Positions 1 through 64,000 of a stretch of DNA of 64,000 bases are shown piece after piece (position 1 is the first letter of the stretch; the number at the start of each line of letters is the position of its first letter). Location of the stretch: positions 7,449 through 71,448 of the forward strand of contig CAMYMH010000005.1 in NCBI GenBank assembly GCA_947259275.1, given 5' to 3'. This stretch comes from an uncultured Acidimicrobiaceae bacterium. Lineage in GTDB: Bacteria > Actinomycetota > Acidimicrobiia > Spongiisociales > SHLN01. The translations under genes were made by a program, and so were the position numbers. A model generated the notes under the pieces. The model worked only from the letters and a program-made list of their open reading frames with translations, searched no databases and was not told where the DNA came from.

Positions 1-177
1 GCATTCCCGGGCACACAGCATGCATACCGTGCAGGCGTCGGTATCGAGGGCGATGACACCCCGGGCGCGCGGAACCGGGATCTCCTTCTCCACCGGATAC
101 ATCACGGTTGGCGGCTTCTGGAACAGGGTCTTGAGCGTCAGCCACATTCCCTTGACGAGCCCCTGGCCGCCGGCCAT
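1..177 (-). CDS. nuoI: NADH-quinone oxidoreductase subunit I-like (4Fe-4S ferredoxin), 5' portion only; gene continues beyond window start
   Basis: Reverse complement of 1-177 translates to MAGGQGLVKGMWLTLKTLFQKPPTVMYPVEKEIPVPRARGVIALDTDACTVCMLCAREC. This has the NuoI-type N-terminus and a CxxCxxC ferredoxin motif. Its ATG overlaps the nuoH stop (ATGA). Confidence 0.6.
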   Translation of the reverse strand, partial: MAGGQGLVKGMWLTLKTLFQKPPTVMYPVEKEIPVPRARGVIALDTDACTVCMLCAREC

Positions 178-1175
178 CAGAAAACCACCTTGAAGATGGC
201 CGTCACCATGATGTTGGCGAGGGCGAGAGGGACCAGCCACTTCCAAGCCATTGTCTGGAGCTGATCCTCTCGCATGCGAGGCCAGGTCCAGCGGATCCAA
301 ATCATGAGGAAGGCGAGCAGTCCGACCTTGGCGACCAGCACGAAGGGACCAAAGACGGTGGAGTCCAAACCCCAGAAGCCATAACCGCCGAGAAACAGCG
401 TGGCGGCAATCGCCGAGATGCTGAACACACCCGCGTACTCGGCGAGGAAGAAGGTGGTGAAACGGAAGCCGGAGTACTCGGTGAGATACCCCATCACGAG
501 CTCGGACTCGGCGATGGGGAGGTCGAATGGCGTGCGGTTCAGCTCGGCCAGGCTGGCGGTGAAGAAAATGCCGAACCCGATGACCTGGCCACCCACCAGG
601 TAGGGAACTCCCATGTCGATCTGGGCCTCGACGATCCCGACCATCGACAGCGTCCCGGCCTGAATGACGACACCGATCACGGCCAGCACCAGCGGGAGCT
701 CGTAGGCGATGATCTGGGCGGCCGCCCGCAGCCCGCCGATCAGCGAGTACTTGTTGCCCGAGGACCACCCTGCCATCAGCACGCCCAGGGTTGAAAGCGA
801 CGAGATGGCGAGCGCGAAGAAGATCCCGAGGTCGAGGTCGGCGGCAATCAGGTTGGGGCTGAACGGAATGATGACGAAGACGGCCAGCGTCGACACCATC
901 AGCAGGTAGGGGGCCAGCTTGTAGACCTGCCGGTCGGCGGCGGCCGGAACCAGGTCTTCCTTCTGGAAGAACTTGATGCCGTCGGCCAGCGGCTGCGCCC
1001 AGCCCCAGCGTCCACCGGCGAAGTAGGGCCCGACCCGGCTCTGCATGTGAGCCGAGATCTTCAACTCACCGAAGATGATGGGCAGTATGCCGGTGAGTAC
1101 CACACCCGTGATCGCCAGGATCTTGAGCGTCAGCAGCACGTAGAAGTTGATCTCGATCCCAACAAGCGACGTCAC
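177..1175 (-). CDS. nuoH: NADH-quinone oxidoreductase subunit H (paralog 1, 11-subunit-type cluster)
   Basis: 332 aa polytopic membrane protein with the conserved NuoH/ND1 N-terminal block (SAHMQSRVGPYFAGGRWGWAQPLADGIKFF...). Confidence 0.9.
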   Translation of the reverse strand: MTSLVGIEINFYVLLTLKILAITGVVLTGILPIIFGELKISAHMQSRVGPYFAGGRWGWAQPLADGIKFFQKEDLVPAAADRQVYKLAPYLLMVSTLAVFVIIPFSPNLIAADLDLGIFFALAISSLSTLGVLMAGWSSGNKYSLIGGLRAAAQIIAYELPLVLAVIGVVIQAGTLSMVGIVEAQIDMGVPYLVGGQVIGFGIFFTASLAELNRTPFDLPIAESELVMGYLTEYSGFRFTTFFLAEYAGVFSISAIAATLFLGGYGFWGLDSTVFGPFVLVAKVGLLAFLMIWIRWTWPRMREDQLQTMAWKWLVPLALANIMVTAIFKVVF

Positions 1176-1224
1176 TTCGTGACCTCAATTGTTGAGACCC
1201 AGGACCCGACTTGGGACTGATGGC

Positions 1225-2421
1225 TCATCGGTCCACATCTCCCAGCACGAAGTCCAGACTCCCCAACAACGCGATGATGTCGGGGACGATGAGGCCTTTG
1301 AGCGCCCACGGCAATATCGACAGGTTCGAGAACGAGGCGCTGCGGATCTTGAGCCGGTACGGGATGCGCCCGCCGTCGGACACGAGGTAATAGCCCATCT
1401 CGCCTTTCGGGTTCTCGGCCCGCACATAGGTTTCACCTTTTGGCACCTTGATCACGCGGGGCACCTTGGCCTGCAAGGGACCGCCGGGAAGATCGTCGAT
1501 GGCTTGATTAACGATGCGGGCCGCCTGGCGGACCTCTTCGACCCTCACCCGGTAGCGATCGAAGCAGTCGCCATTGTCGCCGGTGACGACGTCAAAGTCG
1601 TACTTGTGATACGGCAGGTAATCCTCGTGCTTGCGAAGGTCGAAAGCGACACCGGAAGCCCGCAGATTGGGCCCCGATACGCCGTAGGCGAGGGCCTGGT
1701 CGGCGGGTAATACCGCTACTCCCATGGTGCGAGCTTGAAAGATCTCGTTCCCGGTTACCAGGGTGTCGATGTCGTCACACACCTCGAGCACGTTGTCCAT
1801 GGCGGCCCGGGTTTCTGCCAGGAAGTTCTTGGGCAGGTCCTGGACCACTTTCTTCTGGGTGCTCCCTCCACCGGCTGCGGGCTTGACGCCGCCGATGCGG
1901 TTGAAGTTGGGATGGAAGCGCCCACCGGTTGCGCCCTCGATGAGCTCGAGCACATGCTCCCGCTCTCGCAGCGCATGCATCAGCGGAGTGGCCGCCCCCA
2001 GCTCCAGGGGGTAGGACGACATGAATACGAGGTGACTCGAGATGCGGGCCAGCTCGGTGAGGATGAGCCGAATCGACTGGGCACGCTCGGGGACCTCGAT
2101 CTCCATGAGTCGCTCGACGGCAACCATGAGGGGGATCTCGTTGGCGAAGCCCGAGACCCAATCGATCCGGTTCACGAGAGCCGTGATCTGCGGATAGGTG
2201 CGCACCTCCGACAGCTTCTCGTAACCGCGGTGCATGTACCCGATGACCGGCTCGACGTTGACGATCCGCTCGCCGTCGAGCTCGGCCACCAACCGGAGCA
2301 CTCCGTGGGTCGAGGGGTGCTGGGGCCCGATGTTGAGCGTCATACCCGGTGTCTGCAGCTCAACCGACACAGCCACTTCCGAGACATGAGCTGCCGCCCT
2401 GGGGTCGAGTGCCTGACTCAT
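1225..2421 (-). CDS. nuoD: NADH-quinone oxidoreductase subunit D (paralog 1)
   Basis: 398 aa with the NuoD/49-kDa signature LNIGPQHPSTHGVLRL. Its ATG overlaps the nuoC stop. Confidence 0.92.
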   Translation of the reverse strand: MSQALDPRAAAHVSEVAVSVELQTPGMTLNIGPQHPSTHGVLRLVAELDGERIVNVEPVIGYMHRGYEKLSEVRTYPQITALVNRIDWVSGFANEIPLMVAVERLMEIEVPERAQSIRLILTELARISSHLVFMSSYPLELGAATPLMHALREREHVLELIEGATGGRFHPNFNRIGGVKPAAGGGSTQKKVVQDLPKNFLAETRAAMDNVLEVCDDIDTLVTGNEIFQARTMGVAVLPADQALAYGVSGPNLRASGVAFDLRKHEDYLPYHKYDFDVVTGDNGDCFDRYRVRVEEVRQAARIVNQAIDDLPGGPLQAKVPRVIKVPKGETYVRAENPKGEMGYYLVSDGGRIPYRLKIRSASFSNLSILPWALKGLIVPDIIALLGSLDFVLGDVDR

Positions 2422-3281
2422 TCGGTCGCCTCGTCTTCCGGAGCGCCGGCCTCTGATTCTTCACTGGGGACTGGCGACTGGGGAGTGGGGACTTCGGCAG
2501 CGCCTTCGGCGCTGCTTGGGAGTTGCGCCGCAACTCCATCTGTGCGGTCGGCAGTCGGCGGTGGGCTGTCGGCTTGCTCTCCGCCTCCGGCATCTGCTTC
2601 TGGATTCTCATCTCCCTTGGTGGTGTCACCCTGGGGCATGGCCTGTTCCTGCGCATCGCCTGGCGGCGATGCTGAGGCTGCCGCCGCGCTTTCCGCGTTT
2701 TCTGTTGAGGGCATGTCTTCAACGTCCACCATGCCGGGCCATGGCTTGATTTCCCGGCTCAGCAGCGGGAACGTCTTGCGAAGCGGAAAACCCTCGAACT
2801 CGTCGGTCAGATAGAGCTTGCCGGAGTTGGGATGGCCCTCGAACTCGATACCGAACATCTCGGCGGCTTCCCGCTCGTGCCAATTGGCCCCTCCGTAGAC
2901 ACCGACCAGCGTCGGGAGCCGGGCGTCATCTTTCGGAATGTCGGTTGCCAGGGTGACGGCGTCGTTGTCACGGCCGCTCGACAGCCGTACGAGCACTTCG
3001 TACCGTTCCTCGACCGGGTCCTCGAGCGGCTCGCCGACCGCAACCTCGTTGCTCCAGTCGATGGCCGACAGAAATGAGAAGAACTCGAGGCCTGCCTCGT
3101 CGCGCACCGCTTCAACCGCCTCGACCCACCGGGAGCGGTCCACCCGCACCTTGGCGTTTCCGAAGTCGGCAGTCCAGGAGTCGGACCCGGCGATGCCCGC
3201 CACCCGCTCGGCCAGTGCCGCAATGCCGGCGTCGGCGACGGGCTCCGAAGCTGCGGTCTCGTCAGGCGTGCTGGTGGTCAC
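2418..3281 (-). CDS. nuoC: NADH-quinone oxidoreductase subunit C (paralog 1) with a ~95-aa acidic Pro/Ala/Glu-rich C-terminal tail
   Basis: Conserved NuoC/30-kDa core ([10 protein letters not shown]...[21 protein letters not shown]). The track ORF runs to 3389, but that stretch is Arg-rich and overlaps nuoB. The likely start is the GTG at 3279-3281, just downstream of the nuoB stop. Confidence 0.8.
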
Positions 3282-3753
3282 GCTGGTTCCACTTCTCGCG
3301 AACGTCTTCGTTGGTGATCTTCTCCTGCAACAGCACAATGCCCTCCATGAGGGCCTCCGGGCGGGGCGGACAGCCGGGGACGTAGACATCCACCGGGATG
3401 ATCTGGTCGACGCCCTTGGTCACCGAATACGAGTCCCAATAGGGGCCCCCACAGTTGGAGCAGGAGCCCATCGAGATGACGTACTTGGGGCCCGGCATCT
3501 GGTCGTAGAGGCGCCGGATTGCCGGTGACATCTTGTCGGTGACCGTTCCGGCGACCACCATGAGGTCCGCCTGCCGCGGCGAGGCGGGCAGTGGAATGAT
3601 CCCGAATCGCATGAAGTCGTAGCGGGGCCCCGAAGCGGCCATCATCTCGATGGCGCAGCAGGCGAGCCCGAACTGGAAGAACCAGAGCGAGTACTTGCGG
3701 GACCAGTTGAGCAACCATGAGAGCGGCTTGGGAGCTCCGAACTTCTCGATCAC
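3262..3753 (-). CDS. nuoB: NADH-quinone oxidoreductase subunit B (paralog 1)
   Basis: NuoB/PSST motifs CCAIEMM and [11 protein letters not shown]. The GTG start at 3751-3753 overlaps the nuoA stop (GTGA). Confidence 0.88.
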
Positions 3754-4193
3754 TCCCACTTGAGGACCCCTTTGCGCACGGCGTACACGAGGCCCATCAG
3801 CAGAATGGCGATGAAGATGAACATCTCCCACAGGGCAAAGGCTCCCAGCGACTCGATCTTGAGCGCCCACGGAAAAAGGAAGACGGCTTCGACGTCGAAT
3901 ATCAGAAAGAGCAGCGCAAACACGTAGTAGCGGATGTGGGTCTGGCTATAGCCGCCGCCGATTGGGTCGATGCCCGACTCATAGGTTTCGAGCTTGGCGG
4001 GCGTGGGGTTGCTCGGCCGAATGAGCGCTGCCAGGCCGAGCAAGCCTCCCACGAGAACTGCCCCGAAGGCACCGAAGGCGAGGACGGTCAGATATTGGTC
4101 AAAGTACTCCGACAACAACGCTCCTCGGCCTGCCGGGTGGGCGGACTGCGAGGAGTATAGGCGGCGGGGTACGGCCTCAAAAGCCACCCGCAA
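3750..4193 (-). CDS. nuoA: NADH-quinone oxidoreductase subunit A (paralog 1); true start probably downstream of 4193
   Basis: C-terminal two-thirds matches NuoA/ND3 (YESGIDP...[22 protein letters not shown]). Confidence 0.8.
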
Positions 4194-4275
4194 ATGGCTC
4201 CCGCGGGCAGTTTTGGCGCACCCGTGGCCCTCGCCCGCCCCGGTGGAGTGGAGCCGGATCTTCTAGCCTCCGACG

Positions 4276-5661
4276 ATGAACGAGGAGCATTACGCCGACA
4301 TATTCCGGTCGGTGCTCGGTGGTCGCAAGTGGATCATCGCCGTCGACGTCGCCGCTGCCGCTACCAGCACGGTTGAGTGGCTGAGAGAGCTGGGGGCACC
4401 CGATCCATTCGTCATCGCCGGCACGACCGGCACCGGCGACCTGCCGGCGCTCCCTCCCGAGAACATTGTCTTGCTGGGATCTGCCGGCGGTTCGATGATG
4501 GAGGCCATCCGCGAGTTCTATGCCGCCACCCACCGCCCCCTCCCGGCCGAGGTGCGCCGCCGGCTCGATGCCTGGGATCCCGACCACGAGGCGAAGGTGC
4601 TCGCCACCTTCCTGGATGAGGACCGCCCGATCGGGGGACGCCCCGAATTCGGCGCCCGTCCATCACACTGGATCGAGCTCGAGGACAAGCTGGTCATCGA
4701 CAGCCTCTGGGATGAGGTGGGGGTGGTTCACGCGCCGATGCGGATCATCGATGTCGAACCCGGCCAGATTGCCGGTGCCCTCGCCGAGCTGGACGACGGG
4801 GACGGCGTGGTGGTCACCGGTGACAATCGGCAGGGATGGCACGGCGGGGCCCAATACACGAAAGTGGTCAAAGCGCCGGCGGACATCGCCGAGGCGGTCG
4901 ACTTCCTGGGTGCGAGGTGCGATCGGGCACGGGTCATGCCGTTTCTGGTCGGGGTTCCGTGCAGCATCCACGGGGTGGTCTTTCCCGACTACGTGCTCAC
5001 GGTTCGGCCGGTCGAGATGGTGGTGCTCTACGAACCGGCCGGAAGGCGGTTCCGATATGCCGGGGTCTCCGGCTACTGGGATCCACCGCCTGCGGACACC
5101 GCTTACATGCGGGACATCGCGATCGAGCTCGGCGGGCATCTCCGCTCCACTATCGGATACCGCGGCACGTTCACCATCGATGGTGTCTTGACCGCCGACG
5201 GGTTCCTCCCCACGGAGTTGAACCCGCGAGCCGGAGGAGGTCTGCGAATTGTCACCCAGAAAGGCCCCAATGCCTTCGCGATTCACACCCTGCTGGTGGC
5301 CGGAGTCGAAGCCGACTGGCGGCCGCAGGAGCTCGAGAGGTTCTGGCGAGTCTCGTCACGGGAGCATCGAGTCGGCGGCGGCTCAACGATTGTCGATCGA
5401 CGCTTCGATGACTCTGAGGAGGTCCCGATCCGGCTCACGGGGGGCACCTGGACTCCGGCAACCGACCCGGAGGAGGCAAATGGAACCCTGATCCGCGGTC
5501 CGGCTGCAGCCGGCGGCTTCATCAGGATGAGCCTCGAGCCCGGCACCCTCGAACCGAGTGCGACCACTGCCCCGCTGGTGGCGGCCGCGTTCGCGCTCGC
5601 AGACAGGCTATGGGAAACCGGCATCGGTGAGATCGTGCCGGCCGCCGACGTCCGGACCTGA
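4276..5661 (+). CDS. ATP-grasp superfamily protein of unknown specificity
   Basis: 461 aa. The C-terminal half has ATP-grasp hallmarks: lysine-containing nucleotide-binding stretch (YTKVVKAP), a central E-rich strand, and the ELNPRAGGG metal-binding motif. No recognisable substrate domain. Confidence 0.55.
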   Translation: MNEEHYADIFRSVLGGRKWIIAVDVAAAATSTVEWLRELGAPDPFVIAGTTGTGDLPALPPENIVLLGSAGGSMMEAIREFYAATHRPLPAEVRRRLDAWDPDHEAKVLATFLDEDRPIGGRPEFGARPSHWIELEDKLVIDSLWDEVGVVHAPMRIIDVEPGQIAGALAELDDGDGVVVTGDNRQGWHGGAQYTKVVKAPADIAEAVDFLGARCDRARVMPFLVGVPCSIHGVVFPDYVLTVRPVEMVVLYEPAGRRFRYAGVSGYWDPPPADTAYMRDIAIELGGHLRSTIGYRGTFTIDGVLTADGFLPTELNPRAGGGLRIVTQKGPNAFAIHTLLVAGVEADWRPQELERFWRVSSREHRVGGGSTIVDRRFDDSEEVPIRLTGGTWTPATDPEEANGTLIRGPAAAGGFIRMSLEPGTLEPSATTAPLVAAAFALADRLWETGIGEIVPAADVRT

Positions 5662-5687
5662 GATGCACTCACTAGCTTGAGCCCGAC

Positions 5688-6785
5688 ATGTTCAAGCCAC
5701 CCGACTACGAGGGCGGCAGCCTCGTCAACCTGATGGCCGAGTTGGAAGGGCGCCTGGGCGGAACCCCGCTCTCCCCTCGGCTCCACCCGGCGCTGGCGGC
5801 GGCCATCCCCGAGGCCGCTACCTACGTGCTGGCGTTGTTTGACGGTTTGGGGGCGGCTCAACTCGATCACCCGGCTGCAACGCTCAGCGCCGACAGTGCC
5901 GGGCGGATCGACGCCCCTTTTCCGACCACGACCACCGTCAGCCTGGCCACCGCCGCCACCGGTTTGCCACCCTCCCAACACGGCCTGCTCGGCTACCAGC
6001 TGTGGATGCCTGAGGCCGGCCGAGTGGTCAACACCATAAAGTGGACCACGCTGTGGGGCGAGGGAGTGGATATCGACACGACCGCGGTGCTGCCGGGGCC
6101 CAACCTGTGGGAACGACTCTCTGCCGTCGGGGGCGAGCCGATCACCGTTCAGCCGGGCCACTTTGCCGGTTCACGGCTGTCGGCGGCCCTCTATCGCGGA
6201 TGCCGCTACGAGCCGGTGTTCACGGTTGACGAAGTGATCGCCGCCACCAGCGGCCTGGCCACCGAACCGGGCCGCCTGATCTTCACCTATGTTCCCCACG
6301 TCGACTTTGCGGCCCACGTGCATGGGCAAGACTCAGCCGAATACGCAGAATCGCTGCGGGTGGTGTCGGGCATCTGGGAGGGCGTCGCTCGCCGGCTCCC
6401 GCCGGGGGCCGTGATGGTTGGAACCGCCGATCATGGCCACGTCGACTTCGCCGAGCCACAGCGGGTTCGGATCCCCAAGCAGCTGGAGGATGACCACACC
6501 TTCTACGGCGACAGCCGGGTCATGTTCGTCCGCGGTGACGAGTCTCCCGCCTTTGCACCGCTCCCGGCCAGTTGGATCCGGGCCGAAGAGATGCAGGATT
6601 GGTGGGGACCGGCGCCCCGCCACGAATCATTTGAGAGCCGGGTTCCCGACGGCGTGCTGCTGGCAGACGACGACGCGGTGCTGCTTCACAGCCACAGCGA
6701 CAAGCGCCTCATCGGCCAGCACGGGGGCCTAACCGACGGCGAGCGCCAAGTGCCGCTGCTGGTGGCAGCAAGCAGTGAGCAGTAA
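5688..6785 (+). CDS. alkaline phosphatase superfamily protein (type I phosphodiesterase / nucleotide pyrophosphatase family)
   Basis: 365 aa with metal-site motifs in the canonical order: FDGLG, TTTVSLATAATGLPPSQHGLLGY, YVPHVDFAAHVHG, GTADHGH. Confidence 0.7.
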   Translation: MFKPPDYEGGSLVNLMAELEGRLGGTPLSPRLHPALAAAIPEAATYVLALFDGLGAAQLDHPAATLSADSAGRIDAPFPTTTTVSLATAATGLPPSQHGLLGYQLWMPEAGRVVNTIKWTTLWGEGVDIDTTAVLPGPNLWERLSAVGGEPITVQPGHFAGSRLSAALYRGCRYEPVFTVDEVIAATSGLATEPGRLIFTYVPHVDFAAHVHGQDSAEYAESLRVVSGIWEGVARRLPPGAVMVGTADHGHVDFAEPQRVRIPKQLEDDHTFYGDSRVMFVRGDESPAFAPLPASWIRAEEMQDWWGPAPRHESFESRVPDGVLLADDDAVLLHSHSDKRLIGQHGGLTDGERQVPLLVAASSEQ

Positions 6786-6886
6786 GAGTCCCCAATCCCC
6801 AGCCAGAAGGTGGACTGCGTTCCCGGCACGGTGGTCGTGCACCCCGTTCTGGCCTATTGCCTTCCTGTTGCCCGCTCCGCTATTGC

Positions 6887-8146
6887 CTACTGCTGCCCCC
6901 GTTCGTCGGCCTCTACCGAATCCTCCACAGGCGGTGGTTCCAAGCCGAGCAACTGGAGTCGGGGACCCATACCCCAGATGACGACCAATAGGTAGACGAA
7001 GAAACCCGCCAGCGGGATGATGCGCACGATCCGCCATCCGATGGCAGCCACGACGAACGACCCGATGGCCGCGTATCGATTCCTGGTGACCCGCCGGCCG
7101 AGCGCCGCCAACGCGGGAACGGCACCGGCAAACAGGCCGAAAACCCAGAAGCCGAACGCCAGCAATGCAATCGGGGCGAGGATGACGGTAAATAGAGACA
7201 CGACGGCCGCCACCGGAACCAGCACAAACAGCCCGAGCCCGACCAGAAACGACGTGGCCGACCGGGACCACGCCCGATCGGTTGCCCGGCGCGTCACCTG
7301 CGGGAACAGGTGGAACAAAAGGATTCCGGTGAAGAGCAGCCCGATGAATCGAAGCGCCTGAAACAGCAGCCGGAGTGCCCGCACCGAGAGGTCGGTGGGG
7401 ATGGGCTGGACCTCAGCAACCAGTCCGAGGTCGGCCGTTGGCGAGATATCGGTGCGAGCCGTCCAGCCCCGCACATTTTGGCCGATCAACCCCTGACGCC
7501 AGCTGACGGCCGACCCCACCACCGCCGAATCGGCAATCGTGAGCCGATGGATACCGACATCGATGTCTTCGGCCACGGTCCCGTCGACATACAGGCCCCA
7601 CAGCAATTCACCCCGCACCTCACCCCCGACCATTCCGGATTGGCGGGCCGATAAACCGGCCAGCAGCACATCGCGTCCGACCGTGCCGTCCACTTCCAGG
7701 CTGCGGGCGAAGGAAAGCACGTCATCGCCTACCGATCCGCCAATGTCGACCTCCCAGGCGGCGACCCGCACGCTGCCGCCGACCTCTCCCTGAATGTCGA
7801 CGCTCCAGGCGAGACCGTTGACGTCCCCTTCCACCACCCCGTTGATGATCAGATTGCGGGTAGTGACCGTGAGGTCGCCTTCGATCCGGCCCTCAACGAT
7901 CACCCGGGAGCCGGCGGCAAACAGGTCCTCCTCGATCACCCGGCCCGACTGCACTACCACCGTCCCGGACACGGAAATGGCTCCCACCGGCGCCGGGACC
8001 ACCAGGGCGGCAAGGAACGCAACGCTCAGGAGTGGAGCGGCGATGAAGGTGCGCTTCCGGTTCCCTCCCCCCGACGAGGGACGCTCACTCATCGAACACC
8101 CCCTCCGATCCTGTGGGCCGGCTCCACTGCGGTTTGGGTGCGACAC
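6887..8146 (-). CDS. membrane protein with N-terminal bactofilin-like (polymer-forming, beta-helical) repeats and a C-terminal polytopic TM domain
   Basis: 419 aa. Residues ~60-220 are repeated GxVxGD/VxGxV units. Residues ~270-400 form 4-5 hydrophobic helices. The likely start is the internal M (MSERPSS...) near 8092. Confidence 0.5.
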   Translation of the reverse strand: MSHPNRSGAGPQDRRGCSMSERPSSGGGNRKRTFIAAPLLSVAFLAALVVPAPVGAISVSGTVVVQSGRVIEEDLFAAGSRVIVEGRIEGDLTVTTRNLIINGVVEGDVNGLAWSVDIQGEVGGSVRVAAWEVDIGGSVGDDVLSFARSLEVDGTVGRDVLLAGLSARQSGMVGGEVRGELLWGLYVDGTVAEDIDVGIHRLTIADSAVVGSAVSWRQGLIGQNVRGWTARTDISPTADLGLVAEVQPIPTDLSVRALRLLFQALRFIGLLFTGILLFHLFPQVTRRATDRAWSRSATSFLVGLGLFVLVPVAAVVSLFTVILAPIALLAFGFWVFGLFAGAVPALAALGRRVTRNRYAAIGSFVVAAIGWRIVRIIPLAGFFVYLLVVIWGMGPRLQLLGLEPPPVEDSVEADERGQQ

Positions 8147-8760
8147 GCTGTGACCTCTGCGGCGGTTCGAGGTCGGTGGCTCTTCCTCCCCGCCCTGAGG
8201 GCGGGGAGGCTCCGCCTTGGCGGAGTCGGGGTGGGGGAGGCCTCGAAACCACCACTCACCAGGTCTTCAGGGATACGTGTCTCCCCCCATCCGTCCTCAG
8301 AGCTCGGCCGGGCTTCGCCCGGCTCAGGAGTTGCTTCGCAACTCCATAGGAACCCGAAGGGTTCCCGTCCCACCTTCCCCTCGAGGTGTCGCATTTCGCG
8401 ATAGGTGCGACACGACGGGAGGCCATCACCGGTTGGAGGTCGGTCGCTGTTGCTCCCCGCCCTGAGGGCGGGGTGGCTCCGCCGATAGGCGGAGACGGGG
8501 TGGGGGAAACCAGGAACCCTGCAGATCACTGGATTTGCCGGCATGAGTGTCTCCCCCCATCCGTCCTCGTCGCTGCGCTCCTCGGCCACCTTCCCCTCAG
8601 GGGAAGGAGCCAGAACACGAGGGGGAATCCTCGAAGGTGTCGCGCACAAACCGCGATAGATCACCTCGAGGGGAAGGAAGCAGCACGTGAGCGGAGCCCT
8701 CAAGAGTGTCGGACACCAACCGCGACACCTCTCCCTCCGGGGGAAGGGCGCGGGGCCGGG
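8128..8760. repeat. tandem array of 2 full and 1 degenerate ~270-bp complex repeat units built from perfect GC-rich hairpins
   Basis: Direct repeat of ggtgcgacacg...ctccccgccctgagggcgggg(a/t)ggctccgcc...ggcggag...ggggtggggga...ccccccatccgtcctc...ccttcccctc(g)aggggaagg, starting at ~8138 and ~8409. Same family as the copies at 13985-14120 and 24920-25145, in the opposite orientation. Confidence 0.75.
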
Positions 8761-8767
8761 GAGCCGC

Positions 8768-10219
8768 TTAGAACGGGAGGGCGCTGGTAACGACATCGAG
8801 GAGCGGCCCGGGCACGATTCCAAACGCAAGCGTGACCACCGCAACGCTGGTCAGCGCCAGCCTCACAGGATCGCCAACCCGGATGTCGGTTGGCGCAGGC
8901 GACTTTTCACCGTTCGGGCTCATATACATCAGCACGATCACCCGAAGATAGAAGAACAGGCCGGCTACTGAGGCCACGGCTCCCAGGACGGCCAGCCACA
9001 GGTACCCGGCATCGACCGCCTCCCGGAACACATACAGCTTGGAGAGGAACCCGGCGGTTAGCGGGATACCCGCCATCGAGAACATGAGCAGGGCCAGCGA
9101 GCCGGCCAGCACCGGCGCTCGCTGCGCCAGCCCGGCGTAGTCGGTGAGAGGGGACTTGGCCCCGCTCGGCCCGGACACCACCGAGACCACTGCGAACGCC
9201 CCGAGCACCTGGAACGCATAGGTCACCACGTAGAACCACACGTAGGGGACACCATCAATGCCGGCAACCAGGCCGGTGAGGATGAAACCCGCATGTGCAA
9301 TGGATGAGTAGGCCAGCATTCGCTTGATGTCGGATTGAGCGATTGCCAGCATGGTGCCGACTAGAACCGAGAGAGCCGCGATGGCACCAACTGCCGGTGC
9401 CCAATCGCTGATGTAGGGCCCATAGCTGGTGACGGTGATTCGAGCCAGCGCGGCAAAGCCCGCCACCTTGGCCCCGGCGGTCATAAAACCGCTCACACCG
9501 CTGGCGGCGCCCTGATAGACGTCCGGCGCCCACATGTGGAAGGGTGCGGCACTCACCTTGAAGGCCAGGCCGACGATGAGCAGCCCGATGCCGGCCAGTA
9601 GCGCGGCCGAATCGAGCAGCACGGTCTCGCCCAGGAACTCGGCGGTGTCGTACAACGACAAGGACCCGGTGGCCGCATAGCTGAGCGCAACGCCGTACAG
9701 GAACACCGCCGAGGCAAACGAGCCGAGCAGGAAGTACTTGATCGACGCCTCGTTCGACTCGGCCCGGTGGCGGTTGAACCCGGCCAGCACATACAGGCTG
9801 ATAGAAGCCACCTCGAGGGCGAGGAACAGCATGATGAAGTGAGCCGCCGCCGCCATCAGGATCATGCCGGCGAGCGCCAGCAGGACGAGGGCGATGAACT
9901 CCGCCGCCCGCCGCCCTTGCTCGACTACCAGGGGCCAGGCCACCAGCAAAGCCACCGCTCCCAGCACGGTCAGTACCACCGCCCCAAACGCGGCAAACGG
10001 ATCGAGTGCCAGCATGCCGCGGAAGCGAATGATGGGATCGTCGGAGGCCTCAACCCATTGAGCCACCGCCAGGATGAAACCCCCGAGCAAGCTGACTCCG
10101 GCGATAGCACCGAGCCAGGCGGTTGGCGGCTTCCAGGTGACCTCCACCAATAGGATGACCACCACCCCGAGCGTCAGGGCGGCAACCGGGCCGACGGCAA
10201 GGTATGAGATCTCCGTCAT
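8768..10219 (-). CDS. nuoN: NADH-quinone oxidoreductase subunit N
   Basis: 483 aa antiporter-like membrane subunit. It is the last gene of the 14-gene operon. Confidence 0.9.
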   Translation of the reverse strand: MTEISYLAVGPVAALTLGVVVILLVEVTWKPPTAWLGAIAGVSLLGGFILAVAQWVEASDDPIIRFRGMLALDPFAAFGAVVLTVLGAVALLVAWPLVVEQGRRAAEFIALVLLALAGMILMAAAAHFIMLFLALEVASISLYVLAGFNRHRAESNEASIKYFLLGSFASAVFLYGVALSYAATGSLSLYDTAEFLGETVLLDSAALLAGIGLLIVGLAFKVSAAPFHMWAPDVYQGAASGVSGFMTAGAKVAGFAALARITVTSYGPYISDWAPAVGAIAALSVLVGTMLAIAQSDIKRMLAYSSIAHAGFILTGLVAGIDGVPYVWFYVVTYAFQVLGAFAVVSVVSGPSGAKSPLTDYAGLAQRAPVLAGSLALLMFSMAGIPLTAGFLSKLYVFREAVDAGYLWLAVLGAVASVAGLFFYLRVIVLMYMSPNGEKSPAPTDIRVGDPVRLALTSVAVVTLAFGIVPGPLLDVVTSALPF

Positions 10220-11759
10220 TGGTCGTCCTCGGCCGGAACAACGGCGATATCGTCGATCCGGAGTGGCGGCTCGAAATCGGTCCGGTCTTCGATCCGGTCG
10301 AGCACCCGCTCAACCGCCGGCTCAATCCGGTCGAGTGCCGGTTTGGGATACACGCCGAGCAGTACCACCAGGGCCACCAGCGGCACCAGGATCCCGACTT
10401 CCCGCAGACCGAGGTCGGAGAGAACCCGGTTCTCCTCCTTGTCGGGCTCGCCGGTGAAGACGCGCTCGTAGGCCCACAACAGGTACACGGCGGCCAGCAG
10501 CACCCCGAAGGCGGCGATGATCGCCAGCACCGGGTAGCGGCCATAGCTGCCCAGCAGGATGAGGAATTCGCCAACGAACCCGTTGAGGCCCGGCAGGCCC
10601 GCCGAGGCGAAGGCGGTGAAGAGGAAGAAGCCGGCGAACCACGGCATCGCCTTCTGGAGCCCGCCATAGGCGGCGATCTCGCGCGTGTGGCGCCGTTCAT
10701 AGATCATTCCCACCAGCAAGAAGAGTGCGCCGGTGGTGAGTCCATGGTTGACCATCTGGATGACCCCTCCGGACACCCCCTGGGAAGTGAGCGCAAAGAT
10801 GCCGAGGACGACAAAGCCAAGGTGGCTGACCGAGGAGTAAGCGACCAGTCGCTTGAGGTCGGGCTGAACGATGGCGACGGCCGCTCCGTAGATGATGCCG
10901 AACACCCCGAGGGCGGCAAGGAAGCCGGCCAGCTGGACGGTGGCCTCGGGGAACAGGTTGAGGTTGAAGCGCAAGAACCCGTAGGTGCCCATCTTCAGGA
11001 GTACGCCGGCCAGCACCACCGAACCGGCGGTGGGGGCTTCGGTGTGGGCGTCCGGCAGCCAGGTGTGGAACGGAAACAACGGCACCTTGATGGCGAACGC
11101 AACCCCGAAGGCGCCAAACAGCCAATACTGCGCGCTCCGGGAGATGTCCAGATTGAGAAGCTCGAGGTAGTTGAACGTTGGGCTGCCGAACTGGTCGTTG
11201 GCCTGGGCCGACAAGAAGATGATTCCTACGAGCAGAAAGGCGGAGCCGAGGGCCGTATACAGGAAGAACTTGAGCGCGGCTTCGAGCCGGCGCTCACCGC
11301 CCCACAATCCGATCAGGAAGTACATCGGGACCAGGAGAACCTCGAAGAACACGAAGAACAACACCAGATCGAGCGCCAGGAACACTCCGATCAGCGCTCC
11401 CTCCAACAAGAGCACCGCCGCCATGAACTCCTTGCGACGGTCGGCCACGTTGACCGAAGCCAGGATGCTGATGGGAAACAGGAAGGCGGTCAACGCCACC
11501 AGGAACAGGCTGATGCCGTCGACTCCGAGGTGATAGTCGATACCGAGGTCGGGAGCGATGGCGGTCTTTTCGATGAACTGGAAGCCACCGTTGGCGGTCT
11601 CGAAGTCGAAAACGAGGAATCCGGCCAGGCCGAGAGTGAGCACGCTGAGAGCGAATGCCACTGGAACCACTAGCTCGGGACGGCGCCTCGGCAGACCGAT
11701 CACAACCGCGGCTCCGGCCACCGGCAGCCAGATGAGCAGGGAGAGCACGTTGAATCCCA

Positions 11760-11760
<1 letters not shown>
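10216..11760 (-). CDS. nuoM: NADH-quinone oxidoreductase subunit M
   Basis: Antiporter-like subunit. The conserved protein starts at MGFNVLSLLIWLP, with ATG at 11758-11760 overlapping the nuoL stop. The track ORF extends to 12147 through an Arg-rich stretch, probably spurious. Confidence 0.88.
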
Positions 11761-13661
<1,901 letters not shown>

Positions 13662-13665
13662 CCCG

Positions 13666-13971
13666 CTACCCCTTCAGTACTGCCAGGTCATCGACCGAAG
13701 CGCTCGCCCGGCGCCGGAAAACGGAGATCATGATGGCGAGCCCGACCACCACCTCAGCGGCCGCCACCACCATGACGAAGAAGACCGCTACCTGGCCGTT
13801 GAGGTCCCCGACGTGGCGTCCGATGGCCACGAAAGTCAGGTTGACGGCGTTGAGCATCAGCTCGATCGACATAAACATGACGAGCGCGTTTCGCCGCAGA
13901 AGCATGCCGCCTGCCCCGATGACGAACAACACCGCTCCCAGCGCCAGATACCAGCCCGCGGTTACTTCCAC
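13666..13971 (-). CDS. nuoK: NADH-quinone oxidoreductase subunit K
   Basis: 101 aa with three TM helices and the NuoK/ND4L motif ([13 protein letters not shown]). Confidence 0.9.
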
Positions 13972-13984
13972 GTCGGTCCTTTAT

Positions 13985-14120
13985 CTTCCTTCCCCTCGAG
14001 GGGAAGGTGGACTCGGAGCGGAGCTCCGAGGACGGATGGGGGGAGGGCCTGAAGGAACAATGCCTCCCCCACCCCGTCTCCGCCTTCGGCGGAGCCACCC
14101 CGCCCTCCAGGGCGGGGAGC
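13985..14120. repeat. multi-hairpin repetitive element (copy C) in the nuoJ-nuoK intergenic spacer
   Basis: ttcccctcgaggggaagg tggactcggagcggagctccgag gacggatgggggga ... cccccaccccgtctccgccttcggcggagccaccccgccctccagggcgggga. It consists of four or more perfect stem-loops with 3-nt loops. Confidence 0.75.
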
Positions 14121-14143
14121 GGAGGCAGAGACGGAAACCCGAG

Positions 14144-14665
14144 TCACTCTTCCGCCCCCCCTCGCCGGCGAGGGCTGAACTGAGCGAGGGCGACGGCGCC
14201 AACCGATGCGATGATCAACAGCAGCGTCGTGACCTCGAACGGAAGCAACCAGTCGGTGAATATCAAGTCGGCGATCGCCTCAACCGACCCGTTCGGCTCC
14301 GAGGCCGACGCGGGCGCCGTGATCCAGGCATTGCCCCCGATCAGGCCGATGAGAACCAAAAAGGCAACCCCGAGACCGATGGCGAGCTGGCGCTGCATCG
14401 GCAGTCGCTCTTCGAGGTTTTCGGCCCGATCGACGCCGATCAGCATGATCACGAAGAGGAACAGCGTCATCACCGCCCCGGCGTAAACCACTACCTGCAC
14501 GGCGGCGATGAAGTGACCGGAGTTGACCACGTAGAACACCGCGATCGAAAGCATGGTGGCCATGAGCCCGAGGGCGCCGTAGACCGGGTTGGGGTGCAGC
14601 ACCATGGAGAGCGCGCCGGCAACCGCGATCAACCCGAAGACGATGAACAGCACCAGCTCCACCAT
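14144..14665 (-). CDS. nuoJ: NADH-quinone oxidoreductase subunit J
   Basis: 173 aa. NuoJ/ND6-like membrane protein. Confidence 0.88.
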   Translation of the reverse strand: MVELVLFIVFGLIAVAGALSMVLHPNPVYGALGLMATMLSIAVFYVVNSGHFIAAVQVVVYAGAVMTLFLFVIMLIGVDRAENLEERLPMQRQLAIGLGVAFLVLIGLIGGNAWITAPASASEPNGSVEAIADLIFTDWLLPFEVTTLLLIIASVGAVALAQFSPRRRGGAEE

Positions 14666-15306
14666 CAGTCGCCCTCCTCCTCATCGACGGCTCCCGGCGG
14701 CGCCGGTGCCTGGCCCTGCTCGGGTGGACGGAGGCCGACCCCGGCCGACGGCGTCCAGCCCGGCACCCCTTCGTAGGCGGCTCGACCGGAGGGGGCGGTA
14801 GCGCGCATCCATCCGTCGGCGAGCCTGAGCTCCTGTAAGTCAATGAGGGGACCGTCCGGCTGGGGGTGGTTGGGGGACCCATCCTCATTCACCAGCAGCT
14901 CGTCGCGGGTGTAGATGGCCTCGCCCCTCGTGGTGACCGACATCTCGAAGAGCTGGGTCATGGTGATGGCCTCGGTCGGGCAGGCCTCGACGCACAAACC
15001 GCAGAATATGCAGCGCAGCATGTTGATCTCGTAGATGAACCCGTAGCGCTCCCCGGGGCTGACCGGCGCCTCGGGCGGGTTGTCGGCACCTCGTACATAT
15101 ATGCAGCGAGCCGGACACACCCCGGCACACAGCTCGCATCCAATGCATTTCTCCATCCCGTCGGCGTGGCGATTGAGCACATGGCGGCCGTGGAAGCGCT
15201 GCGGTTTGACCCGGGTTTCTTGCGGATAGGAGGTGGTGACCCGGGGCCGGAACATCTGGCGAAAGGTCACCGCCAGGCCCTTGGCGAAGGTGGTTACGAG
15301 GCCCAT
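14665..15306 (-). CDS. nuoI: NADH-quinone oxidoreductase subunit I (2x[4Fe-4S] ferredoxin)
   Basis: CIGCELCAGVCP and CIFCGLCVEACP motifs. Confidence 0.93.
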   Translation of the reverse strand: MGLVTTFAKGLAVTFRQMFRPRVTTSYPQETRVKPQRFHGRHVLNRHADGMEKCIGCELCAGVCPARCIYVRGADNPPEAPVSPGERYGFIYEINMLRCIFCGLCVEACPTEAITMTQLFEMSVTTRGEAIYTRDELLVNEDGSPNHPQPDGPLIDLQELRLADGWMRATAPSGRAAYEGVPGWTPSAGVGLRPPEQGQAPAPPGAVDEEEGD

Positions 15307-16394
15307 GGTGCTCCAAACTCGTCGAAGGCCTGGGCCACCGCAACGAAGATCATCCAGATGAGCGTGCCGGGGATGAGCCGCTTCCAGCCAAGCTCCATTA
15401 GCTGGTCATATCGCAGGCGGGGCAGGGTGGCCCGCACCCAGAAGAAGACGAAGACAATGGCGAACGTCTTGAGCGCGAACCACAGGATCGGGAAGATCCA
15501 GGTGATCGACGACGGCAATGAGCCGTCCCAGGTTGGCCCATTCCAACCGCCGAGGAAGATGGTGGCGGTCAGTGCAGACATCGTAAAGATGTTGATGTAC
15601 TCGGCCAGGAAGAACAGGGCGAAGCGCAGTCCCGAATACTCGGTGTGGAAGCCACCAACCAGCTCGTTTTCGGCTTCGACGAGATCGAAGGGGGCCCGGT
15701 TGGTTTCGGCGATGGCGGCCATGAGGAAGAACACGAAGGACGGCAGCAGGATGATGTTCCAGGCAGGAAACAGGTCGAGGAACTTGCCGGATTGCCCTTC
15801 CACCAGCCCGGCGACCGACAGCGTTCCCTCGTAGATCACCACCGGAACCAGTGCCAACCCGAGGGCGGCCTCGTAGCTGATCGCCTGGGCGGTGGCCCGG
15901 ACCCCGCCCAGCAGTGGATACTTGGAACCCGACGACCAGCCGGCCAGCACCACTGCGTAGACGGCCATGGAGGAGACTGCCAGCACGAAGAGCAGCCCGA
16001 CGTTGAGGTCCATCGCCTGGAGGGTGATCTCCCGGTCGCCGATGAAGAACGGGCGTCCGATCGGCACCACCAGGAACATGAGCAGCGCCGGGACCAGGGC
16101 GAGGATGGGTGCCAGCAGATATACGGTCTTCTCTACCCGGTTGGGCGTGATCGGCTCCTTGAAGAACAGCTTGACTCCGTCGGCAAGGGCTTGCAGCAAA
16201 CCCCACGGCCCCGCTCGGTAGGGCCCGATCCGGTTCTGCATGTCGGCGAGAATCTTTCGTTCCGCCCAGATGAGCAGGAGGGTCGCCACCAGCATGACGG
16301 CGAAGGCGGCCACCACCTTGACCACCACGATGAGAACGTCGATCCAATCGGTCACAAGTGCTCCTCCCCATCGCGGGGCGAATGGACCAGGCAA
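15294..16394 (-). CDS. nuoH: NADH-quinone oxidoreductase subunit H
   Basis: 366 aa. NuoH/ND1 family (QNRIGPYRAGPWGLLQALADGVKLFFKEP). Confidence 0.92.
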   Translation of the reverse strand: MPGPFAPRWGGALVTDWIDVLIVVVKVVAAFAVMLVATLLLIWAERKILADMQNRIGPYRAGPWGLLQALADGVKLFFKEPITPNRVEKTVYLLAPILALVPALLMFLVVPIGRPFFIGDREITLQAMDLNVGLLFVLAVSSMAVYAVVLAGWSSGSKYPLLGGVRATAQAISYEAALGLALVPVVIYEGTLSVAGLVEGQSGKFLDLFPAWNIILLPSFVFFLMAAIAETNRAPFDLVEAENELVGGFHTEYSGLRFALFFLAEYINIFTMSALTATIFLGGWNGPTWDGSLPSSITWIFPILWFALKTFAIVFVFFWVRATLPRLRYDQLMELGWKRLIPGTLIWMIFVAVAQAFDEFGAPWAS

Positions 16395-16416
16395 GCCGAG
16401 TTTGGGTAAGGCGGCA

Positions 16417-18849
16417 TCACAGCACCTCGAGCTTCACTTCCAGCCCGTCACCGATGCCGACGCCGTCCTCTTGATTGAACGGAACATATACGGCGCCGTC
16501 GGGCAGGCTGGGATCGTGGCGCACCTCGAGATCGGCCGACCCGGCCGAGCCGGTCACCCGCACCAGCGCCCGGTCGGCGATTCCCAAGCGAGCGCCGTCT
16601 TGCGGACTGACAAAGGCGTAGGCACCGGGTGCCAGCCGGGCAAGCGACAGCCCGAACCGGACGTGAACGCCGTCGTCATAGAGAGTGCGGGCTGAGTGGA
16701 GGGCCAGACGAGCGGCCCGGGACGGGACCCCGATATCGACCGGGACGTAGCGGAGGGGCTGCTCGCCGTCTTCGGTTGGGACGACCACGCCCTCGCGGCC
16801 CGGTCCCCACGCCAGCTGCTCCCAGGACAGTCCGCGGTAGGCAGGCGCCGCCTGGGTGATCTCCTTGAGGATGGCCTCGGCCGAGACTGCCCCGATCGAG
16901 GAGCCGAGCGCCGATGCGACGTCCTCGAAGATCGACCAGGGGGGCCGGGATTGGCCGGGCCCGGCCACCAGCCGGGCAACCTTCTGTACCCGGCCTTCCA
17001 GGTTGGTCACGGTCCCGTCTACCTCGGTGAAGCCTTCAGCGGGCAGAACGATGTGGGCCATGCGGGACGAGTGGGTGAGGAACTGGTCGATGGCCACGAT
17101 GAGGTTGGCTTGTTCGAGGGCGGTCCGGGCGGTCACCTGGTCCGGGAAGTCGCGCACCGGGTCGGCGCCAAACAGGAACAGGCTCTGGATGTGGCCGTCG
17201 GCGAGCCCGGCGATGATGCCGGCCGCATCACGGCCGGTGGTGTCCGGGATGGGGGTAGCCCACTCGACGGCGAGAGCGGCGCGGGCCTCGGGGCTTGCCA
17301 AGGCGGCCCGACCGGGCAGCAGAGACGGCGCCACGCCCATGTCGAGGGCACCGAAGAGGTTGGAACGGCGGGCAAGCGGCATGATCCTGGCATCGGGGAG
17401 GTCGCGGACGAACGCCGCCACCGCTTCGGCCAGCATCGGGTCCTCGGTGTAGCCGGTACGTCCGATGAGACCGACCACCGGCCCCCCGTCCATGAGAAGC
17501 TGACGCACCTCGGCCAGCTCCCCGCGACCGGTGCGCAGCGACTCGAGAGTCTTTGGCCCGCTCCCCGGCACATAGGAGACCGTGCGGGTGGCCACATCAT
17601 GCAAGCCGGTCCGCCGGGGATGAATAACGATGAGGCCGGCACCCTCCAGGACGGCCTGGCGCACTCGCAAGTAGAGGACCGGGAGCTCCTCCTTCAGGTC
17701 GGGCCCCCAAACCAGGATGGTGCCGGCGGTGTCGAGGTCGGGAATCGTGGCCCGGGGTGTGGCGGCCAGGAATTGAGGGTTGAGCCCGTCGTCGAGCTGG
17801 GCGTCGAGGTGGTTGGTCCCGATTACTCCCCGCAGCAGCTTTCCGAAGGCGTAGGCATCTTCGTTGGTGCCCCGAGTGCCACCGAGGCCGGCAACGCTGT
17901 CTGGCCCGTGCTCGGCGATGATGTCCTGCAGCCATTGTGAGAGCACCTGAAGGGCGGCATTCCAGCTGGTTTCCTCGAATTCACCGTCCTCCCGGCGTAC
18001 CAGCGGAGTGGTCAGGCGCTCGGAGGACCCGATGTACTCGAAGCCGAAGCGGCCCTTGTCACACAGCCACCCCTGGTTGGTTGGCTCATTGTCCACTCCC
18101 AGAAAACGGAGCACCTGATTCTGGGACGACTGGACGCTGATCCGGCACCCGACCGCGCAGTGGGGACAGGTGGACTCAACGGCTTCCAGGTCCCAGGGAC
18201 GGGCCCGGAACCGATAGGGTCGAGCGGTGAGGGCTCCCACCGGGCAGATCTGGACGGTGTTGCCCGAGAAGTATGAGCGGAACGGCTCGTCCGGGAAGGT
18301 GAGCACCTGGGTGTAGTTGCCCCGGTCCTGGAATTCGATAAGCGGATCGCCCGACACCTCATCGGAGAAGCGGGTACAGCGCGCACACAGAATGCAGCGC
18401 TCCCGGTCAAGCAACACCAGCTCGGAGATGTCGATCGGCTTCTCGTAATGGCGCTTCTCCTCAACGAACCGGCTCTCGCCCGGCCCGTAGGCCATGGTCT
18501 GATCTTGCAGCGGGCACTCGCCTCCCCGGTCGCACACCGGACAATCGAGCGGATGATTGATCAGCAGGAACTCGAGGACGCCTTCCTGGGCCTTCTTGAC
18601 GACGTCGGACTTGGTGTCGACCACCATGCCGTCACTGCACGGCATGGTGCAGGAGGTCGTGAGCATGGGGCCTCGCCCGGTGTCGACCTCCACCAGACAC
18701 ATGCGGCACATGCCGACCGGCTTCATGCGTTTGTGCCAGCAGAACCGGGGAATGTAGGTCCCGGCGTCCTGAGCCGCCTGTATCAGGAGCGACCCGCCGG
18801 CGGCCTGGTGCTCGGTGCCATCGATGGTGATGGTGACCGGATCAGACAC
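16417..18849 (-). CDS. nuoG: NADH-quinone oxidoreductase subunit G (75 kDa, Fe-S/molybdopterin-like)
   Basis: 810 aa. N-terminal 2Fe-2S and 4Fe-4S cysteine clusters (CWHKRMKPVGMCRMCLV, CPVCDRGGEC, CILCARC). Confidence 0.93.
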   Translation of the reverse strand: MSDPVTITIDGTEHQAAGGSLLIQAAQDAGTYIPRFCWHKRMKPVGMCRMCLVEVDTGRGPMLTTSCTMPCSDGMVVDTKSDVVKKAQEGVLEFLLINHPLDCPVCDRGGECPLQDQTMAYGPGESRFVEEKRHYEKPIDISELVLLDRERCILCARCTRFSDEVSGDPLIEFQDRGNYTQVLTFPDEPFRSYFSGNTVQICPVGALTARPYRFRARPWDLEAVESTCPHCAVGCRISVQSSQNQVLRFLGVDNEPTNQGWLCDKGRFGFEYIGSSERLTTPLVRREDGEFEETSWNAALQVLSQWLQDIIAEHGPDSVAGLGGTRGTNEDAYAFGKLLRGVIGTNHLDAQLDDGLNPQFLAATPRATIPDLDTAGTILVWGPDLKEELPVLYLRVRQAVLEGAGLIVIHPRRTGLHDVATRTVSYVPGSGPKTLESLRTGRGELAEVRQLLMDGGPVVGLIGRTGYTEDPMLAEAVAAFVRDLPDARIMPLARRSNLFGALDMGVAPSLLPGRAALASPEARAALAVEWATPIPDTTGRDAAGIIAGLADGHIQSLFLFGADPVRDFPDQVTARTALEQANLIVAIDQFLTHSSRMAHIVLPAEGFTEVDGTVTNLEGRVQKVARLVAGPGQSRPPWSIFEDVASALGSSIGAVSAEAILKEITQAAPAYRGLSWEQLAWGPGREGVVVPTEDGEQPLRYVPVDIGVPSRAARLALHSARTLYDDGVHVRFGLSLARLAPGAYAFVSPQDGARLGIADRALVRVTGSAGSADLEVRHDPSLPDGAVYVPFNQEDGVGIGDGLEVKLEVL

Positions 18850-20125
18850 TTGCCACTCCTGCCGGAATCATGGCCTCGATCTCGTCCCGGAAATTACTGA
18901 GGATGGATGTCACGGGCGACACTGCCGAGGGACCGAGCGGGCAAATCGTGGTCATCTTGGGCGGCCAGCCGAGTCCCGGCGCGATGTTGTCCGACACGTC
19001 GAGCAGCAAATCGAGATCAATCGGCCTGCCTTCGCCGCGCAGTATGCGCGCCAGCACCATCTCGAGCCACGAAGTTCCCTCCCGGCACGGCGTGCATTGG
19101 CCGCACGACTCGTGGGCGAAGAAGCTGACGATGCTGTGGGCGGCTTCGACCACATTGGTGGTCTCGTCCATGACGACGATGGCGCCCGAGCCGAGCATCG
19201 AGCCGGCGCTTCCGACATCGTCGATGGTGATTGGCACGTCGAGCTGGTCGCCCGTGAACCACGGAGCCGAGGCTCCACCCGGTATGAGGCATTTGACCGC
19301 CCGGTCCTCCCGCACCCCGCCGCCATATTCCTCGATGAACTCCCCAAACGTCATGCCCATGACGATTTCGTAGTTGCCGGGTTTGCGTACGTGACCGGAC
19401 AGGCTGAACAGCCGGGTGCCTGAGGACCCCTCCGGGCCGATAGCCGCGTAGGCGGCGCCACCGTTGGCAATGATCCACGGCAGGTTGGAAAGCGTCTCGA
19501 CATTGTTCACAATGGTCGGCTTTCCATACAGGCCTTCAACCGCCGGGAAGGGGGGCTTGATGCGTGGCTCGCCCCGCTTGCCCTCCAGGCTGTTCAGCAA
19601 CGCAGTTTCCTCACCGCAGATGTAGGCCCCGGCTCCCAGGTGCAGAGTGACGTTGAGGTCGAAGCCGCTTCCGAAAATGTCTTCGCCGAGGTAGCCGGCC
19701 TCGTACGCCTCGGCCAGGGCTCGTTCCACCCGGCGGGCCGGTTTGGGGTATTCGCCGCGGATGTAGACGAACGCCTCATGACAGTCAATGGCGTAGGCCG
19801 CGATGATGATGCCCTCGATGAGCTGATGGGGATCGCGCTCGAGTAGCTGGCGGTCCTTGAAGGTTCCCGGTTCGGATTCGTCACCGTTGACGACCAGATA
19901 GCGGGGGCGAGTTTCTGCCGGAAGGAAGCCCCACTTGACGCCGCATGGGAAGCCGGCCCCCCCTCGGCCACGCAGGTTGGAGGCTTTGACCTCTTCGTGG
20001 CACTTCTCCGCGGTCATCTGGGTGATCGCCTTGCGGGCAGCCTGGTACCCGTCGGTGGCCAAATAGCGCTCGAGGGTGTGGCTGTCGCTCGGGTGGGCCT
20101 CCATGCGGGCGGTGAGGATCTTCAT
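18842..20125 (-). CDS. nuoF: NADH-quinone oxidoreductase subunit F (51 kDa, NADH/FMN-binding)
   Basis: 427 aa. GRGGAGFPCGVKW FMN/NADH site and C-terminal ESCGQCTPCREG 4Fe-4S motif. Confidence 0.95.
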   Translation of the reverse strand: MKILTARMEAHPSDSHTLERYLATDGYQAARKAITQMTAEKCHEEVKASNLRGRGGAGFPCGVKWGFLPAETRPRYLVVNGDESEPGTFKDRQLLERDPHQLIEGIIIAAYAIDCHEAFVYIRGEYPKPARRVERALAEAYEAGYLGEDIFGSGFDLNVTLHLGAGAYICGEETALLNSLEGKRGEPRIKPPFPAVEGLYGKPTIVNNVETLSNLPWIIANGGAAYAAIGPEGSSGTRLFSLSGHVRKPGNYEIVMGMTFGEFIEEYGGGVREDRAVKCLIPGGASAPWFTGDQLDVPITIDDVGSAGSMLGSGAIVVMDETTNVVEAAHSIVSFFAHESCGQCTPCREGTSWLEMVLARILRGEGRPIDLDLLLDVSDNIAPGLGWPPKMTTICPLGPSAVSPVTSILSNFRDEIEAMIPAGVASV

Positions 20126-20739
20126 GAGCCTTCACCGGTCGAGCCAAGGCCTTCCAGAGCCGGAAGGGGACCAACCGAGCCGGTGGAGTCGGCCGGGCCC
20201 CAGTCGAAGCTGCGCCGGCCTCCGAACAGGGCCTGCATCTCGTCGCCGTTGACCACCGGAGGCGAGGCGTCGCGTAACCATTGCACGAGCGATCGGGCCT
20301 GGTCGGGGTTGACTCCTTCAATCAGCTCGTAGTTGACCTGGACGGCGGGGGCACCGCCGCAGGCGCCGATGCATTCAACATGCTCGACTGACACCTGCCC
20401 CTCAGGGTCGGTCTCGCCGGCGGGGACACCCGCCTCGTCTTCGATGGCGGCGAGCACGCGCTTGGCTCCCAGCAACCCGCATGAGATCGAACTGCAAACC
20501 GAAACGAGGTATTTGCCCACCGCCTGCCGCTTGTACATCGTGTAGAAGGTGGCGGCCGCGGATACCTGTACCGAGGTCAGGCCGACCAGTCCGGCAACTT
20601 CCCGGATCGCCTCATCGGTGAGATACCCGTGTTCGGACATGGCGAGGTAGAGCAGCGGCATGACTGCGGAGCGCTTGTCGGGGTAGGACGACAGGATCTT
20701 CTCGACGCGGGGTGTTGTAGTCCAGTCAGCCAATGACAC
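20122..20739 (-). CDS. nuoE: NADH-quinone oxidoreductase subunit E (24 kDa, 2Fe-2S)
   Basis: 205 aa. Thioredoxin-like 2Fe-2S motifs (CSSISCGLLG ... CIGACGGAP). Confidence 0.92.
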   Translation of the reverse strand: MSLADWTTTPRVEKILSSYPDKRSAVMPLLYLAMSEHGYLTDEAIREVAGLVGLTSVQVSAAATFYTMYKRQAVGKYLVSVCSSISCGLLGAKRVLAAIEDEAGVPAGETDPEGQVSVEHVECIGACGGAPAVQVNYELIEGVNPDQARSLVQWLRDASPPVVNGDEMQALFGGRRSFDWGPADSTGSVGPLPALEGLGSTGEGS

Positions 20740-20832
20740 GTCCCCAGTCCCCCGTCCTCCGTCCCCGGTCCAGAACCGCGAGACCCGGGATCGGGTCGGG
20801 GGTCGGGTGCCGGGGGTTGGGGGTCGGACGGC

Positions 20833-22257
20833 TCATCGGTCCACATCTCCCAGCACGGGATCGATCGACGCAATGATGGCGACGCTGTCTGCGATGAGCT
20901 GATCGGCCATCAGGGTGGGGAGGGCCTGGATGGCCGCGAAGCTCGGGGTGCGGCAATGAAGCCGCCACGGCTTGGCATCCCCGACCGACACCACATAGTG
21001 GCCGAGCTCGCCGCGGGGACCCTCGATCGCCTGGTAGTGCTCGCCGGCGGGCACCTTGAAACCCTCGGTGAATATCTTGAAATGGTGGATGAGCGCTTCC
21101 ATGGACTCATCGATCCGTTTGCGGGGAGGCGGGGTCACCTTCAGGTCCTCGCTGCGATAGTCGCCGTCCGGCATCGACTCGGCTACCTGGGCGGCAATTC
21201 GCAGCGATTGGCGCATCTCTTCCATCCGCACGAGGTAACGGTTGTAGACGTCGCCGTGCTGGCCGAGCGGCACTTCGAAGTCGTAATGCTCGATGCCGCT
21301 GTATGGCTGGGTCTTGCGGAGGTCCCAATCGACGCCGGCCGCTCGCAGCGGAGGGCCGGTGATCCCATAGGCAAAGCACTCTTGGGCCGTGATAACACCA
21401 ACGCCCTCGGTACGTCCCAGGAAGATGGGATTGTGGGTGAGGAGGTCGTGGTAGTCATCCAGACCCTTGGGGATGGCCTCGACAATCTCGGCCACGTCCT
21501 CCTGCCAGCCGTCCGGGAGATCGGCGGCCACCCCACCCGGTCGGATGTAATTGTGATTCATGCGCAGGCCGGTGGTCTTTTCGAAGAAGGCCAGCAGCAG
21601 CTCGCGTTCGCGAATGCCGTAGATCATCATCGAGACCGCGCCCAGGTCCATGCCCTGAGTGGCTACCCAGGTGAGGTGGCTCGACACCCGGTTGAGCTCC
21701 GTCATAAGCACCCGGATCGCCAGGGCGCGGGGCGGCAGGTCGATGCCGAGCAGCGCCTCGGTGGCGAGCGAGAAGCACAGCTCGTTGTGAAACGGAGCCA
21801 GGTAATCCATGCGGGTGACGTTGGTGGGGCCCTGGAGGAAGGTGAGGGTCTCGCCGGTCTTCTCCATCCCGGTGTGCAGGTAGCCGATGACCGGCTTGAC
21901 CCGGCGGACGATCTCGCCCTCCAGCTCGAGCTGCAGCCGCAGGACCCCGTGGGTGGATGGGTGCTGCGGTCCCATGTTGAGGATGGTGGTCTCCTCTTCG
22001 GCCGCTTCCAGCTCGTAGAGCCGATCGTCGTTGACCAGCGTGCCCCCCTCTTCGGCCACCTCAACCGGCGATGCCTGATCGCGGGGAAGCATCAGCTGGG
22101 CACCTTCGGCCGTGGCGGCCGTCACCCAGGCCGGCTCTTCGGTCCCGGCCGCCCAGATCTCCTGCAGCCGACGGCGCTCGCTCTCGGAGGCGGGCGCGGT
22201 TTCACCGCTCGTCTCCTCGGTGGTGGTGTCCTGGGTACTGGTGTCTTCGCTCATCAC
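20833..22257 (-). CDS. nuoD: NADH-quinone oxidoreductase subunit D with a ~70-aa acidic N-terminal extension
   Basis: 474 aa. ILNMGPQHPSTHGVLRL begins about 100 aa into the ORF. The N-terminus is Glu/Thr/Ala-rich low-complexity sequence. Confidence 0.9.
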   Translation of the reverse strand: MMSEDTSTQDTTTEETSGETAPASESERRRLQEIWAAGTEEPAWVTAATAEGAQLMLPRDQASPVEVAEEGGTLVNDDRLYELEAAEEETTILNMGPQHPSTHGVLRLQLELEGEIVRRVKPVIGYLHTGMEKTGETLTFLQGPTNVTRMDYLAPFHNELCFSLATEALLGIDLPPRALAIRVLMTELNRVSSHLTWVATQGMDLGAVSMMIYGIRERELLLAFFEKTTGLRMNHNYIRPGGVAADLPDGWQEDVAEIVEAIPKGLDDYHDLLTHNPIFLGRTEGVGVITAQECFAYGITGPPLRAAGVDWDLRKTQPYSGIEHYDFEVPLGQHGDVYNRYLVRMEEMRQSLRIAAQVAESMPDGDYRSEDLKVTPPPRKRIDESMEALIHHFKIFTEGFKVPAGEHYQAIEGPRGELGHYVVSVGDAKPWRLHCRTPSFAAIQALPTLMADQLIADSVAIIASIDPVLGDVDR

Positions 22258-22793
22258 TCGACCTTGTGGGTACCGCGGAACTGAATCGGCACCGAGCCGA
22301 CCGGGGTGTCCTTTCGCAGCGGGTGCCCCTCCCAGTCGTCGGGAAGCATGATGCGGGTGAGGTCGGGGTGACCGGTGAAGTCGATCCCGAACAGGTCGTA
22401 GACCTCTCGCTCGTAGAAGTTGGCGCCCGGGTACACCCCGGTGATGGAGGGAGCAGCCGGCACGTCGCCGTCGACAGCCACCAGGATGCGCAGACGCAGA
22501 TTGTGCTGGAGTGAGAGGAGCACAACCACGACGTCATAGCGGGGGCCAGGCCGTTGGCGGTAGTAGTCGACCGCGGTGAGGTCGATGAACATCTCGAATC
22601 CGGCGTCGCGAGCCGCCTGGGCGAATTCGACCAGATGGCTGGCCTCCACCCGGAACACATTCTGGCCGGCGGCCGAATGCTCGAGCGTGGCAGCTGGGAA
22701 TGCCTCGACCAGAGCGGCAAGTGGAGGAGGCAGCGGAGGCGATGGCTCAGGTGCCACAACCTCTTCCTCCGGTGCCGCGGCGTCGTCGGTCAT
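22254..22793 (-). CDS. nuoC: NADH-quinone oxidoreductase subunit C
   Basis: 179 aa. NuoC/30-kDa family ([22 protein letters not shown]). Confidence 0.9.
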
Positions 22794-23254
22794 ACGTGCA
22801 CGAACTCGCCGCTCTTGATTCCCTCATGCAGGGTGAGGATGGCGTGCATTAGTGACTGCGGCCCGGGCGGGCACCCGGGCACGTAGACGTCCACCGGCAC
22901 CACCTGGTCGACTCCTTGGACTAGCGCATAGTTGTTGAACATGCCTCCGGTTGAGGCGCACGCCCCCATTGAGATAACCCACTTGGGCTCGGGCATCTGG
23001 TCGTACACCTGGCGCAGGACCGGCGCCATCTTCTGCGAGACCCGGCCGGCGACGATCATGAGGTCGGCTTGGCGGGGCGAGGCGCGGAAGACCTCCATCC
23101 CGAAGCGGGCCAGGTCGTTGTGGGCGGCGCCGGTGTGCATCATCTCGATGGCACAGCAGGCGAGCCCGAAGGTGGCGCCCCACGACGATTGATAGCGGGC
23201 CCAGTTGGCAATCGAGTTGATGGTGGTGGTGAGAAAGCCGGGCGGTTCGGCCAT
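22790..23254 (-). CDS. nuoB: NADH-quinone oxidoreductase subunit B
   Basis: CCAIEMM...[10 protein letters not shown] motifs. The likely start is MAEPPGF at 23252-23254, overlapping the nuoA stop. Confidence 0.88.
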
Positions 23255-23658
23255 CAGGCGGCCTCCTCGGTGTCGGGCACATACCGCTCCCGGCGGGGTG
23301 GGTTCCAGTCGAGTGCGCCCCGTTTCCATACGTAGATGAGCGTTTCGATAGCAAGCGCCACGAAAACGGCGATGGCGCCGACCCCGACCCAGCCCAGCTC
23401 GGTGAAGCGGGTAGCCCAGGCGAACAGGAAGATGATCTCGATGTCGAAGATGACGAACAGCATCGCCACCAAGTAGAACTTGACCGGAAACCGCTCGACC
23501 GGCTCTACCTCCGGAACGATGCCCGACTCATACGGGGCCAGCTTCTCGGGCGTCGGCTTGCTGGGTGACACCAACCGCGACACGAAGAGCGAGACCACGG
23601 CGAATCCGATGCCGAGGACGACCATGATCGCAATCGGCAAGTAGTCGAACAACTCCAC
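23254..23658 (-). CDS. nuoA: NADH-quinone oxidoreductase subunit A
   Basis: NuoA core (YESGIVP...[22 protein letters not shown]). The proposed GTG start at 23656-23658 has GAAAGG 8 nt upstream. The longer track ORF (to 23802) would run into the IS element. Confidence 0.8.
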
Positions 23659-23769
23659 GCAGCAGTGCCTTTCGTCCGCAGTGGAGGTTAGGAACTGGCG
23701 GGTTGGATGGCCAAACCTCTGGGACGGGCCCGGCCGGAGCCGCTCTCCGGCCTCGGAGACCGGGTGGGC

Positions 23770-23803
23770 CCTAGGTGTCCTTCCCACAGAGGTGGTTGAC
23801 AAG
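23770..23803. repeat. IS481 terminal inverted repeat (nuo-proximal end)
   Basis: cctaggtgtccttcccacagaggtggttgacaag. Confidence 0.8.
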
Positions 23804-24721
23804 GACGGTCATGGGTGACTGGCCTGCGAGTTCTGAGTGGGGTCGGGTTTGATTGTATGTCTCGAGGAAGTCGGGGAGGGCGTCTCGGCGTTCTGGGTTC
23901 GAGTTGTAGGGCCGTTTGTAGGCCCATCCTTTGAGGAGGGTTTGGTGGAACCGTTCGACCTTCCCGTTGGTTTGGGGTCGATATGGTCGGGTGCGTTTGT
24001 GGGTGGCCCCGATCGTGTCGAGCATGGCCTTGAAGCTATGACTGGTGTAGGCCCAGGCGTTGTCGGTCATCACCCGGTCGATACGGAACCCGAGGGTGGC
24101 GAACCATTGGGAGGCTCGGAGCATGAACTCCGCGCAGGCGGTGGCGTCTTGGTGGTCGAGGATCTCGGTGTAGGCGACCCTCGAGTGGTCATCAACCATG
24201 GAATGGGCGAACTCATAACCGACCCGATGAGGGGTTCCTCGGTTCTCCATGCCATGGACCCGCCAGCCTCCTCCGTCGGGGATCCGGCCCAGTTTCTTGA
24301 TATCCACGTGCACCAGCTCACCGGGGCAGTCCTTCACGTATCGGATCGGAATCCCGCTGGTTCGGTCCAGGGTGGAAAGTCGAGACATTCCCCGACGCAC
24401 CAACACCGCGTAGATCGTTGAGCGGGGTATCCCGAGCCGGCCTGCCATCAAATGCGGACCCTCTTTCTCAGTGACTCGATCGGTGACAATCCGCTGCTCA
24501 GCCTCGGCGTTGAGACGGGTCGGACATGAATGGGGCCGCGACGACCGATCTTCCAGTCCGGCCTCACCCTCAGATCGGAACCGGCGCACCCACCGATACG
24601 CAGTTTGGCGAGACACTCCGACCGCGGCGGCAGCCGATGCCACCGGCCATCCCAACGTCACTATCCGATCAACCAGCAGTCGCCGCCCGAACGGTGTCAA
24701 CCTCGAATTACCGTATCCCAC
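23771..24721 (-). CDS. IS481-family transposase (N-terminal HTH plus DDE integrase core)
   Basis: 316 aa with HTH (VGVSRQTAYRWVRRF), DDE core (HVDIKK...D...TDNAWAY...E) and C-terminal RPYRPQTNGKVERFHQTL. Confidence 0.9.
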   Translation of the reverse strand: MGYGNSRLTPFGRRLLVDRIVTLGWPVASAAAAVGVSRQTAYRWVRRFRSEGEAGLEDRSSRPHSCPTRLNAEAEQRIVTDRVTEKEGPHLMAGRLGIPRSTIYAVLVRRGMSRLSTLDRTSGIPIRYVKDCPGELVHVDIKKLGRIPDGGGWRVHGMENRGTPHRVGYEFAHSMVDDHSRVAYTEILDHQDATACAEFMLRASQWFATLGFRIDRVMTDNAWAYTSHSFKAMLDTIGATHKRTRPYRPQTNGKVERFHQTLLKGWAYKRPYNSNPERRDALPDFLETYNQTRPHSELAGQSPMTVLVNHLCGKDT

Positions 24722-24785
24722 GAGAGCCTCCCTCGGCTTGGAGCTTTATCACCCCAAACCGAACCGGGAGGCTCTCACCCTGTCA

Positions 24786-24819
24786 AGTGTCAACAACGTC
24801 CCTGGGAAGGACACCTAGG
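24786..24819. repeat. IS481 terminal inverted repeat (distal end)
   Basis: agtgtcaacaacgtccctgggaaggacacctagg, the reverse-complement partner of the other end. Confidence 0.8.
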
Positions 24820-24919
24820 AGAGCGAAGACACTCGACCTCGCCGGATTGTCCTCATCCAGGCCCAACCGCCACCGGCCCTCCGAGATGGGGCCACCTTCT
24901 CCTCAGGCCATCTGTCGCG

Positions 24920-25145
24920 GCTTGTGTGCGACGGTCGAGCCATGACACGCTCTTCGTTCCCCTCGAGGGGAAGGTGGACTCGGAGCGGAGCTCCGAGGAC
25001 GGATGGAGGGAGACGGCCATACCTGCAAGCCCAGTGGACTACAGGGTTCCAGCCCTCCCCCACCCCGACTCCGGCTCCGCCGGAGCCACCCCGCCCTCAG
25101 GGCGGGGAAGATAAGCGATCAATGTGTCGCATCTATCGCGACAGG
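24920..25145. repeat. multi-hairpin repetitive element (copy D), same family and orientation as 13985-14120
   Basis: gtgtgcgac...ttcccctcgaggggaaggtggactcggagcggagctccgaggacggatggaggga ... cccccaccccgactccggctccgccggagccaccccgccctcagggcgggga, followed by gtgtcgcatctatcgcgacag. Confidence 0.75.
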
Positions 25146-25199
25146 GGAACGATCGAACGAGTCGCACGGAAACCGGCGAATGACCAGTAGCCAAGATCC

Positions 25200-26408
25200 T
25201 CAGTCGAGGTGGGCGAAGAGCGGGACCACCCGCTCTCTCAGCACCTCATACGAGTAGTTGTCGAGCCCCACCTGGTAGTTGTGTTCCACCGCCTCGGCGT
25301 AGTGGGCGGGATCAGACAGGCACTTGTTGATCTCCTCGAGCAATTCGTTGGTGATGAGCCGATCGAAGTCGAGAAACCGCACCCCGGTGGGGGCAATGTC
25401 CCGGTTGTACACGGGGTACCGGTTCACTACCAGCGGCCGGCGGAAGAACATAGATTCGACGAGGGCATTGCCGAAGCCCTCGATGATGCTCGGGTAGCAC
25501 ACGAGGTCGGCGGCCGCGTAGGCGTCCTCCAGCGACGGTGAGTCTGGCGTGTCGATGGGGGCGAGACGGAAGTCGACGCCGCGCCGCTCGGCGTGCTCGA
25601 CGAGGAATGGCCAGTAGTCCTTCACCTCGTCCTCGTTCGGGTGGGTCACCACCACTCGCACGGTGGAGTCACCGAGGCGCTCGGCGATGTCGATGGTGGT
25701 TTCAATGCTCTTGCGGGGCACGATGCGGGTGGGCTGGAGCAGCAGGATGTTGTCGTCGGAAATGCCGGCATAGTCCCGAAAACGCTCGGCGTCGCCCGGC
25801 TCAGGGCCGGACTGGAAGTCCATGACATTGGGCACGAGAGTTACCGGCCGGCCGACCCGGCGAGCAATGTCCTCGCACTGCGCCGAGCAGATCGCCATGT
25901 GGGTGAACTGGTGCCCGGGAGGCGGGAAGACGGCCCCGATGATGTCGGGCACGCCGTTGGGCCAGAACCGCTCCCGCTCCCAGACCATGTCGTGGTGATG
26001 GGCAACACATGGGATTCCTGTTTCCAGGACGAGCTCGGCGATGGCGAGGGCGAGGGGCAGCTGGAGGGGAATCGACAGCGCGTTCTCGGGAATGATGACA
26101 TCCACACCGAATTGTTCAACCCATGCTCGAAGGTGGTTGTTGAGGTCGTCGACCTGCTGCCGGATGCGACCACTCACCCAGTCGGACCTGGTGTCGGAGC
26201 CGAAGGCGTCGGCGTTCAGCTCGACGTTATCCGGGTAGGCGAAGTGAGCGGGTGGGTATTCGACCCCGGGAAGGAAACGCTCCTCCAACAGGCCGGCGAA
26301 GCTGACGACCTCGTGGCCGGCCTCTTCGAGAATGTACTTGATCTTGGCCGTCTCGAGGGTGACCCCGTCGACGCCCGATAGGCGCGTTGAAATCAGCCCG
26401 ACGGTCAC
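25200..26408 (-). CDS. glycosyltransferase family 4 (GT-B, retaining) protein
   Basis: C-terminal EGFGNALVESM motif (the E-x7-E of GT4). The likely start is VTVGLISTRL (GTG ~26408), abutting the upstream permease stop. The track ORF extends to 26567. Confidence 0.7.
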   Translation of the reverse strand: MTVGLISTRLSGVDGVTLETAKIKYILEEAGHEVVSFAGLLEERFLPGVEYPPAHFAYPDNVELNADAFGSDTRSDWVSGRIRQQVDDLNNHLRAWVEQFGVDVIIPENALSIPLQLPLALAIAELVLETGIPCVAHHHDMVWERERFWPNGVPDIIGAVFPPPGHQFTHMAICSAQCEDIARRVGRPVTLVPNVMDFQSGPEPGDAERFRDYAGISDDNILLLQPTRIVPRKSIETTIDIAERLGDSTVRVVVTHPNEDEVKDYWPFLVEHAERRGVDFRLAPIDTPDSPSLEDAYAAADLVCYPSIIEGFGNALVESMFFRRPLVVNRYPVYNRDIAPTGVRFLDFDRLITNELLEEINKCLSDPAHYAEAVEHNYQVGLDNYSYEVLRERVVPLFAHLD

Positions 26409-27316
26409 CCCTTGACCCCCCCTGCCGTGAGACCCTCGGTAAGGAAGCGCTCGGCTGCGAAAAACAGGGCAATGACCGGAATCGTGATGATGACCGACCC
26501 GGCCATGAGGACCGTCTTCGGCACTTCCTGTGTGTCGAGCTGCTGCACGCCGAGTGACAGAGTCCACAGCCCTCGATCTTCAACCAGGAACAGCAGGGCA
26601 AAGAGGAATTCGTTCCAGGCAATCATGAACACGAAGAGGGCAACCGCCGCGATGGCCGGCGCCGAGAGCGGGAGGGTGATACGACGGATCACTCCGAACC
26701 GGGATAGCCCGTCGATCAGACCCGCCTCTTCCAGTTCGGGTGGAATCGTCAGGAAGTAACTTCGCAGCATGTAGAGGGCGACGGGAATGGTCGAAGCCAC
26801 GTAGACGATGGTGAGGCCGATCAGCGAGTTGCGCAGTTGGAGCCGGGTGAACATCACGAACAGCGGGATGGCGATCACCACCGCCGGGAACAGGTAGACC
26901 ACGAGGATCCCCCAACTGATCACCTTCTTGAGCCGGAACTCGAGCCGGGCGGCGGCGTAGGCCGCAAAGATGGCCAGGGTGGTGGTGAGGAAGGTGGTGG
27001 CGAGCGACAGAATGAGCGTGTTGCGCACGAAGCGCCAGAAGCCCTGCCCGCCTTCGCTCTGGGGCCGCAACACGTCCTTGTATGACTCGAAGCTGGTTAT
27101 GGAGTCCCAGCTTGGCAAGAACCGTCCGGGATCCTGCAGCAACTGCTGGATCGGCATGAAGGACAAGGAGATCATGTAGAAAAGGGGAAAGGCCGTGATC
27201 ACCACAAAGAACACGATGCTGACCCACTTGAGCGTGCCGAACAGCCGTTCTTCGAACTCGGCCCGCGTTATGCCGCGCTTGGGCGTCACCGGTGCTGTCT
27301 GCTGCGCCACCGCCAT
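26405..27316 (-). CDS. carbohydrate ABC transporter permease
   Basis: Six TM helices with an EAA-like loop (LEEAGLIDGLSRFGVIRRITLPL). The start is at MAVAQQ (27314-27316), overlapping the upstream permease stop. Confidence 0.85.
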   Translation of the reverse strand: MAVAQQTAPVTPKRGITRAEFEERLFGTLKWVSIVFFVVITAFPLFYMISLSFMPIQQLLQDPGRFLPSWDSITSFESYKDVLRPQSEGGQGFWRFVRNTLILSLATTFLTTTLAIFAAYAAARLEFRLKKVISWGILVVYLFPAVVIAIPLFVMFTRLQLRNSLIGLTIVYVASTIPVALYMLRSYFLTIPPELEEAGLIDGLSRFGVIRRITLPLSAPAIAAVALFVFMIAWNEFLFALLFLVEDRGLWTLSLGVQQLDTQEVPKTVLMAGSVIITIPVIALFFAAERFLTEGLTAGGVKG

Positions 27317-28302
27317 CAGGCCGTCTCCTCCTCGTAGAACCAGCGGAAGTAGATGACAAGCAGGACCGCCAACATGGCGGCAAGAAGGAGCCCGAGCGCG
27401 GCAGCCGCCCCCACATCGAACCGGCCCCGAAGCCAATCGATCACGGCCACCGTAATGACTTTCGTTCCCGCGCCTCCGCCGGTCAGCAGGAAGATGTCGT
27501 CGAACTTGTTGAACGTCCAAATGAAGCGCAGGAGGAACAGGACGGAGAGCACGCCGCGCATTTGTGGCAGCGTGACGTAGAAGAAGCGTTGGCTGAGCGT
27601 GGCGCCGTCGACCTTGGCGGCTTCATCCAGCTCCGCCGGAAGTGCCTGCAGCCGGGCCAGAATGAAGAGGAACGCGAACGGGAAGTATCGCCAGGCTTCG
27701 AAGGCAATGACGGTGAGCAGCGCCAGTGGCGGATTTGGATCCCAGCCGAAGAGGTTCAGCTCGAAGTCCCGCCGGCCGAGAAAATCGATCGGCTGAAACC
27801 CAACGGCATCGAGCCACTCATTGGCAATACCGAACGTGGGGTTGAGCATGACCCGCCACACGAAGGCGGCAGCGATGATCGGGGCCACGTACGGGAAGAG
27901 CATGAGCCCCCGCACAACCGCCCGTCCCCGGAAAGCGCTCTTCACCGTCAGCGCCGCCCACATCCCCATCGCAATGGACAGAGTGGTCCCGCCGATGGTG
28001 TAGATGAAGGTGACGCGCACGTTATCCCAGAAGTCACGCACCCCCATCACCCGGTCGAAGTTGGCGAGCGTGTAGTCGAAGTCGAGGAAGTTGAACTCGC
28101 GGAGCTCGATCAGCCTGATCCTCTGGAAGCTCATCGAGATGTTCCACAGCACAGGGAAGATCACGAGCCCAAAGACGACCAGCACGGCCGGCAGCACGAG
28201 CAAGATGCCCAGGCGCGCCTCACGCCGAGCGAGGGTGCCCGTACGCCGCGACGCGGGCCTGGCCGGCGGCCCGGTGTCCGTCGCGGCCGACGTGGTCGTC
28301 AT
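27316..28302 (-). CDS. carbohydrate ABC transporter permease
   Basis: MalF/UgpA-type permease (LDEAAKVDGATLSQRFFYVTLPQM). Start assigned at MTTTSAATDT. Confidence 0.85.
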   Translation of the reverse strand: MTTTSAATDTGPPARPASRRTGTLARREARLGILLVLPAVLVVFGLVIFPVLWNISMSFQRIRLIELREFNFLDFDYTLANFDRVMGVRDFWDNVRVTFIYTIGGTTLSIAMGMWAALTVKSAFRGRAVVRGLMLFPYVAPIIAAAFVWRVMLNPTFGIANEWLDAVGFQPIDFLGRRDFELNLFGWDPNPPLALLTVIAFEAWRYFPFAFLFILARLQALPAELDEAAKVDGATLSQRFFYVTLPQMRGVLSVLFLLRFIWTFNKFDDIFLLTGGGAGTKVITVAVIDWLRGRFDVGAAAALGLLLAAMLAVLLVIYFRWFYEEETA

Positions 28303-28369
28303 AGGTTTCCCGCTTCCCTTGGATGTGCGAGAGAGGGGTGCCACCGCACCCCCCTCTGCGCCTAGCTAG

Positions 28370-29812
28370 CTACTCCAGCAAGTCCAGCTCTTGCTGAACC
28401 AGCTCCGTCGTCTCCTCGACGGCTGCGTCGACCGAGAGGCTTCCGTCCAGCACTGCCCGGATGGCGTCCGGGAAGATATTGGCGGAATACACTGCGGTCA
28501 CCAACGCACCTTGGCCTTGCGGGAACCCCCAGCGGTCGAAGTTGCTCGAGCCTGCGATCAGGGTTGAGAGGACTTCGGCGCTGTAGAAGTTGCTCAGCGT
28601 GTCCCGACGATCGACGCCGGTCTCCAGCAGCGCCCACCCATCGATGAACTCGGTCGGATTACCGGCGGTGCCCTGCCGCATCGGAAACTTGCCCTCGGGC
28701 GACACCGACAGCCAGGTCAGGTATCCGTCTGTGAACCAATACTCGAGAAATGCCTGCGCGGCGGCGACATTCGCACCCGAGCCGATCCCCATCAAGGAAA
28801 CCTGGCCGTACTGGGCGGGAGCGCCGCTCGGACCACTGAAAGCCGGGACGATCGCCGAATTCTTCGCCAGGAAGGCGATATCGGCTTCACACTCGGCGCA
28901 CGCCGGCAGGGCGGCATCACGCAATCCGGCCATCTCATCGAGGATGAACGGCGACCACACGATCATCCCGGCCTTCCCGGCAAAGTACCGAGCCCGAGTC
29001 TCGACGACTTCCTCGATCCCCGGAGCGTTGTACTTGTCGAGCAAGTTCGTATAGAACTCCAACGCCTCGGTGCACTCAGCACTATCGGTCACGACAGTGC
29101 CGGCGTCGTCAACCATCTGACATCCATTGGCAAGCGCGAAGTGCTCGTAGGTCTGCTGCGTGAACCGGACCCCGGCAGCGTTAGAAGCCGCAATTCCGTA
29201 AAAGTCGTTGGCCGGGTCGTTCAGCTCAGCCGCCGCCGCTTCGATCTTGGCAAACGTGTCCGGCGCCTCCAGCCCGGCGGCGTCAAACAGGTCCTTGCGG
29301 TAAATGAGCAACTGGCCCCAGCCGTCGGTCGGAACCGCGGCAGCCTTCCCTTCGAAGGTCGCCAGGTTGAGAGCGCCCTGCGAGAACGTGTCAGGGCCGA
29401 GCGACTCGACCACAGCATTTGCGGCATCGATGTCGAGAAGGCCTTGATCTGCCCATCCGAAGGTGAGGTCGATCGGGTGGAACACCACATCCGGCAGCGT
29501 GCCGGTGGCGGCGTTGGTCACCATCAGGCCGGGTAGGTCATCCTCGGGTGTAATGACCAGGTTCACCCCGATGCCGGACGCGGCCGAGAAGTCATCCAGG
29601 ATGCCCTGGGTGATCTCGACCCTCCTTGGCTCCTTCTCCGTCGACCAGAACGTAATGGTCTCACCCACCACCGTCTCGGTCACGATCGACGTCTCGGTAA
29701 TGACCTCGGTCACGATCGAGGTCTCAGTTACAATTCTCGTTTCAACCGTATCGTCGCCGCACGCCGTAGCTACGAGTGCCAGCGCCGCGAACAACGCGAA
29801 AACGCGTCTCAT
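28370..29812 (-). CDS. ABC transporter extracellular solute-binding lipoprotein (carbohydrate family)
   Basis: Lipobox LALVATAC, followed by a 2x10-aa tandem repeat (TETSIVTEVI/TETSIVTETV) and an SBP family-1 fold. Confidence 0.8.
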   Translation of the reverse strand: MRRVFALFAALALVATACGDDTVETRIVTETSIVTEVITETSIVTETVVGETITFWSTEKEPRRVEITQGILDDFSAASGIGVNLVITPEDDLPGLMVTNAATGTLPDVVFHPIDLTFGWADQGLLDIDAANAVVESLGPDTFSQGALNLATFEGKAAAVPTDGWGQLLIYRKDLFDAAGLEAPDTFAKIEAAAAELNDPANDFYGIAASNAAGVRFTQQTYEHFALANGCQMVDDAGTVVTDSAECTEALEFYTNLLDKYNAPGIEEVVETRARYFAGKAGMIVWSPFILDEMAGLRDAALPACAECEADIAFLAKNSAIVPAFSGPSGAPAQYGQVSLMGIGSGANVAAAQAFLEYWFTDGYLTWLSVSPEGKFPMRQGTAGNPTEFIDGWALLETGVDRRDTLSNFYSAEVLSTLIAGSSNFDRWGFPQGQGALVTAVYSANIFPDAIRAVLDGSLSVDAAVEETTELVQQELDLLE

Positions 29813-29934
29813 TTGGGTTTCCTCCTCAGCTCGGCTGGCCCACTCCGAGCGTTGCGCCCGATGGGCCACAACCGAAAGCGTCAATATCGCGGAAGGTAGC
29901 AGGCCGGATTGTGAGCCTGCAGGGCCGGAGGACC

Positions 29935-31563
29935 CTAGGTGTCCCAGTGTGTCTCGAATGGCCCGATCTGGTACATCTCGCCTCCGATCTGGTAGGCGAG
30001 TTCCTCACCGGTCAGGTTGACGATCACCCGGCCTGGAGAGCCCGACCGCGGCTGCCGCTCGATGCCGAAAAGGCCGGATGGCAGATCGAGTATCCGCTGT
30101 GGAACGTCGGGATGGAACGCCCGGTCGCCCACCCTCCGCTTCAACATGTGGCGCATCCCCCCGAGTATCCGTCCCGTCGTGCCTCCTCCCATCCGACGCT
30201 CGAGTCCCGGCAGGTCGGTGAACTTGTGACGGTTGAGCGATCGGGCCCGGCCCGTCTCGGCGAACACCGTCTGATCGTTGGGCGTACCGAAAATGCTGTG
30301 CACGTAGATGCCGGGAATGCCTCGCAGCGCCAACTGAATGGCGTGGGAACCGAGGTGTCTCCGAACTGCCGCTTCTTCCTCATGCCCGGCCGCCATCAGG
30401 TCAAACCAGGTCGAGTTGAGCTCGTAGGGGATTTCGCGCCCATCCGGACCGGTCCGATGCGAGACCCGCCCTCCGGCATCAATGGTGAGCGAGGCCAGTC
30501 CATCCACCGCCCCCGAATCGGCGACGCCCTCGAGCGGCCGCACCCCCACCCCGTCGTGCGAGGCGAGGAAGTTGAAAAACGTGGTCCCCGGAACCGTGAT
30601 CTCGAGCGAAGCTGCCCATTCCCGGAGGGCGGTGCCGTCTCCGGTCCGAAAAGCATCGAGCACGAGCGGACCGAGCGGGAACTGATAAACCATTTGGGCC
30701 TCCCGCACCGATCCATCGCCGAAGTAGGAGATGTTCTCCTCATGGGGCACATTCGTTTCGGTCAGGAGCAGGACATCGGGATAGGTTTCGTCGAGACAGG
30801 CTCGCCACAACTGGATAACCGCGTGCGTCTGGGGCAAGTGAATGCACGATGTTCCTGCCTCCTTCCACAGCAGGCCAATCGCGTCCAGGCGGATGAATGA
30901 GGCGCCGCGTTTGGCATATGCCAGCAGGATGTCGAGGCTGGCGAGCAGCACCCGCGGGTTGGAGAAGTCGAGATCGACCTGATCGGCCGAGAAGGTGGTC
31001 CACACCTCAACCGGGCCCTGATCGGCCTCGAAGCGGGTGAACAGCGGGGACGTTCGCGGTCGCACCACGGCGGAGTAGTCGGCGCCAGACTGACGAGTCA
31101 GGAAGAAGCCGGCGTACTCCGGGTCGCCGCCGAGGAATCCCTCGAACCAAGCCGATTGAGCGGACATGTGGTTGAGCACCGCGTCGAGTCCAAGCCGATG
31201 ACGACGAGCGATGGCTTCGACGTCATCCCAGGTTCCATGGTCGGGATCGACCGCCAGATAATCGATGACACTGAACCCGTCGTCGCTCGACCAGGGATAG
31301 AGCGGGAGGATGTGAATCCCGGTCAACCAGCCCGCCAGATGCCGGTCAAAGAACTCCCCGAGTGTTTGGAGCGGCGGCGTTTCCGGTTCCTGGAACTGGT
31401 CGGCGTATGTGATGAGCCACGCATCGCGCTCCGACCATCCGCCGCCATCTGATTGGTGGAGGCCATGCTCGGCCAGGATCGCATCGACCTCGAGCGCGAC
31501 CGCGGCCGCGCCGTCCCCGTACAGCGACTTGAGTAGCTGGAGGCGGAGCGCACCGGTATTCAC
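29935..31563 (-). CDS. GH13_18 sucrose-phosphorylase-family glycoside phosphorylase; candidate glucosylglycerate or glucosylglycerol phosphorylase
   Basis: Catalytic blocks in order: FIRLDAIGLLWKE (nucleophile D), LLLTETNVPHEEN (acid/base E), FLASHDGVGV (transition-state D). The specific substrate is inferred from the adjacent glycerate kinase. Confidence 0.75.
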   Translation of the reverse strand: MNTGALRLQLLKSLYGDGAAAVALEVDAILAEHGLHQSDGGGWSERDAWLITYADQFQEPETPPLQTLGEFFDRHLAGWLTGIHILPLYPWSSDDGFSVIDYLAVDPDHGTWDDVEAIARRHRLGLDAVLNHMSAQSAWFEGFLGGDPEYAGFFLTRQSGADYSAVVRPRTSPLFTRFEADQGPVEVWTTFSADQVDLDFSNPRVLLASLDILLAYAKRGASFIRLDAIGLLWKEAGTSCIHLPQTHAVIQLWRACLDETYPDVLLLTETNVPHEENISYFGDGSVREAQMVYQFPLGPLVLDAFRTGDGTALREWAASLEITVPGTTFFNFLASHDGVGVRPLEGVADSGAVDGLASLTIDAGGRVSHRTGPDGREIPYELNSTWFDLMAAGHEEEAAVRRHLGSHAIQLALRGIPGIYVHSIFGTPNDQTVFAETGRARSLNRHKFTDLPGLERRMGGGTTGRILGGMRHMLKRRVGDRAFHPDVPQRILDLPSGLFGIERQPRSGSPGRVIVNLTGEELAYQIGGEMYQIGPFETHWDT

Positions 31564-32798
31564 CGGCGCCACACCACCCATAGATCGCCGACGTTGGTCC
31601 CACTCGGCCCGATCCGCAGCAGATCCCCGCTTGCCTCCAGAAAGGGGTGCGAGTCGTGATCGGAGATGTAGGCGACCGCATCGAGGCCGGCCTCCCGGCC
31701 TCGACTGACGGTCCCGGCGTCCACCACCGCCCCGGCCGCGTCGGTTGGGCCGTCGACGCCGTCGGTCGCCAGCGTCCCGAATAGCAGTTGCTCGTCGCCG
31801 CCGTCGAGAAGCAGCGCGGCGGCCAACGCAGCATGCTGATTTCGGCCGCCTACCCCGCCGCCGGTGACCTCGACGGTGGTCTCGCCCGCTGAGAACGTCA
31901 TGCCGTCCTCCGCCGCGGCTGCCACTGCGCCCCCGGCGGCGGTCTCAGCGTCGCCGCCCAGCTCGGTGGTCTCGATCCGGGCGGGTATCCCCACTCGTTC
32001 GGCGGCCACGACGGCGGCCTCGGCCGCCAGTGCGGCATTGGCAACCACCTCCACCTCGTGGGACGGGAAGGGGTCCTTCGAGGTCTCAGCGACGGCGCCT
32101 CGTAGCCCGGCTTCCAGCACCGCGGATACGGCGGCCGGGGCATCAATCCGATAGCTCTCCAGCACCCTCACCGCTTCCCGGTAGGTGGTTGGATCCGGCA
32201 CTGTGGGGCCGGACCCGATGGTGTCGACCGGATCACCAACCACATCGGATAGGAGCAGCGACCGGGCCGGCCGCTCGCCCGAACGCTCGGCCAGGCGACC
32301 TCCCTTGATCGAGGACAGGTGCTTGCGGACGGCATTCATCTCGCCGATGTCGGCTCCCGACCTGAGCAGCGCAGCCGTGACGGTGGCCAGGTCCTCAATC
32401 GAGAGGCCGGGCACCGGCAGCTCGCACAGCGCCGATGAGCCGCCGGATATGAGAAACAGAATCGGCCCATCGCTGGCATCGATGAGTGCGACTACTCCCT
32501 CACCGGCGGCCAGGCTGTGTTCGTCGGGAATGGGATGCCCGCCGGTATAACTGACGAAGCCGTCACGGAGGGGCTCGACGTGGTCACTCACCACAATGCC
32601 GGATGCCGCCCCCGGAACCCCCCGGGCCATGGCGGGAGCAGCCTTCCCGATGGCGACGACGGTTACCGGCTCCTCGATCGGTCGGCCCTCGAGTGCCACC
32701 CGGACCGCGTTCTCCGGGTCGACGGCCTCGAGTGCGGCGGTGAAGACGTCGATTATGGGGGCCCGTTCGGGCCAGTCGCGGGGGAAGCTGAGCTCCAC
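31560..32798 (-). CDS. glycerate 2-kinase (MOFRL/DUF4147 family)
   Basis: 412 aa with N-terminal DUF4147-like and C-terminal MOFRL-like blocks (AIGKAAPAMARG...ISGGSSALCELP...TLATDGVDGPTDAAGA). Confidence 0.75.
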   Translation of the reverse strand: MELSFPRDWPERAPIIDVFTAALEAVDPENAVRVALEGRPIEEPVTVVAIGKAAPAMARGVPGAASGIVVSDHVEPLRDGFVSYTGGHPIPDEHSLAAGEGVVALIDASDGPILFLISGGSSALCELPVPGLSIEDLATVTAALLRSGADIGEMNAVRKHLSSIKGGRLAERSGERPARSLLLSDVVGDPVDTIGSGPTVPDPTTYREAVRVLESYRIDAPAAVSAVLEAGLRGAVAETSKDPFPSHEVEVVANAALAAEAAVVAAERVGIPARIETTELGGDAETAAGGAVAAAAEDGMTFSAGETTVEVTGGGVGGRNQHAALAAALLLDGGDEQLLFGTLATDGVDGPTDAAGAVVDAGTVSRGREAGLDAVAYISDHDSHPFLEASGDLLRIGPSGTNVGDLWVVWRR

Positions 32799-32871
32799 CC
32801 CTTCACGCTACCCGTTGCGAAGCGGGCCGATTGGGACGCCCTAGGATTTCGATGCTTGTCAATCCAGGAGC

Positions 32872-33639
32872 ATGTGCATGAACATCGTCGTCTGCGTCAA
32901 GCAGATACCGGATCCGGCCAACCCCAGCGAGCTGGATCCGCAATCGCATTTCCTCGTCCGACCAGATGATCAGGTGATGGACGATGGAGACCGCTACGGA
33001 GTCGAGATGGCGCTACAGCTGGCCGAGGCCTCGGAAGGTTCGGTCACCCTCGTCTCGATGGGACCCGCCGGCAGCCTCCAGGGCATCCGCCAGGCGCTGG
33101 CCATGGGCGCCGATAAGGCCGTCATCATCACCGACGACGCCCTGCGCGGCGCCGGAGCACTGGAAACCGCCCAGGTGCTGGCGGCCGCCATCACTCGGGA
33201 GGGCTACGACTTGGTGCTGTGCGGCACCGAGTCGACCGACGGATACAGCGGCGTCGTTCCCCAGCAGATTGCCGAAATCCTCGGCGTGCCCGCCCTCACC
33301 TATGCCCGCAAGGTGGAACTGGATGACTCGACGGTCAAGATCGAGCAACAGACCGCGGCCGGGTACAACGAGGTGCAATCACCAGCTCCGGTCCTGCTCT
33401 CCCTCACCGCCGGCGTGGTTGAGCCTCGATACCCGACGTTCAAGGGAATCATGGCCGCCAAATCCAAGCCGGTCGAGCAGATGACCCTGGCCGATCTCAG
33501 CGTCGAAATCGCCGGTGCCGGACAGGAAATCTTGTCGGTGGCGCCTGCCGAGGGACGGGTCGCCGGCGTGAAGATCGAGGATGAGGGCGAGGCGCACCTA
33601 GAAATCGTTGCCAAGCTCCAAGAACTGAAGGTGGTCTGA
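32872..33639 (+). CDS. etfB: electron transfer flavoprotein beta subunit
   Basis: MNIVVCVKQIPD N-terminus, 255 aa. Confidence 0.92.
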   Translation: MCMNIVVCVKQIPDPANPSELDPQSHFLVRPDDQVMDDGDRYGVEMALQLAEASEGSVTLVSMGPAGSLQGIRQALAMGADKAVIITDDALRGAGALETAQVLAAAITREGYDLVLCGTESTDGYSGVVPQQIAEILGVPALTYARKVELDDSTVKIEQQTAAGYNEVQSPAPVLLSLTAGVVEPRYPTFKGIMAAKSKPVEQMTLADLSVEIAGAGQEILSVAPAEGRVAGVKIEDEGEAHLEIVAKLQELKVV

Positions 33640-33640
33640 C

Positions 33641-34585
33641 GTGAAGACGTGGGTTTTCGTAGAAGAGACGAATGGGGCACCCGCCCCGGTTGGCCTGGAG
33701 CTGCTGACCAAGGCTCGCGACCTCGGTGAGGTGAGCGCGGTGTTCCTCGGGAGCAGTGACGAGGCCATCGCCGAACTCGGCCGGTTCGGGGCGAGCGCGG
33801 TGTACAAGTTGACGCCGGCCGAAGGCTCATTCCCGGCGGCGGCGGCCGCGGCCGCCCTGTCCGAGCTGGCCACCGCAGAGCAACCGGACCTCATCTTGTT
33901 CGGCCTCACCTACACAGACCGCGACGTGGCCGGCAGGGTCAGCGTCCGCCTCGGGCGACCGATCGTGTCGAATGCCAGCGACATCAAGGCGGATGGAGAC
34001 TCGATCGTGGCCACCAACGAGATTTTCGGTGGCACCGTGCGGGTGGAGACGGCGGTGCGGGCGGAGGCCCCGGCGCTCGTCATCGCCCGGCCAAAGTCCT
34101 TCAATGCCGAGCCCGGCGGAGAGCAGACTCCGGCGGTAACCGAGGTTGCACTCCCCGACGTTGGTCATGCCGGCTCGGCATCGGTTACAGCCGTTCACGT
34201 GGAGAAGTCGGAGGGCCCGAAGCTGGAGGAGGCCGACATCGTCGTGTCTGGTGGCCGGGGTCTCGGCGCCGCCGAGAAATTCGAGCTGATGGAACAGCTC
34301 GCCGACAAGCTGGGAGCCGCCACCGGCGCCACCCGGGCAGTTGTTGACGCGGGATGGGTGGCCTATTCCAAGCAGGTTGGCCAAACCGGCAAGACCGTCA
34401 AGCCGAACGTCTATATCGCCTGCGGGATAAGCGGAGCGATGCAGCATTTGGTTGGAATGAAGGACTCGGGAACGATCATCGCGGTGAACAAGGACCCGGA
34501 TGCCCCGATATTCGACGTGGCCGATCTCGGCATCGTCGGCGACCTCCACCAGGTGATTCCCAAGCTGCTCGAAGCGCTTCCCTGA
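33641..34585 (+). CDS. etfA: electron transfer flavoprotein alpha subunit
   Basis: 314 aa. C-terminal FAD-binding block (YIACGISGAMQHLVGMKDSGTIIAVNKDPDAPIF). Confidence 0.92.
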   Translation: MKTWVFVEETNGAPAPVGLELLTKARDLGEVSAVFLGSSDEAIAELGRFGASAVYKLTPAEGSFPAAAAAAALSELATAEQPDLILFGLTYTDRDVAGRVSVRLGRPIVSNASDIKADGDSIVATNEIFGGTVRVETAVRAEAPALVIARPKSFNAEPGGEQTPAVTEVALPDVGHAGSASVTAVHVEKSEGPKLEEADIVVSGGRGLGAAEKFELMEQLADKLGAATGATRAVVDAGWVAYSKQVGQTGKTVKPNVYIACGISGAMQHLVGMKDSGTIIAVNKDPDAPIFDVADLGIVGDLHQVIPKLLEALP

Positions 34586-34595
34586 GGGGCGCCGC

Positions 34596-35066
34596 CTAGC
34601 TCTCGGAAACCCGATATAGAGTCGCCTCGAGATGCAGGCTCAAGCCCACGTCGGCATAGGCCATGTCGAGCCGGTAGGAAAGCGAGTCGTCCTCGACCAC
34701 CAGGTGCCGCACCACCTCGCTCACCGCTTTGGCGGTCGGACTGGCTTGGACGGTGACCGAGTGGAAGGCGAGCGAGGTTCCCTCCAGGACGCCGTGGTGA
34801 ACCTCGGCCAGTCCGGTCGGCTGAGCCAGGACGAGCTCGGGCCCTGCCGGAGTCATGCGTAGGTACCCCATCTCTGAATGCAACGGCGTCCCGTCTCCGC
34901 TACGCGTCGCCTGGGTGTAGAGCAGGAACGGCTTGCCCGGTCCCGGGCGGTACGACACCTCCTCGGTGTACGAGAACGGATCGATGGTCGGGTACCGCCC
35001 GTTGCCCATGCCGCGCCATGATCCCATCAGAAAGCGGATCGGCTCGAGGCCGGGATGCAGCTGCAC
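34596..35066 (-). CDS. nitrobindin / FABP-like heme-binding beta-barrel protein (UPF0678 family)
   Basis: LMGSWRGMGNGRYPTIDPFSYTEEV...PFLLYTQATR...LHSEMGYLR matches the mycobacterial Rv2717c-type family. Confidence 0.8.
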   Translation of the reverse strand: MQLHPGLEPIRFLMGSWRGMGNGRYPTIDPFSYTEEVSYRPGPGKPFLLYTQATRSGDGTPLHSEMGYLRMTPAGPELVLAQPTGLAEVHHGVLEGTSLAFHSVTVQASPTAKAVSEVVRHLVVEDDSLSYRLDMAYADVGLSLHLEATLYRVSES

Positions 35067-35118
35067 CTGCTGAGCCTATCGGTGAGCGCCCTGAGTCATT
35101 GCGGGGTACGGTGATTCC

Positions 35119-35535
35119 ATGGATTTGGTGCGCGCACTTGGGATCCGGAGCGGGGTACGGCTGGCCATCGTCGACTCTCCGGTGCGTTTCAGCGAGGATC
35201 TCGAACCGCTCCCCGCCGGCGTCCAGCACCTGTCGTTGGCCGACGGCAACCTCGACTGCATCGTGCTGTTCGTTGAATCCCGGGCGGATTTGACGGACGC
35301 GATGCCGCCGGCGGTCGACGCCCTCGCCGCCAGCGGCAGCCTGTGGGTGGCCTGGCCGAAGCAATTGTCCGGCTACCCAACCGACGTCTCGACCGGAGTG
35401 GCGCAGGCGGCCGGGATGCGCTTCGGCCTCCTCGACTCCCGCCGACTGTCTCTCAATGACGGTTGGACGGCGCTCCGCTTCATTGTGCGTTTGGACGACC
35501 GCGAGGCGTGGAGCAAACGCTCGTTCGACAAATGA
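35119..35535 (+). CDS. conserved hypothetical protein
   Basis: 138-aa ORF with coding-like composition. No recognisable motif. Confidence 0.5.
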   Translation: MDLVRALGIRSGVRLAIVDSPVRFSEDLEPLPAGVQHLSLADGNLDCIVLFVESRADLTDAMPPAVDALAASGSLWVAWPKQLSGYPTDVSTGVAQAAGMRFGLLDSRRLSLNDGWTALRFIVRLDDREAWSKRSFDK

Positions 35536-35652
35536 CAAAATCGTCTTATGTCGCGGTCGCGGGTAAGAACCTTCCCCCGGCCCATCGTCGTTGACCTATT
35601 CGACCATCGCTGGAACCTTAGGGTCAAGTAGAGGTCGAACCCGTCTGGGTAG

Positions 35653-36039
35653 CTAGCGCCAGTCGGTGAAGCCTCCGGGCAGCAATTCTTCCAGGCTATG
35701 GCTGGCCGAATTCCCATCCGGGCCCGCTACGACTACCCGCTCGACATCGAACTCCACCATCCGCTGGCGGCATTGACCGCACGGGAGGATCGAGGTGAGG
35801 TCGGGCGACAGGACCGCGACGGCCCGCAGCTTGCGCTCCCCGGCCGCTACCGCCTGGCCAATGGCCACTGCCTCGGCGCAGAGCGTCGAAGGGTAGGCGG
35901 CGTTCTCGACGTTGGCACCGGTAAAAACCGCTCCGGACTCACCCACAACCGCCGCACCGACCCGCAAGCGTGAATAAGGGGCATAGGCGTTCTCCGAGGC
36001 AGCGCCGGCTGCGGCGAGCAGTTCCTGATCATTCATCAC
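35653..36039 (-). CDS. cdd: cytidine deaminase
   Basis: Zinc-binding motifs CAEAVAIGQA and PCGQCRQ. Confidence 0.88.
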   Translation of the reverse strand: MMNDQELLAAAGAASENAYAPYSRLRVGAAVVGESGAVFTGANVENAAYPSTLCAEAVAIGQAVAAGERKLRAVAVLSPDLTSILPCGQCRQRMVEFDVERVVVAGPDGNSASHSLEELLPGGFTDWR

Positions 36040-36046
36040 GAGGACG

Positions 36047-37072
36047 CTACCCGCCTTCGCCGAGCAGCGCGGCGATGAACGACGCAGGCTCGAATGTGAC
36101 GAGATCCTCCATCGCTTCTCCGACGCCGATTAGCTTGACGGGCAGCTCGAGGTCCTGTTCGACGGCCACCACCACGCCTCCCCGCGCGGTGCCATCCAGT
36201 TTGCTGAGGATGATGCCGGTGACCCCGACGACATCCGTGAAAGTGTGGGCCTGAGCAATCGCGTTCTGCCCGGTGGTGGCGTCGAGCACCAGCAGCGTCT
36301 CGTCGATGGCCCCCGCTTCACGCGTGAGGATGCGAATGATCTTGCCGAGCTCCTCCATCAAGTTGCGATTGCTGTGCAGCCGGCCGGCGGTGTCGATGAT
36401 GACGAGGTCTGCGCCCATCTCGGTTCCACGTTCGAGGGCGCGGAAGGCAACCGCCGCCGGATCCGAGTTTGGCTCTCCCCCTACGTACTCAGCACCGACG
36501 CGGTCGGCCCAGGTCTCGAGCTGCTCGGACGCTCCGGCCCGGAAGGTGTCGGCCGCGCCGAGCACTACCTGCTTGCCAGCTCCGACGAATCGATGGGCGA
36601 GCTTGGCAATCGAAGTGGTCTTGCCGGTGCCGTTGACTCCCACTATCACCATGAGCGCCGGCCTGCCGTCCGCCCTCAATGACCGGTCCCGGGCGGCGAA
36701 GAGGCCGAGCAGCTCGGCCTGGAGGGCAGCGCGGGCCGCCGCCATGTCATCCGGCTTCGAGGCGCGTACCCGCTCGACGACGGCGGTTGCGGTTCCGACC
36801 CCAACATCTCCGGTGATGAGCGTTTCTTCGAGCTCGGACCAGAAGGCCTCATCGAGCGTGCCCCGGCCGAACAAGCCGATCAGGCGGTCTCCCACCGCAT
36901 GGCGGGTGCGGGCGAGGCGGTCTCCGAGGGTGCGAGGTGTCGGGGGCGCCGCGGTGGGAGAGGGAGGCAGCGAGGGCGCTGCCGTCTCCGCTCTCCCTCG
37001 CGACCAGAGCAATCCAGCAACCGCGGCCAGCAGCACAACCGTCACGATGACGACGACTACTAGTGCTTCCAT
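36047..37072 (-). CDS. ftsY: signal recognition particle receptor FtsY
   Basis: NG domain with GVNGTGKTTS, DTAGR and GVTGIILSKLDGTARGG. Confidence 0.93.
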   Translation of the reverse strand: MEALVVVVIVTVVLLAAVAGLLWSRGRAETAAPSLPPSPTAAPPTPRTLGDRLARTRHAVGDRLIGLFGRGTLDEAFWSELEETLITGDVGVGTATAVVERVRASKPDDMAAARAALQAELLGLFAARDRSLRADGRPALMVIVGVNGTGKTTSIAKLAHRFVGAGKQVVLGAADTFRAGASEQLETWADRVGAEYVGGEPNSDPAAVAFRALERGTEMGADLVIIDTAGRLHSNRNLMEELGKIIRILTREAGAIDETLLVLDATTGQNAIAQAHTFTDVVGVTGIILSKLDGTARGGVVVAVEQDLELPVKLIGVGEAMEDLVTFEPASFIAALLGEGG

Positions 37073-37074
37073 GC

Positions 37075-40000
37075 TCAGACGGTGACGTTTGAGAGTCGCT
37101 TGGCGACAACCTGAGTTGAGCCGCCCGGCTCCATAGTGATGCCGTAGAGGGTGTCGGCGCCTTCCATAGTCTGCTGCTGGTGAGTGACGATGATCACCTG
37201 CGCCGAGTCGCGCAGCAATTCCACCAGCCGCAAGAAGCGATGCAAGTTGGTGTCGTCGAGGGCGGCCTCCACCTCGTCGAGCACATAGAAGGGGCTCGGA
37301 CGAGCGCGGAACACGGCGAACAGGAAGGCGAGAGCAGCCAGGGACCGCTCGCCACCAGACAGGAGCGACAGGCGGCTCACCTTCTTCCCGAGCGGCTGGG
37401 CTTCGATCTCGACACCGGTGTTGAGGTGGTCGCCCGGATGGGAGAGCGACAGCGTGCCGCGTCCCCCGGGGAACAGCAACGAGAAGTTCTCGGCGTATGA
37501 GGAGGAGATATCGACGAAGGCGTCGGCAAACAAGGTCGCCATCTCGTCGTCGAGGGCCTTGATGACCTTCTCGAGCTCGGCGGCGGATTCGTTCAGGTCG
37601 GCGAGCTGGCCGTCGAGGAACTCAGCCCGCTGCGAGAGATCCTCATACTCCTGAGCTGCCAGCGGGTTGACGGGGCCCATCCGGCGCACGTCGGCCTCGA
37701 GTGACTCGAGGTGGGCGCGGGGATCGGCCCCTTCGGGTACTTCCACCGCCGGGGCCGCCAGGGCCTGCTCGACGGTGGCGTCCAGGTCCCGCCGCAGACC
37801 CTCGGCCACTGCTTCGATCCGCACCCTGAGCCCTTCCAGCTCCACTGCGAGAGTTGAACGGGTTTCCTTGGTGGCCGCAATCTGCTTGGTCAGCTCCCCC
37901 GCCCGGCTGCGCGCTTCGTCCAATCGCTCGACCGCCTCACCCGAGGTTCGACGCAGCTCGGCCTGGCGGGAGCGAAGTACGGCGATGTGTTCCCCAACCG
38001 AGGCGAGGCCCGACCTGGCATCGGCCTCGACTCGTTGCAGGCGCACCAGGTCGCTCGGGTCGACATGAAAGCCGACCGCCCGCTCCAGCTCCAGTTCGAC
38101 CGCGGCCTTCCGGGTCTCCAGCAGCTTGCGACGCTCGGTGGCGGCACCGAGCGCAGCAGCTGATTGCTCGCGCAACCGGCGAGTTTGTTCGCGGCGGTCG
38201 GCGATCTCCTGCCGTCGGCGGCTCAGCGCCTCCCAGGCTGCCTGCCGGGCAGCTTCTTCTCCTTCGAGATCATCGAGGCGGCTGCGCAGCTCGACGAGAC
38301 GCTCATTGCGATGCAGCTCGCCCTCTTTGAGAGCGCCTATCCGATCGCCCAGCCGGGTCTTCTCGCCGGCCGCTTCGGTGACGGCGCGCTCCACCCGGTC
38401 GAGAGCTTCGGCGGCTCCCGCCATGCGAGCTTCGAGCGCTTCGAGAGCTTCGAGCTGGGAACGCTCCTCGTCTTTGAGGTCCTGGAGTGTCCGACGTGCG
38501 GCCGATTCGCGGCTAGCGGCTCTCGCCGCCTCGGTGTCGATTTCGGCCAGCTCTTCGCGTGCCCGGGTGAGAGTGACTGCCAGACGGTCGGAACCGGCCG
38601 ACAGGCGGATGCCGGCGATGGTTATCAGGTCGCCTTCGCGGGTGACCGCCCGCAGCTGGGGATGGGCCTGCACGAAGGCCCACGCCGCCGACCAGCTATC
38701 GGCCAGAACGACGTCTGCCAGCAGCCGGCGCGCCACCGAAACGTCCGTGGCCGGCCCGAGCAGCTCGATGATCGGCCGGCCGGGGACGGTGGTCGGCAAC
38801 ATCCGGCTGTCGTCGCCTCCCACTCCGCCGACTACAAATGACATTCCGCCGAGGTGGCGGGTCTTGAGCTCGGCCACGGTGTCGGCCAGGCCCTGAGGAG
38901 TGGCCACGAGGGCTTCGGCCCACGGCCCAAGGGCGGCTCCGACCGCGTCGACCAGCTCATCAGGTATGTCGAGCACTGCAACGACCTCGTCCCCGACTCC
39001 GGCCAGGCCGGCTGCGTGGTCGCGCACCTCGGGGCTTACCACCCCGGCTTGTTCGAGCGCCTCGACCCGGGCCCGGGCGGCGGCCAGCCGCCGGGTTTGG
39101 TCGGCGAGGTCCGCCTCATGCGCCTGCCATGCGCTCTCACCGGCCTCCCGGGAGGTCCCGGCCCGCTGGTAGGCGTCCTGCTGAGCACCGGCTTGCTTGT
39201 CGAGCCGGCGGATCTCTTCGCGCAGTTCCTCGACGCCGGTTCGGTCCCGGTCGAGCGATCCGGCCACGATGGCGAGGCGCTGCGTGGCTCCGGTCAACTC
39301 CCTCCCGTCCCGGCCGGCGGCCGCTTCGAGTGCCTGGAGATCTCCTCGCAAGGTGGCGATCACGCCCTCGACCGGCAAGCTCTCTTGCTCGGCAAGCGAG
39401 CGCTCCTCGTCTTCGAGCGCCCGTAGGGCAATCTTGGCCCGCTCGGCAGTGGCCCGGGCCTGTCCCTCCTCGGTCGCAGACGTCGCCAGGTCTTCGACGA
39501 TGGTCCGCGTCTCAGCCATCAGGTCGTCGTGCCGCTCGCCGGCGGCCTCGGCCCCCGTAATGAGACTGCGGTGTCGCTCGTGAGCCACCTGGGCGATGCG
39601 CTGCAGTCGTTCCGATGTTGTCTCGAGTCGGGCGGCCGCGGCAGTGTCTCGCTGCAACGCACGGCCTGATTCGCCTGCCGCGGCCTCGAGCGACTCCAGT
39701 CCGGTCTCCAGGTCGGCGAGGGTCGAAGTCGATTCCTCTTGACGGATGGCTGCCACTTGCTCCTCGGCCTCCGCCGTCCGCAACCGAGCCTGCAGCTGGG
39801 AAAGCTCCTGTCCCCCCAGGAAGAGCCGCAGGGCCCGGGCCCGGCTCCGGACATCGTCGTAGCGAGCGGCGGCGTTTGCCTGCCGCTTGAGCGGACGCAT
39901 CTGGCGGAGGAGCTCCTTGTGGATGTCCTCGAGGCGCTGAACATCGGTCTGAGTTCGCTCCAGGCGCCGGGCAGCCCGCGTTCGGCGGTTACGGTGCTTC

Positions 40001-40503
40001 AGAACACCGGCGGCCTCTTCGATCACCGCCCGGTGCTCTTCGGGGCCGGCATTGAGAATGGAAGCGACCTGGCCCTGATTGATGATGACGTGCTGATGGC
40101 GGCCGACACCGCCGTCGGATAGCAGTTCGGAGATGTCGAGCAATCGGCACGGGGTGCCGTTGATCTCGTAGTCCGAGGTCCCGTCGCTGTGCAGGCGGCG
40201 CCCGATGGTCACCTCGCTGAGGTCGAGAGGAAGGCGGCGTTCGGCATTGTCGATGGTGAGCACGACCTCAGCCACCCGATGGGCAGGCCGGGTGGTGGTA
40301 CCGGCGAAAATCACCTCTTCCATCTTGTCGGTGCGCAAGTGTTTGGTGGCCTGAGTGCCGAGAACCCAAGAGATGGCGTCGACCACGTTCGACTTGCCGG
40401 AGCCGTTCGGACCGACAATGACGGTCACGCCCGGTTCCAGCTCGAGTCGCGTTCGGTCCGCGAACGACTTGAAGCCGTGGATCTTGAGAGTCTTGAGAAA
40501 CAA
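37075..40503 (-). CDS. smc: chromosome segregation protein SMC
   Basis: 1142 aa. Walker A GPNGSGKSN at the N-terminus, long coiled coils, and a C-terminal signature LSGGERSLAALAFLFAVF followed by Walker B. Confidence 0.95.
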   Translation of the reverse strand: MFLKTLKIHGFKSFADRTRLELEPGVTVIVGPNGSGKSNVVDAISWVLGTQATKHLRTDKMEEVIFAGTTTRPAHRVAEVVLTIDNAERRLPLDLSEVTIGRRLHSDGTSDYEINGTPCRLLDISELLSDGGVGRHQHVIINQGQVASILNAGPEEHRAVIEEAAGVLKHRNRRTRAARRLERTQTDVQRLEDIHKELLRQMRPLKRQANAAARYDDVRSRARALRLFLGGQELSQLQARLRTAEAEEQVAAIRQEESTSTLADLETGLESLEAAAGESGRALQRDTAAAARLETTSERLQRIAQVAHERHRSLITGAEAAGERHDDLMAETRTIVEDLATSATEEGQARATAERAKIALRALEDEERSLAEQESLPVEGVIATLRGDLQALEAAAGRDGRELTGATQRLAIVAGSLDRDRTGVEELREEIRRLDKQAGAQQDAYQRAGTSREAGESAWQAHEADLADQTRRLAAARARVEALEQAGVVSPEVRDHAAGLAGVGDEVVAVLDIPDELVDAVGAALGPWAEALVATPQGLADTVAELKTRHLGGMSFVVGGVGGDDSRMLPTTVPGRPIIELLGPATDVSVARRLLADVVLADSWSAAWAFVQAHPQLRAVTREGDLITIAGIRLSAGSDRLAVTLTRAREELAEIDTEAARAASRESAARRTLQDLKDEERSQLEALEALEARMAGAAEALDRVERAVTEAAGEKTRLGDRIGALKEGELHRNERLVELRSRLDDLEGEEAARQAAWEALSRRRQEIADRREQTRRLREQSAAALGAATERRKLLETRKAAVELELERAVGFHVDPSDLVRLQRVEADARSGLASVGEHIAVLRSRQAELRRTSGEAVERLDEARSRAGELTKQIAATKETRSTLAVELEGLRVRIEAVAEGLRRDLDATVEQALAAPAVEVPEGADPRAHLESLEADVRRMGPVNPLAAQEYEDLSQRAEFLDGQLADLNESAAELEKVIKALDDEMATLFADAFVDISSSYAENFSLLFPGGRGTLSLSHPGDHLNTGVEIEAQPLGKKVSRLSLLSGGERSLAALAFLFAVFRARPSPFYVLDEVEAALDDTNLHRFLRLVELLRDSAQVIIVTHQQQTMEGADTLYGITMEPGGSTQVVAKRLSNVTV

Positions 40504-40614
40504 GGCGGGGCCAGCCTACTAGGCGTCTTTTCGAACGAATGCCAATCGTGTAACTCGGGTGCGAACTGAAGGTATCTGGACCATTGCCGATCCTCCCTCG
40601 AAACAGGAGAGATC

Positions 40615-41091
40615 ATGAAGAGACTGATAGCAGCGGGCGTCGTCGCGGTGGCCGCATTCGGCGGAGCAAGTGCGTTCGATGACAACACCGTGCGAGACGA
40701 CTCCGGATCGATCGTTGAAGCGGGCGGCCTGGGCGCCTATGCGATCCAGACCGGCGACTGTCTTAACGTCCCCGACGACATGACTCTGGTCCAGTCTCTC
40801 GAGGCGGTCCCGTGCAGTCAGCCGCACGATGCCGAGGCCTACGCTGCCTTCGACCAAACCGGGACCGATTGGCCGGGAGAGGAGGCCGTCTCTGAAGCCA
40901 GCTGGTTCGGCTGCTACGACCGGTGGGAGTCGTATGTCGGCATTCCGTGGGACGACTCAGAGCTCGACTTCTGGGTTCTGCAACCGACTCAGGAAACCTG
41001 GGAGGAAGGCGACGACCGTGAGGTCACCTGCGCCCTGGCGACTGTCGACGGGTCACGGCTGACCGGGTCGATGCGCGGCAGCAACCGGTAG
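40615..41091 (+). CDS. secreted hypothetical protein (signal peptide; possible septum-formation-type Cys-containing domain)
   Basis: N-terminal signal sequence and conserved Cys residues (GDCLNVPDD...CSQPHDAEAY...CYDRWE...CALA). Confidence 0.55.
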   Translation: MKRLIAAGVVAVAAFGGASAFDDNTVRDDSGSIVEAGGLGAYAIQTGDCLNVPDDMTLVQSLEAVPCSQPHDAEAYAAFDQTGTDWPGEEAVSEASWFGCYDRWESYVGIPWDDSELDFWVLQPTQETWEEGDDREVTCALATVDGSRLTGSMRGSNR

Positions 41092-41096
41092 CCCGC

Positions 41097-41378
41097 CTAA
41101 GGGCGGACCTCGAAAGTAGTGAACCGGCCGTCGGGCAAGGCCGGCACCTCGTCGACCCGCTCGACCCGGGCTGCGGTCGGACCATCCTGCAGCCAGGTGA
41201 GAAACACCTGCACGATGGGTTCCGAACCCTGCGCAAACACCTCAACCCTCCCACCGCTGATGTTGCGGACCCAACCCGTCAGACCGAGGTCAGTGGCACG
41301 CTCCCGGGCCGTGTACCGGAACCCGACCCCCTGGACACGGCCGCTGATCTGACACCGGATCGCCTTCACCTCTGACAT
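41097..41378 (-). CDS. acyP: acylphosphatase
   Basis: VQGVGFRY...GWVRN motifs. Start assigned at MSEVKA. Confidence 0.85.
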   Translation of the reverse strand: MSEVKAIRCQISGRVQGVGFRYTARERATDLGLTGWVRNISGGRVEVFAQGSEPIVQVFLTWLQDGPTAARVERVDEVPALPDGRFTTFEVRP

Positions 41379-42193
41379 GATGGGCACCAGTATGAGCTGC
41401 GCTGGCCAATGAGGGAACGCCGAATCGAGGTCCCACAGCGCCGGCACGGTTTGTCCTCGCGTCCGTAGACCTTGAGCCGGCGGCCGAACTGTCCTGCCCG
41501 GCCGTCGGGAAGCAAGTAGGCAAGATCGTTCAGGCTGGTGCCTCCGTACTTGAGTCCGGCCTCGAGCACCGGCCGGACTGCCGCCCGGATGGCCTTGACC
41601 TCGCCCGAGGTGAGCGAACCACCCTGGCGGTGAGGGGCCACCCTGGCGCGGAACAGCACCTCATCGGCGTAGATGTTTCCGAGGCCGGCCAGCAACCGCT
41701 GATTGAGCAGCAAGGACTTGATGGCCGGCTTACGCCCGGCGAGCCGCGCAGCCAATTGGCGGCTGGCCGGCAAGTCGGTGAGAGCGTCGGGACCGAGGCC
41801 TGCCAAGGTGGATTCGTCGAACTCCTCCGGCGTGAGAACCGCCATGAATCCAAAAGTACGCGGGTCGACGAAGCGAATCTCCTTGTGGGCGGTGCGAACC
41901 ACCACGTTGGTGTGGGGTGCCTCGGGCTCACCGGGATCGGCTACCTGCATCCGCCCCGACATTCCGAGATGAATCACCCAGGTGAGGTCGCCCTCGACAT
42001 CGACGAAGATGAACTTCCCCCGCCGCCGGAGCCCGAGCACACGCCGGCCGCGCAACCGATCGGCGAAGTCTCGATCCCGTGGCTGGCGCCGCAACATGCG
42101 GGGCCGACGCGACTCGGCATCGACAACTCGATGGCCTCGCAGATGCGGCTCGAGCTCGCGGCGGGTGGTTTCGACTTCTGGCAGCTCCGGCAT
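41366..42193 (-). CDS. mutM: formamidopyrimidine-DNA glycosylase
   Basis: Starts MPELPEVETTRRELEP. H2TH domain and a C-terminal zinc finger (CRRCGTSI...CPSCQ). The 384-aa track ORF N-terminus is antisense to the K+ channel gene and is discounted. Confidence 0.9.
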   Translation of the reverse strand: MPELPEVETTRRELEPHLRGHRVVDAESRRPRMLRRQPRDRDFADRLRGRRVLGLRRRGKFIFVDVEGDLTWVIHLGMSGRMQVADPGEPEAPHTNVVVRTAHKEIRFVDPRTFGFMAVLTPEEFDESTLAGLGPDALTDLPASRQLAARLAGRKPAIKSLLLNQRLLAGLGNIYADEVLFRARVAPHRQGGSLTSGEVKAIRAAVRPVLEAGLKYGGTSLNDLAYLLPDGRAGQFGRRLKVYGREDKPCRRCGTSIRRSLIGQRSSYWCPSCQR

Positions 42194-42217
42194 CCCGACC
42201 AGGCTACGGTTCCCGGC

Positions 42218-42571
42218 ATGATCGCGTTCTTCACGGCGCTCAGGACCTTTGCGGTTGCCATGCGCCGGGGCCTGGGCGATCCGCAATTTCGGGCGCTCGC
42301 CTTCCTCGTCCTGGTGCTCCTGATCAGTGGAACGCTCTTCTACTGGCGCTTCGAAGACTGGACGCTGCTCGATTCGCTCTACTTCTCGGTCATCACCCTC
42401 ACGACGGTTGGATACGGAGACCTGGCTCCCACCCGCGCCCCCACCAAGGTCTTCACCATCGTGTACATACTGCTCGGCCTCGGAATCCTCGTTTCGTTCC
42501 TCAGCCTGGTGGCCGGACATGCGGTCGAGGCGAGAGTGGAACGCCGCCAGCAGAGGAAGCCGAAGGAATGA
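42218..42571 (+). CDS. minimal two-TM potassium channel (KcsA-like pore only)
   Basis: Selectivity filter TTVGYGD between two hydrophobic helices. About 117 aa with no cytoplasmic gating domain. Confidence 0.75.
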   Translation: MIAFFTALRTFAVAMRRGLGDPQFRALAFLVLVLLISGTLFYWRFEDWTLLDSLYFSVITLTTVGYGDLAPTRAPTKVFTIVYILLGLGILVSFLSLVAGHAVEARVERRQQRKPKE

Positions 42572-42586
42572 CCCCGCCCCGGCCGG

Positions 42587-45253
42587 CTAGGCGCTCCGTT
42601 CTGAGCGGAGCTGAATGACCTGAGCGTTGCCGGCGACCGGCACGATCGGCTCGCCCGGAAGAACATCGCGCAGCAGCTCCTCGAACCCCTCGACACTCAT
42701 CGGCTCCGCCAGGTAGAAGCCCTGGCCGACACTCACCCCGAGCGCCATGAGCGCGTTGAGCTGTTCGACGGTTTCGATGCCCTCCACCACGGTACGGAGG
42801 CCAAGGGACTCGCCGATCTGAACCACGGTTCGCGCCAGCGGTGACGGCTCGTCGCTCGCCACCCTCTCAACGAAGGAGCGGTCTACTTTGATGATCTCGA
42901 TCGGAAGTCGATCGAGGTAGCTGAGCGAGGAGTACCCGGTGCCGAAGTCGTCGATCGCCATTCGAACTCCCAGGCTCTTGATGTCCTCCAGGACCTCGAC
43001 TGGGGTTTGCATGAGAACCGTTTCGGTGATCTCGAGAACCAGCCGGGCGGGATCCAGCCGATGTTGCTCGAGGATGTACGCCACCTGACCGGCGAACTCG
43101 TTGTCGTGGAGCTGATTCGGTGACAGGTTGACGCTGACCGTTAGGGAATGTCCGGTATCGAGTTCCCACCGGCGGATCTGGCGGCACGCCTCGTCGAGCA
43201 CCCATCGCCCCAGCGGGATGATGAGCCCGGTTTCCTCGGCGAAGGGAATGAAGGCATCCGGAGCGACCAGCTCGGCGTTCTCGTGCGGCCACCGGATGAG
43301 CGCCTCGACTCCCATCAGCGAACCAGCATGCAGATCCACGATTGGTTGATAGTGAACGATGAGATCCCCCCGGGCGATCGCCTCGGCGAGATCGGCTCGG
43401 AGCTCGAGGCGCTGGGTCATCTCTTCGCGCATGGGAGCTTCGAAGAGCTGATAGGTCCCTTTGCGCCTCCGCTTGGCTGCATACATCGCGGTGTCGGCGT
43501 CGCGCAACAGCTGATCCGGGTTCGAGTTGCTTTCTGCGATGGCCACACCAATGCTGGCATGCGAGGCAAAATCTCGATCGCGGATTTGAAAGGGCACCGC
43601 CAAGGTGTTGAGGATCCGCTCGGCCGCCTCCTCGGCGTCTGAGGGTTGAGCAACATCCTCGAGCAATATCGCGAATTCGTCCCCCCCGAATCGAGCGACG
43701 GTGTCGCCCGGGCGGGTGGCAGCCTGGATCCGCTGAGCGACTGCAACCAGCAGACGATCGCCTGCTTCGTGGCCGAGACTGTCGTTTACAGTCTTGAAGT
43801 CGTCCAAATCCAGGAACAGAACTGCGACGAGGCGTTTCGTGTCCGCACTCCTCTCGAGCGCGTTCTTGAGCCGGTCGGAAAACAGCACCCGGTTCGCCAG
43901 CTTGGTGAGCGAATCGTGAAGCGCCTGGTGCCGAAGCTCGTCTTTCAGCTCCGTTAGCTGGGCAAGCGAGTCGGCCAGCTGGCCGTTCACCAGCGTGGTG
44001 CTCACCTGGGCCGCAAAGGTCTCGAGCAGCTTGGTGTCGGAGTGATTGAACCGACTGATGTCGCCGAGCCGATTGGCAACGATGAACACTCCGACCGCCC
44101 CATCTCCGCCCCTGATATGGGCGACCATGCCGTCTTCGATTCGGGGCAGCTCGCCGGCCGGCCGGGTGGGTTGTTCTTCGGTACCGGGAAGGAGCATTGC
44201 CTGGCCGGGCCCGACTCGACGCAGAAGGTTGGCCCCTAGCGACCGATCGATGGGCAGCATGGATTCAGAGCGCTCCCCGGGTCCGACCGCAGAAAGGTAG
44301 GCGGGAAGATGTTCGTTCTCCGGCAGCAGAATGATTTCCGAGAATTCCGCTTCAAACATCTGGCTGGCCTGAATCGCCGCCCCGGTAAGAGCCACCTCGA
44401 TGTGGCCGGCTTCATGAAGAGATCGCATGGCGTGATAGAGCGATTCGAGGCGACTGCGCTCTTCACGCTGCGAAATGTATGCGCGGTAGGCGAACGACAG
44501 AACAACCGGCGGAACCAGTGCCAGCCAGGCGCTCGATGGAGTCGACCAGACGAGGCGGACACCAATCAGCGCCAACGACGTGTTCATGAGGGTGGCGATA
44601 CTGCTGAGGCCAAGCACCTCGACCATCTCCTGAGGATTGAGCCTCCCACCCGACATTCGGATGGCAGCCGTGATCAGACCGGTCGCAAATACCAGGGCGG
44701 CGAGGGTCGCCGTTCCGGCCGCCAGCCACCCGATCCACGAGTCGGGCGCGCCGGTGCTGACTATTAACCGGAATACCACGATGGCGATGGCCGCCTGGAG
44801 AGAGAACTGGCTCAGGTTGAATGCGAACTTGATTAGCGGCTGGCGGCGGTTTATCGCCAGGGCAGCGGCATTGCCGATCAGCTGGGCGATGAAGAGCTCT
44901 AAGGGAGTGGCGAAGAACAGGCCGGCAATCAGCGGCAGCTCGCTCATGGAGAACGAGTGCGCATCACGTCGGAAGCGCAGGTGCACCACCGTGAGCTCAC
45001 TCAGGTACACCATGGGAGCCAGCATCCACCACCGCAGTCGAAGCGGGCCGCCGATGGGGCCCATGCCGGCGGTCGCCCAGGCGATCAGGCCGGCGGCGGC
45101 GGTGATGACCAGGGTGAGCAGCCAAATGCGGCGCGACGAGGTCCCGGCTACCCGCTCGGCGATTCTCGCCGCCACAGTTCGGATCTGGGCCACCAACCGT
45201 CCTTTCGGGTTCGGCCCACTGCCGGTGCAGGAATAACCGGCACCGCAGGGCAC
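42587..45253 (-). CDS. membrane-anchored sensor with GAF-like, GGDEF (diguanylate cyclase) and EAL (c-di-GMP phosphodiesterase) domains
   Basis: N-terminal multi-TM domain, a GGDEF active site (RFGGDEFAIL) and EAL motifs (EALIRW...DDFGTGYSSLSYL). The exact start is uncertain. Confidence 0.85.
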   Translation of the reverse strand: MPCGAGYSCTGSGPNPKGRLVAQIRTVAARIAERVAGTSSRRIWLLTLVITAAAGLIAWATAGMGPIGGPLRLRWWMLAPMVYLSELTVVHLRFRRDAHSFSMSELPLIAGLFFATPLELFIAQLIGNAAALAINRRQPLIKFAFNLSQFSLQAAIAIVVFRLIVSTGAPDSWIGWLAAGTATLAALVFATGLITAAIRMSGGRLNPQEMVEVLGLSSIATLMNTSLALIGVRLVWSTPSSAWLALVPPVVLSFAYRAYISQREERSRLESLYHAMRSLHEAGHIEVALTGAAIQASQMFEAEFSEIILLPENEHLPAYLSAVGPGERSESMLPIDRSLGANLLRRVGPGQAMLLPGTEEQPTRPAGELPRIEDGMVAHIRGGDGAVGVFIVANRLGDISRFNHSDTKLLETFAAQVSTTLVNGQLADSLAQLTELKDELRHQALHDSLTKLANRVLFSDRLKNALERSADTKRLVAVLFLDLDDFKTVNDSLGHEAGDRLLVAVAQRIQAATRPGDTVARFGGDEFAILLEDVAQPSDAEEAAERILNTLAVPFQIRDRDFASHASIGVAIAESNSNPDQLLRDADTAMYAAKRRRKGTYQLFEAPMREEMTQRLELRADLAEAIARGDLIVHYQPIVDLHAGSLMGVEALIRWPHENAELVAPDAFIPFAEETGLIIPLGRWVLDEACRQIRRWELDTGHSLTVSVNLSPNQLHDNEFAGQVAYILEQHRLDPARLVLEITETVLMQTPVEVLEDIKSLGVRMAIDDFGTGYSSLSYLDRLPIEIIKVDRSFVERVASDEPSPLARTVVQIGESLGLRTVVEGIETVEQLNALMALGVSVGQGFYLAEPMSVEGFEELLRDVLPGEPIVPVAGNAQVIQLRSERSA

Positions 45254-45361
45254 TCTCGACCATGTGTTCCCAGCAATATCGGCATCCCACCGGCCTCACT
45301 GGAGCCAACAACGAGAAAGGGCCGCCGGACCAATCCGGCGGCCCTTTCACTTCTTACTGGC

Positions 45362-47137
45362 TCATACGATGAAAAAGGCGGGACCACCCCACGAGAGACC
45401 GAGCCAGGCGCTGGCCGACCAGGACATGCCCGACCAGGACATGCCCGACCAGGAAGCACCCGACCAGGAAGCACCCGACCAGGACATGCCCGACCAGGAA
45501 GCACCCGACCAGGACATGCCCGACCAGGACATGCCCGACCAGGAAGCACCCGACCAGGGAGCGCCGTTCCAGTCGCCGTCCGACCAGCTGTCCCCGTCGG
45601 CGGAGAGGCTCGACCAGCTCGCTCCGTCCCAGGGGTTGCCCATGATGTCCTGCTCACCTTCGAGCACGACACCGTCGTGCTCCAGGTTGAAGGAGCCGCG
45701 GGAGGCCTCGAGCGATCCGGTTCCCTGTGCAGCCTGTGAGCTCTGGTGCCCGTTGGGAGTTGATGCCCCGTAGGCCTCGGAGAGATCTAGCAGCCCGGCG
45801 CCCTGGCACTTCGAGCTTTCTCCAGAAATCGGTTGGGCAGTGCCCATGAGGAGCGCCTTCACCTGGTCGGGAGTGATCTCGGGCCGCTGATCGATGATCA
45901 GGGCGGCGGCTCCGGATACGACGGCGGCAGCCTGCGATGTTCCGCTCCCAACCAGGTAGGAGCCATCGACGATCGCCTCCGGATGGTCCCGGGCCGCACT
46001 CGAGTCTGGAGCCAGCAGGCTCACGATCGACTTGCCTGGAGCCACCAGATCAACATGGCGCTGGTAAGTGCCGCAACTCGAGAACGAGGGAATGGAGTCG
46101 TCGCCGGTGCGCTCGGACCCATTGGTCGCGGCAGCACCGACTGCGATCACGAAGGGATCCGATGCGGGGTTGCGCAGCGGCGAGCTGTTGCCATCGTTTC
46201 CGGCGGCCACTGCTACGACGATTCCGTGCTCCCAGGCCTGCTCGACGGCGAACGCCAGCGGGTCATAGCGGTAGCTCTGGGTGCTGTCGGTCCCGAAGGA
46301 CAGGTTGATCACCCGGATGTTCATGCCGTTGTCGTCGCGGTGCTGCACCACCCAGTCGATGGCTGCGATTACCTGTGACACGTCGGTGGCTCCGTTGCGG
46401 GTGGCCACCTTGACGTTGACGATGCGGGCGTCCGGGGCCACGCCTAGGAAGTGCCGCTTCGCTTCCTTCGTGGTGATCTTGTTGGGAGCTGAGTTCGACC
46501 GTCCGGCGATGATACCGGCCAGGTGGGTGCCGTGACCGAACGAGTCGACATATTGGAGATCCGGATTCTGCGACTCGAAGGACAGGTCCGGTCCGTTGAT
46601 GACCTTACCGTTGACGGTCAGCCCGTCGACGCCACTGACGCCCGAGTCGATGAGGGCAACGTCGACGCCTTCGCCGGTGTAGCCGCCGTTCCAGAAGCGA
46701 TCGGCGTTCACGACTCGGTCGGCAACAGTGGCCATGGATTCCTGGCCAGAACTGGCGTAGTCCCAGCCCGTCAGCTCGACGGTCCCGTCAGGAACAACCG
46801 AGGCGATCGCCGGATGGCCTGCCAACGAATCGAGCGCCGAGCTCGGAAGCTCGGCAGCGAACCCGTCGATGATGCCGAGCCCACCGGTCACCGTGCCGCC
46901 GAGGTCGTCAATGAGGGCGGCGACATCGGTAGCCGTACCCGGGACCTGCTGGACTATGACGTCAACGGAGTCGTCGGCCAACGCCGGGGTCGGCACGAGA
47001 ACGGTGAGGGCCAAAGCGAGCGCGAAGAAAGCCGAGGAAAGCCTCGGTGCCGTCCAGCTGACACCGGCTGCCTTGGTAGCGGTGCGGAGCCGAGGCCCAT
47101 CCCAGCTGACACCGGTCTTTCCTGAGTGCGTGTTCAT
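45362..47137 (-). CDS. secreted S8 family serine peptidase (subtilase) with a C-terminal (A/M)SWSG pentapeptide repeat tail
   Basis: Signal peptide from MNTHSGKT. Catalytic triad blocks D (ALIDSGV), H (HGTHLAG) and S (GTSQAAAVVSG), followed by ~11 SWSG(M/A) repeats. Confidence 0.85.
   Translation of the reverse strand: MNTHSGKTGVSWDGPRLRTATKAAGVSWTAPRLSSAFFALALALTVLVPTPALADDSVDVIVQQVPGTATDVAALIDDLGGTVTGGLGIIDGFAAELPSSALDSLAGHPAIASVVPDGTVELTGWDYASSGQESMATVADRVVNADRFWNGGYTGEGVDVALIDSGVSGVDGLTVNGKVINGPDLSFESQNPDLQYVDSFGHGTHLAGIIAGRSNSAPNKITTKEAKRHFLGVAPDARIVNVKVATRNGATDVSQVIAAIDWVVQHRDDNGMNIRVINLSFGTDSTQSYRYDPLAFAVEQAWEHGIVVAVAAGNDGNSSPLRNPASDPFVIAVGAAATNGSERTGDDSIPSFSSCGTYQRHVDLVAPGKSIVSLLAPDSSAARDHPEAIVDGSYLVGSGTSQAAAVVSGAAALIIDQRPEITPDQVKALLMGTAQPISGESSKCQGAGLLDLSEAYGASTPNGHQSSQAAQGTGSLEASRGSFNLEHDGVVLEGEQDIMGNPWDGASWSSLSADGDSWSDGDWNGAPWSGASWSGMSWSGMSWSGASWSGMSWSGASWSGASWSGMSWSGMSWSASAWLGLSWGGPAFFIV
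45406..45555. repeat. perfect 15-bp tandem repeat, ~10 copies (ccgaccaggacatgc / ccgaccaggaagcac), in-frame within the subtilase 3' end
   Basis: Read directly from the sequence. It encodes the SWSG(M/A) units. Confidence 0.9.
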
Positions 47138-47348
47138 CTCCTGCCATCGGGGCACGGCCGTCTCCTTTGTTCCGCTTAGGAGAAACATCGACCCACTCAG
47201 AAAAATCTCAGGAAGCAAAGGATCCGATGCCGAATTGACTAGTCCTTGGATTCACTCAGGTAGCGGCTCGCACCCGCCGATGTTCTGATTCTGAGATCCC
47301 CACGCCTATCCGCCCACGAACCCGCGGGGGCACGAATCGGAGGGTGAC

Positions 47349-48332
47349 ATGAAGACCCGAAAGGCCATGACTCTCATCGCCGTACTCGCCCTCGTGGCGG
47401 CCGCCTGCGGCGGCGCCGCCACCGAATCGGGCAGCGTCGGGTCACAACCCGCCAGCCCGAGCACTGTGGCGCAATCTCCGGCAACCTCAATGGCGCCGGC
47501 AGACACGGCGCCGGCCCCCGGAGACAGTGGTTCGACCGCCGCCTCCGGACTGCCAGGCGTCCTGGCCGCCTTCGATCAGGCCACCGACTCGAACTCGGGC
47601 CGCATGGAAGGCTCACTTACCATGGTGGGCATCAACGGATTCCCCGGCGGTATCTTGGAGATGCCGTTCAATGGCGCGTTCGCCCGCAACGGTGACTACT
47701 CATTTGCGCTCGACATGAGCGGGCTGGCAGAGGCGAGCGGCGAAGAGGTTCCACCGGAGTTCGCCGTCATGCTCGGCGAGATGGAGATCCGCCAGATCGG
47801 CGACACCTCATACATTCGATACCCCTTCTTCAGCATGTTTCTCGGGCTGGAAACGGAGTGGCTGGCTGCCCCGGTGGATGAGGGCTCGCAGCTGACCGAT
47901 GGGCTTGGCTTCGTCACTCCATCCCGGCCGACAGACATCCTCGGCGGCTTTGCCAACGCCGATGCAACCATCACCGACCTCGGCCGAGAGAGCGTCAACG
48001 GCCTCGACACCACCCACTACCGGGTGCTGTTCGACACCGAATCGCTCTACGCGTTGGCAACCCCCGAGGAGCTTGCCGAGCTGGAGGCCGGGGGCATCCC
48101 CGATGTTGAGCTTCCCATGGACGTCTGGATCACCGACTCCGGCATCCTCACCCGATTCGTGATGGACGTTGCCGGCTCGGGCTTTGAAAGCGACGGCGGT
48201 GAGAGTTTCGAGCGAATGGTGGTGACCTACGACCTGTTCGACCTCGGCGCCGACATCGATGTGCCGGCACCCCCGGCCAGCGAGGTGACTGACGCCGACG
48301 AGCTCGGCAACGGCTTCAGCTTCGGCGGCTGA
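47349..48332 (+). CDS. lipoprotein of unknown function
   Basis: Lipobox LVAAACGG, a Ser/Pro/Ala-rich linker, then a ~250-aa globular domain. Confidence 0.6.
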   Translation: MKTRKAMTLIAVLALVAAACGGAATESGSVGSQPASPSTVAQSPATSMAPADTAPAPGDSGSTAASGLPGVLAAFDQATDSNSGRMEGSLTMVGINGFPGGILEMPFNGAFARNGDYSFALDMSGLAEASGEEVPPEFAVMLGEMEIRQIGDTSYIRYPFFSMFLGLETEWLAAPVDEGSQLTDGLGFVTPSRPTDILGGFANADATITDLGRESVNGLDTTHYRVLFDTESLYALATPEELAELEAGGIPDVELPMDVWITDSGILTRFVMDVAGSGFESDGGESFERMVVTYDLFDLGADIDVPAPPASEVTDADELGNGFSFGG

Positions 48333-48347
48333 TCAAGGCGACCGGCA

Positions 48348-49016
48348 CTACGTCACCATCCTCAGAGCCTTCTTGGCTGCGGCCTGCTCGGCCGCCTTCT
48401 TGGAACCGCCCGAGCCGGAGCCGACCAGCCGGCCGTCGACCGTCACTTCGGCGTGGAACACCTTGTCGTGATCGGGGCCTTCGTCGCTGACCCGGTAGTT
48501 GGGCCGGGATCCCCGCTTGGCCAGCACCTCCTGGAGCCGGGTCTTGAAATCCTCGACCCCGGGGGCATGAGCGCGCTGGTCGATCTCCCCGGTCAAGTGG
48601 CGCCAGGTGACGGCGGCAGCCGTTGAGTACCCGGCATCCAGGTACAACGCCCCCAACAGAGCCTCAACGACGTCCGACAGAATGCTGGCCTTCTCTCGCC
48701 CGCCGGTTACCTCCTCCCCCTTGCCGACCCGGAGGTACGAACCGACCTCGAGGCGCTGGGCCACCGCGGCGAGAACCTCTTCGTTCACCACCGCCGCCCG
48801 CAGTTTGGCGAGCTGGCCTTCCGGCATGTCCGGATAATCGGTGAAGATCCGCTCGGTCACCGCCAGCTGGAGAACGGCGTCACCGAGGAATTCGAGTCGT
48901 TCGTAGTCATTGGCCTCGGGATCCTCGGTGGCGAACGACCGGTGTGTGAGAGCGGCCTCGAGCAGGTCGGAGTTCCGAAATTCGTACCCGAGCGCCTCCT
49001 CGAGTGGTGAGCTCAT
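48348..49016 (-). CDS. rnc: ribonuclease III
   Basis: ERLEFLGDAVLQL catalytic signature and a C-terminal dsRBD. Confidence 0.93.
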   Translation of the reverse strand: MSSPLEEALGYEFRNSDLLEAALTHRSFATEDPEANDYERLEFLGDAVLQLAVTERIFTDYPDMPEGQLAKLRAAVVNEEVLAAVAQRLEVGSYLRVGKGEEVTGGREKASILSDVVEALLGALYLDAGYSTAAAVTWRHLTGEIDQRAHAPGVEDFKTRLQEVLAKRGSRPNYRVSDEGPDHDKVFHAEVTVDGRLVGSGSGGSKKAAEQAAAKKALRMVT

Positions 49017-49978
49017 GCCCGCAGACCCGAGCGAATCCGATCGAGCAGATGCCGCTCCGCCTCCTCCACCGTCATGCGGAGCGCGTTGGCGATGGCGGTG
49101 CGTGACGACGACCCATGGGCGATGGTGACAACACCTTTTACCCCGAGCAATGAGGCTCCGCCGTATGACTCGGGGTGGAGCTTCTGGCGGAGCCCGGTCA
49201 AACGGGGCGCCAGCAGCTCCGCCAATTCGGGACGCTCGACCAGCACCTGCCCGAGTTCCTGCTTGATTGCCTCCATGACGAACCGGCTGGTTCCTTCGGA
49301 GGCCTTGAGTGCCACGTTGCCCGTGAAGCCGTCGGTGACGATGACATCCGGCTGGTCCGCAACGATGTCGTAGCCCTCGACGTTGCCGATGAAGTTGACC
49401 GGCGCCTTCTCGAGCGCGTCGAAGGCCGCCCGTTCGTGTTTACGACCCTTACCCGGTTCTTGGCCGATATTGAGCAGGCCGACGGTCGGGGTGGCGATGC
49501 CGAGCCGGGTCTCGGCGAGGGCGGCTCCCATGATGGCGAATTGAACGAGGTGCTCAGTCTTGACATCGGGGTTGGCGCCGGCGTCGAGAATGATCTTGCC
49601 CTTCTCGCCGGTCGGCACCAGCGCGGCAATGACGGGCCGGGAGACTCCCTTCATCCTGCCGATGATCATGGCGGAGGCGGCCAGCGCGGCCCCGGTCGAC
49701 CCGGCCGACACCAGGCCGTCGACCTCGCCGTCCGACACCAGCTGGGCCGCCACCGCGATGGACGACTTGCGTTTCTCGCGCAGAGCCTTGGCCGGGTCGT
49801 CGGCCATATCGATGACGTCCTCTGCATGGACGATGGGAACCCCGGCGTCAGCCACCAGCGGGGCCAGCTGGGCTTCATCGCCGACCAACACCACATCGAC
49901 CCCTGAATCCACGGCGCCGGCCACAGTCTCGACCGGAGCGTGATCGCCCCCCATGGCGTCAAGCGCTATCCGAGCCAT
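49013..49978 (-). CDS. plsX: phosphate acyltransferase PlsX
   Basis: MARIALDAMGGDHAP N-terminus. Confidence 0.92.
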   Translation of the reverse strand: MARIALDAMGGDHAPVETVAGAVDSGVDVVLVGDEAQLAPLVADAGVPIVHAEDVIDMADDPAKALREKRKSSIAVAAQLVSDGEVDGLVSAGSTGAALAASAMIIGRMKGVSRPVIAALVPTGEKGKIILDAGANPDVKTEHLVQFAIMGAALAETRLGIATPTVGLLNIGQEPGKGRKHERAAFDALEKAPVNFIGNVEGYDIVADQPDVIVTDGFTGNVALKASEGTSRFVMEAIKQELGQVLVERPELAELLAPRLTGLRQKLHPESYGGASLLGVKGVVTIAHGSSSRTAIANALRMTVEEAERHLLDRIRSGLRA

Positions 49979-49987
49979 GGCCGGAAC

Positions 49988-50170
49988 CTACTCAGTCGTG
50001 TCGGCGAAGACCTCACGGCCGTTGTACGAGCCACACTCAGGGCAGACGCGATGTGGGAGCATCGCCGAGTTGCACTGCGGACAGGTTGTGGTGGTGGGCG
50101 CGGCCACTTTCCACATCGCCTTGCGGCGGCGCGTACGGGAACGGGACATCTTCTTCTTTGGTACCGCCAC
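49988..50170 (-). CDS. rpmF: 50S ribosomal protein L32
   Basis: MAVPKKKMSRSRTRRR with a CPQC...CPEC zinc ribbon. Confidence 0.93.
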   Translation of the reverse strand: MAVPKKKMSRSRTRRRKAMWKVAAPTTTTCPQCNSAMLPHRVCPECGSYNGREVFADTTE

Positions 50171-50185
50171 TGGCAGTTCCTTTCA

Positions 50186-50680
50186 TCAGTCGGAAAGCAG
50201 ATCCTTGAGACCGGCGAACGGAGAGCTCTCCGCTTCTTCGTGCCCCTGGCACGGGGCCGTATTCAAGTCGGCTCCGCACGATGCGCAAATACCCCGGCAG
50301 TCGACGCGACATACCGGAGCCAACGGAAGCGCCAGCACCGCCTCGTCGCGGATGGGCCCTTCGGTGTCGATCCAGTGCTCATCGACCCCGTACCCGTCTT
50401 CGTCCGGTTCCCGGCCGAAGAGCTGGCGGACCTCGATCTCGAAGGCTTCATCCCAATTCGTCAGGCAGCGATTGCAGGTCACCGCCACCGGAACCTGCGC
50501 CCGAACCACCATGTACACGCCGTCGGTCAGCCCCTCCAGCCGGCCGCGCACATGGACCGGACCCGTCACCCAGGCTTGGGCGACTTCGGCATCGAAGGCG
50601 CCGGTGAACTCCACCGACCGGGTTTCACCGGGATGGGTCAGCAAATCGCCAACATCGAGCAGGAAGGGGGTGCTGTGCAT
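50186..50680 (-). CDS. yceD: YceD/DUF177 family protein
   Basis: Conserved position upstream of rpmF. C-terminal Cys cluster (CRVDCRGICASCGADLN). Confidence 0.85.
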   Translation of the reverse strand: MHSTPFLLDVGDLLTHPGETRSVEFTGAFDAEVAQAWVTGPVHVRGRLEGLTDGVYMVVRAQVPVAVTCNRCLTNWDEAFEIEVRQLFGREPDEDGYGVDEHWIDTEGPIRDEAVLALPLAPVCRVDCRGICASCGADLNTAPCQGHEEAESSPFAGLKDLLSD

Positions 50681-50796
50681 AGAGATGGAGGATACGGACT
50701 ATCCAGCGTTCCCGAAGCGAGATGACCCCCTCACCCCTCGCCTTCGGCGTCTCGCTTCCGCCGGGGGGACCGACCCGACCCCGTAACATCGAGCAC

Positions 50797-51426
50797 ATGG
50801 ACCTCGATCCGATATCGCTTCGACTGCTCGGCTGTCTGATTGAGAAGGAGATGACGACTCCTGATTACTACCCGATGACGGTGAACGCTCTCACCGCCGC
50901 CGCCAACCAGAAGACGAACCGGGCACCCGTCGTGTCGTACACCGAGTCCGGCGTGCTCGATGGGATCAACGCGTTGCGCGAGCTCGGCCTGGTGCGGGCA
51001 GTCCGCTCCCCCGGTGGCCGGTCCGCCAAGTACAAGCACGCCCTCGATGACATCCTGGAGATCGACGGTGAACAAGCTGCCCTGCTGGCCGTCCTCATGC
51101 TGCGTGGTGAGCAGACCTCCGGCGAATTGCGCCTTCGGACGGAGCGGTATCACGATTTCGAGTCGGTGGCGGCTGCCGAGGAGGTGCTCGCCGGGCTCGA
51201 GCACCGCCAGCAGCCCCTGGCCGAACGCCTGGACCGGCGGCCGGGCGAGAAGGAGTCCCGTTACCGGCACCTGCTGGGCGAAGCGGGCTCGGAGGCTCAC
51301 GTCGAGACGGCGCACCCCGATTCGGCCACCACCCCCACACCCGATGCTGTCGACCAGCTCGGTGCCTTACGGGCAAGGGTCCAGGCCCTGGAAGAGCGGG
51401 TCACACAACTCGAGAACACCGACTAG
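50797..51426 (+). CDS. DUF480/YceH family protein
   Basis: MDLDPISLRLLGCLIEKEMTTPDYYPMTVNAL matches the UPF0502 N-terminus. The track ORF begins 25 codons upstream. Confidence 0.75.
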   Translation: MDLDPISLRLLGCLIEKEMTTPDYYPMTVNALTAAANQKTNRAPVVSYTESGVLDGINALRELGLVRAVRSPGGRSAKYKHALDDILEIDGEQAALLAVLMLRGEQTSGELRLRTERYHDFESVAAAEEVLAGLEHRQQPLAERLDRRPGEKESRYRHLLGEAGSEAHVETAHPDSATTPTPDAVDQLGALRARVQALEERVTQLENTD

Positions 51427-51635
51427 CACTCACAAAGCGCCCCGAGCCTGCACTCGGGATGGCCGGATCTAGAGCTGACCCGCGATGCTGGACGAAAAGG
51501 CTTGACGTCGCTATGCGCTATCCGAAAACGTGTAGCGCGACCCAGCTCGTCGACTCCGAGCCAACACCCGCGGACTCACCGGTGCGCCGCATCGTCGGCT
51601 GAGTGCCGAGCTCGCCGCCTCGCGGCGCGCCGGAG

Positions 51636-53378
51636 CTACGCGTCGGGCAGCCCGGCGAGTCTCAATGCATCGCTCAGGTGTTCCTGGTCCTCGGCCGATC
51701 GATACGTCTCGAATTGCTCGAGGAGTGCGATCGAGAGGCCGGGCAGTTCGTCGATTGCGGTCGCTACCTCGCGTTTGGCCTCGTCGAGTTTCCCGAGCCG
51801 GGCCAGAGTCGCCACCAGGTAGAGCCGGCTGATCACCGTGTGAGCCGGAGCGGCCTGCAGCACCTGCTCGGCCTCGTCATAGCGACGTGCCCCGAACAGA
51901 GCGGCTCCATGCATCCAGCTGTACCAGATCGGAGGGTTGGGATTGAGCTGCTTCGCCAGCTCCATCGATTCGACACCCTCCTCCGCCATCCCCAGCCGGT
52001 TGGCGGTAGACGCCCAATCTGCCCGGACGTCCGCCAGGCTGGGATTGAGCTTGAAGGCCCGGCGGTATTCAGCCTCAGTCCGCTCATACTGCCGGGAAGC
52101 CAGGCAGAGGTCGCCGAGCACCCAGTGGACCTCGGCATCGAGATCGTCGAGCTCGGCGGCCCGTTCGGCGTGTCGCCACCCCTCAGCGAGCGATGCCTCC
52201 GGGTTGTCGCCCCAGCCCCAAATCACGTCGAATAGCCAGGTCCAGGCCACCGCCGCATGGGCGCGGGCGAAAGCAGGCCGGCGCTCGAGCACATCTAGCA
52301 AGACTCGACGCGCCTCCAGATTGGTGTCGGGCATGAAGCGGTGCTTCAGCTCGAGCCCTCGCATGTATGCCTCGTAGTCGCCGAGCGACCCGGGATCCTG
52401 GGCCACCGTGCGCTTCTTGTCGCTCAAAACCAGGACGCCGTGGTATCCGCTGAGGTGGGCCACGATGTCCGCTGTGATCTCGTCGATGACGCCGAACACA
52501 TCCGTGATGCGACGGTCGTAATTGCGCGCCCACAGATGCCCACCGGTGGTGCCGTCGATCAGCTGAGCGGTGATGCGAGCTTGATCTCCCGCCCACCGCA
52601 CACTGCCCTCGAGGACATAACGCGCCCCGAGTGCCGCCGCGGCGGCTCGCACGTCCACATGAGTGTCCTTGTAGACGAAGGTCGAGTTGCGGGCAATCAC
52701 GAACAGGTCGTGACAGCGGGAAAGCCCGGTGATGAGGTCCTCGACCAGCCCATCGGCAAACGTCTCCCGCTCGGCATCACCGAGGTTTTCAAATGGAAGG
52801 ACGGCGATCGATGGCCGGTCGGGCCCGGTTTCAGTCCGCAGCGGCGGGAATTCGCTGTTGAGGCCTGCGACTGTCACTTGATAGAGGCGAGCCGGCCGGG
52901 TCAAGCCTCTCAGATGGTGATCGCCGAGGTCGCGGTATCCGACGTCGAGGGTGGTCCCGATCAGCTCCCTGGTTGCCGCCGAGACCAGGATCTGGCCTCC
53001 GTGGCCGGCCGCGGCGATACGAGCCGCGCAGTTGAGGGCGGGTCCGAGATAGTCACCCGCCTCGGGTTGGGCGGGCCCCGAGTGGACGCCCATGCGCACC
53101 ATGAGCCCGCCGATCTCCTCGGCCCACGGTTCCGCTTGCAGGCCGAACTGCGACTCGATGGCGGCGTTGACGGCCTCACCGGGATCGGCGAACGCCGCCA
53201 TGATCCCGTCACCCATCTTCTTGACGATTTGACCGTCGTGCGTTTCGATCGCCTTGCCCAGAATCGCGTCGTGACGGTGAATTGCCGACCCCATCGCGCT
53301 CCGAGCGCGGTCCCATTTGGCGGAACTAGCGACGACATCGGTGAACAAGAAGGTCACCACACCATGTGGAAGTGTCAT
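51636..53378 (-). CDS. class III adenylate/guanylate cyclase fused to BTAD-like and TPR regulatory domains
   Basis: The cyclase domain starts at MTLPHGVVTFLFTDVVASS and includes KKMGDGIMAAF. TPR-like helices lie at the C-terminus. A strong RBS (GGAGG) sits 5 nt upstream of the ATG at 53376-53378. Confidence 0.85.
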   Translation of the reverse strand: MTLPHGVVTFLFTDVVASSAKWDRARSAMGSAIHRHDAILGKAIETHDGQIVKKMGDGIMAAFADPGEAVNAAIESQFGLQAEPWAEEIGGLMVRMGVHSGPAQPEAGDYLGPALNCAARIAAAGHGGQILVSAATRELIGTTLDVGYRDLGDHHLRGLTRPARLYQVTVAGLNSEFPPLRTETGPDRPSIAVLPFENLGDAERETFADGLVEDLITGLSRCHDLFVIARNSTFVYKDTHVDVRAAAAALGARYVLEGSVRWAGDQARITAQLIDGTTGGHLWARNYDRRITDVFGVIDEITADIVAHLSGYHGVLVLSDKKRTVAQDPGSLGDYEAYMRGLELKHRFMPDTNLEARRVLLDVLERRPAFARAHAAVAWTWLFDVIWGWGDNPEASLAEGWRHAERAAELDDLDAEVHWVLGDLCLASRQYERTEAEYRRAFKLNPSLADVRADWASTANRLGMAEEGVESMELAKQLNPNPPIWYSWMHGAALFGARRYDEAEQVLQAAPAHTVISRLYLVATLARLGKLDEAKREVATAIDELPGLSIALLEQFETYRSAEDQEHLSDALRLAGLPDA

Positions 53379-53874
53379 GACACCTCCCCCTTTCTCCTCC
53401 AAGGAAGGCTCCGGATCGGTGATACAAGAGGGGTGGCTGCCCCGGCCGCAAGAAGATCGACACCTGGTCACTGAGCAGCCCACAAGGAGCCCCTCTTGGG
53501 GCCAAGGCAGCATCTCACCGTCGTTGCCGAATCGTCTAGAGGCGGAGGGCCCTATGCGAAGCGTGCGAGCCGTCGTGGGCGCGACAGTACCTGGGCGGGG
53601 GGTAGGGCTTGCCGCGAAATCGATAACACCAAGAAACGCATCGCACCTCCTGCTGGTTCACCGGCCGGCCATCTCGGGATGAGCGACCTCCTCGACGATG
53701 AAGGTACTTGAAGGCCGTCGCGGGGGCCAGGGGCATTCGCGAGTTGTTGCCGGCCCGGTCGGACGTCCCAATCGATGACCTTCGCCCGACCCCTTACCGA
53801 AGAGAGTCTCCGTTCTTGGGCCAGATCGCAGTGCCGCCCCCACATTCCGTCACTTCCTGTGCGGTCGTTTTCAG

Positions 53875-53894
53875 ACGGCACGATTGCCGTTTTC
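53875..53894 (+). terminator. intrinsic-terminator-like hairpin (acggca-cgat-tgccgt) followed by TTTT, 35 nt upstream of the amidase start
   Basis: Seen directly in the sequence. T-runs are rare in this 68% GC sequence. The orientation matches the downstream + strand gene. Confidence 0.4.
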
Positions 53895-53928
53895 GCTCAC
53901 ACCTCAGAGACCCTTGTAGCCTCGACGG

Positions 53929-55164
53929 GTGCACCGCCTCAGACTCCTGCTACCTCTTGCCCTGATCGCCGCCGCCTGCCAAGGCGACGTGGCAGAGCCG
54001 ACCGCTCCCGTGGCCACGTCCACGACCACCACCACTGTCGCTCCGACCACAACGACCACGACCACCACGACAACGACGACCCTTCCGCCAACTCCGACGA
54101 CGATTCCTTCTCAACCGGCAAAGGATGCGACCGCACCGGCACCGGATTCCACCGTTCCCGCCTCCGGCGAGGGCGCCGTCGTCATTGCCGCCGGAGGTGC
54201 CGACCTCTTCGAAAATCGCGACTCCTCCGAACCGTATGTCCGCGCCCACGAGGGCCTGCTGTTTCCCGTCGTCGGTCGCGACGGCGAATGGCTGGAGCTG
54301 CTCGACCACTGCGACGATCCGAGCTGGGTCCGGTTCGACGAGGTGGCGTTCACGCCCGCCCGCACCAACCAGCAATTAGTTGGCAGCGGGTTCGAATTCT
54401 CCAACGCCGTCCTGGTAATCGACCCGGGCCACGGAGGACCGAACATCGGCGCAGTCGGACCCACCGGCCTCATCGAGAAGGAAGTCAACCTCGACATCGC
54501 CCGGCGCACCCGCGACCTGCTGAAAACTCCCCACACCGTAGATTGGGAAACCGGCGAGATCCTCGATGGATTGGCCATCCCCCCGGCCGGACAGGTGTGG
54601 TTCACCAGGCCCGAAGGACCGGAGGGCGCCGACATCGAGGCCGGCCTCACCTTCAGGACGACCCTCGCCAACAGCCTGAACGCCCATGCGCTGGTTTCCA
54701 TCCACAACAACGCCGCCCCCGATGGCCCGTTCGACGGCCCGGGCAGCGAGGTGTATCACCAGGTCACCGACCTGAGATCAAAAAGACTGAGCGGTCTGAT
54801 ACTCGAAGAGATGCGCCGGGGGTTCTCAGCATTTGAAGCCGAGTGGGTAGGCGACGACGAGGCCGGGGCCAAGGTTCGGGTCAAGGAGAACGGCATGGAT
54901 GTGTACGGCATCCTCCGACAGTCGAAGGTACCGGCCGTCATCGCCGAAGGCGTCTATATCTCGAACGAGTCCGAGGAAGCACTTTTGGCCACGCCCGAGT
55001 TCCGTCAGGCCTACGCGGACGCCGTGTACCGGGCCCTGGTTCGTTACATGACCACCGACGATCGTGGATCCGGCTTCGTGGATACCGAGCCGTTCACAGC
55101 CGGAGGCCTCGGCTCGGGAGCCCCGGTCCAGGAGTGCACGGTGGCCGCCCAGCCCGAGGAGTGA
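53929..55164 (+). CDS. N-acetylmuramoyl-L-alanine amidase (Amidase_3) lipoprotein with a Thr-rich linker
   Basis: Lipobox LALIAAAC, poly-Thr linker, Amidase_3 motifs (VIDPGHGG...E...H). Confidence 0.85.
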   Translation: MHRLRLLLPLALIAAACQGDVAEPTAPVATSTTTTTVAPTTTTTTTTTTTTLPPTPTTIPSQPAKDATAPAPDSTVPASGEGAVVIAAGGADLFENRDSSEPYVRAHEGLLFPVVGRDGEWLELLDHCDDPSWVRFDEVAFTPARTNQQLVGSGFEFSNAVLVIDPGHGGPNIGAVGPTGLIEKEVNLDIARRTRDLLKTPHTVDWETGEILDGLAIPPAGQVWFTRPEGPEGADIEAGLTFRTTLANSLNAHALVSIHNNAAPDGPFDGPGSEVYHQVTDLRSKRLSGLILEEMRRGFSAFEAEWVGDDEAGAKVRVKENGMDVYGILRQSKVPAVIAEGVYISNESEEALLATPEFRQAYADAVYRALVRYMTTDDRGSGFVDTEPFTAGGLGSGAPVQECTVAAQPEE

Positions 55165-55212
55165 CCTGCTTTTCGTGTTCTCAGCCCGGTGAACCTCCCA
55201 TCGCCCCACCGG

Positions 55213-56751
55213 TCAATGCGAGGCAGGTTGCAGCCTGGACCCCTCCCCCAGCTTCATGCTCCCGAGCCGCGTCCAGGCCTGGGCGGCGCAGAACGGCACG
55301 CATTGGTGCTTCCCGCCGACAGTTCCGACATGGACGCAGCATTGGAGCAGCCGCTCCTCGATCAGAGTATTGACGTCCATGAACGGCTTAACGGTGATGC
55401 GTTTCACACGGGTAGCCACCAGCCGCCGAAGAGCATCGGGGTCTCTCACAGCCCGGCCCGCCAGGCGCACCAGCGTGGAGAGGCCCAGGTCGCAACGCCG
55501 CAGCACAACATCAAACAGGTCGCTGATCTTCGGGTGGGTGAGGGATGAGCGCTCGCTAAACAAGCCGTGCAACGACTCTTTGACAAGCACCCGCAGGTCG
55601 GCGTCGAGGGCAGGATGCACGATGCAATTGCCCACCAGGCCCAGGTGATCCTGCAGCCGATCCTGGCCCAGCAGCCGGACGATGCTGGTCCAATCGCCGG
55701 CATCGGTTCGCACCATGTATCCGACGCTGGCGCAGTGCGGATGAGAACAAGGAAGGGCGATGAGGTCGTGAGCCGTCACGACACCGCCGGTCTGGGGTGC
55801 CAGGCGCCGGAGGACACCGGTGTTGGTGAGACGGTCGAGAGGATCGATTCGCTCGTACCTTCCCGACCCGAAGACGGGTTGAACGGCGACCCCACCAACG
55901 AAGGGGGTCTCGAGAGCGAAGCGGACCACCCGCCCGATCTCATGGTCATTGACCCCGAGGGCGGCCGTCATCGTCAGTGTCGTGAATACCCCCGCCGCGG
56001 TGAGGCGATCGACCGCCGCCCGCTTCAAGCGACGCAGGTCGGCACCCCGATGGAAGCGGTAGGTCGCCTCCTCGAAACCGTCGAATTGGAGGTACACCTC
56101 GAGACGTGAACGATGCCGCTCCAGGAAGTTGAGCAGCTCGTGGTCGCGAGCCACCCGGACACCGTTTGTGTTCAGGATGAGCCGCACAATGTCGCGCTCC
56201 AGCAGCTGATCGATCAGCGAGAAGAGCTGGGGGTGGAGGGTCGGCTCACCGCCGCTGATCATCAACACGTCAAGCCGGCCGCCTTCGAGATTGAGGCGTT
56301 GATCGACGTTGGCGAGCACGTCTTCGACCGGGGCGACTCCGGTGAGCGCGGGGGACGAGCCGGCGTAGCAGGTAGGGCAGTTCAGGTCGCAGCGTTCGGT
56401 GATGTCCTCCAGCAGGATGCAGGTGTGCTGGATCTGGCCTGCACCAAGACCCCGCTCGTAGACGACCGGGATCGGATCGGTGTTGCCGGGTGCGTCCGGA
56501 GTGGACGGCTTGGTCGGGGCGGTCCATTGCTCCAGGTAGTCGAGGAGCTCAGCGTCCTCTTCGTAAAGCGTCACGATCGGGCCGTGGTCGGGGCAGGTTC
56601 GCAGCAGCCAGACCTTGCCTTCGGCCTCGGCCAGTTGCCCTGCCAAACGACGGACATCACGAAGGGGTCCCCCCGGGGAATCAATGTGGCAGGCGGGACA
56701 GAACGCGAACACCGAGCGCCGGATGCGATCGAATGTGAGCGGCGCGTTCAT
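55213..56751 (-). CDS. radical SAM enzyme of unknown specificity with an N-terminal Cys4 zinc-ribbon-like motif and a C-terminal Cys cluster
   Basis: CDLNCPTC (CxxxCxxC) at ~residue 120, with GGEPTLHP downstream. N-terminal CPAC...CPDH. C-terminal CCVHVG...CVPFC. Its stop overlaps the lgt start by 4 nt. Confidence 0.7.
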   Translation of the reverse strand: MNAPLTFDRIRRSVFAFCPACHIDSPGGPLRDVRRLAGQLAEAEGKVWLLRTCPDHGPIVTLYEEDAELLDYLEQWTAPTKPSTPDAPGNTDPIPVVYERGLGAGQIQHTCILLEDITERCDLNCPTCYAGSSPALTGVAPVEDVLANVDQRLNLEGGRLDVLMISGGEPTLHPQLFSLIDQLLERDIVRLILNTNGVRVARDHELLNFLERHRSRLEVYLQFDGFEEATYRFHRGADLRRLKRAAVDRLTAAGVFTTLTMTAALGVNDHEIGRVVRFALETPFVGGVAVQPVFGSGRYERIDPLDRLTNTGVLRRLAPQTGGVVTAHDLIALPCSHPHCASVGYMVRTDAGDWTSIVRLLGQDRLQDHLGLVGNCIVHPALDADLRVLVKESLHGLFSERSSLTHPKISDLFDVVLRRCDLGLSTLVRLAGRAVRDPDALRRLVATRVKRITVKPFMDVNTLIEERLLQCCVHVGTVGGKHQCVPFCAAQAWTRLGSMKLGEGSRLQPASH

Positions 56752-57563
56752 GAGATAGTCCGGGCCGCCATCGGCCGGATCGGCACCGGCGCCGGCCGGT
56801 AGGCGCGGTGGGCGAACTGACGGGCGAAGTAGGCGAACAGCACCGGCATGGTCGCCAGCAGGAAGATCTGCGACCCGGACAGCCCGAGTACGAACGTGTC
56901 GTTGCCGCGGACAAACTCGACGACGAACCGGAAAGTGCCGTAGACGATCAAGAAGACCTTGAACAGCTCACCGGGTACATCCACCCGCGGTCGCAGCCAG
57001 CGCAACAGCCCATACAGTGCGAGCAGTACCGCGATTTCGTAGAGGAAAGAAGGATGCAGGGGAACGCCCGACATGCACTGCGGGCAATCAGGGATCCGGG
57101 CCCCGACCTCGGGCGAAACAGTGATGCCCCACGGCAGCGAGGTCGGGGTCCCGATCGGCTCGGTCAGAAAGCACCCGACCCGGCCGACCGCAATCCCCAG
57201 CGCGACCGCCGGCGCGAAGAGATCTCCCGTTTTGTGCGGATAGCCAACCAGGCGCTTGGTGATGATGACACCGAGATAGGCCCCGGCCAGCCCGCCCAGA
57301 ACACTCTTGCCCCCGTGCAGCCACAGACCCACCAAACTGGGTTCGGGATCATCGACCAGGTAGCGCCAGCCTGCCCCGAGCTTGGCAAACACAGCACCCG
57401 AGACGAGCGAGCCGGCTGCAATCGTCCACAAGCGCGGATCTTGGAGGTTCCGCCGCCGGCCCTCCAGCCAGAACACGCCAACCGCAGCGCACACACCGAG
57501 GGCAACCAAGGCATCATGGGTCCCGATCTCGAGCGAACCCAATCGGGACAGAACCGGAAACAC
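56748..57563 (-). CDS. lgt: prolipoprotein diacylglyceryl transferase family protein
   Basis: Lgt signature blocks: HGGKSVLGGLAG, GRVGCF...EP.G, LHPSFLYE, FRFVVEFVRG. Start assigned to GTG 57561-57563, overlapping the upstream micro-ORF stop (TAGTG). The track ORF extends to 57641. Confidence 0.75.
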   Translation of the reverse strand: MFPVLSRLGSLEIGTHDALVALGVCAAVGVFWLEGRRRNLQDPRLWTIAAGSLVSGAVFAKLGAGWRYLVDDPEPSLVGLWLHGGKSVLGGLAGAYLGVIITKRLVGYPHKTGDLFAPAVALGIAVGRVGCFLTEPIGTPTSLPWGITVSPEVGARIPDCPQCMSGVPLHPSFLYEIAVLLALYGLLRWLRPRVDVPGELFKVFLIVYGTFRFVVEFVRGNDTFVLGLSGSQIFLLATMPVLFAYFARQFAHRAYRPAPVPIRPMAARTIS

Positions 57564-57676
57564 TAGAAACCCAGAACCCGGACGCAAACTCCCCCACCCA
57601 GGACAACGAGCGCGCCGACAACCAGCAATGCGATCACCCATCCGGGCAGTGACTTGCGGGGTGGTTGGTCATTCAT
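57563..57676 (-). CDS. 37-aa single-TM micropeptide
   Basis: MNDQPPRKSLPGWVIALLVVGALVVLGGGVCVRVLGF. The ATG is preceded by GGAAGGAGAAGG and overlaps the ICMT stop (ATGAATGA). Confidence 0.5.
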   Translation of the reverse strand: MNDQPPRKSLPGWVIALLVVGALVVLGGGVCVRVLGF

Positions 57677-58322
57677 GACCTTCTCCTTCCTTGAGTGAAA
57701 CGGGCCTTGGCCGGAGCATTTGCGGGCGGGGCCACCAGGCGGGCACGAGTCTCGAATACTCGGACCAGGCCGGTCCGAACTCGGCTGCCAACAACTGCTC
57801 TTCATGTCTTGCCTTGATGGTCAAGCCGAGTACGGAACAAACGGCGAACACCATCGCCCAGGTTCGATAGACGGCCAGCCCTCCCACGGCCGCCAGACCG
57901 ATGCCGGCGTACATCGGATGCCGCACATACCGGAACGGTCCTGCCGTAACGAGTTGATGGTTGGCATACAGCTCGGTACCCAGAGACGACGAGACGTTGT
58001 ACATCTCGCCGAGAGTGCGATGCCCCCATAAGTAGAGCACCCAACCGGCCGATCCCAACGCTGCTCCAACCACGAGGGCACCTAGTCGCAGCCAGCCGGT
58101 AGGCGTGCCGGGCAGCGGCCTCCACAAGACCACCCACACGGTGAAATAGGGCACCGCTATCAACAGATAGGATGTCAGGGCCCCGAACCTGGGAGCCAGA
58201 CCGAGCCCGCGTCCTGCCGCCCGCCGCCGGCCCCGGGCTGCGGCTCGACCGGCCACCATCCACGCCGACATCAGCCCGGCGACCCCTGCGATCCGGAGGG
58301 CGCGCTCGAGGATTTCAATCAT
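57669..58322 (-). CDS. isoprenylcysteine carboxyl methyltransferase (ICMT) / phospholipid methyltransferase family membrane protein
   Basis: Five or more TM helices and a C-terminal RHPMYAG...E motif typical of ICMT/PEMT. Start assigned at MIEILERAL. Confidence 0.7.
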   Translation of the reverse strand: MIEILERALRIAGVAGLMSAWMVAGRAAARGRRRAAGRGLGLAPRFGALTSYLLIAVPYFTVWVVLWRPLPGTPTGWLRLGALVVGAALGSAGWVLYLWGHRTLGEMYNVSSSLGTELYANHQLVTAGPFRYVRHPMYAGIGLAAVGGLAVYRTWAMVFAVCSVLGLTIKARHEEQLLAAEFGPAWSEYSRLVPAWWPRPQMLRPRPVSLKEGEGHE

Positions 58323-58899
58323 CACCCGCTCCCGGGCTTTGATGCGCCACCACAGATCGCAGTTCAACTTCGGCGATGAAACGCCGAGCCCGCGGGAGAT
58401 TTGCCAGGCAGACGGGCACGGTCGATGCCGGCCGGTTGCGCTCCTCGATGCGTACCACGGCGATGAACCCCAACAGCAGGAATGCCACTGCTGCAACGCT
58501 GCAGGCGGCGGTAACGATGGCGCCGAATCCACCGAAAGCGGCGGCCAGGCCGAGCGCGGCAGCCACGATCATGCGACCCGGGTTCAACTTGGTGCCAAGG
58601 GAGACAGTGCTCAGCTCCAGCAGATCGACTGCCAACCGCCGCTTCCCAACCGGGATTAGGCCGAGGATGGTCCGCGGCGTGGTGACTCTGAGCTGCCTCT
58701 GGTCGACGGTCAGACCTGATCGGAGATACCAGCTCACCCCGTTGGTCAGAAGCACCACGGATACCTCGGACCGCTGGTCGCCGGACTGGATCTCCGACGA
58801 CTCGAGTCGCGATTCCACCCCCACCTCCCGGCCGGCAGTCACCTTCATTGATGCCACGTCACAGTTGGTGCCGTCAGGGGCAAACGTCACCTTGGGCAA
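58315..58899 (-). CDS. hypothetical membrane protein (N-terminal soluble ~100 aa, two TM helices)
   Basis: The ORF overlaps the ICMT start by 8 nt. No recognisable catalytic motif. Confidence 0.5.
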   Translation of the reverse strand: MPKVTFAPDGTNCDVASMKVTAGREVGVESRLESSEIQSGDQRSEVSVVLLTNGVSWYLRSGLTVDQRQLRVTTPRTILGLIPVGKRRLAVDLLELSTVSLGTKLNPGRMIVAAALGLAAAFGGFGAIVTAACSVAAVAFLLLGFIAVVRIEERNRPASTVPVCLANLPRARRFIAEVELRSVVAHQSPGAGDD

Positions 58900-58947
58900 G
58901 ACGAGGAGGGCGCGCGGTCACGCTTTGGCTGGCGGATCCGCCGGCGC

Positions 58948-59484
58948 CTACTCGCTGATCGGGACCTCGGGGGGTGCCGGGCGGGCCTGGTGGAGCTCGG
59001 CTCGACGGTCACGGATTCGCTCGAGGAGGTTGGTGAGCAGCGTCTCGATGTGCTCGTAGCTCGACTCGACCACGTCCTCTGACTCGAGGCGAATGGTGCG
59101 CGCCTGCTCCTCGGCGTTGCGAACCAGGATGTTGGCTTCCTCGACGGCTTCAGTCATCACCTGGGTCTCGCTCACCATCTGAGCACCGGTTTCCTTGGCC
59201 CGGCGCATGATCTCGGCCGACTGTTCATTGGTTTGGGTGATGAACGCCTCGCGCTCACGGACCATCCAGCGAGCCGTCCGCAGCTCCTCCGGGAGCCGCT
59301 CTCGCAAGTCGCGCAAGCGCTCGATGAAGTCGTTGCGGTCGATGCTGGCATTACCGGACAGCGGCATGCCGCGGGCCTGCTCGACGGTCACTATGAGCTC
59401 CTCGACCATGTCCTGGAGCTCACCAACACTCGGCGGAGCCTCCTCCGTATCTTCCTCGACATCGAACTCGAATTCGTCGGTCAT
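58948..59484 (-). CDS. acidic coiled-coil protein (DivIVA/ATPase-b-like)
   Basis: 178 aa, Glu/Arg-rich heptad-like sequence. Overlaps the coaD stop. Confidence 0.55.
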   Translation of the reverse strand: MTDEFEFDVEEDTEEAPPSVGELQDMVEELIVTVEQARGMPLSGNASIDRNDFIERLRDLRERLPEELRTARWMVREREAFITQTNEQSAEIMRRAKETGAQMVSETQVMTEAVEEANILVRNAEEQARTIRLESEDVVESSYEHIETLLTNLLERIRDRRAELHQARPAPPEVPISE

Positions 59485-59978
59485 TCGAATCGCTCCTTCA
59501 ATGCTGCGGCTACCACCGGTGAAACGAGCCCATCGAGCGAGCCACCAAACCGGCCGACCTCTTTGACAAGAGAAGACGATAGATAGGCATGGTCGGGACT
59601 CGTAGGCAAGAAGACCGTTTGCACCCCCGAAAGGTGATGGTTCATCTGTGCCATCTGCAGCTCATACTCGAAGTCGGAGACGGCCCGCAGGCCCTTCACG
59701 ATGACACCGGCGCCCTTGTCCCTGGCAAAGTCGACCAACAGCCCGTCGAAGGAATCCACTTCGGTGTTCTCCCAGCCGGTGCAGATTTCTTCGAGCATGG
59801 CCGTGCGCTCGTCGGCCGTGAACAGTGGCGACTTCGAAGGGTTGGCCACCACCGCTATCAGGACCCGATCGAAGACCTCGACGGCCCGGGAGATCACATC
59901 GACGTGGCCGAGCGTGGGTGGATCGAAGCTACCTGGAACCACCGCGACGGTCACGACGCTTCCTTCTGGTAGATCCAT
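59481..59978 (-). CDS. coaD: phosphopantetheine adenylyltransferase
   Basis: AVVPGSFDPPTLGHVDV signature. The true start is probably the GTG near 59954, overlapping the rsmD stop. Confidence 0.9.
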   Translation of the reverse strand: MDLPEGSVVTVAVVPGSFDPPTLGHVDVISRAVEVFDRVLIAVVANPSKSPLFTADERTAMLEEICTGWENTEVDSFDGLLVDFARDKGAGVIVKGLRAVSDFEYELQMAQMNHHLSGVQTVFLPTSPDHAYLSSSLVKEVGRFGGSLDGLVSPVVAAALKERFE

Positions 59979-60493
59979 AGCTGGGTGTCTCCATAGCGGC
60001 GATCATCCTGCAAGCGAGTTGAGGCGGGTGCATCGGGTGCGTCCTCGCCAGCTTGCCGATGCACCACCATGATTCCTCCGTTGGCCAGCAGCGCCGCTGC
60101 GCCCTCCATCACCTCGCCCACCAACGCTAGCGACAGGCGGTAGGGAGGGTCAACGAACACGAGTTCAAAGCTCGGTTCGGCCCGAGCCAAGAAGGCGGCA
60201 ACGTCTGACGCCAGCACCGTGCCTTCGAATCCGAGGGTGGAGAGATTAGAACGAAGCGCATCGAGCGCGCCCCTCGACTGCTCAACAAAAGTGGCCGATT
60301 CGGCCCCCCGGCTCAATGACTCAATCCCGAGTGCACCGGATCCGGCGTAGAGGTCGAGCACCCTGGCATCCACTACCCGATCGCCGAGCGATGAGAACAG
60401 CGCCTCCTTGACCCGATCCATCATCGGGCGGGTCTGATCGCCGGACGGGCCTCGCAACCGGCGGCCCCGGGCGGATCCGGCGATGACCCTCAT
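59951..60493 (-). CDS. rsmD: 16S rRNA (guanine966-N2)-methyltransferase
   Basis: VLDLYAGSGALGIE SAM motif and DPPY motif. Confidence 0.88.
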   Translation of the reverse strand: MRVIAGSARGRRLRGPSGDQTRPMMDRVKEALFSSLGDRVVDARVLDLYAGSGALGIESLSRGAESATFVEQSRGALDALRSNLSTLGFEGTVLASDVAAFLARAEPSFELVFVDPPYRLSLALVGEVMEGAAALLANGGIMVVHRQAGEDAPDAPASTRLQDDRRYGDTQLWIYQKEAS

Positions 60494-62682
60494 GAGACAA
60501 ACAGCCAGGCGACCGCATCGCCCAGCAGCGCCTGGACCTCGGTGGCAACGGCCGGGCTATCCGAGAGGTCCGGGTCGGCGGCAACCAGCGCGAACGCCTC
60601 GCGGCGGGCGTCGATGAGCAGCTGGGTATCCCGCAGCAGGTCGGCGATCCTGAGGTCGGCGGTGCCGGCCTGGCGGGCGCCGAACACCGTGCCTTGCCCT
60701 CGGATGCGCAGGTCCTCTTCGGCCAGCACGAACCCGTCATCGGATGCCACCATCGCCGCCAGGCGCGCTTCGCTTTCCGTGGTGGTGGGGTCGGCCACCA
60801 GGAAGCAGTAATTGGGCCCGACTCCGCGACTGAGCCGGCCCCGCAACTGGTGCAGTTGAGAGAGCCCGAACCGGTCGGCATCCTCAATCACCATGACCGT
60901 CGAATGAGGAATGTCGATGCCAACCTCGATGACGGTGGTGGCCACCAGCACATCGAGCTCCCGGTCCCGGAAGGCGGCCATGACGGATGCCTTGTCGGCC
61001 GGGATCATCTGGCCGTGAAGGAGGCCAACCCGCAGCTCCGGCAGGAGCCCGACCAAACGCTCCCGTTCGGCGGTGGCCGAAGCCGCCTCAACCTTGAGAC
61101 TGTCCTCGACCAACGGACACACAACGAAGCTCTGATTCCCGGCGGCCGCCTCATCCCGGATCCGTTGCAGCCACCTCTTCTCGGCGGCCGGACTCTTGGC
61201 CAGGGCAACCGTTTCGACCTCTGGCCGGCCTGGCGGCATCTCGTCGCGAGCGATTGAGCTGACGTCGAGATCGCCGTACAAGGTCATCGATAGCGTCCGA
61301 GGAATGGGAGTGGCGGTCATGATGAGGAGATCGGGTTCGGCGTCGACACCCTTCTCGCGCAGCTCGACCCGCTGATGAACCCCAAAACGGTGCTGTTCAT
61401 CGACGACGGCCACCCCGAGCCGGTGGAAGTGCAGGCCCTCCTGAATGAGGGCGTGGGTGCCGACGACAATGTCGACGGTGCCGGCGGCGATCTCGTCGAC
61501 CAGCTCGGCCCGGGTAATGGAATCCCGGTAATTCGCTTCCGCATTCGAGCCGGTCAGCAAGGCAAGCTTGACCGGTCGCTCGGGCTCGGTCTGGGTGAAC
61601 AGGCTGCCCATGCCTCTCGCCTCGAGCGGCGGCGCCATCCCCGCGCCGGCCAGCAAACCGCCGATGCTCAGGAAATGCTGGACTGCCAGCACTTCGGTGG
61701 GCGCCATTACCGCACCCTGATGGCCGCCATCGACCGCCGTCAGCATGGCGGCCACGGCCACCACGGTCTTGCCCGACCCAACATCGCCCAGCAAAAGCCG
61801 ATGCATGGGGTGAGGACGGGTCATGTCGCTCTGCACCTCGTCGATCACCCGCTGCTGGGCGGCGGTGAGAGCAAACGGGAGGCCCTTGGTCATCTCCGCC
61901 ACCAGCCCATCGGCAGCCCGGACATGGGAGATGCCGACGGCTTCGTCGATCTGGCGTCGCTTCTGGAGGGCGAGCGCCACCTCGAGCCGGAAGAACTCAT
62001 CGAACACCAACCGGTCCCGGGCCGGGGCAACCTCCTCGATTGACTCAGGGAAGTGAACCGCCGCAACGGCCGCCGACCGGTCCATCAACCCGAGCCGGTC
62101 ACGCATCTCGACCGGAATCGGGTCGCCGACCGGCAGCGACCGCCGCACCGCGTTGTGGATGCCGCGCCTGAGATAGCCGGGGCTCACTCCCTTGACGCCG
62201 GGATGGACGGGGACGACCCGGCCGGTGGTGAGCGACTCGCCGGGACGATCGAGCACATCTGCCTCGGGTGTCTTCATCTCGAGCCGGCCCCGCCTGCGCT
62301 CGAGTTTGCCCGACAACGCCACTTCGGTCCCCGGTGGCAGCTGCCGCTCGCGAAAGGTCTGGTTGAACCACGTGACGAATAGGTAGGTCTCGCCGTCGAA
62401 GATCGTGGCATTGATGATCGCCAGGTTTCGGCGCACTCGCCGCATGTTGATGTCGTGGACGGTGCCCACCACGGTCACTTCCTCTCCGAGCGGTGCGTCT
62501 GCAATGGTCGCCGTCGTCGAGCGGTCGATGTAGCGGCGAGGAACGTGAAGTAGCAGGTCGGCGACGTTCTCGATGCCGGCGGCGTTGAGGGCAGAAGCCC
62601 GTTTGCCCGTCAGGCCCTTGACCCGTGAGACGGGGATCGTCGACAGGTAAGCGAGGGTCCGCTCGCCATTGTCGGGAGTCAC
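60490..62682 (-). CDS. recG: ATP-dependent DNA helicase RecG
   Basis: 730 aa. Wedge domain, GDVGSGKT Walker A, DEQHRFG. Confidence 0.95.
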   Translation of the reverse strand: MTPDNGERTLAYLSTIPVSRVKGLTGKRASALNAAGIENVADLLLHVPRRYIDRSTTATIADAPLGEEVTVVGTVHDINMRRVRRNLAIINATIFDGETYLFVTWFNQTFRERQLPPGTEVALSGKLERRRGRLEMKTPEADVLDRPGESLTTGRVVPVHPGVKGVSPGYLRRGIHNAVRRSLPVGDPIPVEMRDRLGLMDRSAAVAAVHFPESIEEVAPARDRLVFDEFFRLEVALALQKRRQIDEAVGISHVRAADGLVAEMTKGLPFALTAAQQRVIDEVQSDMTRPHPMHRLLLGDVGSGKTVVAVAAMLTAVDGGHQGAVMAPTEVLAVQHFLSIGGLLAGAGMAPPLEARGMGSLFTQTEPERPVKLALLTGSNAEANYRDSITRAELVDEIAAGTVDIVVGTHALIQEGLHFHRLGVAVVDEQHRFGVHQRVELREKGVDAEPDLLIMTATPIPRTLSMTLYGDLDVSSIARDEMPPGRPEVETVALAKSPAAEKRWLQRIRDEAAAGNQSFVVCPLVEDSLKVEAASATAERERLVGLLPELRVGLLHGQMIPADKASVMAAFRDRELDVLVATTVIEVGIDIPHSTVMVIEDADRFGLSQLHQLRGRLSRGVGPNYCFLVADPTTTESEARLAAMVASDDGFVLAEEDLRIRGQGTVFGARQAGTADLRIADLLRDTQLLIDARREAFALVAADPDLSDSPAVATEVQALLGDAVAWLFVS

Positions 62683-64000
62683 TCGACGCTGACGAGGTAC
62701 GGGTAGAGCGGCTGGCTGCCCGGCACCACCTCGACTTCGAGGTCATACTCCTCCTCCAGCCACACTGCAGCCGCCTCGGTGACGGCCCGGTCGGCTTCGG
62801 AGCCCGTGATGATGGTCACGATCTCACGCTCTCCGGCCGCCAGGCGGGCCAGCAACCCGGTGAGGGTTTCGTCCAGTTGCGGCTCGATGACGGCGACGTC
62901 GCCGTCGATGATGCCCATCCAATCACCCTCCCGCACCTGACCGGCCGGAGTGCTCGAATCCCGCACCGCCCGGGTGACCTCGCCGCTGGCGACCTCGCTC
63001 ATCGCCGACTCCATGGCGGACGCGACCTCATCGATCGCCTTGCCGGACGGCAGATAGGACACCATCGCCGCCAACCCTTCGGGAACCGATCGGGTCGGCA
63101 CACACACCACGTGCTTGTCGGTGAGCGCATCGAGCTGCTCCGCGACCGGAACAATGTTCTTGTTGTTGGGAAGGACGACCACCTCGCCTGCCGACACCTC
63201 GTTAACGGCAGCCAGCAGCTCCTCGGTAGACGGATTCATGGTCTGACCCCCGACCACCACCCCCTGCACGCCGAGCCGGCGGAACATCTCGACGATCCCA
63301 GCTCCAACCGCAACCGCAACCACACCGATATCCGCCACGGCAAAGGCAGGAAGCGGTTCGAAACCCGACGGATGGTGGTGCATGGCTTCCGCCTCGGCCT
63401 GATCGAGCAGATCGGTGACCTGGATCCGGAATGGCCGCCCGGCCCGAATCCCGGCTTCGATGGCCTCACCGATGTCGTCGGTGTGAATGTGGCAGTTGTA
63501 GGTCCCGTCGCCGCCCACCACGACGATGGAATCACCGATCTCCATCCACTCGCGCTTGAATACCGCCACCGCCTCTTGGGCCGCCTCCATGAAGTACATG
63601 ACCTCATAGCGGAGGCCGCTGATGTCGTGCTCGGCGGCGGTTTCCTCGGCGATGACCACGGCAACGGCCTTGAAGATCTCGGCCGGCAGCACCGTCTCCT
63701 CACCGGTCACCTCCTCGAGAAACGCCGCCATCAGCAGCAACAACCCGGCTCCGCCGGCATCAACCACGCCTGCCTCTTTCAGGACGGGCAACAGCTCGGG
63801 AGTGTTCTGGAGTGAAGCTTCGGCCCGCTGATAGGTACGTCGGAGCAGGTCGGCCAGGTTTTCGGCTTCCGCGGTGTCGGCCTGGCCAGCTGCCTCCGCG
63901 CATTCCCGCAGCACGGTGAGGATGGTCCCTTCCACCGGACGCATGACCGCCTCATAAGCCGCATCCGAAGCCCGGTCGAGGGCGTCGACGATCTGATCGG
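62679..64000 (-). CDS. yloV: DAK2-domain fusion protein YloV (DhaL-like), 3' portion; ORF remains open to the window edge
   Basis: The reading frame continues upstream of the first in-window Met. The C-terminal domain is typical of YloV. Confidence 0.75.
   Translation of the reverse strand, partial: DQIVDALDRASDAAYEAVMRPVEGTILTVLRECAEAAGQADTAEAENLADLLRRTYQRAEASLQNTPELLPVLKEAGVVDAGGAGLLLLMAAFLEEVTGEETVLPAEIFKAVAVVIAEETAAEHDISGLRYEVMYFMEAAQEAVAVFKREWMEIGDSIVVVGGDGTYNCHIHTDDIGEAIEAGIRAGRPFRIQVTDLLDQAEAEAMHHHPSGFEPLPAFAVADIGVVAVAVGAGIVEMFRRLGVQGVVVGGQTMNPSTEELLAAVNEVSAGEVVVLPNNKNIVPVAEQLDALTDKHVVCVPTRSVPEGLAAMVSYLPSGKAIDEVASAMESAMSEVASGEVTRAVRDSSTPAGQVREGDWMGIIDGDVAVIEPQLDETLTGLLARLAAGEREIVTIITGSEADRAVTEAAAVWLEEEYDLEVEVVPGSQPLYPYLVSVE

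Follow-up and report, generated by a model that had tools for sequence, protein, structure and literature searches.

Why does the gap behind nuoN run to 675 nt in this Acidimicrobiaceae contig, when the equivalent spacer between nuoN and the DUF8173 gene measures 69, 48 and 13 nt in relatives? Within the 64,000-nt stretch of DNA analysed here (the window), the interval from the nuoN stop codon to the next gene (8093–8767, 675 bp) is filled with repeat copies, namely two direct units of ~268 bp (~78% identical) and then two partial units of ~70 nt, all made of GC-rich hairpins. An initial annotation had described a tandem array of ~270-bp hairpin units in this nuoN-proximal spacer, and we found the direct repeats at a spacing of 267–270 bp (8137–8298 pairing with 8404–8568, single blocks 79–81% identical; 77.6% over 165 nt by BLAST between units 1 and 2). 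Chance is excluded by k-mer counts, as conserved 20–22-mers of the units occur 4–6 times in the window against 0.00–0.08 expected; a 13-nt block, CCACCTTCCCCTC, occurs twice (8370 and 8586). Both strands of the array fold more stably than shuffled sequence (z = -4.3 and -5.8). Tandem Repeats Finder reported no repeat and no regular array in 7500–9500, an outcome explained by the limited identity of the units (~78%) and by a ~65-nt insertion that sets them apart. Of the units originally counted, the two full ones stand, while the degenerate "third unit" resolves into two ~70-nt sub-repeats (8599–8665 and 8669–8734). Likewise, two of the hairpins quoted for the array are there (ccccgccctgagggcgggg at 8188–8206 and 8455–8473; ggctccgccttggcggagtc at 8208–8227) but ttcccctcgaggggaa has no perfect copy inside 8128–8760; its nearest match, at 8660–8675, has 2 mismatches, and perfect copies lie at 13990 and 24957, in the other two family copies.

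The repeated element is a basic core of ~140–165 nt bounded by an inverted pair of related REP-like palindromes, TTCTT-CCCCGCCC-TGA-GGGCGGGG-TGG on the left and CCA-CCTTCCCC-TCGA-GGGGAAGG-AAGAA on the right. The left end (TTCTTCCCCGCCC..GGGGTGG) and the right end (CCACCTTCCCC..GGAAGAA) are one module inverted, i.e., terminal inverted repeats, and these palindromes are flanked by TTCTT and CCA rather than by GTAG or CGTC. Between them lie a covarying hairpin (hp2), a long G-rich/C-rich stem (P3) that is invariant, including a G.U pair, apart from its variable tip, and a hairpin (P4) whose CGTC head and TCCA tail are invariant and whose 7–8-bp stem, closed by a 3-nt loop, covaries; hp1, hp2, P4 and the right palindrome are 19–28 nt each. 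CGTC stands immediately 5' of P4 in 15 of 15 cores, CCATCCGTCCTC is invariant, and no core has GTAG. Two accessory modules are optional, a left hairpin with CGCGATAG and a right "X" hairpin, GTCGCACACAAACCGCGACAG. The early picture of conserved termini around a variable core was thus partly right: within the core the P3 tip and the P4 stem do vary, but conservation is strongest inside, in P3 and at the junctions flanking P4.

The proposed helices are supported across copies. Standard pairs occupy 94% of the cells of the core alignment and both-sided changes occur at 16 pairs, a number reached by 0 of 500 shuffles, all counted on an alignment fitted to the covariance model itself; sliding the pairing partners lowers standard pairing to 52–62%. 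The compensatory changes fall in hp1, hp2 and P4, with the head and tail sequences invariant, and as much of the covariation lies between genome-specific subfamilies it represents few independent events. RNAalifold, run on the raw MAFFT alignment, paired the terminal palindromes as a long-range closing stem over local hairpins. We retained the local hairpins as the core fold since these covary; the closing stem, which mirrors the inverted-repeat ends, is a possible alternative fold.

Read on the plus strand except for its first element, the array begins with an inverted left-end fragment of the X module (8129–8146, minus strand), where GCGGTTTGGGTGCGACAC reverse-complements to GTGTCGCACCCAAACCGC; together with 8637–8654 this fragment makes up an inverted repeat (89% complementary over 18 nt), and it matches the X pattern with 3 mismatches. 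The left module remnant of unit 1, GGTGCGACAC, with a ~36-nt linker, occupies 8137–8182 (direct repeat of 8137–8216 with 8404–8483, 81% identical). Core copy A follows (8183–8386; covariance model match over 8183–8341, 90.7 bits, E = 8.5e-26), with hp1 at 8185–8209, hp2 at 8208–8227, P3 arms at 8227–8240 and 8281–8293, a disrupted P4 and, of the right palindrome, the 5' arm only (8370–8382). Three extra hairpins had been noted in unit 1 as further inserts; they are present (8307–8323, 8327–8345 and 8349–8365), but a common origin as inserts did not hold. Judged by sequence, GCCGGGC... and GGAGTTGC... are a separate small hairpin repeat nested inside the unit, a foreign pair at 8304–8347 that reads GCCGGGC-TTC-GCCCGGC and then GGAGTTGC-TTC-GCAACTCC, has no counterpart in unit 2 or in 13 of the 15 cores, and occurs twice, inverted, in the nuoG–nuoH spacer of locus L016. 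By the same reading GGAACC...GGTTCC, the last of the three, represents P4 in an alternative form, GGAACCCGAAGGGTTCC followed by CGTC (8349–8369), similar to the variant GGAACGCGCAGCGTTCC-CGTCCACC at the equivalent position of the core at L009.

A junction hairpin of the left module, GTGTCGCA-TTTCGCGATAGG-TGCGACAC as read from the letters, lies between the units (8386–8413), and the motif CGCGAYAGRTGCGAC occurs only next to cores (8397 and 25126 in the window, 6920 in L001 and 3095 in L002). Core copy B (8450–8612) is complete and scores 140.7 bits (E = 6.5e-41), with hp1 at 8453–8473, hp2 at 8475–8496, P3 at 8496–8509 and 8551–8563, a decayed P4 at 8564–8584 and the right palindrome at 8586–8607. 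Beyond it, X module 1, GTGTCGCGCACAAACCGCGATAGA, is followed by a partial right palindrome, CACCTCGAGGGGAAGGAAG (8637–8680; exact X pattern match at 8639–8659), and a degenerate X module 2 by the partial palindrome TCCCTCCGGGGGAAGG (8706–8747; X pattern with 3 mismatches at 8708–8728), the latter being part of the second ~70-nt sub-repeat, with direct repeats spaced 69–70 nt. The X module also lies 25–45 nt downstream of the core in copy D of the window (below) and at L007 and L010. A further X-like match at 23568–23585 falls inside the nuoA coding sequence and was discarded as chance.

Copies elsewhere bear out the initial placement of these repeats in a REP/MITE-like or structured-RNA family. 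They were found at two more loci in the window and, by an exact two-block pattern scan, in a second Acidimicrobiia MAG, CAXMQV01 (8 copies at 7 loci, one cut at the locus end, in a genome read as ~8-kb pieces only), and in five metagenome contigs, two of them identical, leaving four distinct. Our covariance model, R1, recovered 15 full cores at 91–180 bits, comprising 4 in the 64-kb window and those of the second MAG and the four distinct contigs; no comparable match came from 12 nuo loci of relatives, and 15 of 15 full cores are intergenic. In the window, core copy C (13983–14121, minus strand, 146.7 bits) fills the 172-nt spacer between the nuoJ stop (14144) and the nuoK start (13971) in the same orientation as the operon. 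Composite copy D (24912–25140, minus strand, 164.9 bits), made up of a left module (25126–25140), a core (24950–25112) and an X module (24912–24932), sits between a glycosyltransferase gene, which precedes it, and an IS481 element and nuoA, which follow. The family occurs in a clade of uncultured Acidimicrobiia that are apparently marine, judging by sample and MAG names. No plasmid match was obtained by blastn and no viral match in two pattern scans of viral contigs.

As orthologous spacers are empty in relatives, the cores are insertions. The nuoJ–nuoK spacer is 172 nt here and 0, 7, 8 and 22 nt at L023, L019, L022 and L016, and behind the threonine aldolase gene the spacer measures 263 nt at L001, where it contains a core, versus 108 nt (L031) and 54 nt (L032) where it contains none. 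The closest NuoJ relatives (L025–L027) carry a different insertion after nuoJ and so provide no clean empty site there. No direct repeat that would mark a target-site duplication is evident at the core borders of the 15 copies, the empty-site relatives being too diverged for exact junctions. Nor does the window hold a parent insertion sequence sharing the core ends: its single IS is of the IS481 family (23770–24819), and we rejected a link because the core ends have no relation to its 32-nt inverted repeats (TGTCAACAACGTCCC...) and a CTAG-type duplication marks it as a separate insertion. A tblastn search for a Y1 transposase over ~315 kb, with an approximate IS200 TnpA query that is a weak probe, gave no match. 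Tandem or partial copies occur in the window and at L003, L009 and L010; truncated, decayed and nested copies are common, modules have been shuffled between copies, and hp1 variants are recombined with different P3 tips. Scattered copies, together with their absence from the equivalent gap in relatives, point to a selfish-repeat family rather than to a gene or a new system, and the nuoN spacer most probably houses a local cluster of copies from an interspersed repeat family that is non-coding, modular and rich in hairpins, a mosaic of the REP/BIME/MITE-like type.

Other readings of the array fit less well. Two ORFs cross it, one of 251 aa on the minus strand (8089–8844) and one of 134 aa on the plus strand, and the source assembly annotates a 246-aa protein here, which would speak for a coding function. 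Neither ORF matches Pfam, and the longer one matches nothing among 5.8 billion proteins except the 246-aa protein annotated for it on the source contig. This ORF, already suspected to be spurious, also fails the third-codon-position GC filter for ORFs and overlaps the 3' end of nuoN, and the copies differ by insertions, deletions and compensatory stem changes, not by codon-preserving changes. We give practically no credence to a protein product, and the public record of the source contig contains a spurious 246-aa "protein" as a result of the array. Just as negligible is a CRISPR-like or other regularly spaced array, which the spacing of direct repeats at 69–70 nt and ~268 nt might recall: each period has two copies only, against the at least 3 near-identical, evenly spaced repeats with unique spacers of a CRISPR array, no regular array was detected, and the would-be spacers are conserved family modules present at other loci, in line with the initial rejection of a CRISPR. 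We also think it improbable that the hairpins are factor-independent terminators or attenuators dividing the nuo operon from the downstream gene, a role for which perfect GC-rich stems ~20 nt past the nuoN stop, and 6–23 nt past stops at other loci, would be well placed. Actinobacterial terminators reportedly often lack U-tracts, which also counts in favour of this role, but no GC-rich hairpin with a T-run occurs on either strand of 7900–9000, a core also sits between nuoJ and nuoK, where the downstream genes nuoK to nuoN must be expressed, and 675 bp with more than 12 hairpins is far above what a terminator needs, the spacers of relatives being just 13–69 nt.

A more serious contender, to which we nevertheless allot a rather small chance, is that the core is a functional structured RNA, acting either in cis (in a 3'-UTR or between cistrons) or as a multi-copy small RNA, whose copies are kept by selection and whose five helices and invariant junctions would bind a protein or form a tertiary fold. 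The compensatory changes and 94% pairing described above would suit such an RNA, as would the finding that P3 and the junctions are very strongly conserved between two species, with invariant unpaired and internal-loop nucleotides and an invariant G.U pair in P3. G.U pairs are commoner than A.C pairs on the modelled strand (33 versus 8, or 18 versus 8 without the invariant pair), 8–9 of 12 loci have the core in sense to the upstream gene and 3 in antisense, four of the sense cores begin 6–23 nt past the upstream stop codon, and one sense copy lies within the nuo operon. The conservation of P3 and the junctions, the 9:3 sense bias and the excess of G.U are also expected of a functional RNA. The bias (9/12) is not significant, however, and both neighbouring genes run opposite to the copies at 8183–8612, at L002 and at L004, with no promoter-like site found at the array. 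Presence and absence at orthologous sites in close relatives shows that the element is needed at no locus, no function unites the neighbouring genes (xanthine dehydrogenase, MsrA, aldolase, nucleoside hydrolase, flavin reductase and nuo), and the frequency of truncated, decayed, nested and tandem copies likewise speaks against selection for function. No Rfam family was matched: the whole window gave nothing at gathering thresholds, and the array region, searched with E up to 10, gave a best score of 20 bits against a gathering threshold of 43 bits (E about 1).

The preferred reading, an interspersed repeat family, can be set beside known repeats. REP/REPIN palindromes are short and imperfect (20–40 bp), extragenic, and have a GTAG or CGTC tetranucleotide at one end; hp1, hp2, P4 and the right palindrome, at 19–28 nt, agree with them in length. 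REPIN doublets are mobilised by RAYT transposases, and REP/REPIN sequences reach tens to hundreds of copies per genome; we counted 4 cores in the 64-kb window and 8 in the pieces of CAXMQV01 that were read. Like REP/BIME of Enterobacteria and REPIN of Pseudomonas, the core family consists of short GC-rich extragenic palindromes, often just after stops, arranged as inverted pairs with other conserved motifs in mosaic clusters, present in both orientations and as tandem and partial copies, and variably present among relatives; as in REP/REPIN, head and tail are conserved and stems covary. In REPIN the pair is joined by a short linker, whereas in the core hp2, P3 and P4 (~100 nt, conserved and structured) come between the two palindromes, and the core family differs from REP/REPIN in lacking a GTAG head and in its host, here Acidimicrobiia; a REP survey makes no mention of Actinobacteria (PMC3733652). 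The likeness of the array to BIME, with inverted terminal palindromes and hp2, P3, P4, left and X modules in varying combinations, is a descriptive match. P4 also resembles the CGTC-tagged REP superfamily, which has CGTC heads, stems of 8–9 bp, loops of 4–5 nt and CCA tails (Di Nocera et al. 2013, PMC3733652), in that CGTC is followed by a 7–8-bp stem, a short loop and an unpaired CCA-containing tail (TCCA). For that superfamily no dedicated transposase is known, and A-T pairs are almost invariable at the first two stem positions (PMC3733652). P4 has C-G and T-A there and a loop of 3 nt, which places it outside the definition of families 1–4; P4 is moreover one module of a larger composite rather than free-standing, and the phylum differs.

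The terminal inverted repeats of the core recall MITEs as well. BOX of Streptococcus pneumoniae and Correia/NEMIS of Neisseria are MITE-like elements of 100–300 bp, modular, non-coding, intergenic and co-transcribed with neighbouring genes, with stable stem-loops, inverted ends and a variable number of internal modules; Correia duplicates TA. They are like the core family in size, modularity and inverted ends, but there is no sequence similarity and no target-site duplication was seen at the cores. Rickettsia palindromic elements are hairpin repeats able to sit within coding regions, as can the small hairpin family nested in unit 1, whereas the main core family was seen between genes only. The family is thus new but of a well-known kind, that of selfish intergenic repeats; it is not a gene, and the array reveals no new kind of system.

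On this reading the family would have spread as a non-autonomous element, its folded single strand probably being the target of a protein whose gene lies elsewhere in the genome, by analogy with the recognition of REP/REPIN by RAYT-type HUH transposases. The array (8129–8747) may have grown by insertion and then local duplication, and its palindromes would still fold when transcribed antisense as the 3' region of nuoN. The resulting RNA stem-loops, ~20 nt past the nuoN stop, would most likely act as an exonuclease barrier or as a spacer, not as a dedicated regulator. More speculatively, the core could be more than decaying selfish DNA, namely a five-helix module under sequence constraint whose folded single strand is bound by a putative dedicated protein, either a CGTC-specific nuclease or transposase or an RNA-binding factor, an idea we rate as a long shot. 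In the case of a nuclease or transposase, an actinobacterial lineage would supply the enzyme that the orphan CGTC-REP superfamily lacks, while an RNA-binding factor would make the element a portable 3'-UTR or intercistronic signal for stability and processing. Repeated nuoJ–nuoK insertions would then reflect targeting near stop codons, the alternative being that such sites are merely insertion-tolerant.

Uncultured marine Acidimicrobiia, for which we came across no account of mobile repeats, gain a repeat family whose covariance model is already available, and the family offers a route to whatever mobilises CGTC-type palindromes. The array inflates an intergenic spacer within a respiratory gene cluster, intra-operon spacers such as nuoJ–nuoK are invaded repeatedly by different hairpin repeats, and presence/absence differences could serve as strain markers in metagenomes. 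At the nuoJ–nuoK junction itself, three different hairpin families have been inserted repeatedly and independently in different lineages. Separately, the small hairpin family nested in unit 1 is also found in the C-terminal tail of a second NuoC gene, at 2519–2537 in the window (the GGAGTTGC...GCAACTCC hairpin) and at 15113 in L016.

The window belongs to a 65%-GC Acidimicrobiia MAG, and the nearest named homologs of its NuoJ are all labelled "Acidimicrobiia bacterium". Its nuo operon comprises 14 genes on the minus strand (among them nuoN at 8768–10219, nuoK at 13666–13971 and nuoJ at 14144–14665), and the gene after nuoN, also on the minus strand, encodes a bactofilin-like product (DUF8173 in relatives). 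The start of this gene is most likely the ATG at 8092, an in-frame GTG at 8146 being a possible alternative; with the start at 8092, the repeat array fills the 675-bp spacer 8093–8767. The array consists of direct repeats spaced by 267–270 bp (8137–8298 and 8404–8568, 77.6% identity over 165 nt), with a 13-mer at 8370 present again at 8586, followed by two ~70-nt sub-repeats (8599–8665 and 8669–8734). Tandem Repeats Finder did not detect it, and no promoter-like or terminator-like sites were found in 7900–9000. Compared with shuffled sequence, both strands give much better folds (z = −4.3 and −5.8), and the array is a real, non-random feature. The hairpins quoted in the initial annotation are present in it, except that ttcccctcgaggggaa is perfect only in other family copies, at 13990 and 24957. 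The same annotation noted that a 251-aa ORF across the array looks spurious, and the searches agree: ORFs spanning the array had no Pfam match, and the sole homolog of the 251-aa ORF among 5.8 billion proteins was its own database entry. As it likewise has no homolog in that set, the 246-aa protein that the source contig's public annotation places over the array (8089–8844, minus strand) is probably a false gene call.

At the heart of each unit is a hairpin-rich core. It begins with a left palindrome (TTCTT-CCCCGCCC-TGA-GGGCGGGG-TGG; in one subfamily, CCCCTCC..GGAGGGG with an additional GAACCCTCCGGGTTC hairpin), and continues with hp2 (CTCCGCC-loop-GGCGGAG), P3 (CGGGGTGGGGGAGG paired with CCTCCCCCCATCCG, in which a 2x2 internal loop and a G.U pair are both invariant, enclosing a tip of variable length), P4 (invariant CGTC, a 7–8-bp stem and invariant TCCA) and a right palindrome (CCA-CCTTCCCC-TCGA-GGGGAAGG-AAGAA). 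The latter is the left palindrome in inverted architecture, so the ends of the core are inverted. Two accessory modules, a left hairpin (GTGTCGCA-TTTCGCGATAGG-TGCGACAC) and a right "X" hairpin (GTCGCACACAAACCGCGACAG), were found only adjoining cores, and what had been described as a ~270-bp unit comprises the left module and a core, joined by a linker. Unit 1, the first in the array, also holds a nested pair of small hairpins (GCCGGGC.., GGAGTTGC..) different from the core family; the pair is present in the nuoG–nuoH spacer of a relative (L016), and one of its hairpins at window 2519. The alternative P4 of unit 1 is common to another core-bearing locus, L009.

Blocks such as GGCGGAGWCGGGGTGGGGGA and GTGTCTCCCCCCATCCGTCCTC occur again near 14050 and 25030, both times on the minus strand (~0 expected), within core C (13983–14121, nuoJ–nuoK spacer) and composite copy D (24912–25140, upstream of nuoA). 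A scan with the exact two-block pattern identified seven loci in a single representative genome (MAG CAXMQV01) and five metagenome contigs, two identical to each other; the REP/MITE-like or structured-RNA family initially proposed thus has further copies within and beyond the window. The viral contigs and plasmids searched gave no match. Nine copies and a five-helix structure specified by hand went into a covariance model, which recovered 15 full cores (91–180 bits) plus one cut copy, and nothing comparable in relatives' nuo loci. CAXMQV01 is titled "uncultured Gammaproteobacteria", yet it has 64–65% GC and carries the core family, and its threonine aldolase is 84–90% identical to proteins named Acidimicrobiia (88% against those of Acidimicrobiia MAGs); the label looks wrong.

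In the model-fitted alignment 94% of cells are paired and 16 of 42 pairs show two-sided changes, values matched by 0 of 500 shuffles, with the caveats that the model itself shaped the alignment and that much of the covariation divides genome-specific subfamilies. With partners slid, pairing falls to 52–62%. Covariation lies in hp1, hp2 and P4, more weakly in the right palindrome, and P3 has none. G.U pairs outnumber A.C pairs (33 vs 8; 18 vs 8 without the invariant pair), an excess suggesting that it is the modelled strand that folds, whether as RNA or single-stranded DNA.

Relatives' nuo operons were retrieved via NuoJ homologs of 82–90% identity. The nuoJ–nuoK spacer is 172 nt in the window, with core C inside, and 0, 7, 8 and 22 nt in L023, L019, L022 and L016; that downstream of nuoN is 675 nt vs 69, 48 and 13 nt. 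The threonine aldolase locus agrees: the spacer after this gene measures 263 nt in L001 (CAXMQV01), where it holds a core; it is 54 nt and empty in L032, and 108 nt with a heptamer-run hairpin only in L031. The nuoJ–nuoK junctions of L013, and of L021 with L025/L026, hold two other, unrelated hairpin repeats. In the closest relatives, three contigs for an identical NuoJ protein, P0002 (L025–L027), nuoK was absent within ~290 nt after nuoJ, which is followed by repeats and then an apparent convergent gene; either a split operon or a larger insertion may be the cause.

The element fits the REP/BIME/REPIN/MITE class of non-autonomous intergenic repeats, based on the empty sites in relatives, the occurrence of both orientations between unrelated housekeeping genes, the tandem, truncated and nested copies with modules shuffled between them, and the inverted ends formed by palindromes, with covarying stems and conserved heads and tails. 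No target-site duplication was evident at 15 cores and no parent IS was found in the window, nor a RAYT gene with a weak tblastn probe of ~315 kb, so we infer the mechanism of spread. The strongest rival, that the core is a functional structured RNA, would account for P3 and the junctions being invariant and for a skew towards sense orientation relative to the upstream gene (8–9 loci vs three antisense, including the nuoN array; not significantly different from random); however, antisense and decayed copies exist and each site is dispensable, making it less likely than a mobile repeat. At six loci the terminal palindrome starts 6–25 nt past a stop codon, which could reflect target preference, survival selection on insertion sites or a 3′-end function. 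P4 resembles the CGTC-tagged REPs, which have no known transposase, by having a CGTC head, a short stem and a CCA tail, but does not match the published stem and loop details, and the element was therefore not classed with them (Di Nocera et al., PMC3733652). A full-text literature search identified no paper pairing Acidimicrobiia with REP elements; a 2025 survey gives palindromic-element counts for Acidimicrobium ferrooxidans, with the families undescribed. We conclude that the array belongs to a new repeat family of a known kind.

The window also contains a complete IS481-family insertion sequence (23770–24819; transposase ORF 23771–24721, minus strand, 319 bits to NF033577), which lies between composite copy D and nuoA and thus cuts the operon off from its upstream region. 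It has 32-nt terminal inverted repeats with CCTAGG at the outer tip of each arm; IS481 has a CTAG-type target. We rejected it as a relative of the core, the two being unrelated, separate insertions.

Several other repeats were seen alongside. Long imperfect hairpins with arms of 7-nt repeat runs, e.g., (CGTCCCC)n vs (GGGGACG)-like, occur at window 20739–20827, L013 2727–2822, L019 1746–1985, L023 1526–1711, L001 ~1225–1300, L028 3527–3625, L029 3527–3616 and L031 3530–3637; one fills the nuoD–nuoE spacer in the window and three relatives, its sequence differing each time. Downstream of the threonine aldolase gene, repeat type and number vary in VNTR-like fashion between two contigs that encode the identical protein. 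CGTCC is often within the heptamer, as in the head of the core's P4. A second NuoC (2418–3389, minus strand; 323 residues, with PF00329 at 81–211) ends in a C-terminal tail of ~110 residues. At 2463–2573 the DNA of this tail includes heptamer runs as well as the small hairpin GGAGTTGC-NNN-GCAACTCC; as the same hairpin lies in the orthologous tail of L016, at 15100–15160, the repeats appear to sit in frame within the coding tail. Another hairpin family (TCTCCCCCCGGAGGGGGGAG, TCCGGCGTAGCCGGGA, CCGCCCCTGCGGGGC, CCTCCCCCTCCGGGGGAGG) scores 25–45 bits against the core model on both strands, and is found at the nuoJ–nuoK junction in L021 (1889–2000), after nuoJ in L025 (1326–1442) and L026 (889–1005), and at L004 3583–3728 and L009 108–227. 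The short module CCGTGGATTGAGG (complement CCTCAATCCACGG) recurs beside cores and other hairpin repeats (L003 5558–5570; L004 3436–3448, 3565–3577 and 3810–3822; L009 76–88, 310–322, 577–589 and 625–637; L026 1089–1101), and, in the cores of L004 and L009, takes the place of a portion of the left or right palindrome. Lastly, ~9 tandem copies of CCGACCAGGACATGC (45399–45562; periods 15, 30 and 45 nt) lie inside a subtilase-family ORF (45362–47218, minus strand) and, as they precede the Peptidase_S8 domain in DNA coordinates, probably encode a repetitive C-terminal tail.

Follow-up and report, generated by a model that had tools for sequence, protein, structure and literature searches.

Canonical Lgt modifies the lipobox Cys at the outer membrane interface, and enzymes of this family bind phosphatidylglycerol. 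In M. smegmatis, the main Lgt exists separately from a second homolog, MSMEG_5408, for which the substitutions Y26H and N146C were reported (bioRxiv 10.1101/2025.03.27.645668). The literature treats MSMEG_5408 as a redundant or weak Lgt and does not mention a link to a radical SAM (rSAM) gene. A second related system is the archaeal rSAM enzyme Tes/GDGT-MAS (MJ0619; PDB 7TOL, 7TOM), and a third is eukaryotic CaaX processing by a prenyltransferase, Rce1 and ICMT/Ste14. ICMT-family enzymes draw SAM from the cytoplasm.

Here we analysed a stretch of 64,000 nucleotides (hereafter the window) from an uncultured Acidimicrobiaceae bacterium, in which five genes, among them Lgt-like, Tes-like and ICMT-like ones, are chained on the minus strand. 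The locus is one variant of a conserved, seemingly undescribed membrane module. The core of this widespread module consists of a small Cys-containing membrane protein, an Lgt-like enzyme and a Tes-like rSAM enzyme.

Layout of the locus

The genes occupy positions 55213-58899 and are connected by start/stop overlaps of 1-8 nt:

55213..56751, minus strand: rSAM enzyme, 512 aa, Tes/GDGT-MAS superfamily (Pfam, NCBIfam and 7TOL profile match)
56748-56751, minus strand: junction of Lgt-like stop and rSAM start, ATGA
56748..57563, minus strand: divergent Lgt-family membrane enzyme, 271 aa, GTG start (Pfam LGT 5.5e-34)
57561-57565, minus strand: junction of 37-aa ORF stop and Lgt-like GTG start, TAGTG
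57563..57676, minus strand: membrane peptide, 37 aa, MNDQPPRKSLPGWVIALLVVGALVVLGGGVCVRVLGF, the third conserved component in its smallest form
57669-57676, minus strand: junction of ICMT-like stop and 37-aa ORF start, ATGAATGA
57679..57690, minus strand: run of purines resembling a Shine-Dalgarno site, GGAAGGAGAAGG, preceding the peptide ATG within the 3'-terminal part of the methyltransferase gene
57669..58322, minus strand: ICMT/PEMT-family membrane methyltransferase, 217 aa, accessory in a sub-variant (Pfam PEMT, ICMT)
58315-58322, minus strand: junction of ORF5 stop (TGA ends 58315) and ICMT-like start (ATG at 58322), ATGATTGA
58315..58899, minus strand: ORF5, membrane-anchored PH/PTB-like protein

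When the minus strand was read directly, all four junctions agreed with the five-gene chain described in the sequence-only reading. The obligate co-translation deduced there goes beyond what overlaps can tell, since overlapping pairs are frequent across the window (others are recG/rsmD, rsmD/coaD and coaD/ORF178); taken by themselves, such overlaps thus do not exceed chance expectation and leave obligate co-translation unproven. What far exceeds it is the degree to which other genomes conserve the gene set. The recG-rsmD-coaD genes precede the module on the same strand, and a second, trpA-linked lgt was not found within the 64-kb window.

The Lgt-like gene starts at the GTG at 57563 and not at the upstream ATG at 57641: GC3 of the upstream extension is 0.38 versus 0.79 for the gene, and the public gene call likewise gives 271 aa. 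For ORF5, ATG 58848 is the probable true start, giving 177 aa, because homologs have 150-170 aa and conservation begins only at about residue 45.

Core components of the module

The Lgt-like gene adjoins the rSAM gene in 77 of the 78 informative loci, and the remaining locus holds an Lgt-like remnant. The module occurs in Actinomycetota, Gemmatimonadota, Chloroflexota and Acidobacteriota; its carriers include cultured Mycolicibacterium, Nocardia and Nonomuraea as well as the complete Mycolicibacterium monacense genome. A fourth gene, carrying RFC and S[RK]C Cys motifs, is conserved in 68/81 other loci and absent from the window locus. Co-occurrence of rSAM, Lgt and ICMT genes across genomes, on which the first interpretation depended, was found for the rSAM/Lgt-like pair, but the ICMT-like gene is missing from most loci. 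The combination had been called undescribed, and indeed no paper and no Pfam or NCBIfam family was found for the module.

The rSAM enzyme gave Pfam matches to Radical_SAM (3.7e-18) and Zn_ribbon_HMPTM (1.1e-8). Its N-terminus carries a rubredoxin-type Zn ribbon (C18, C21, C53, H56), followed by the rSAM motif C121-x3-C125-x2-C128, and the family profile matched GDGT-MAS PDB 7TOL along its full length (E 1.1e-42, residues 33-494). The suspected tetraether-synthase-like nature of the enzyme is borne out by this combination of Zn ribbon, rSAM core and full-length homology, and relatives at 60-65% identity are spread over four phyla. Compared with the published cluster-ligand lists of GDGT-MAS (PMC9433317), the rubredoxin CxxC...CxxH, the CX3CX2C and the C-terminal CC...PFC auxiliary-cluster Cys are all kept; the C-terminal Cys of the window protein are C471, C472, C484 and C488. 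In contrast to archaeal Tes, the module enzyme is bacterial and reached only 164 bits against the NCBIfam Tes cut-off of 450. The N-terminal auxiliary cluster residues C73, C77 and C80 are replaced by A, R and G, and the labile Met439 by an invariant Lys, so the chemistry may differ from that of Tes. The extra Cys clusters noticed earlier are present and invariant in the family, including the family-specific motif LPCSHPHC (C335, H337, H339, C340) and further Cys that Tes does not have. Moreover, the module enzyme is paired with an Lgt-like gene, whereas archaea have no such gene. The top-scoring curated model was that of the radical SAM (seleno)protein TrsS (NCBIfam NF045646; 215 bits, residues 34-490); this score is far under the cut-off of 490 and the enzyme is thus not a TrsS.

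The Lgt-like enzyme belongs to Pfam LGT and matched E. coli Lgt (PDB 5AZB) with E 1.3e-7, but stayed under every NCBIfam lgt equivalog cut-off (e.g. TIGR00544, 65 bits versus 118.9). R143, E151, G154, H196, Y235, R239, E243 and R246 (E. coli numbering) are shared with canonical Lgt and kept in 76/76 members; of these, R143 and R239 serve in phosphate binding and gating. In contrast, three required or conserved residues are replaced (Y26H, H103L, N146C), with H26 in 75, L103 in 71 and C146 in all of the 76 members, and a C-x-x-C is found in the outer 'head' region of at least 61/76. The new invariant Cys/His pair points to changed chemistry rather than decay, and the proposed specialised Lgt paralog is well founded on these differences. 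Judged by published residues, MSMEG_5408 shares the Y26H and N146C signature, and close relatives adjoin the rSAM gene in M. monacense, M. wolinskyi and other species. Publicly, relatives of the Lgt-like enzyme are annotated as 'prolipoprotein diacylglyceryl transferase'.

In the 37-aa peptide, a basic N-terminus leads into a single transmembrane helix, followed by G-x-C and a 6-residue tail; the peptide is the candidate acceptor of the Lgt-like enzyme. That this short ORF is real, as assumed before, follows from a junction-enriched pattern: 65 of 82 loci have a small membrane ORF with helix, G-x-C and tail whose end coincides with the start of the Lgt-like or rSAM gene, the strict pattern being unmatched in the other 17, some of which have an internal G-x-C. 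The motif was found in 66/225 ORF ends at gene junctions versus 49/17078 elsewhere, an enrichment of about 100-fold. In the window, a strong ribosome-binding site (AAGGAAGGAGAAGGTC-ATG) precedes the ORF, whose codon-position GC pattern is consistent with a coding frame. Its homologs in L085, L086 and L091 are called genes with GGAGG-type ribosome-binding sites at the same place. The M. monacense small protein has 122 aa and ends with GICTGINPSLYAT.

In the small proteins, a basic anchor opens the last helix, about 20 hydrophobic residues follow, and G-x-C and an uncharged tail of about 9 residues close the sequence; the conserved Cys lies 5-16 residues from the C-terminus. The basic residue is 19-20 aa from the Cys in 42/66 and the N-terminal region has a net charge of +2, features which, with the uncharged tail, place the Cys by prediction at the outer interface. 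As in canonical Lgt substrates, the putative acceptor Cys would follow a basic N-terminal region and sit where a hydrophobic helix ends on the outer side, and the helix end resembles a lipobox. Unlike the canonical [ASTVI][GAS]C, however, G-x-C carries its G at -2 and one of the bulky residues V, F, I and L at -1, which counts against lipidation. The Lgt-like enzyme also differs from canonical Lgt in having its partner protein encoded alongside it and in being coupled to an rSAM enzyme. Tandem or double copies occur beside a single enzyme pair in five loci (L021, L023, L035, L039, L083), which is easier to reconcile with a substrate than with a fixed subunit, and the N-terminal part varies widely among loci.

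The accessory methyltransferase and ORF5

The ICMT-like protein exceeded the Pfam gathering scores of both PEMT (38.3 bits) and ICMT (37.9 bits; ~2e-9 each), and reached 58.6 bits with the NCBIfam isoprenylcysteine methyltransferase model (cut-off 160) and 29.9 bits with MddA (cut-off 270). ORF5 folds as a seven-strand sandwich plus C-terminal helix with an inserted transmembrane hairpin, and its Cys164 in a VPVC motif is nearly invariant. ORF5 always occurs together with the ICMT-like gene. The pair is accessory and limited to a sub-variant: it was found in 4/83 loci, window counted, and searches from relatives added L085, L086, L090 and L091. The ICMT-like gene accompanies the module in L004, L054, L062, L085, L086, L090 and L091, and relatives at ~52-55% identity stand free of it in L087 and L088. 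Four different flanking contexts host the five-gene variant, even with ORF5 at only 26% identity. With such a narrow distribution, the lipidate-then-carboxymethylate pathway put forward in the sequence-only reading is not the conserved logic of the module. A tail-removing protease is not part of the gene set; an Rce1-like gene adjoins the locus in L086 only, and the window has no protease gene of this role.

Prediction puts both the small-protein Cys and the active site of the Lgt-like enzyme on the outer side of the membrane, and the rSAM and ICMT-like enzymes use cytoplasmic SAM, a separation that speaks against the mechanism proposed below. So do the missing N-terminal auxiliary cluster of the rSAM enzyme and its Lys in place of Met439, the 17 loci without the strict small-protein pattern and the lack of the fourth gene in the window.

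Possible functions of the module

Our preferred reading, to which we give somewhat less than an even chance, is that the Lgt-like enzyme lipidates the small-protein Cys and the Tes-like rSAM enzyme then remodels the lipid chains. With its altered active site (H26, L103, C146), the Lgt-like enzyme would take a glycerolipid moiety off a membrane phospholipid and attach it to the small-protein thiol as a thioether.

Bulk lipid remodelling is a doubtful alternative that still deserves serious weight. Here, the Tes-like enzyme would couple ordinary phospholipid acyl chains to diabolic-acid/brGDGT-type membrane-spanning lipids, the Lgt-like enzyme would handle or present the glycerolipid and the small protein would be a mere helper. 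Full-length homology to GDGT-MAS, the general phosphatidylglycerol binding of the Lgt family and Acidobacteriota among the carriers are all compatible with this scheme, and bacterial Tes homologs have been proposed as brGDGT makers (PMC8941075; bioRxiv 2024.06.25.600576). Among iso-diabolic-acid-producing acidobacteria, however, just 3/14 have Tes homologs (PMC13159169). Bulk remodelling also leaves the strictly placed small-protein Cys and the invariant Cys146 and His26 unaccounted for. Furthermore, membrane-spanning lipids are not known to be typical of carriers such as Mycolicibacterium and Nocardia.

It is unlikely that the small protein is a fixed subunit whose Cys forms an outer metal site or thiol-disulfide relay with Cys146 and the head C-x-x-C, giving the complex a function other than lipid transfer. 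Such a site would explain why each component has an invariant Cys (G-x-C, C146, C-x-x-C, RFC and S[RK]C, VPVC) and agrees with the tight translational coupling. The phosphate-binding arginines and the remaining Lgt catalytic set are nevertheless invariant, which argues that the Lgt-like enzyme still handles a glycerophospholipid, and the duplicated, N-terminally variable small proteins do not suit a fixed subunit.

The first interpretation resembled CaaX processing: Lgt lipidates the Cys, the tail is cut and the ICMT-like enzyme methylates the new carboxylate, with an added radical step. A Cys close to the C-terminus of a small protein, the joint presence at one locus of an ICMT-family methyltransferase and an enzyme that lipidates thiols, the ICMT-family gene directly upstream of the peptide gene in the sub-variant and the Rce1-like neighbour in L086 are indeed reminiscent of the eukaryotic pathway. 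We consider it improbable all the same, since the lipid transferase is unrelated to the eukaryotic one, the protease is not conserved, the methyltransferase is confined to a minority variant and scores well below the isoprenylcysteine cut-off, and Cys and tail are predicted outside, away from the cytoplasmic SAM.

An ordinary housekeeping lgt placed by chance in a long co-directional string of unrelated genes would match the position after recG-rsmD-coaD, the frequent overlaps and the public annotation, but is very improbable given an invariantly altered active site, scores under every equivalog cut-off, rSAM synteny across four phyla and many flanking contexts, and the separate main Lgt of M. 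smegmatis.

Under the preferred reading of lipidation followed by radical remodelling, the cytoplasmic Tes-like enzyme would next attack unactivated acyl-chain carbons of the small-protein-bound lipid, relying on 5'-deoxyadenosyl radical chemistry and on the auxiliary cluster at its C-terminus, so that chain ends may be joined or bridged. In the lineage of the window, the added ICMT/PEMT-type methyltransferase and membrane-anchored PH-like ORF5 would probably methylate a lipid-like group at the cytoplasmic face and not the lipidated Cys. The analysis establishes which genes make up the set and how conserved it is, their family membership, the altered active site and the small-protein geometry; donor lipid, acceptor, order of steps and product are what we infer. 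Altogether, the probable role of the module is to assemble a modified lipid on a small protein dedicated to it, and the product would be a protein-bound, remodelled lipid that is possibly membrane-spanning.

Gene order and coding starts of the five-gene set

Reading of the sequence between 55150 and 59000 confirmed five consecutive minus-strand ORFs with overlapping junctions, as had been described in the sequence-only reading. Together they span 55213-58899 and encode, in the direction of transcription, a membrane-anchored PH-like protein (ORF5), an ICMT-like methyltransferase, a 37-aa peptide, an Lgt-like protein and a radical SAM (rSAM) enzyme. The four junctions are:

58315-58322, minus strand: stop of ORF5 and start of the methyltransferase gene, ATGATTGA
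57669-57676, minus strand: stop of the methyltransferase gene and start of the 37-aa ORF, ATGAATGA
57561-57565, minus strand: stop of the 37-aa ORF and GTG start of the Lgt-like gene, TAGTG
56748-56751, minus strand: stop of the Lgt-like gene and start of the rSAM gene, ATGA

The GTG was taken as start of the Lgt-like gene, since the Pfam match begins at the same point, GC3 is 0.38 in the upstream extension versus 0.79 in the gene, and the public gene call comprises 271 aa; the same three observations rule out the ATG at 57641. The 37-aa ORF shows a GC pattern of the coding type, and a strong ribosome-binding site precedes it (AAGGAAGGAGAAGGTC-ATG). For ORF5, the ATG at 58848 is the more likely start because homologs measure 150-170 aa. 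The overlaps form an operon-like arrangement that is unremarkable in itself, as overlapping junctions are frequent in the window: recG, rsmD, coaD and the 178-aa gene upstream of ORF5 are chained in the same manner. A sigma-70 promoter and terminator scan of the locus yielded nothing useful.

The set lies inside a conserved housekeeping stretch (41366-63944) that includes lipid-related genes, in the order fakA-like, recG, rsmD, coaD, the module, a cyclase-TPR protein gene, plsX, rnc, an S8 peptidase gene, a GGDEF-EAL protein gene and fpg. The contexts that flank the module in other lineages are unrelated, and it is therefore mobile as a unit. Two ORFs at its upstream border were considered:

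58948-59484, minus strand: 178-aa protein, acidic, probably coiled-coil, without Pfam family; its gene overlaps the coaD stop just upstream of ORF5 and is conserved in that position in L085, one of the compared loci
58376-59059, plus strand: 227-aa ORF on the strand opposite ORF5 and the 178-aa gene, dismissed as a shadow ORF; in spite of a high GC3 (0.80), its GC1 lies below GC2 and homolog support is absent

An altered Lgt-like protein coupled to a Tes-like radical SAM enzyme

The neighborhood of the rSAM gene was compared across 80 loci from genomes and several from metagenomes. In 77 of the 78 informative loci an Lgt-like gene was located at most 2 kb from the rSAM gene, so that the co-occurrence of the two genes across genomes held in four phyla (Actinomycetota, Gemmatimonadota, Chloroflexota and Acidobacteriota); five further loci were uninformative because the sequence ends too near the rSAM gene. 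The Lgt-like gene was found upstream and on the same strand in all loci except L056, where it is divergent (438-1190). An Oscillochloridaceae locus (L019) carries an intact rSAM gene preceded only by a C-terminal Lgt-like remnant (7720-7872). Carriers among Actinomycetota belong to Acidimicrobiia and Actinomycetes and include cultured Mycolicibacterium, Mycobacterium, Nocardia, Nonomuraea and Janibacter. In M. monacense, whose genome is complete (L089), the order is Lgt-like gene, 122-aa gene, rSAM gene, and the junctions overlap here too.

The 512-aa rSAM protein matched both Zn_ribbon_HMPTM (PF23545) and Radical_SAM (PF04055) in Pfam. The best curated models were TrsS (NF045646, 215 bits, cut-off 490) followed by Tes (NF045702, 164.2 bits, cut-off 450), the protein thus scoring below the cut-offs of both. 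A profile of 14 relatives aligned with the archaeal tetraether synthase GDGT-MAS (PDB 7TOL) over residues 33-494 with an E value of 1.1e-42. The enzyme is accordingly tetraether-synthase-like, one of the possibilities raised before. A SPASM/twitch peptide maturase was rejected as identity, as only the rSAM core (about 110-280) matched those models, with 23-39 bits against cut-offs of 170-850.

When the metal ligands of GDGT-MAS (PMC9433317) were compared, the zinc ribbon, the CX3CX2C core and the C-terminal CC...PFC cysteines proved to be shared. Invariant in the relatives are the rubredoxin-type CxxC...CxxH (C18, C21, C53, H56) and CX3CX2C (C121, C125, C128), and the C-terminal cysteines C471, C472 and C488 are kept as well. 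In contrast to GDGT-MAS, the N-terminal auxiliary cluster is lacking, the [4Fe-4S] ligands C73, C77, C80 and His being replaced by A, R, G and Q in the profile. Met439, the labile ligand of the C-terminal auxiliary cluster, aligns with an invariant Lys455, with an invariant Met458 three residues further on. An invariant LPCSHPHC motif and additional cysteines were gained, which bears out the extra Cys clusters reported for this protein. The alignment with 7TOL and the pattern of kept, lost and gained ligands place the protein in a subfamily of its own within the Tes superfamily. Its relatives comprise more than 5000 database proteins at E values of at most 1e-10 and are 60-65% identical between phyla; the closest relatives of the window protein are from Acidimicrobiia.

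The Lgt-like protein matched PF01790 along its whole length (5.5e-34, 118 bits, cut-off 24.9), and it remained below the cut-offs of all six NCBIfam lgt models (e.g. TIGR00544, 65.3 bits versus 118.9; NF000778, 73 versus 334). We compared 76 family members with E. coli Lgt in an alignment and inspected the required or conserved residues listed in bioRxiv 10.1101/2025.03.27.645668. R143, E151, G154, H196, Y235, R239, E243 and R246 (E. coli numbering) are kept in all 76 members. The canonical signature of Y26, H103 (or Y/W/F) and N146 is replaced: Y26 by His in 75, H103 by Leu in 71 and N146 by Cys in all 76. These scores and replacements agree with the earlier suspicion that this copy is a specialized paralog. 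The combination of Y26H and N146C is shared with MSMEG_5408, the second Lgt homolog of M. smegmatis (bioRxiv 10.1101/2025.03.27.645668); literature on MSMEG_5406-5410 yielded only an unrelated zinc-regulon table. At least 61 of the 76 members also carry, in the outer head region just before a conserved HPS motif, a C-x-x-C that E. coli Lgt lacks:

about 57070-57085, in the minus-strand Lgt-like gene: C-x-x-C (DCPQC), placed by the family alignment

Within the 64-kb window there is no second lgt. Two other window proteins begin with lipoprotein-type sequences:

53929-55164, plus strand: Amidase_3 cell-wall hydrolase, convergent on the rSAM gene, with the signal ...LALIAAAC; an Amidase_3 neighbor of the module also occurs in L085
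47349-48332, plus strand: 327-aa protein without Pfam family, starting ...LALVAAAC

Both indicate that the organism makes proteins with a canonical lipobox, and a canonical lgt is therefore expected elsewhere in its genome.

Small G-x-C proteins and accessory genes

Direct inspection of the intergenic gaps near the rSAM gene brought up a third component. In about two thirds of the loci the Lgt-like and rSAM genes are separated by 300-650 nt that encode a small membrane protein, and in the remaining arrangement, which includes the window, a small ORF is situated just upstream of the Lgt-like gene. When all ORFs around the rSAM gene were clustered de novo by BLAST, shadow ORFs in the conserved genes dominated and these partners did not emerge. 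Pfam and NCBIfam searches of the small partners, and of the fourth gene described below, gave nothing above threshold. The small proteins have almost no sequence in common except a last hydrophobic helix that ends in G-x-C and is followed by a short tail. An ORF with this pattern ends at most 60-100 nt from the start of the Lgt-like or rSAM gene in 65 of 82 loci; the pattern was detected at 66 of 225 ORF ends at those junctions compared with 49 of 17078 elsewhere. The 37-aa peptide of the window (…RKSLPGWVIALLVVGALVVLGGGVCVRVLGF) is the minimal form of the component.

Of the 66 small proteins, 61 have K or R as their last charged residue ahead of the helix, and in 42 of the 66 this residue precedes the cysteine by 19-20 positions. 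The N-terminal region has a net charge of about +2, and the tail beyond the cysteine is uncharged with a median length of 9 residues. Since a spacing of 19-20 residues corresponds to one membrane thickness, the cysteine would be positioned at the outer interface of a predicted N-in, C-out helix. The outer interface is the site where the lipobox cysteine of prolipoproteins meets Lgt. Unlike the canonical lipobox, the motif has G at -2 and V, F, I or L at -1. Together with the C-x-x-C and C146 of the Lgt-like protein, the G-x-C cysteine would bring the number of cysteines on the outer face to four.

Many of the longer small proteins carry at their N-terminus a 'YLREHSxRYSLxALRxQL' domain whose likeness to RecX_HTH1 is weak and below threshold, and some have a proline-rich N-terminus instead. 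In Mycobacterium, Mycolicibacterium, Nocardia and Nonomuraea a tail C-T-[GA]-[LVI]-N-P-x-[LMI]-Y is conserved (L048, L049, L055, L061, L063, L066-L068, L070-L074, L076-L081 and L089); the 122-aa M. monacense protein ends GICTGINPSLYAT. In other phyla only G-x-C is common to the small proteins.

In 68 of 81 loci the rSAM gene is directly followed on its 3' side by a fourth gene, which is missing from the window and its close relatives. It encodes a two-helix membrane protein of 90-120 aa with two conserved cysteines and the motifs DPxRFCVFTT and S[RK]C[VF]LR[RD]PRL. Its positions, each directly after the rSAM gene, are:

L001, 9584-9955: fourth gene
L002, 9588-9860: fourth gene
66 other loci: fourth gene

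The methyltransferase matched PF04140 (ICMT, 37.9 bits, cut-off 24) and PF04191 (PEMT, 38.3 bits, cut-off 25) and fell below the curated isoprenylcysteine model NF040696 (58.6 bits, cut-off 160). Together with ORF5 it defines a sub-variant present in 4 of the 83 loci of the rSAM-based set (the window, L004, L054 and L062). Four more loci of this sub-variant (L085, L086, L090 and L091) were found via relatives of the methyltransferase or of ORF5, and L086 combines the pair with the fourth gene. The order ORF5, methyltransferase, peptide, Lgt-like, rSAM is kept in four flanking contexts, even where ORF5 identity is only 26%, and the sub-variant is thus a real, conserved one. Methyltransferase relatives of about 52-55% identity are also encoded where the module is absent, and this, with the low locus count, rules out the ICMT-like gene as a core member. 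One further gene was noted beside the five-gene set:

L086, 3519-4199, minus strand: Rce1-like gene (CPBP/CAAX protease family), divergent from the five-gene set

Neither the window nor any other locus has it; it was rejected as a member of the system, and the adjacency is probably coincidental.

Possible function and significance of the module

The module is conserved, widespread and uncharacterized, and it consists of new variants of two known kinds of enzyme together with previously unclassified small membrane proteins. Judged by curated thresholds or defining residues, it belongs neither to Tes or TrsS nor to canonical Lgt or Ste14-type ICMT. Among the readings considered, the one with the best support is a dedicated protein-lipid module, each step of which is drawn from family knowledge and anatomy. 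The Lgt-like enzyme, with its phospholipid-binding arginines kept and a new Cys/His pair, would transfer a glycerolipid moiety onto the outer-face cysteine of its partner, after which the Tes-like enzyme would carry out radical chemistry at unactivated acyl-chain carbons. The main weakness of this reading is topology, as the cysteine and the Lgt-like active site are placed outward and both SAM enzymes act from the cytoplasmic side; the two faces may be bridged by chain ends at the bilayer mid-plane or by hairpin proteins. A more far-reaching version, which we consider possible and rather unlikely, is a new kind of protein lipidation in which the dedicated Lgt paralog puts a glycerolipid on the outer-face cysteine of the tiny membrane protein and the Tes-type enzyme cross-links the acyl-chain ends, so that the protein would be covalently bound to a macrocyclic or membrane-spanning lipid.

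Four rival explanations remain. The genes may make membrane-spanning lipids in bulk, the Lgt-like protein handling the lipid, or their products may form a complex based on thiols or metal, with the small protein as one of its subunits. Several loci have two G-x-C genes beside a single Lgt-like/rSAM pair, in tandem in L021, L023 and L083, and with one upstream and one in the gap in L035 and L039; such duplication is easier to reconcile with a substrate than with a fixed subunit. A CaaX-like scheme of lipidation, cleavage and methylation, close to the lipidate-then-carboxymethylate pathway proposed earlier, is poorly supported, because no tail-removing protease of the Rce1/Ste24 type is conserved in the set and the methyltransferase is an accessory rather than a constant partner. 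Coincidental placement of a housekeeping lgt beside unrelated genes is poorly supported too, given that the active-site changes are invariant in the family and synteny with the rSAM gene extends across phyla. Of the sequence-only reading, the observation of the gene set therefore stands, whereas its interpretation is supported only in part.

The claim that the combination is not a described system agrees with the full-text literature covered, the TrsS-defining paper lying outside it, in which no paper relates an Lgt homolog to a Tes-like enzyme. Three papers on bacterial Tes/Mss or lipid-modifying rSAM enzymes, PMC13159169 and bioRxiv 2024.06.25.600576 among them, do not mention such a connection.

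Two questions converge on this module, namely the role of bacterial Tes homologs and the reason for a second, altered Lgt in actinobacteria. Branched GDGTs are the lipids behind widely used palaeoclimate proxies. Bacterial Tes homologs serve as genomic markers of branched-GDGT producers, and their function is described as untested or only hypothesized (PMC8941075; bioRxiv 2024.06.25.600576). Numerous actinobacteria, among them M. smegmatis, retain an additional homolog of Lgt in which residues are altered (bioRxiv 10.1101/2025.03.27.645668). A large and highly conserved clade of Tes homologs is seen here to be locked to this very Lgt variant and to a small Cys-bearing membrane protein. This calls for caution in taking every Tes homolog for a tetraether-lipid gene or every PF01790 protein for the housekeeping Lgt, and it leads to concrete predictions that are testable in cultured, genetically tractable Mycolicibacterium and Nocardia. 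If the cross-linked protein-lipid reading is true, many metagenomic 'bacterial Tes homologs' would belong to a protein-modifying system instead of being brGDGT markers, and the unexplained second Lgt of mycobacteria would gain a function.
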